A DNA stretch of 20,000 bases. It comes from an uncultured virus (IMG/VR IMGVR_UViG_3300025133_000035). Taxonomy: Duplodnaviria; Heunggongvirae; Uroviricota; Caudoviricetes. The notes under the pieces were generated by a model, which saw nothing but the letters and a program-made list of their open reading frames with translations, ran no database searches and was not told the origin of the DNA. The position numbers and the translations under genes are program-made. The stretch is taken from the IMG/VR virus record IMGVR_UViG_3300025133_000035; one strand, given 5' to 3'. Positions 1 to 20,000 of this stretch are shown here, in pieces (position 1 is the first letter of the stretch; the number at the start of each line of letters is the position of its first letter).

Positions 1-20
1 TTACATAACAAAATGCGACA

Positions 21-151
21 GGGTACCCCTCCCCCCCGGGGGGTGGCGCCGGGATCTATGTACCATAGGGGTTGACCGGTCAAGGAAAACTAAGTACGTT
101 CGATCGATAGCGACCCAAAATTCCCAAAATTAAAAAGCTAAGGTTTCGAAA
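21..151. repeat. Non-coding cluster of short palindromes and C/G homopolymer runs
   Basis: GGGTACCC 21-28, CCCCCCGGGGGG 32-43, GGCGCC 45-50, CTATG-tac-CATAG 56-68, TTGACCGGTCAA 72-83, TCGATCGA 100-107, TTTCGAAA 144-151; direct repeat CCCAAAATT x2 at 114-131; no ORF >=60 aa in the track. Confidence 0.6.
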
Positions 152-159
152 GCCAGATT

Positions 160-167
160 CTATTTAC
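160..167 (+). promoter_or_regulatory. Putative phage promoter motif (CTATTTA)
   Basis: TATTTA at 161-166, 4 nt before ATG 171 with no SD; same motif recurs before many ORFs. Confidence 0.5.
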
Positions 168-170
168 TAC

Positions 171-395
171 ATGGCAGCATTTTGCTACAAAAGGATAGGA
201 CAGCCTATGTGCCCATTGTGCGGCGCCAAAATTCTATGGGCATGTCAGGGCATGACAGGACGCGCAAGCTGCTCACGGAGCCTAGGCGCCCCCATAGACG
301 TTAAGGTAGGCGAGCGCCCTAAGAGGCACTGTCCGTGGAAGGGAACATGCGCGAGAACAAAGAGCGGGAATATCGTATTTGTATATGAAGTTTGA
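171..395 (+). CDS. Small Cys-rich hypothetical protein, possible Zn-binding
   Basis: 74 aa with CPLC and five further Cys; preceded by CTATTTA motif; stop overlaps next gene. Confidence 0.55.
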   Translation: MAAFCYKRIGQPMCPLCGAKILWACQGMTGRASCSRSLGAPIDVKVGERPKRHCPWKGTCARTKSGNIVFVYEV

Positions 396-606
396 AATTG
401 GAGACTTAGTGAGTTATAATAGACAGGCAGTAGACTACGTGCCGCACTTGGACAGCGGGATAGGGATAGTGCTTCAGGTCGGAGCGGTCGACGTGCGTGT
501 ACACTCGACATGTCAAGGCAAATCAATATTGGTGCGAGGCAACGATCTGCGGTTGCTGTCGGGAGCAGCAGAGGGACTAAAAAAACAAAGGGGTGAAGAT
601 GAATGA
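385..606 (+). CDS. Small SH3/KOW-like beta-barrel hypothetical protein
   Basis: KFEIGDLV...GIGIVLQV...VRVH...DLRLL pattern; ATG 385 preferred over TTG 379. Confidence 0.6.
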   Translation: MKFEIGDLVSYNRQAVDYVPHLDSGIGIVLQVGAVDVRVHSTCQGKSILVRGNDLRLLSGAAEGLKKQRGEDE

Positions 607-925
607 TCATGGCAAGCACACTCTGCAGTACGCAGGGAGCATTGAGGACGTAGAAAGAATCAGGGAGCTAGCAGAAAGGTTTGCTAAACGGAAGAAGATA
701 CACAACCGATATAAGCTAATCAATGTGAGCACAGAGCTAAACTATTTAAATGAAGCTAAGACAGAAGCAAGCGTAGCATTGATGTGGGAGTTCGAGGATG
801 AAGCTTCAGCATGGCCATTTATCAGGAAGCTGTACCGCTACCTCCAGCTTAGGATGACCGGTAGTGCTGAAGGCGTGTATGCCTCTGAGCGCACGCGCGC
901 GTATAAGAGTATGCATATAGGCTAA
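593..925 (+). CDS. Hypothetical protein
   Basis: 110-aa ORF overlapping previous stop; start GTG 593 or ATG 599; no motif recognised. Confidence 0.6.
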   Translation: MKMNDHGKHTLQYAGSIEDVERIRELAERFAKRKKIHNRYKLINVSTELNYLNEAKTEASVALMWEFEDEASAWPFIRKLYRYLQLRMTGSAEGVYASERTRAYKSMHIG

Positions 926-958
926 GCCTGCTTCTACGGTGGGACACTATGTATCAGT

Positions 959-1303
959 GTGTCCGATGTATACGATCCTTATAACTTTGGCATTAAGCCA
1001 TCAGCGATTCCGAAGGACCAGCTATATTCTGTCGGCTCGTTAGTGCGGCTGCATGATGAACTCTGGTATAATCCTATCCCTCACACTCCTTTTCGAAAGG
1101 CGCAAAGCGGTTCAGCCTATTATGCCGTAGGTATGAGGCAGTGGATGATTGGCGTTATTATTAGGCGCCGTGAACAACAAGAGTATGCCGATCCTGATCT
1201 GTGGTTACCGTATAAGTTTATATACGATGTCTTCTGGTCTGGGGGCGTTGGCATACGACGCGAACAACACGAAGACATATATGTGATCAGTCCGATTAGC
1301 TAA
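959..1303 (+). CDS. SH3/KOW-like hypothetical protein
   Basis: YSVGSLVRL...MIGVII...YDVFW...EDIYVI; GTG start 5 nt after ACTATGTA (variant motif, 946-953). Confidence 0.6.
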   Translation: MSDVYDPYNFGIKPSAIPKDQLYSVGSLVRLHDELWYNPIPHTPFRKAQSGSAYYAVGMRQWMIGVIIRRREQQEYADPDLWLPYKFIYDVFWSGGVGIRREQHEDIYVISPIS

Positions 1304-1338
1304 ACATAAATTCCGAATATTTATTCTCCGCTGTCTGT

Positions 1339-1346
1339 ACTACTTA
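1339..1346 (+). promoter_or_regulatory. Putative phage promoter motif (ACTACTTA variant)
   Basis: One mismatch to ACTATTTA; 4 nt before ATG 1351. Confidence 0.4.
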
Positions 1347-1350
1347 AGGC

Positions 1351-1650
1351 ATGACCGATCCTGAACGCCGTCGCTTAGTAGAGAAATATAAGTTTCGATC
1401 TGGTGATATGGTTATTGATGCCGTTACCGGCGAACGTGGAATATTAATTTCAAGACACCGCATGATCGGAGATATGTACCAACCGTCTCCTTTGTTCGTT
1501 TGGAGGATTACATGGTTCCCTGCTGATCCGGCAAGGAGCCTTTCTCTTATCTGGCATCCCAAAGAATACCCCGAGCACACGCTTATGGTTGCGATTGAAG
1601 AAGGAGATTTTACTTACTACGAATGCCCTAAAGAAAAACCACAAATTTAG
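1351..1650 (+). CDS. SH3/KOW-like hypothetical protein
   Basis: KFRSGDMVID...GERGILI...WRITW; 99 aa. Confidence 0.6.
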   Translation: MTDPERRRLVEKYKFRSGDMVIDAVTGERGILISRHRMIGDMYQPSPLFVWRITWFPADPARSLSLIWHPKEYPEHTLMVAIEEGDFTYYECPKEKPQI

Positions 1651-1788
1651 CTGCTACTAAGTGCTTGATAGGGTGGGAAATTTTTAGAGAAAAGTTTTCG
1701 AGAAAAATAAAAAATTCGAATTCGCCGAGATTAGTCTTCCCCGCTCATAGTTACCTTAGAGTATAAATGAAACTGGGAGGTCTTATGA

Positions 1789-2592
1789 ATGTTCAACAAA
1801 ACGAAGCTGGTGCTGGCGGTCACCTTATCATTTTTCGCTGTTAGTCTGTTGTCTTTCCGGTTAGCCGGCGGCGAATTGGGGCAGCTCAGTGATGTCTCGA
1901 TTAATACCGAAACACTTCTTCGACCTCTCTTATACAATGCTAATGCTAACGATGCCGAGATTGGCACGGAAGATACCGTCGCTCTTGCTGGCGCAGCGCG
2001 CGTCCGGCGCCAAGTGAGGCGCGCCGCCGTAGAGGTAGTCACGCCGATGGGTCGTGGCTCTGGCACTTATTTCGAAATCGACGGACACCACCTTGTATTC
2101 ACAGCGGCACACATTACTCACGGCGCCCGCGTTGTCGAAATCAAAGGACGAAATGGTGAAACAGTATTTGGAACTGTTTTCTTAACTGCCCAAGATGTCG
2201 ACATGGCAGTCGTTCTGATTCCCGAACTAAACTCGCGTACGCCGATGAGGTACAACCCGGCTGAGCGCGAAGACATTATTAATATGGTGGGAGAAGATGT
2301 GACCTATACAGGCTTCCCTTCTCACCATGACTTACTTACTATTGACGGAGTGATCGCTTCAGAAGAAGACGGCAACTTAGTCATGCACTCTTACGGTTGG
2401 CCAGGAGCCTCCGGTAGTGGCGTCTTTGACATGCACGGAAACTTCGTTGGAGTTGTGCGCGCTGTAGACGTCGGCGTCTGGAGCTATCAGCTTCCGCCAC
2501 AGCTTGTAGAGGATATGGTGTGGATTGCTCCTTCTTGGGGAATCACACGCAACGAGATCAGAACACACTTAAGAAGGAGAGGTTCAGAATAA
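1789..2592 (+). CDS. Exported trypsin-like (S1/PA clan) serine protease
   Basis: Hydrophobic N-terminal signal/anchor; GSGTYF, TAAH (catalytic His), DMAVV (Asp), PGASGSGVFD..G..VGVV (Ser); SD GGAGG 1776-1780. Confidence 0.85.
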   Translation: MFNKTKLVLAVTLSFFAVSLLSFRLAGGELGQLSDVSINTETLLRPLLYNANANDAEIGTEDTVALAGAARVRRQVRRAAVEVVTPMGRGSGTYFEIDGHHLVFTAAHITHGARVVEIKGRNGETVFGTVFLTAQDVDMAVVLIPELNSRTPMRYNPAEREDIINMVGEDVTYTGFPSHHDLLTIDGVIASEEDGNLVMHSYGWPGASGSGVFDMHGNFVGVVRAVDVGVWSYQLPPQLVEDMVWIAPSWGITRNEIRTHLRRRGSE

Positions 2593-2624
2593 AAAAAGTT
2601 TATTAATACCGGGAGGGATACATT

Positions 2625-3674
2625 ATGAAAAAAACACTTCTAACAATCGGGGCGATGATTGCATTTATAACAGGATGCACCGGAGGCATCGATTATGTAG
2701 TTCACGCGCCGGGAGGCGGAGAGACCGTATACATATACGAAGATGTGATTGTTGAAGTTGAAGTACCGGTATATATTGAAGTCGAAGTGCCCGGAGAAAC
2801 AGAGTACGGAGAGATCTGGGTAGACTCTTTTGATCAACCTCAAAGCGTTGACGGTGTTGATATCCTTTGGATTATTGATACCTCTGGTTCAATGCATCGA
2901 TGGGATGCCCAACTGATGGCTGGTATTGAAGCCATGCTTGAAGCGCTGCCTGAGAGCGGCTGGCGGCTGGCAATGCTAAGCAACGATCCCACCCAAGCCG
3001 CTACAGAGGCGCAGTTCCCGTTAGTACCCGGTGATGATATCGATGACGCTATGGACATGTACAATGCTATGGGAAGAGGCGGGCGCGAAGAAGGCTTTGA
3101 TGCTGCATACGAATATGTTGTTAACAACTCTTACGCGGCAACGTGGATGCGACCAGATGCAGCGCTCTTGGTAGTTATGGTGTCCGACGAAGAAGACCAG
3201 AGCGATGCGCACTTTCCGGACATTGCAAACTTTAAATCATGGTATGGTTCGTTGCGCGGCGGCAGTGCTTTCTTGGCTAGCATTAATAATGTTGAGCAAG
3301 CAGACTCTGTGTGTACTAGCCCTCCAAACCCAATTGATATTGGCGACAGATATATGGAAGCAACTAACTTCTTTGGTGGAGTTGTTGTAGACATTTGTGA
3401 AGAAGATTGGTCACCCGGAGTGACTGACGCTTCTGCGCGGCTGGAACCGTATGAGGAATTAGAGCTTACATATGTTGTCAGTGATGAATCTACTATCCGT
3501 GTATTTATCAACGGAGCATTGAACTGGGACTGGTGGTACCAGCCCTCTGACAACACTGTATACTTTAATGTAATACCCGCGGGCAACGATCACGTAGAGA
3601 TTGCTTATCATTATGATCCGGATGATCCATACGGCACCGGATCAGGGGCGGACACTGGCGATACCGGCGCATAG
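2625..3674 (+). CDS. vWA-domain lipoprotein
   Basis: MKK + hydrophobic stretch + lipobox ITGC; MIDAS motif DILWIIDTSGSM; MRPDAALLVVMVSDEED; acidic tail DTGDTGA; SD GGAGG upstream. Confidence 0.8.
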   Translation: MKKTLLTIGAMIAFITGCTGGIDYVVHAPGGGETVYIYEDVIVEVEVPVYIEVEVPGETEYGEIWVDSFDQPQSVDGVDILWIIDTSGSMHRWDAQLMAGIEAMLEALPESGWRLAMLSNDPTQAATEAQFPLVPGDDIDDAMDMYNAMGRGGREEGFDAAYEYVVNNSYAATWMRPDAALLVVMVSDEEDQSDAHFPDIANFKSWYGSLRGGSAFLASINNVEQADSVCTSPPNPIDIGDRYMEATNFFGGVVVDICEEDWSPGVTDASARLEPYEELELTYVVSDESTIRVFINGALNWDWWYQPSDNTVYFNVIPAGNDHVEIAYHYDPDDPYGTGSGADTGDTGA

Positions 3675-3681
3675 TTAATCT

Positions 3682-4005
3682 ATGAGCTATCACGATAGCG
3701 ATGATGGCGATTTTATTATAGGTTCGCTGGTGCGCATACAAAGTTGCGTCTCTGATGACAATAATAAAAAAGTAGGTCTTATTATTAGTGGTGCCGATCC
3801 GTGGCGCATGGATTCAATGGCGCAAGCGATCATAGAAAATTGGTTATATCGAGAAACCCTAGATGATGGTTATCTTTTGGAACCAGCGTATGTTGTTAGA
3901 ATTGCAGGGAATGATTGGATCTATTCTGAGAGCGAGCTTGAAATTATTAATTCACCGGTGATTCCCATAAGAAACGCAGTCCATAGCGGCAGTTTTAATG
4001 GCTGA
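3682..4005 (+). CDS. SH3/KOW-like hypothetical protein
   Basis: FIIGSLVRI...KVGLII...YVVRI...YSESELEII; ATG 4 nt after TAGTTA (3672-3677). Confidence 0.6.
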   Translation: MSYHDSDDGDFIIGSLVRIQSCVSDDNNKKVGLIISGADPWRMDSMAQAIIENWLYRETLDDGYLLEPAYVVRIAGNDWIYSESELEIINSPVIPIRNAVHSGSFNG

Positions 4006-4033
4006 ACAACTACTTCATATAGAGGAATTAACC

Positions 4034-4321
4034 ATGACAAACATAACCGACCTTTCCAGCAGCCTATCCGGTGCAATGGATTCTTTGCTTTCATCTCTCC
4101 GTGGCGCGGCACCCTCGCTGGAGACTGTTATCAGTGATGAAGGCACAGAGTGGTTCTACGAACTTAACAAGAGGACTATGGTACGAGTTCCTATAGGCAC
4201 ACCAATAAAAGTAATGCCAAAATATCCAGCCGACGAGAGCGGAAGATTAGTCGCTCAGACTGCAAATGGTGACATCATCCGCATCCCCGAGGGTCGCATT
4301 ACAAAGATTGGGTTTCACTAG
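4034..4321 (+). CDS. Hypothetical protein
   Basis: ATG 4034 has SD AGAGGA (4021-4026), preferred over track start 3998; beta-rich C-terminal half. Confidence 0.6.
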   Translation: MTNITDLSSSLSGAMDSLLSSLRGAAPSLETVISDEGTEWFYELNKRTMVRVPIGTPIKVMPKYPADESGRLVAQTANGDIIRIPEGRITKIGFH

Positions 4322-4409
4322 ATTAGCTAAGCTTTGTTACAATATTTTTACATTTGATAGAGAGTTCGCAAATTTATAGTTTAACTATTTCTTTTATCTA
4401 AACTTATAG

Positions 4410-4418
4410 CTATTTATA
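4410..4418 (+). promoter_or_regulatory. Putative phage (late-type) promoter CTATTTATA
   Basis: In AT-rich intergenic region, followed by SD GAGG 4423-4426 and ATG 4437; heads the run of leader-bearing genes. Confidence 0.55.
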
Positions 4419-4436
4419 GACAGAGGTATATTACCG

Positions 4437-4712
4437 ATGAAAATAAATGAGAAGGCTCTCAAGATTATGATTAGAGAATCCTTAGAAAAAATACGCACGC
4501 AAAACGCGGTCGACCACGCCGGAAAGACAGTCCGGCGAGATGGCATCTCGTTTGAACAGTGGCTCGATGAATTAATTTCTGGAGCTATGCATATGGGGCT
4601 TCCCATAGAACACGAAGACGATTTGCCAAAGGATGTCAACTATTATGATATGTGGCTTTCCGGCGAGAGTAGCGACACTGCCTTGGCAGATTTAAGAGAC
4701 ATAGGAGTCTAG
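4437..4712 (+). CDS. Acidic hypothetical protein with MKI..L..MIRE leader (putative virion/internal protein)
   Basis: Starts MKINEKALKIMIRESLEK; SD present. Confidence 0.7.
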   Translation: MKINEKALKIMIRESLEKIRTQNAVDHAGKTVRRDGISFEQWLDELISGAMHMGLPIEHEDDLPKDVNYYDMWLSGESSDTALADLRDIGV

Positions 4713-4713
4713 A

Positions 4714-5313
4714 ATGAAAAATATTAATTTAAATCAACTGAGGTTGGTTATTAGAGAAACCATGGTAGGTGAAGCCGAAGAGCAGGCGCCCGCAGGACCG
4801 GACGCAAGCGCTTTGCATAGTGCCGGCGGAGGCGAACAAAAGACTGATGTTAGTGTGGTCCTTCAAAAAATTGCAAAGATTGATAAGCCCGACGAATATG
4901 CGCAAGTACTTGGCGCTCTGATCGATCACGGGAAAACTGCCGTCAAGGGCGGACCTGATGTATTAAAGAAACTATATCGCAATCTGTCAGCGATGATGAA
5001 AGAATCTAAGCTCAACGAGGATGACGTACAAATGGAGCCCGGTGGCAACTGGGGTCAGCCCCTGCCCGGTGAGTCTCAACACGAACTTGTGCCCGGCAGC
5101 GTTGAAGACGTCGCAAACCAAATGTTGGATCTGATGGCTGAAGCTAATCTCTCTCATAACGATGCGGTTGATGTTTTAAACCACATAGCTATAGAGATGG
5201 GATTGAATGAGCCCGAAGAAGAGAAGCGACCAATTGGTTTTAGGGAGAATCTTCGACAAGCCTTAATCAAGGAAAACTTTAAGCGAGCACTAAAAAATGC
5301 AATCAAAAAATAG
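4714..5313 (+). CDS. Acidic hypothetical protein with leader motif
   Basis: Starts MKNINLNQLRLVIRETM; related helix at C-terminus (NLRQALIKENFKRAL); begins 1 nt after previous stop. Confidence 0.7.
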   Translation: MKNINLNQLRLVIRETMVGEAEEQAPAGPDASALHSAGGGEQKTDVSVVLQKIAKIDKPDEYAQVLGALIDHGKTAVKGGPDVLKKLYRNLSAMMKESKLNEDDVQMEPGGNWGQPLPGESQHELVPGSVEDVANQMLDLMAEANLSHNDAVDVLNHIAIEMGLNEPEEEKRPIGFRENLRQALIKENFKRALKNAIKK

Positions 5314-5326
5314 AAAGACAGACAAT

Positions 5327-6118
5327 ATGTTGGATACGATCAAAGACTTGATCCGCGAAGCAATGAGCGGCTCAGAGAACCTTAATGCAGAAGAACCCGA
5401 AACAGAAACACACGGTCAGCCCTTGGAAGGTCAAGAGTTGCTTGATGCCTTAGCTTCTGATATCTCCGACATGTATAAGGATATCAATGGGATACGACCG
5501 CGTTGGATTAATTTCAGCGAAATGTCGTTGGAAGAGCTTGAGCAGTTACACGATCAAACTACTCGCCAACACGAAGACTGGTGGAACCAAGAAAGGGTCG
5601 AGCAAGACTTGGATGACTTGGGACAAGAGAACTCAGCCATGGCTCAGCAGATGGTTGACGATGAGTTGGACGCGGCAGAAGAAGAAGAGATGCTCACTCC
5701 CGAAGAGGGCGAAGAGTTTCCTAAGCGCGCAGGTATGCGCCGGCGCATGAACGAAAGTAGGATGCGCAGAGACACTGCGAACAAGCTTTACAATCTTTTG
5801 ATTATGGAGCAAGAGTATGGTATCATAACACCACAAGAGCTTGCACGACTCAAGAGCGCGATTAATAACGTTCTAGGAGTTAACGTTGGTAACCTGATGG
5901 AAATGTTGGATCATAATGATGCTGGCGCAAAACACAACCGGAAGCTCTTTGACGCAGATGGTGTCATGGATTTAATTGACCAAGCATTAAGCAGTGACTC
6001 TGCGAGCCGGCTCGGAGTTACCCAAGATAAGATTAATAGAATTCGTAAGGGAGTATATCGAGTCTTACTTGATGATCCTCAATATGCACACAGCCATGGA
6101 TACTACCCAAGAAAATGA
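5327..6118 (+). CDS. Acidic hypothetical protein with leader motif
   Basis: Likely start ATG 5327 (MLDTIKDLIREAM); central ISDMYKDINGIRPRWINF..MSLEELE segment; track start 5297. Confidence 0.7.
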   Translation: MLDTIKDLIREAMSGSENLNAEEPETETHGQPLEGQELLDALASDISDMYKDINGIRPRWINFSEMSLEELEQLHDQTTRQHEDWWNQERVEQDLDDLGQENSAMAQQMVDDELDAAEEEEMLTPEEGEEFPKRAGMRRRMNESRMRRDTANKLYNLLIMEQEYGIITPQELARLKSAINNVLGVNVGNLMEMLDHNDAGAKHNRKLFDADGVMDLIDQALSSDSASRLGVTQDKINRIRKGVYRVLLDDPQYAHSHGYYPRK

Positions 6119-8247
6119 ACACTAAAGATTTGAAAGACCTCATTGCTGAGGTTTTAACCGAGCTTGACTGGAATGCGGTCGCAATGGATACAGCGGATGC
6201 GGAAACTGAATTTGAAAGAGATGCCGACTGGTGGACAAAAAGATCTAAAGATGAGAAAGAGGTTCTCAAGTTATCCGTGAAACTTGCCGGCATGCCAAAT
6301 GCCAAAAAGCTTAAATTTGATGACATTCTCAGAATTGCTGCAGCCAAGCTTGGTAAAAATGTTGGCGGCTGGCCAGATCGCCACAAGGCATGGAAAGGCG
6401 ATGTTAAGTTCTATCCCAAGGATGCACTTAACTGGGTTTGTACATGGTCGAAGAATGGTTTAGACGGCGCATTTGGAAATAAGATTATTAAACCATCTGG
6501 CGGGTGTCCGGACCACTGGGGCGGCAAGGAAATTACTGGCGGTGGCGCCGGCGGCGAGAAGTGGTCGAAATGGCTTAAGCGCTTAAGCCGAGAAGAGCAG
6601 AGAGTTCTTACGACTTTGAAGTCTAAGGTACTCAACAGAGAAATCCAAGTGGGATCTGACATTTCTGATTCATTACAAGAAGTCGCCGATGAGCTTGGCA
6701 TTAGTACATCAAAGTTACCTTTCTTAAGAAAGCCAGATGTGATAAAGGCTTATCTAGATGAGAACTTACCGCTTAATGAATCCAAGAAGCGAGGATTCGG
6801 CGAAGGCGAACCACCACCAGAAGAGATTTATAAAAAGAGAGAAGTTGTGCAAGAGGCAGACTTGGAAGCAACCGGCGCAGCAGAGGATGCAGGCGAAATG
6901 GCGACGGCATTCGGTGACGCTAGTGGAAAGGAATCAAAAGCCCGCGGAGAGCTAGCAGCCAAACAAGCTGAAGTTGCAAAAATGCAGGGCGCCGTAGCTG
7001 ATGCTATAAGCAGCGAAAAATCTGCTCATCAGAAGATTGCCAAAGCTAAGGAATTGGAGGGCAAGGCTACAGCAAAGGCTGGAGACGTTGCTAAGAGAAG
7101 AGAAGAGTTGGCTTCCGCTCATGATAGTTTGGGCAAAGAGATGCAAAAGCTCGCTGACCTCTCCGACAAGGCAGGTCAGGAATCCCAAGGCGCTTCTGAA
7201 GAAGCTGCCAAAGCAGCAGAAGAAAGAGCAGCAGCTACAGAGAAACTACAGGGAGCCATAGAAGACATGGGGAGCGAAGGTGAGAACCTGAGCAAAGCAG
7301 GAGAAGAAACAGCTAGCGCAGCAGAAGAGTTTGGTGGAGAGTTGCCAAACTTGGGAGGCGCCTTAGCCACGGATCAAGAGACCGCTCAGGATAGTGCCGA
7401 AGAAGAAGCAGAACAGAGAAAAGCAGATCAAGAAGCTCAGACGGCAGATGCAGAAGCAGCGAATGATGAGAGAAAAGCTAGCGCCGATGCTGTACAGCAA
7501 CAGGAAGAAGAACCAGAACCAGAAGAAGAGGAAGAAGAGTCCAGTGCCCCTAAAGCAACATTCGAAGGAATGCTGAAATCAATGATTCGCAAAGAACATA
7601 AAAGACTTGCGGAACGCAAATGGGGAGACAAAAAGGCGCGCCCACAGGCTCCGCCCGAGCAACTGAAAAAGGCTGGGTTAACGGCTGATGACCTGCGGGA
7701 CATGGTGTTAAAAACTGTAGCAAGGGGAGAAGAAGATCGAGATATGCAGATGATCAAACTTCTTCAAGATATGTTAAAGTCCTTGCATTCGATTGAATAT
7801 CATTCAACCCCAGCGAAAGGCGCTCAATCAAAGCATGCACAAACTGCAGCGGGCGCGTGGATGGGAGAGAGTAAGAACCGCGAACAAATACTCAACGCTG
7901 CTAGCACAATTTCAAAGATGCGGCGGGCTGGGCTGATGAGCGAGGCAGATGATTATGAGAGTTTCTTCAGGTGGGCTATGAGTCCGGACTTGACATTGCA
8001 AGAGATTAAGAACGAAGCAGATGCCCAGATAGCTGACGTTGAGGCGGTACTTAAACGGCTTAAAGATGCCACTAGTGGTACCCAAAGCCTTAGAGCCAGA
8101 TTGAAAGCTGCCATTGAAAAGAAACTAAGTGCTGCACCCGATATCGCGGTTCCGGAGCCGGCAGAGGATTCTGCAAGAGCGAGCGCCAAAGCACAATTAG
8201 CTCAATTAAAGAAACAAATGGCAGAAGTTCCCGGTCATCACAACTAA
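6115..8247 (+). CDS. Large Ala/Glu-rich coiled-coil protein (putative virion-associated)
   Basis: 710 aa; ATGA overlap with previous gene; leader KDLKDLIAEVL; Trp/Gly-rich N-terminal domain followed by long A/E/K-rich helical region. Confidence 0.75.
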   Translation: MNTKDLKDLIAEVLTELDWNAVAMDTADAETEFERDADWWTKRSKDEKEVLKLSVKLAGMPNAKKLKFDDILRIAAAKLGKNVGGWPDRHKAWKGDVKFYPKDALNWVCTWSKNGLDGAFGNKIIKPSGGCPDHWGGKEITGGGAGGEKWSKWLKRLSREEQRVLTTLKSKVLNREIQVGSDISDSLQEVADELGISTSKLPFLRKPDVIKAYLDENLPLNESKKRGFGEGEPPPEEIYKKREVVQEADLEATGAAEDAGEMATAFGDASGKESKARGELAAKQAEVAKMQGAVADAISSEKSAHQKIAKAKELEGKATAKAGDVAKRREELASAHDSLGKEMQKLADLSDKAGQESQGASEEAAKAAEERAAATEKLQGAIEDMGSEGENLSKAGEETASAAEEFGGELPNLGGALATDQETAQDSAEEEAEQRKADQEAQTADAEAANDERKASADAVQQQEEEPEPEEEEEESSAPKATFEGMLKSMIRKEHKRLAERKWGDKKARPQAPPEQLKKAGLTADDLRDMVLKTVARGEEDRDMQMIKLLQDMLKSLHSIEYHSTPAKGAQSKHAQTAAGAWMGESKNREQILNAASTISKMRRAGLMSEADDYESFFRWAMSPDLTLQEIKNEADAQIADVEAVLKRLKDATSGTQSLRARLKAAIEKKLSAAPDIAVPEPAEDSARASAKAQLAQLKKQMAEVPGHHN

Positions 8248-8251
8248 ATAC

Positions 8252-8280
8252 TTGACACAGCCCCAATAATAGGTTATGAT
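8252..8280 (+). promoter_or_regulatory. Sigma70-type promoter
   Basis: TTGACA 8252-8257, 17-nt spacer, TATGAT 8275-8280; ATG 8286 follows 5 nt later with no SD. Confidence 0.75.
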
Positions 8281-8285
8281 AGTAT

Positions 8286-8753
8286 ATGAAAAGATGGCAT
8301 ACAGGTTCTGGTTATGAGATTTCGATGGAAAGCATTGAACAAGAGCTTGCTGCCCACATATCTAACAACGGGAATGTCTTTATAGGGTGTGATAGCTTTG
8401 TGAAAGGTGATATATGCATCTTTGCTACGGCTATCTGCCTACATGGTGGCGATCAGCAGCGCGGCGGAAGGTATTATTGGGTTCGTGAGCGGTATCCTGC
8501 AAAGAAGTACCGCAATTTGTCTTATCGTATCTTCTCCGAGGTCTCAAAGGCGGTAGCCATGGCTATGAAGCTCTCAAACCAGTTCCCAGAGGCGAATATT
8601 GAACTTCATATCGATGTATCCTCTAAAGAAACAGCAAAAACCAGCAAATTCGTTGATGCCCTCACTGGGTTCGCGACAAATGCTGGTTTTGTAAGTAAAA
8701 TCAAGCCCTATGCGTGGGCTGCTGCGGCAATTGCTGATAAGCACTCAAAATAG
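8286..8753 (+). CDS. RNase H-like YkuK family (DUF458) protein
   Basis: IGCDS, FATAICLH..GGRYY, RIFSEV, ELHIDV, KIKPYAWAA..IADKHSK match the YkuK family pattern as recalled. Confidence 0.8.
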   Translation: MKRWHTGSGYEISMESIEQELAAHISNNGNVFIGCDSFVKGDICIFATAICLHGGDQQRGGRYYWVRERYPAKKYRNLSYRIFSEVSKAVAMAMKLSNQFPEANIELHIDVSSKETAKTSKFVDALTGFATNAGFVSKIKPYAWAAAAIADKHSK

Positions 8754-8761
8754 GAGTCAAA

Positions 8762-9214
8762 ATGCGCATTGTTTACCTTCACGGGCGGATGTCAAGCCCA
8801 AATTCCCAAAAATGCAAGTTTTTACGCGAGAATGGGCATGAGGTCTTCGCTCCAAAGCTAATTTCGCACAATTGGGAGCAATCGGTCGTTGCAGCACGCG
8901 AAATTATGGAAAAAGTGAAGCCAGACCTCGTTATTGGCTCGTCAAGAGGTGGTGCGGTCGCTATGGCGACGAATACGACCGTTCCAATGGTTTTAATCTG
9001 CCCGGCTTGGGGAAAATACGCGCCATGGAGCGTTTGTCGCGGAAATTCAACGATTTTGCATGCAAAGGAAGACAGAATTGTTAAATTTGCCGATTCCAAG
9101 CTTTTATCCGAAGCTTCGGGCGCAGAATTGGTCGAAGTTGGAAAAGATCATCGAATGAACGACGAAAATGCGATGAAAACGCTTCTAGAAGTTATTAAAC
9201 GCTACACTATTTAA
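8762..9214 (+). CDS. Alpha/beta hydrolase, YqiA/YcfP (UPF0227)-like esterase
   Basis: VYLHG..SSP.S.K, nucleophile elbow GSSRGG, ILHAKEDRIV (Asp), GKDHRM (His); SD AGGAG overlapping previous stop. Confidence 0.8.
   Translation: MRIVYLHGRMSSPNSQKCKFLRENGHEVFAPKLISHNWEQSVVAAREIMEKVKPDLVIGSSRGGAVAMATNTTVPMVLICPAWGKYAPWSVCRGNSTILHAKEDRIVKFADSKLLSEASGAELVEVGKDHRMNDENAMKTLLEVIKRYTI
9206..9213 (+). promoter_or_regulatory. Putative phage promoter motif ACTATTTA
   Basis: Overlaps hydrolase 3' end; 7 nt before ATG 9221, no SD. Confidence 0.5.
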
Positions 9215-9220
9215 TATAGC

Positions 9221-9568
9221 ATGGCTTTGAACAAAGAAAAACCAGTTTTCGGCGCTAGACATGCCAAAAAGCTAAATATTGGCGATTTGGTGTATTGGGT
9301 CGAGTGGGTTTGGGAACCGGACGCCCCAAAAGGTCCAAACGGCGGTGATCCGCTTTGTTCACGACAATCGAAGCGTTTTGGGGTTATTAGCGAACTATAT
9401 GTTGAAGATCGCGATATTCGGAAGGTTGCCATGGCGAAGGTTGTGCCAATGAACTCAAAAGATGATAAACGCGTACATGAAAAGAATCTAATCGTTACAT
9501 CTGTTAAATTGGTCTCCAAAGGTGGCTATATTAGTGGAAAGAAGAATAACAGGATCATTAGTGAGTAA
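9221..9568 (+). CDS. SH3/KOW-like hypothetical protein
   Basis: LNIGDLVYW...FGVISEL...MAKVVP...SVKLVS. Confidence 0.6.
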   Translation: MALNKEKPVFGARHAKKLNIGDLVYWVEWVWEPDAPKGPNGGDPLCSRQSKRFGVISELYVEDRDIRKVAMAKVVPMNSKDDKRVHEKNLIVTSVKLVSKGGYISGKKNNRIISE

Positions 9569-9800
9569 AGGCGATCTAGTAACACTCAAATCAAAACAAC
9601 TCCGATTCGACTATCACCTAATGGAACAAAAGGTCTATAATGGTCGCGAGATTGGAATCGTAATATCAACAGTCCCTCGGTACGACAGAAGTGTCTCAGA
9701 TGGAGACTGTTTTGTTTTTTGGGCTCACAAAAATAGTATAGCTCAAGAAAGCTCGCAGCAGCTTCGCATACTCTCATACGGCAAGTATGTAGAAAGCTAG
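9561..9800 (+). CDS. SH3/KOW-like hypothetical protein
   Basis: GTG 9561 with AGGA at 9551-9554 (track start 9522); SKGDLVTL...IGIVIS...CFVFW...QQLRIL. Confidence 0.6.
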   Translation: MSKGDLVTLKSKQLRFDYHLMEQKVYNGREIGIVISTVPRYDRSVSDGDCFVFWAHKNSIAQESSQQLRILSYGKYVES

Positions 9801-9831
9801 CAATTTCAGAGGTTGTTTTAAAGATTTGCTA

Positions 9832-9840
9832 ACTATTTAT
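9832..9840 (+). promoter_or_regulatory. Putative phage promoter motif ACTATTTAT
   Basis: Intergenic, immediately upstream of the VOC gene. Confidence 0.5.
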
Positions 9841-9841
9841 T

Positions 9842-10219
9842 GTGTCCAAGGAACATACCGCGGTGCCCACTATAGATCATATTGCGATCGTCGTTGATGA
9901 TCTAGACGAAGCTGCCAACTGGTACATTAATAATTGTGGAGGAGAAGTAACACATAAAGAAGACACCTATTATCGTCTACAAATGGAAAACACTTGTATA
10001 GCTTTAATATTATCTTCCCATGGTCCGAACAAGCCTCATATTGGAGTCTTGGTCGAATGTTTGGAAGACTTGCCAGAACACATGGGTCAAGTAGTCAAAC
10101 ACAGAGATGGAACACATGGAGTATATGTTACAGATCCTTGGGGCAACTACGTAGAGTATATTTGCTACAACAATAAAGAATGCAAAGAAAAGTTTTTATC
10201 TTATAAGGAATCCCCATAA
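9842..10219 (+). CDS. VOC / glyoxalase-bleomycin resistance family protein
   Basis: IDHIAIVVDDLDEAANWY, PHIGVLV, GVYVTDPWGNYVEYI (His/His/Glu metal ligands); true start may be GTG 9863 (AAGGA 9848-9852). Confidence 0.85.
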   Translation: MSKEHTAVPTIDHIAIVVDDLDEAANWYINNCGGEVTHKEDTYYRLQMENTCIALILSSHGPNKPHIGVLVECLEDLPEHMGQVVKHRDGTHGVYVTDPWGNYVEYICYNNKECKEKFLSYKESP

Positions 10220-11775
10220 TGAAAATCAAAATCAGCGAATCACAGATTCGACAAGTTGTGAACGAAGAGGTGCTGAAAAACGCTCTCAAAAAATCCATCA
10301 AAGAAACCAAGTTTCCGAATTACGCTGCGCACCTGCTAGCGGAGATTCTAGTGCTGGAATATTCAGCAACAACCGAAGAGACCAAAAAGGAAATGGTTGA
10401 GAAACATGGCATGGACGAAGAGACATTCGCCGAATGGGTTAATGAAAATGCCGACGCATATGGTCTTCCAGAAGAAGATGTTGCTGAAGCAAAAGCAATC
10501 CTAGGAGAGAAAGATCAGTCTGGTGGAGGCGGCATTGGCGCGAGCATCGGGGGCTTCTTTAAGAAGGCTGCAGCGCCCCTTATTAATTTACACAAGATCA
10601 TAACCAACGTTACTCAACAAGGAGTATATGATACTGAGCCTCAAAAGAAAGCCGCGGCGGTAGCTCAGAAAGTCGCTGCGAAAATGCCAGATGAAGAAGA
10701 GATGAAGGCTGCAGCAAAACAAGCTGAAGATCCCGCTGATTTCGAGGCGTATCTCCGCAAGATTATTGATCTTCTACAAGGAGTGGACGATAGCATGGAT
10801 CTTGACCAGCTTAAGCCCGGGCTTGAGGCTGGAGGAGATAAGGTGATACAGGGGGTCGACGCTGCACTTGATGATGCTCCGGGTGAAGCAGGGGGTGCAG
10901 GAGAAGCCGAGGCAGAAGGCGGGGGCAAAGAAGCCTTCGTGTTCAAAGGGAAGGGCGGAAAGGGCTTGCAAAGCTTCCTTGCCCGCGCCAGTAACAAGGG
11001 GCAACTACAGGTACCTTTAAAGGGCAAAGCCATGGGTGCCGTGCTCAAGCACATCGCGAAGCAACTTAAGGCGCAAGGCGTAACCGTTAACGAAGCAGTA
11101 CTGGATGAAATCCAAGGCTGGGCATGGTACGGTCTTGTTGAGAACGAAATGCAAAAACACTACGGACAGCCGATTACGATTCAAGAGGTTCTAGAAGGAC
11201 TTGGCAACCTCCACTCTAATCCCGACAAAGCCAAGAGATCAAAGAAGGCAGGAAGTTTGGCGCGTGATGCGAGAATGGCTAGAATGCAAAAGTTAGGACT
11301 TGATGCTTTCGATTCGAAAACCGGCAAGTTTAGCAAAAAGGGCTACGATAGAATTATGGCTTCTGGAGACAAGGAGGCGATTAGAAGGATGCAGATGGGG
11401 ATGGAGGAGGGTGGCATTGATCCAGACGACCCATCAACGTACGGCGCAGGAGCACCCGGAGAAGAGGCGGCACCAGAAGAGGTCAAGCCTACCGTACAAA
11501 ACACTGCGCCAGATGATGCACCAATCATTAAGGTCTTCAAGGGCAAGGGCGGTGAGGGTCTTCAAAGCGCGCTAGCTAAAAACAGGGACGCGCTTGGTAT
11601 TGCCCAGCAAGACGTTGCTGTTATTATTAAGTCAGTTGAACAGTGGGCACAAACAAATCAGATTAAGGTCGAGAATGTTTCCGCGGATGTATTCAATACT
11701 ATCATTTCTGAGATTTCATTAAAGTATAAAATAAGAAGATTACAAGAGGCTGTTCGAAAGCTTAAAGATGTGTAA
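10219..11775 (+). CDS. Hypothetical protein with leader motif and internal duplicated module
   Basis: Starts MKIKISESQIRQVVNEEV; two copies of VFKGKGG.GLQS.LA. Confidence 0.75.
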   Translation: MKIKISESQIRQVVNEEVLKNALKKSIKETKFPNYAAHLLAEILVLEYSATTEETKKEMVEKHGMDEETFAEWVNENADAYGLPEEDVAEAKAILGEKDQSGGGGIGASIGGFFKKAAAPLINLHKIITNVTQQGVYDTEPQKKAAAVAQKVAAKMPDEEEMKAAAKQAEDPADFEAYLRKIIDLLQGVDDSMDLDQLKPGLEAGGDKVIQGVDAALDDAPGEAGGAGEAEAEGGGKEAFVFKGKGGKGLQSFLARASNKGQLQVPLKGKAMGAVLKHIAKQLKAQGVTVNEAVLDEIQGWAWYGLVENEMQKHYGQPITIQEVLEGLGNLHSNPDKAKRSKKAGSLARDARMARMQKLGLDAFDSKTGKFSKKGYDRIMASGDKEAIRRMQMGMEEGGIDPDDPSTYGAGAPGEEAAPEEVKPTVQNTAPDDAPIIKVFKGKGGEGLQSALAKNRDALGIAQQDVAVIIKSVEQWAQTNQIKVENVSADVFNTIISEISLKYKIRRLQEAVRKLKDV

Positions 11776-12856
11776 TATTCAAAACAACTCAGGACAGGAT
11801 ATGTCCGCTTTGACCAAAATGGCAAAGCGGTTTTATCCATATGCTCAAGAATATCTAGGGTTTGATAAACCCGCGCAGATTGTATATGAATCAGATCCCG
11901 AAAATGCACAAAACCCGCTTGGGAAGACAGCGCACTATCAACCGGACAATTACACTGTCACCCTCTACGTAGACGGGAGACACCCAAAAGATTTATTAAG
12001 GTCTCTAGCTCATGAGCTAGTTCATCATACACAGAACTGTCGTGGAGATTTATCTCCAGAGAAGATGGGGGAAACAGGGGATGGCTATGCACAGACGGAT
12101 GGACACTTAAGAAAAATGGAACAAGAAGCTTACGCATCCATGGTTATGAGGGACTGGGAAGACCAGCATAAATCAAAAAGGCGTAACAATTTGAAAGAAA
12201 CTATTTATAATAACAAGGAGTATATTACCATGTCTGAACATGAAAAACTGGTCCAGCGGATTGTCGCTGAGGTCTTTAAAAATGCTGAGGTTACAACCGA
12301 AAGCGAAGAGGACGAAGATGTCCAAGAAGAAGGTCAAGGAGACCGCAACGATAGCGATCGTGAGCAAGGTCGAGCATCCTCTGACCGACGCCAAGGAGTT
12401 TCATCCAGCGGAGGCGCAGGTCAAAACCTAGAAGAAGCTTCTGATGACGATGATGATGCCGAAGTAACCACTGAAGGCAGCGACAATGACGATACTGATG
12501 CTGAAGTAACCACTGAAAGCAGAGAAGGGGTGCTTAGCACGGCAGAATTGATGGCTCTTGCGGATGCCGGATGGGGTCCGGACCAACTTAGAGGTTTGAA
12601 CAAAACCAACTTGCCGCCGGAAGCTATTGAGATCTTACAAGCAGCGGGTCTTTTAAGAGAAGGTGAGTACAAGCGCGATGATGACGAAAGCAAGGACGAA
12701 GGCAATAAGCCGCCATGGTTGAAGAAGGACGATGATAAAGAAGTAAAGGAAGAAGCAAAGGATTCCGATGATGAATCTACTGATGACCTCCAAGAAACTT
12801 TTCAGCGCCGGAACAATCTTCTCTTTGAGAAGCTGTGCAAGTGGAGTAAGCAATAA
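11768..12856 (+). CDS. HExxH (zincin-like) metallopeptidase-like domain fused to acidic low-complexity tail
   Basis: LRSLAHELVHHTQ and downstream MEQEAY (candidate third ligand); C-terminal half D/E-rich; alternative start ATG 11801. Confidence 0.7.
   Translation: MCNIQNNSGQDMSALTKMAKRFYPYAQEYLGFDKPAQIVYESDPENAQNPLGKTAHYQPDNYTVTLYVDGRHPKDLLRSLAHELVHHTQNCRGDLSPEKMGETGDGYAQTDGHLRKMEQEAYASMVMRDWEDQHKSKRRNNLKETIYNNKEYITMSEHEKLVQRIVAEVFKNAEVTTESEEDEDVQEEGQGDRNDSDREQGRASSDRRQGVSSSGGAGQNLEEASDDDDDAEVTTEGSDNDDTDAEVTTESREGVLSTAELMALADAGWGPDQLRGLNKTNLPPEAIEILQAAGLLREGEYKRDDDESKDEGNKPPWLKKDDDKEVKEEAKDSDDESTDDLQETFQRRNNLLFEKLCKWSKQ
12200..12232 (+). promoter_or_regulatory. Internal promoter motif + SD + in-frame ATG
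   Basis: ACTATTTATA 12200-12209, AAGGAG 12215-12220, ATG 12230 (codon 155 of the HExxH ORF). Confidence 0.6.
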
Positions 12857-13089
12857 TGGGCAAATCATGGAAGCGATTTAGAATTCGCAAAGACCTTATG
12901 AAAACACCTGTCGTTGAAGCAGCACCCGTTGTTAAGGCAGCGCCCGTTGTTAAGGCAGCGCCCGTTGTTGAGCCACCACCGGTTGTCAAGAAAGTTTCGC
13001 CGGCGACCGCGAAGACTACAAAAAAAGCAGTAAAAAAAGCAGTAAAAGCAGTAAAGAAGGTTTCATCCGATGCATCGAAAGCAGATTGA
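12856..13089 (+). CDS. Small basic Lys/Ala/Pro/Val-rich protein (histone H1-tail-like composition)
   Basis: 77 aa; PVVxAA and KKAV repeats. Confidence 0.6.
   Translation: MGKSWKRFRIRKDLMKTPVVEAAPVVKAAPVVKAAPVVEPPPVVKKVSPATAKTTKKAVKKAVKAVKKVSSDASKAD
12907..12990 (+). repeat. In-frame 18-nt tandem repeat (PVVKAA)
   Basis: CCCGTTGTTAAGGCAGCG exact at 12925-12942 and 12943-12960, degenerate copies on both sides. Confidence 0.85.
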
Positions 13090-13336
13090 TTTTGATAAAA
13101 TAACCAGAAGGTTTTTGACAGAAGGACAAGTGCCATCTGTTGCTAGTTTCATTCAATCTCTAGAAGAGGTCATTGGAAAGCTTCGTCCGAATACTAGAAC
13201 CGATGAACGTCGAGTAGAGATTGCAAAGTCTCATCTCAAAGAGATTCGTCGCTCAGTTCGCAGGCTTCAAAACGAAGTTACCCTTCTCCAAGAAAAACTA
13301 CAAGTTTTAGAAGAGGCGAAGGGTAGTGATGGATGA
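13070..13336 (+). CDS. Coiled-coil hypothetical protein
   Basis: 88 aa; heptad pattern LKEIRRSVRRLQNEVTLLQEKLQVLEE; fills gap between neighbours. Confidence 0.65.
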   Translation: MHRKQIDFDKITRRFLTEGQVPSVASFIQSLEEVIGKLRPNTRTDERRVEIAKSHLKEIRRSVRRLQNEVTLLQEKLQVLEEAKGSDG

Positions 13337-15824
13337 TAAGCTTTACAAGAAATTACTGAGAGAAGCAGAGAAGCGTGGTAAGCGACTCCTTTTAGAAGGT
13401 GGCGTTGCCGGGCATTTGGCACATCTGTATGATAATCCTGATCTCTCCTATTCAGACATGGAGGAGATCCTTAGCACCGCTGCGCGTGGTGAATTGGTTG
13501 GGACCGAAAAAACAGATGGCTACAATATCTACCTCAGTTATGTTGAAGGTGAAGCTCGTTACGCTCGTAATAAAGGCGACATGCGTAAGGGAGGCAGTAA
13601 CACTGCTGACCTCGCTGCGCGTGTATTCAAGGGTGGTGAAGGTGTAAAGAGAATCTACCAAGCATCTTTCCGTGCCTTTGAAAAAGCTGTGAGAACTATG
13701 ACGCCCGAGGAGCAGCAAATGCTCTTTGGTTCAGAAGCCCCGGTATTCTTGAACACAGAGATTCAAGGACCGGGCGCATCTAACGTTGTAAACTATGATG
13801 CAAATGTATTATCAATTCACTCCTCTGGTCATAAACAATATATCGAAGAGAATGATACAGTTGTCAACATTACCGACTCTGCAATCGAGCGCATCTCACA
13901 GACGCTAGATGATGTTCTGGACCGCTTTGAAGAAGCAACCATAGACGAACCCTTCTCTGTGCGTAAGACGGCTGCATTACAGCTACAGGCGCTTTCAGAC
14001 CGTAGCATCCTTGAGGGTACTCTACGTCGCATGAACCACGCAGGGTTCAGCGGCAATATGACCATTGGTCAATACACAGACATGAAACTGACTCCTATTA
14101 TTAAGAGAGCAGTGCCGAGCGCAAACAAAGAAGTGATTGCACATATTATTGATCACTTCAAATCGGTAAAGGGTCGGGTGAATATTCGTAAAGTGCGTAA
14201 GATGCTCAGAGATGAGCAAGAGATTGCAGCACTATCCCAGTTACTCGAAAAGAATAATAAGAAGAAACTTCTTGGTGAAATCATCGAACCAATTGAAGAT
14301 GCCATCCACGACTTCGCTGTAGAAATGCTGAAGGGGTTAGAAAGCGCATATATTCTTGACAATGAAAATGAGTTAGGCAGACTACGTGATGAGGTCGCGA
14401 CTGCTATCGATAAGATTCAAACTTACGATGGACCGGGCAAAGATGAAGCCCATGAGATTTTAATAAGACAACTCAAGAAGCTCAAGAGCCACGACAACGT
14501 TAATACTGCGGTCGAAGGCTTTGTGTTTACTTGGAACGGACAGATGTATAAGTTCACTGGCAACTTTGCACCTATCAATCAGATTTTGGGACTATTTAGA
14601 TATGGGAGAGGCGATGTACAAGCGATTGACAGAGTGGATGAAGCGAACAATAAACAGCTTCGCAAGCGCACCATCGCTATTATTCCCGGGGCGTTTAAGC
14701 TCCCACACCGCGGGCATTTTGCCATGGCTAGGCAGTATTCAGTCATGGCAGATGAAGTTAGAATCTTCGTCTCACCCCTTAGCCGACAGAGCGACGGAGA
14801 GTATGGCGAGGCAATCGACTTTACCTCCGAGCACTCCATAAACCTTTGGAACAAATATATTGAAGCATATGGTTTAACAGAAACGGTAAAGGTTAATATC
14901 TCATCAACGAATTCACCGGTTAAAATGACCTACGATTTTGTAGGCAACGAGGACAACGATCCTCAAAAGGCACAGCCCGGCGACCATGTAATACTTGGAG
15001 TCAGCACCAAAGGGGGTGATCATTCACGTTTTGCTGGCAGCGTACAAAAGTACGCCAGAGAAGGTGTGCGCATTTTAGCCGGTGAACAATATGCAGTCAG
15101 TGTCAAGGGAAAAGACTTTACGCGTCAAGTAGTAGAAGTAGATCAAGAGACTGGCGAAGAAAGAGAAATAACAGTTGACCTCAGCGCAACAGACTTCCGC
15201 AATGCTATCGAAGCAGGTGACGTGTCAACAGTTGCGGAGTTCTTACCACAAGCTATCCGAAGCCAAGCCGAGGAAGTTATTAACATGATGGGCGCTCAAG
15301 TAGCAATGAGTGATCCGGAGCAAGCACAGATTGCTGAAATGTTATTTGAAATGATTGAGCAAACTATCGACGAAGTAACTGCTTCTGACGATTTATTAGC
15401 TGCTATGCGAGGCTTGGAAGATGCACCTGTACACCAAGCGCCTCCTATTAAAGATTATGGAGCGACCGAAGCGGACTATAAAGAAATCATGACCAGAATT
15501 CTAAAAAGCTTAAATGCTGATGATTTTGCTGAACTTGATTCAATAACGCAAGATTTAAAAACGCGTTCAATGAAAGAAACTATTGACGAAATGTCAGCTA
15601 TGGCTGGCGGTGCTGTTGAGGGCGCGAGCGGTGAGGAAAAAGAGGCTGATTCACTAATTAGAGAAGACGATGAAGAAGAGATAGAAGAGAACATGGCAGA
15701 CTTAGCGTGGGGTCCAGCAAACTTAGCTTTGGATCCGGTGGAAAGAGACCCGACATACGAACCGGGCGACGAAATTGAAACATTAGCAAAAAGAAGAGCC
15801 GGCGCTAATGTCACTTCCGGCTAA
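13326..15824 (+). CDS. Fusion: ligase-like covalent nucleotidyltransferase domain + HxGH cytidylyltransferase-like domain + acidic tail
   Basis: TEKTDGYN (KxDG, K62), FLNTEI, VEGFVF (E397), MYKFTG; then IIPGAFKLPHRGH (H461) and LSATDFRNAI. Confidence 0.75.
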   Translation: MMDDKLYKKLLREAEKRGKRLLLEGGVAGHLAHLYDNPDLSYSDMEEILSTAARGELVGTEKTDGYNIYLSYVEGEARYARNKGDMRKGGSNTADLAARVFKGGEGVKRIYQASFRAFEKAVRTMTPEEQQMLFGSEAPVFLNTEIQGPGASNVVNYDANVLSIHSSGHKQYIEENDTVVNITDSAIERISQTLDDVLDRFEEATIDEPFSVRKTAALQLQALSDRSILEGTLRRMNHAGFSGNMTIGQYTDMKLTPIIKRAVPSANKEVIAHIIDHFKSVKGRVNIRKVRKMLRDEQEIAALSQLLEKNNKKKLLGEIIEPIEDAIHDFAVEMLKGLESAYILDNENELGRLRDEVATAIDKIQTYDGPGKDEAHEILIRQLKKLKSHDNVNTAVEGFVFTWNGQMYKFTGNFAPINQILGLFRYGRGDVQAIDRVDEANNKQLRKRTIAIIPGAFKLPHRGHFAMARQYSVMADEVRIFVSPLSRQSDGEYGEAIDFTSEHSINLWNKYIEAYGLTETVKVNISSTNSPVKMTYDFVGNEDNDPQKAQPGDHVILGVSTKGGDHSRFAGSVQKYAREGVRILAGEQYAVSVKGKDFTRQVVEVDQETGEEREITVDLSATDFRNAIEAGDVSTVAEFLPQAIRSQAEEVINMMGAQVAMSDPEQAQIAEMLFEMIEQTIDEVTASDDLLAAMRGLEDAPVHQAPPIKDYGATEADYKEIMTRILKSLNADDFAELDSITQDLKTRSMKETIDEMSAMAGGAVEGASGEEKEADSLIREDDEEEIEENMADLAWGPANLALDPVERDPTYEPGDEIETLAKRRAGANVTSG

Positions 15825-15829
15825 TAAGG

Positions 15830-15839
15830 ACTATTTATA
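15830..15839 (+). promoter_or_regulatory. Putative phage promoter motif ACTATTTATA
   Basis: Intergenic; TATTTA core ends 4 nt before ATG 15842. Confidence 0.55.
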
Positions 15840-15841
15840 AC

Positions 15842-16153
15842 ATGAGCGACATGAAAACATTACTAGAGAATTTTAACCGTTTCACAGAAAATCGGTTTAC
15901 AGGCGGGTCAATTGATATTGAACCTTTGTCTGACGAAGAGATGGATGCAGGACAAGAAGCATACTACGAGTTGTTTGAGTTCCTTATGAATTCCAACCTT
16001 CCCGGCAGTAAGCCTTCCGAGAAGCTACAATACGCACTCCGTTGGATTGCCAAGTTTGAACAGACTGGCGTTGAACAAGCCGCGCATCGTGATAGATTGA
16101 ATACTGATCCACAGTATCGCTTTGCTCACGGAGTGGCAGAGGGGAAGAAATGA
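15842..16153 (+). CDS. Hypothetical protein with MK.LLENF.RF leader
   Basis: MSDMKTLLENFNRFTE; 103 aa. Confidence 0.7.
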   Translation: MSDMKTLLENFNRFTENRFTGGSIDIEPLSDEEMDAGQEAYYELFEFLMNSNLPGSKPSEKLQYALRWIAKFEQTGVEQAAHRDRLNTDPQYRFAHGVAEGKK

Positions 16154-17025
16154 ACCGCATTGATTTATATAACGAAATGATTTTGCGAGAGAACATCCGC
16201 AAAGCAATACGTATTGTTCAGAATAAGCGCTCAGGCGTTTTGACAGAAGACAACAAACTTCGAGCACTGATCCGCGCATTACTAAAAGAAGATAGTTCCG
16301 CTACCGAAGGTCCGACAATGAATACCGGCGGAAACGCACTGGATCAGATGCTCTTGAACACAAACACTCTCACAGAACTTGAGAAATCATACAAGACCCT
16401 CACAACCAGCGTTGAGCAAAGACTGTCATTTCGAGCACACATCATCAACGCAGTTGTTAAGGCACTAGGCATAGAACGCGTTAGCGGGCTTCCTAATGCC
16501 GCCGATGATACTACGACGGGCGGGGAGGAGGCTGACGCATTTGACGCGCTTGAAGAGGCAGTAAGAGTGCTCTATGAAACAGAGCTATCAGTAGGTGATA
16601 CCCCGGAAGATGAGGTTGAAGCAGAAGCGCCCTTGCTAGGTCAAGAGCCTGAAGAAGAAGATCCAGAGGAGGCTGCGAGAGCAGAATTTGCTAGCGGTGT
16701 CGAAGTTGATGATACAGGAGACAAGACCGGTCGCAACTATGCTCTTGATGCATGGAACAAGATTGAGAAGAATGTTACTGAAGCATATGCCAACCTAGGC
16801 GCCGAAGAAGACCGGAAACAATATTACGATTATTTGATCACTAACCTCAAACTATATTTTGACCAGTGGGAATCTGAGTTGGAGGGCACTCCTGAAGAGC
16901 CTACTACTCCAGAGTACGAAGCCGAGAAAGAGGCAGAAGCCACCGGTGACGATATGGGCGGGGAAGAGGTGGCAATGCCAGAAGAAGGTGGAGAAGACCT
17001 AGATTTCGAAGGACTAGAACAATGA
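16150..17025 (+). CDS. Acidic hypothetical protein (putative virion-associated)
   Basis: 291 aa; ATGA overlaps at both ends; LRENIRKAI and KLRALIRALLKE helices; globular-looking YYDYLITNLKLYFDQWE segment. Confidence 0.75.
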   Translation: MNRIDLYNEMILRENIRKAIRIVQNKRSGVLTEDNKLRALIRALLKEDSSATEGPTMNTGGNALDQMLLNTNTLTELEKSYKTLTTSVEQRLSFRAHIINAVVKALGIERVSGLPNAADDTTTGGEEADAFDALEEAVRVLYETELSVGDTPEDEVEAEAPLLGQEPEEEDPEEAARAEFASGVEVDDTGDKTGRNYALDAWNKIEKNVTEAYANLGAEEDRKQYYDYLITNLKLYFDQWESELEGTPEEPTTPEYEAEKEAEATGDDMGGEEVAMPEEGGEDLDFEGLEQ

Positions 17026-17741
17026 AAATTACAAAAACACAACTTAAACAGATTATTAAAGAAGAGCGGCAAGCGCTCATTAAAGAGAATATCATTTCGG
17101 ATATGGTCGACATCATTAAAGACTCAGGCGAAGACGTTTGGGACTGGATTAAAGATAATGCAGAAGCCGTAAAAGATGGCGCAGCCGGTGCCGGCGAAAT
17201 TGTCACGGACTTTATTGATGATCTTGTACAGGGCACGCTTCAACACGTTGATAGCGCAACCGACGCGTTTGCTGATAAATTTACGCACGGTCACGGAACT
17301 GCCTTTTCGCGTCAAGGCAAGCACGCGAAAAGAGATAGAGATAAGAAGTACGCTGCGGTTGTGGCGTCGAACGAAAAACATAGAGCAGAGACGGCGGCGA
17401 GGACTGCTGCTGCAAAACAGGCGATTATAGATCGGGAACAGGCGGAAGCCGATGACGAGGCGAGGGCACTCCGCAATAAAGAGAATGCAGCAGCCAACCG
17501 GCGTTACGACCTCGAACAACGCACAGCCAACCGGCTAGCAAGACTTAATAAGGCGCCTTCTCGGAAGCGCGGCTACCGACTGCATCCCTCCGAGGACGAA
17601 GAGGAATGGCGCGATTCCGGCGAGGGCAATGTCGGATACTCTCAAAGCCGACACTCCCCCCACCGCGAAGCCCTCGATCGTGATAAGCTTAAGCGCATGA
17701 TCGCTGAGGAATTAAAAGAAATTAGGAAGGATTCAAAATGA
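17022..17741 (+). CDS. Hypothetical protein with leader-like motif at both termini
   Basis: MKITKTQLKQIIKEE at N-terminus, LDRDKLKRMIAEELKEI at C-terminus; Arg/Ala-rich helical middle. Confidence 0.75.
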   Translation: MKITKTQLKQIIKEERQALIKENIISDMVDIIKDSGEDVWDWIKDNAEAVKDGAAGAGEIVTDFIDDLVQGTLQHVDSATDAFADKFTHGHGTAFSRQGKHAKRDRDKKYAAVVASNEKHRAETAARTAAAKQAIIDREQAEADDEARALRNKENAAANRRYDLEQRTANRLARLNKAPSRKRGYRLHPSEDEEEWRDSGEGNVGYSQSRHSPHREALDRDKLKRMIAEELKEIRKDSK

Positions 17742-18649
17742 AACACCAATTGATAATGGAGAATTTCCGGAAGTTTATTCGGGAAGCAGAAGAAGAAGAG
17801 GCAATGGCACGACCGGCGCCAGAAGCTGCACCAGAAGCGCCCCCGGAAGCGGCTCCCGAAGCAGAAGCAGGAGGTACTTGGCCAGCAGATGCGCCAAAGG
17901 ACGTGCCACTTACTGGAAAAGGAATTCCTGATGATGTTATTCGAGAAACGTGGGCACGGCTAGCATCGATGAATCCGCCCAAGAATGCTGAGGAAGAATT
18001 AGCTAGTATTGGCGGGATGGATAAAATGATTGCCAATGTCCGCTTACTTGAGAAGCAATTTGCCGGTGCTGATCAAAACCCGAAACGGATTGAAATGCCC
18101 GTTGTTGATCCCGATAGAGGGGAAGGCGAGTATGGGCAAGTCAGCGATCTAGGGACGGATCTATCTCAAGGTGAACTTGACGTTAAGCCACCCTTTGCTC
18201 CGGACATGGACTCAAAGCCATCAGAAGAAGATTTCCCTAGAGACTTAAACAAAGATCCGGAGGCTGCATCGCAGTGGCTGAGGAAAGGAAAGGCAGACGG
18301 CAATCCCAATGATGACAGCGCGGTGACTCTTAGCCCAACACCTATCGCTGTGAGCAAATCATATCCTACACAAAATGCAGTTTATCTAGACAAGTGTATG
18401 TATAATATTATGAATTTTGGAGGCACCAAGCCCGGCGGAGAAGCTTTCGGGAAACCAAATTTAATTGCTATTCAAGATGGGGATAAAAACTTTATTCTCG
18501 ATGGTCACCACCGGTGGGCGTCGGCATTTGTTTCTGGCGGACCCGGAGCATCGATCCGAGTACAAGCACTTAAAGGCTTAGACGTCGCGACAGCAATTGC
18601 TGCCCTGAGAAGTTATGGTAATGCCAAGGGGAACGCCCAGAAGGGTTAA
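17738..18649 (+). CDS. ParB/Srx-like domain protein with leader motif
   Basis: YPTQ...PNLIAIQDGDKNFILDGHHRWASA; N-terminus MKHQLIMENFRKFIRE then PEAA repeats; SD AAGGA. Confidence 0.7.
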   Translation: MKHQLIMENFRKFIREAEEEEAMARPAPEAAPEAPPEAAPEAEAGGTWPADAPKDVPLTGKGIPDDVIRETWARLASMNPPKNAEEELASIGGMDKMIANVRLLEKQFAGADQNPKRIEMPVVDPDRGEGEYGQVSDLGTDLSQGELDVKPPFAPDMDSKPSEEDFPRDLNKDPEAASQWLRKGKADGNPNDDSAVTLSPTPIAVSKSYPTQNAVYLDKCMYNIMNFGGTKPGGEAFGKPNLIAIQDGDKNFILDGHHRWASAFVSGGPGASIRVQALKGLDVATAIAALRSYGNAKGNAQKG

Positions 18650-18656
18650 AATAACT

Positions 18657-18881
18657 ATGAAAATTACAGAATCACAACTTAAACAGATTATCAAGGAAGA
18701 GCTTGAAGCTGTTTTAAAAGAAGCATGCGGAGATCCGGATGAAGAAGAACTCACCCCAGAACAGATAGCATCTTTGGAAGAGCCTATGGATGCCACTGCT
18801 GATATGAGTGATGATGACGTTCTGAGACTAGCCGCAGCGCTGGCTGCAGAAGCCGCGGAATGGGGCGATGAGGACTGGTAA
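18657..18881 (+). CDS. Small acidic protein with leader motif
   Basis: Start moved to ATG 18657 (MKITESQLKQIIKEEL), after previous stop at 18649. Confidence 0.75.
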   Translation: MKITESQLKQIIKEELEAVLKEACGDPDEEELTPEQIASLEEPMDATADMSDDDVLRLAAALAAEAAEWGDEDW

Positions 18882-18947
18882 TCAGATCTAAGCGTTAACG
18901 CCTTGTAAAACTTTTGTAAAAAGATCGATTTTTCTTTCATTTAGTGC

Positions 18948-18976
18948 TTGACAAGACCTCCGGTTCGTGGTATATT
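18948..18976 (+). promoter_or_regulatory. Sigma70-type promoter with extended -10
   Basis: TTGACA 18948-18953, 17-nt spacer, TGn + TATATT 18971-18976, AT-rich upstream region. Confidence 0.7.
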
Positions 18977-19024
18977 ATAATTACTAAATTACTCTTACTT
19001 GATATTCTAAGTTAAGAAGGAAAT

Positions 19025-19384
19025 ATGAAGACTGGAAAGAATTTATACTATAGTATATCAAATAAGCTTCAGAAAGACAAGAAGATAAATGATGAATTTG
19101 AAATAATGATCAATTCCTTGACACTAGAAGAAGTGATTGCTTTAAAGCTTGAACTCTCTACTAGGTCTCTCAGAGGGAAATACTATGGATTCCCTATCTG
19201 GAAGTCTCTACCAGAACTTACTAGAGACGCAGTATTAAAATATGCTCTCTCAGCCACTCGATCGAAGAAAGAGGCTGCTCGCTTTTTAGGGATATCAATT
19301 TCAGAGCTTAATACAAATCTTAAAAACTATCAAACCGAATCTTTTTTTATCAACCACGGAAAGGAAAATGAAAGTAATGAGTAA
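19025..19384 (+). CDS. Fis-type helix-turn-helix DNA-binding protein
   Basis: VLKYALSATRSKKEAARFLGISISELNTNLKNY matches the Fis/NtrC C-terminal HTH pattern; SD AAGGA. Confidence 0.65.
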   Translation: MKTGKNLYYSISNKLQKDKKINDEFEIMINSLTLEEVIALKLELSTRSLRGKYYGFPIWKSLPELTRDAVLKYALSATRSKKEAARFLGISISELNTNLKNYQTESFFINHGKENESNE

Positions 19385-19405
19385 ACCATATATTTAACTT
19401 TATAT

Positions 19406-19608
19406 GGCTCATCAGAAGGTTTAACAATTTAAAGTGTGTCGGTTCTTTGCCTAAAACGAACCTTACTATTCCAGTTGTAGTTCCAGACCCCTCAGCGCCA
19501 CGCTGAGTTAAACTCCATATGACATTGGAGTATCCATCAGAAGGAATGGTAGTTAAAGATAGGCTGGCAAGCTAGTCGCGAGGAGCGCTAGTGATCTTCT
19601 CTTGAGTT
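19406..19608 (+). ncRNA. Candidate structured non-coding RNA of unknown family
   Basis: Intergenic; 5' and 3' ends complementary; five further internal helices found by eye; TATTTA motif at 19391-19396 just upstream. Confidence 0.45.
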
Positions 19609-19637
19609 TCTATAATATAACAAACAAAGATATATAA

Positions 19638-19865
19638 ATGAGTTGGAAAGTCTGGAAATGGGATGGGCATTATATTCAAGGTGAGCTAATTAGTAGTCAC
19701 ACCACTGAAGCAGCAGCCCTAAAGAAAGCGAAGAAGGTGATCAAACATCACCGTACGGAAAAGAAACAAGAGAAGAACGAGATCACCATTTGGCTTGACG
19801 CGAAAGACGGCACGCCACTTGGTGTGATCACCAAGAAGATAAACAAGAAAACTAAAAAAACTTAA
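19638..19865 (+). CDS. Small basic hypothetical protein
   Basis: 75 aa, Lys-rich; stop 1 nt before tmRNA 5' end. Confidence 0.6.
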   Translation: MSWKVWKWDGHYIQGELISSHTTEAAALKKAKKVIKHHRTEKKQEKNEITIWLDAKDGTPLGVITKKINKKTKKT

Positions 19866-19866
19866 T

Positions 19867-20000
19867 GGGGGCGACCCGGTTTCGACAGGGTAAGAAAGAA
19901 GAAAAGTGCAAGTAGTCAAACGTACCAGCAGACTTTAAATGCAGATACAAAACATAATTGCTAATAACAATAACCACTTCGATTCTGTACGCCTAGCGGC
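19867..20000 (+). ncRNA. ssrA: tmRNA (5' part; truncated by window end)
   Basis: 5' end GGGGGCGACCCGGTTTCGAC typical of the tmRNA tRNA-like domain; ATAATT then resume codon GCT at 19960; tag frame reads ANNNNHFDSVRLAA up to window edge. Confidence 0.92.

Follow-up and report, generated by a model that had tools for sequence, protein, structure and literature searches.

A covarying, pseudoknotted RNA family at the head of the tmRNA/tRNA region of large uncultured marine phages

The stretch of DNA analyzed here (the window, 20,000 nt) comes from an uncultured virus (IMG/VR record IMGVR_UViG_3300025133_000035) and forms part of a large phage-like contig whose sizeable open reading frames (ORFs) within the window all lie on the + strand. 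Toward its end the ORFs stop at 19384 and resume at 19638, which confirms the 253-nt intergenic gap (19385-19637) described in an earlier inspection of the letters alone (the sequence-only reading). Judged from the ORF list, this gap looks like the largest between + strand genes, and within it no + strand ORF reaches 20 aa. It is preceded by a gene for a 119-aa protein and followed by a gene for a small basic protein (ORF75) and by the 5' part of a phage tmRNA gene (Table 1). The tmRNA gene is cut by the window end and is consequently missed by ARAGORN, which reported no tRNA or tmRNA gene in the window, so that it is seen by Rfam only; the full gene is present in the relative L001 (3803-4136).

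A profile built from 14 homologues of the 119-aa protein matched Fis chains in the PDB at E 0.04-0.9, with profile positions 49-96 falling collinearly on Fis positions 49-97, and from such sequence comparison the protein may be regarded as weakly Fis-like. Its gene has at least 405 relatives in viral contigs, and a tmRNA or tRNA follows it in most loci. ORF75 belongs with 97 homologous clusters and has a predicted beta-beta-alpha-beta-beta-beta model (pLDDT 84.7), for which Foldseek gave no match in the PDB at E ≤0.001 and a wide VIA-align search gave no clear structural match, its best Z of 6.4 being to an unrelated domain. Neither protein was matched by tblastn in 50,697 phage records. Since ORF75 occurs in only 2 of 80 Fis-like-gene loci in viral contigs, we regard it as optional cargo. 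The only sigma70-like promoter upstream of the RNA in the window lies at 18948-18976, and a search of 19385-19440 gave no promoter-like site.

Table 1. Coordinates of genes, predicted signals and RNA elements around the gap.
Feature	Position	Strand	Remarks
Sigma70-like promoter	18948..18976	+	TTGACA-17-TATATT with TG; 11/12 consensus matches; predicted only
Fis-like HTH gene, 119 aa	19025..19384	+	ORF; Pfam HTH_8 E 0.002, below cut-off
P0 small hairpin	19386..19407	+	CCATATA/TATATGG; from the MFE fold; abuts closing stem
P1 5' strand	P1a 19406-19411, P1b 19414-19421	+	pairs with 19593-19608
J1/2	19422..19440	+	A/U-rich single strand, TAACAATTTAAAGTGTGTC
P2 hairpin	19441..19462	+	GGTTC/GAACC (19441-45/19458-62); 12-nt loop
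Pseudoknot 5' half	19449-19453	+	GCCTA; P2 loop bases
P3 domain (type-A expansion)	19464..19551	+	stem 19464-72/19543-51
P3 sub-hairpins	19491-19507, 19512-19531	+	inside P3 stem
Pseudoknot 3' half	19560..19564	+	TAGGC; partner of P2 loop 19449-19453
Linker	19565..19570	+	TGGCAA; family consensus U(A/G)GC(A/G)N (alignments A11, A12)
P4 hairpin	19571..19592	+	GCTAG/CTAGT (19571-75/19588-92); inner CGC/GCG, loop GAGGA
P1 3' strand	P1b 19593-19600, P1a 19603-19608	+	directly abuts P4
ORF75, small basic protein, 75 aa	19638..19865	+	between RNA and tmRNA
Phage tmRNA gene, 5' part	19867..20000	+	Rfam tmRNA 43.2 bits, E 7.5e-16; cut by window end

Our results confirm that the gap holds a genuine structured non-coding RNA on the + strand. 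The + strand folds at -68.2 kcal/mol, against -52.8 ± 4.3 kcal/mol for 200 dinucleotide shuffles (z -3.61), and none of the 200 shuffles was as good; on the - strand z was -1.38 and 16 of 200 shuffles did as well. The structure is thus specific to the transcribed strand. Rfam 15 gave no match at gathering thresholds in the whole 20-kb window, and at E up to 10 only chance-level, low-scoring matches within 19385-19637. The sequence-only reading had proposed an unassigned, multibranched RNA, some 200 nt long, in which it saw no signature of tRNA, RNase P, SRP or a hammerhead, and this description is supported by the empty Rfam result in the region, the absence of ARAGORN tRNA genes, the folding z-score and the covarying homologues presented below. 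Its suggested likeness to 6S RNA is not borne out: covariation backs a closed junction of four helices with a pseudoknot, whereas 6S RNA is one long hairpin of irregular shape with a wide central bubble resembling an open promoter; 6S RNA was not matched in the Rfam scans of the window either. The RNA spans about 19406-19608, possibly starting from 19386 if the small hairpin P0 is included. A TATTTA motif, pointed out earlier, is located in the loop of a small hairpin upstream of the closing stem. In the relatives L017, L040 and L087 the P0 site is occupied by another hairpin, GGTCG/CGACC, and in L001/L068 the equivalent hairpin competes with P1a.

The window RNA belongs to an uncatalogued family, which counts at least 70 loci among contigs of uncultured marine phages. 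A search with the 119-aa protein recovered 13 viral loci, the closest of which, L001, encodes a protein 90% identical to that of the window and is the only one with a copy of the RNA detectable by blastn (72.6% identity over 215 nt); the differences between these two RNAs are, by eye, compensatory. An alignment of ORF75 fetched 80 metagenomic loci, four of which carry window-type RNAs. A covariance model built from type A (R1) finds much shorter forms (130-150 nt) that occupy this position in further loci, and additional gaps, read by eye, contain more diverged type-B and type-C forms with the same layout. A second model (R2), whose seed comprised 17 short forms and no type A and whose only pairs are P2 and P4, nevertheless matches the window at 19441-19592 (31.6 bits, E 2.8e-6). 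R2 matches 37 of 72 viral loci besides the window (38 of 73 sources), as well as 34 of 80 ORF75-anchored loci and none of five loci chosen as RNA-less (34 of 85 sources). Every match is on the + strand, just after the Fis-like gene. About half of the related loci lack the RNA with no other visible change, and its presence or absence varies among relatives at one fixed site. These counts come from covariance models and not from a hand-written descriptor, which proved too permissive in scanning (about one false match per 1-1.5 kb). Of two strict patterns applied to viral sequences, one found already-known loci only and the other only the contig of L001. Blastn of the RNA against the 50,697 phage records gave no match, two exact-motif patterns had no match in 185,579 prokaryote genomes, and in 12 relatives scanned with Rfam only tmRNA passed.

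All forms share one order of elements: P1, J1/2, P2, a P3 insert, the pseudoknot segment, the linker, P4 and the 3' strand of P1. P2 has 5-9 bp and a 12-13-nt loop across the forms, and the P3 insert measures 9-44 nt in the short forms, against 71-101 nt with two sub-hairpins in type A. The pseudoknot joins positions 4-9 of the P2 loop to a 5-6-nt segment just 5' of the U(A/G)GC linker. In the search that located P1, its 3' strand begins 0-2 nt after P4; in the window P4 ends at 19592 and the 3' strand of P1 begins at 19593. J1/2 is A/U-rich in every type and near-invariant in type A (GGTTTAACAA), the P4 loop carries the motif G-Y-G-A-R-N-A across the family, and further conserved bases cluster in the junction and loops (alignments A11, A12). 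P1-P4 together form a closed four-helix junction, which a pseudoknot between loop and junction locks, and the family as a whole consists of compact, pseudoknotted non-coding RNAs of large uncultured marine phages.

Two alignments of different depth support this fold. RNAalifold on six sequences predicted 43 pairs, 11 of them with compensatory changes. In the type-A test set (six relatives, five of them distinct; alignment A4), with the full window fold imposed, 91.7% of the cells were paired and 15 pairs were compensatory, a number of both-side changes that none of 500 shuffles equaled. Six of the seven helices of the sequence-only reading hold. The two closing stems (19406-11/19603-08 and 19414-21/19593-600) have 96.4% of cells paired and two pairs changed on both sides; the helix TACTATTCC/GGAATGGTA that encloses the sub-hairpins has 92.6% paired and four compensatory pairs in type A; and ACTCCA/TGGAGT (19512-31), which closes on a TGACA loop conserved in type A, has three. 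GGTTC/GAACC is invariant in type A and covaries family-wide (98.5% paired, five of five pairs changed on both sides). CTCAGCG/CGCTGAG counts as holding, but is variable, another hairpin taking its place in L001/L068 and in L017 and none being present in L040 and L087. The seventh helix, GGCTGG/CTAGTC (19562-77), is wrong: it shows no compensatory pair, and all 500 shuffles equal it. Its strands are used by the pseudoknot (19449-53/19560-64), which the earlier fold lacked, and by P4 (19571-75/19588-92). P4 is 95.8% paired in type A with two compensatory pairs, and the pseudoknot occurs there as GCCTA/TAGGC, GTCTA/TAGAC and GTCTA/TAGGC.

Covariation is also seen in the 53-member, model-fitted alignment (A12), where 16 of 16 tested pairs changed on both sides. 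Here 85.4% of cells were paired, against 61.9% when shuffled and at most 55.3% (35-55%) when the partners were slid, and none of 500 shuffles reached the observed value in any of five measures. P2 was 98.5% paired (5/5 pairs compensatory) and the pseudoknot, which is not part of the model used for fitting, 88.7% (6/6). P4 was only 68% paired in A12, as its varying loop lengths shift the register; in a hand-registered alignment of 21 members all 84 of 84 P4 cells were paired. In that alignment 389 of 399 helix cells were canonical, against a shuffle mean of 260 (0 of 2000 as high), although the share contributed by P1 is biased because P1 was picked by complementarity. The best P1 of the 53 members averaged 8.1 bp, against 4.9 bp when the 5' region was shuffled, and P1 reached at least 7 bp in 39 of 53 members, against 15.5% of controls. 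Homologues thus exist and covary, by RNAalifold, in type A and in the 53-member alignment alike.

The phage's stable-RNA region begins with this RNA, which always follows the Fis-like gene. The RNA lies directly downstream of that gene and on the same strand in 52 of 52 relatives, at a median of 29 nt after the stop codon; in the window, 19384 is the last position of the gene and 19406 the first of P1. ARAGORN found a tmRNA or tRNA downstream in 39 of 52 relatives. In 24 of the 52 it starts 8-35 nt after P1 (median 18.5), the gene being a tmRNA in 19 and a tRNA-Gly in five, and in 15 it is 50-485 nt away, mostly with intervening ORFs (ORF75, a DUF2061-like membrane protein or a cytidylyltransferase-like protein). 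Elsewhere the gene after the RNA encodes an AhpC/TSA-like protein or a metallophosphoesterase. This downstream cargo is functionally unrelated, which argues against a gene-specific regulator.

Promoters and U-rich tracts vary around this fixed position. A sigma70-like site lies upstream in 33 of 53 members, and in 26 of these P1 begins 5 nt or more past the -10 box; types A and A' have no promoter between the Fis-like gene and the RNA, and in four type-B members the 5' strand of P1 lies inside the promoter spacer. L170 and L171 carry a 12/12 promoter, then the RNA, then a U-tract, and L112 has, by eye, a promoter-like site between RNA and tmRNA. At least six U in the eight positions right after P1 were found in 19 of 53 members; control positions gave 2.5-6.6%. 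These tracts should be interpreted with some caution, since RNA-less relatives have a promoter about 20-25 nt from the tmRNA and the same short U-rich leader; at least six U in eight were counted in 13 of 18 loci with the RNA and in 4 of 10 without it. The shared tmRNA leader therefore accounts for part of the U-rich sequence behind P1, which weakens an attenuator reading. In the window the tail after P1 (TCTATAATAT...) has only four U in eight, and no terminator-like site was found in 18800-20000, so an intrinsic terminator can be rejected there. The four RNA-library runs recovered, as contigs and not reads, cover the tmRNA and part of a relative's ORF75, and none covers 19385-19637, which is neutral as to expression of the RNA; a search of sequencing runs gave small shares only (0.04-0.09).

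Several known RNAs resemble the family in part. The tRNA cluster of phage T4 encodes two stable non-tRNA RNAs of unknown function, species 1 and 2 (rnaC/rnaD), which are co-transcribed with tRNA-type genes and matured by the tRNA-processing machinery. They share with the family the placement of phage-encoded non-tRNA RNAs among tRNA-type genes. The family differs from them in its four-helix junction with pseudoknot, its fixed Fis-like neighbor and its occurrence only in uncultured marine phage contigs (0 in 50,697 phage records), and we expect no relation of sequence or structure. In SAM-I (S-box) riboswitches a closing P1 is followed by a P2 whose loop contacts the P3/P4 junction, and P4 lies beside the 3' strand of P1. 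The likeness in element order and pseudoknot is one of architecture only: Rfam SAM-I (RF00162), SAM-IV and SAM-I/IV had no match in the window or 12 relatives, no kink-turn or SAM-core consensus was seen, and no methionine or SAM genes lie downstream.

A further likeness is to a glutamine riboswitch (glnA RNA) annotated beside a two-piece tmRNA in the OM43 phage Melnitz and in pelagimyophages (PMC9004378). It is likewise a small pseudoknotted RNA of large marine phages that adjoins a tmRNA and shares its predicted transcript, downstream of an early promoter; the present family differs in having a one-piece tmRNA, a larger fold (four helices closed by P1) and varying cargo. In scans of the window and 12 relatives (701 nt, 106 nt and 26 kb), the matches listed at E ≤10 did not include the glnA RNA (RF01739), a three-stem junction with E-loop and pseudoknot. 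Theta ribozymes, which are minimal HDV-like ribozymes, adjoin phage tRNAs and are proposed to aid their maturation (PMC10879173); they have their own cleavage site, abut the tRNA and process tRNA 3' ends, whereas the family RNA lies 5' of the tmRNA or tRNA. We reject an HDV-like or theta ribozyme. For the helix required by a nested double pseudoknot, the best complementarity between the 10 nt before the pseudoknot partner and either J1/2 or the 35 nt upstream equals that of shuffles (4.83 vs 4.71 and 4.81 vs 5.04), the 0-2 nt between P4 and the P1 3' strand leave no J4/2 for a catalytic C, and Rfam HDV-type families had no matches. A second pseudoknot was no better than shuffles either. The freshwater-1 model (RF02979) partially matched the type-B relative L054 over the P2/P3 hairpins, at 23.1 bits, far under the gathering threshold of 72, and we take the match as chance or remote likeness. 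This 62-nt model lacks P1, the pseudoknot partner and P4, and it matched one of 12 relatives and not the window.

We hypothesize, tentatively and from sequence-based evidence, that the RNA is a separately matured, stable small RNA, and favor this over a cis-regulatory leader. According to our hypothesis the RNA would be co-transcribed with the downstream genes and then matured to a discrete, exonuclease-resistant small RNA. Its paired 5' and 3' ends (P1) and rigid scaffold could present three invariant single-stranded motifs to a partner, whether protein or RNA: the linker U(A/G)GC, the RUURAAR stretch that precedes the pseudoknot and, in P4, the GYGARNA loop. RNase P matures the 5' ends of tmRNA and tRNA, and in most relatives the 3' end of the RNA could be set by its cut at the tmRNA or tRNA-Gly 8-35 nt past P1, or by a U-tract. 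In the window ORF75 may have come to lie between RNA and tmRNA, and the RNA would derive from the transcript of the 18948 promoter, either released endonucleolytically or staying as the structured 5' part of an ORF75-tmRNA RNA. As the window has no flanking promoter, U-tract or nearby RNase P site, a discrete species there is something we purely infer.

Several features support the stable-RNA reading. The ends are paired, as in stable RNAs; the RNA has its place among stable-RNA genes, where RNase P would define its 3' end in nearly half of the family; the cargo is too varied for a gene-specific regulator; and at least six U in eight follow P1 in 19 of 53 members. Moreover, L170 and L171, with promoter and U-tract, look like free-standing units, and L112 has, by eye, its promoter-like site before the tmRNA. 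The U-rich leader shared with RNA-less loci and the absence of the RNA from roughly half of the related loci weigh against this reading. The combination of a closed junction with a pseudoknot, conserved junction bases and a position after a promoter in 26 of 53 members is aptamer-like, and also counts against it. These same features favor a cis-acting leader, that is, a riboswitch-like aptamer or a protein-binding or antitermination element that would set polymerase read-on into the cargo and whose P1 could double, in part of the family, as an attenuator stem before the U-tract. We consider such a leader possible, at roughly one chance in three. The RNA would then head a transcription unit, as the upstream sigma70-like sites (33/53, with P1 at least 5 nt past the -10 box in 26) suggest; the order P1-P2-P3-P4 with a pseudoknot from the P2 loop to J3/4 recalls the SAM-I aptamer topology, the junction and loop bases are highly conserved, and U-rich tracts follow P1 in 19 of 53 members. 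A precedent exists in the glutamine riboswitch annotated as controlling the tmRNA of phage Melnitz and its relatives (PMC9004378). The leader reading is opposed by the mixed function of the cargo, unlike that of metabolite-riboswitch regulons, by the lack of a separate expression platform (the window having neither U-tract nor terminator), by the U-rich leader that RNA-less loci have too, by the lack of any Rfam riboswitch match even at E up to 10 and by the dispensability of the element in about half of the relatives. A bolder version, in which a new riboswitch-like attenuator class gates the phage tmRNA, tRNA-Gly and accessory genes on a cellular signal, with P1, closed by folding of the pseudoknotted junction and in many members placed directly before a U-tract, as the terminator stem (a minimal 'aptamer equals terminator' design) and the Fis-like protein or a small molecule of translational stress as effector, appears to us rather unlikely.

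Two further explanations give the RNA no trans-acting role. It might be an insulator or stability element between cistrons that protects the Fis-like mRNA as a 3' structure, provides a defined processing site between that mRNA and the downstream stable RNAs, or both. The RNA does abut the Fis-like gene in 52 of 52 relatives (median 29 nt after the stop), with the P0/P1 hairpins directly after the stop codon and, in the window and in types A and A', with no promoter in between. However, a simple hairpin would be enough for that task, while conservation of the pseudoknot, the linker and the loop motifs implies a more specialized role, and the strong promoter that separates gene and RNA in 26 members takes the RNA off that mRNA; we hold this explanation to be improbable. 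Least probable by far, and hardly credible, is an element acting as DNA with no functional RNA, such as a mobile mini-insertion whose inverted repeats mimic P1, or an operator for the Fis-like protein. Variable presence at one fixed site and the overlap of the P1 5' strand with the promoter spacer in four type-B loci would fit it. Against it, P1 covaries instead of keeping its sequence, the inner helices and pseudoknot covary as well, fold stability is strand-specific, five large viral contigs scanned whole hold one match each, with a weak second in the fifth, and neither of the two exact patterns matched any of the 185,579 prokaryote genomes. That P1 lies in the promoter spacer of those four type-B members is explained by neither the stable-RNA nor the leader reading.

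The data define a real, uncatalogued RNA family among the phage structured RNAs tied to tRNA and tmRNA genes; it is found neither in Rfam nor in 50,697 phage records. Large marine phages commonly encode a tmRNA of their own; to our knowledge, almost nothing is known of the expression and maturation of these tmRNAs. A widespread, covarying RNA family is now defined at the head of the tmRNA/tRNA unit, and RNA biologists are offered a compact, well-defined fold to probe, with its four-helix junction, pseudoknot and invariant loops. If the RNA is a stable, trans-acting species, it would join the few known phage small RNAs made together with tRNAs, and if it is a sensor it would represent a new regulatory class linking infection to ribosome rescue. 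Our literature search found no structured RNA motif upstream of a phage tmRNA besides the glutamine riboswitch of Melnitz. PMC10690425 reports 8,495 unnamed candidate RNAs predicted from IMG/VR, and the family might be among them. The covariance models permit annotation of a region that is now blank in marine viromes.

Viral contigs encode at least 405 relatives of the Fis-like HTH protein whose gene lies directly upstream of the structured RNA, and downstream of this gene there is nearly always a consensus sigma70-like promoter as well as a tmRNA or tRNA. Stable-RNA promoters are activated by host Fis. Because of this activity of the host protein, it is worth a look whether, by analogy, a phage mimic of Fis could drive the phage's own tmRNA/tRNA unit.

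Features near the tmRNA region (window positions unless a related locus is named)
Feature	Coordinates	Remarks
Acidic low-complexity ORFs	17022-17741; ~18657-18881; L119 1756-2067	Common N-terminal motif
Sigma70-like promoter	18948-18976	Consensus match
Fis-like HTH gene	19025-19384	Constant upstream neighbour of the RNA family; small protein, Fis-like by weak matches only
ORF75	19638-19865	Conserved small basic protein; 97 clusters (alignment A2)

On the other side of the RNA, the stop codon of ORF75 is separated by 1 nt from the 5' end of the tmRNA. Several homologues in alignment A2 have a frame that extends into the 5' end of the tmRNA, with C-termini such as ...GTKRIRQGKK, so RNase P cleavage would deprive the ORF75 mRNA of such homologues of its stop codon. 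The predicted fold of ORF75 (pLDDT 84.7) gave no clear structural match.

In the RNA library X9, a 206-nt contig with a depth of ∼56 starts 2 nt ahead of the predicted 5' end of the tmRNA (window 19867-20000). The contig is consistent with mature phage-type tmRNA being abundant in the sea, with the caution that contigs cannot prove the end. Immediately 5' of phage tmRNA, 24 nt before it, we observed a short U-rich leader, G(T/A)TCTTT(T/G)A(A/T)A(A/T)T, in L101, L102, L114, L141 and other related loci; it occurs both with and without the structured RNA.

In four type-B members of the RNA family (L066, L077, L094 and L041, at about 1335-1375 in each), closing helix P1 has its 5' strand inside the 17-nt spacer of a sigma70-like promoter scoring 10-12/12. 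A transcript from that promoter would be without P1, and it is possible that these loci produce two isoforms, or that the RNA arises by read-through from the upstream gene.

The several acidic, low-complexity ORFs have the N-terminal motif MKIT(K/E)(T/S)QLKQIIKEE in common and make up a paralogous family dispersed near the tmRNA region.

The complete 185-kb contig G005, which holds L156, contains a second, weaker match to the covariance model R2 (181575-181687, 24.6 bits, E 1.6e-4), far from the Fis-like gene, and this may be a diverged second copy of the family RNA. In the relative L015 (2250-2500) the Fis-like gene and ORF75 are separated by an 83-aa ORF, which fills the slot that the RNA has in the window; the slot thus accepts alternative inserts. 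In L169 (1760-1870) and L157 (814-920) the family RNA is followed, ahead of the next ORF, by a second stretch that looks structured and includes a terminator-like hairpin.
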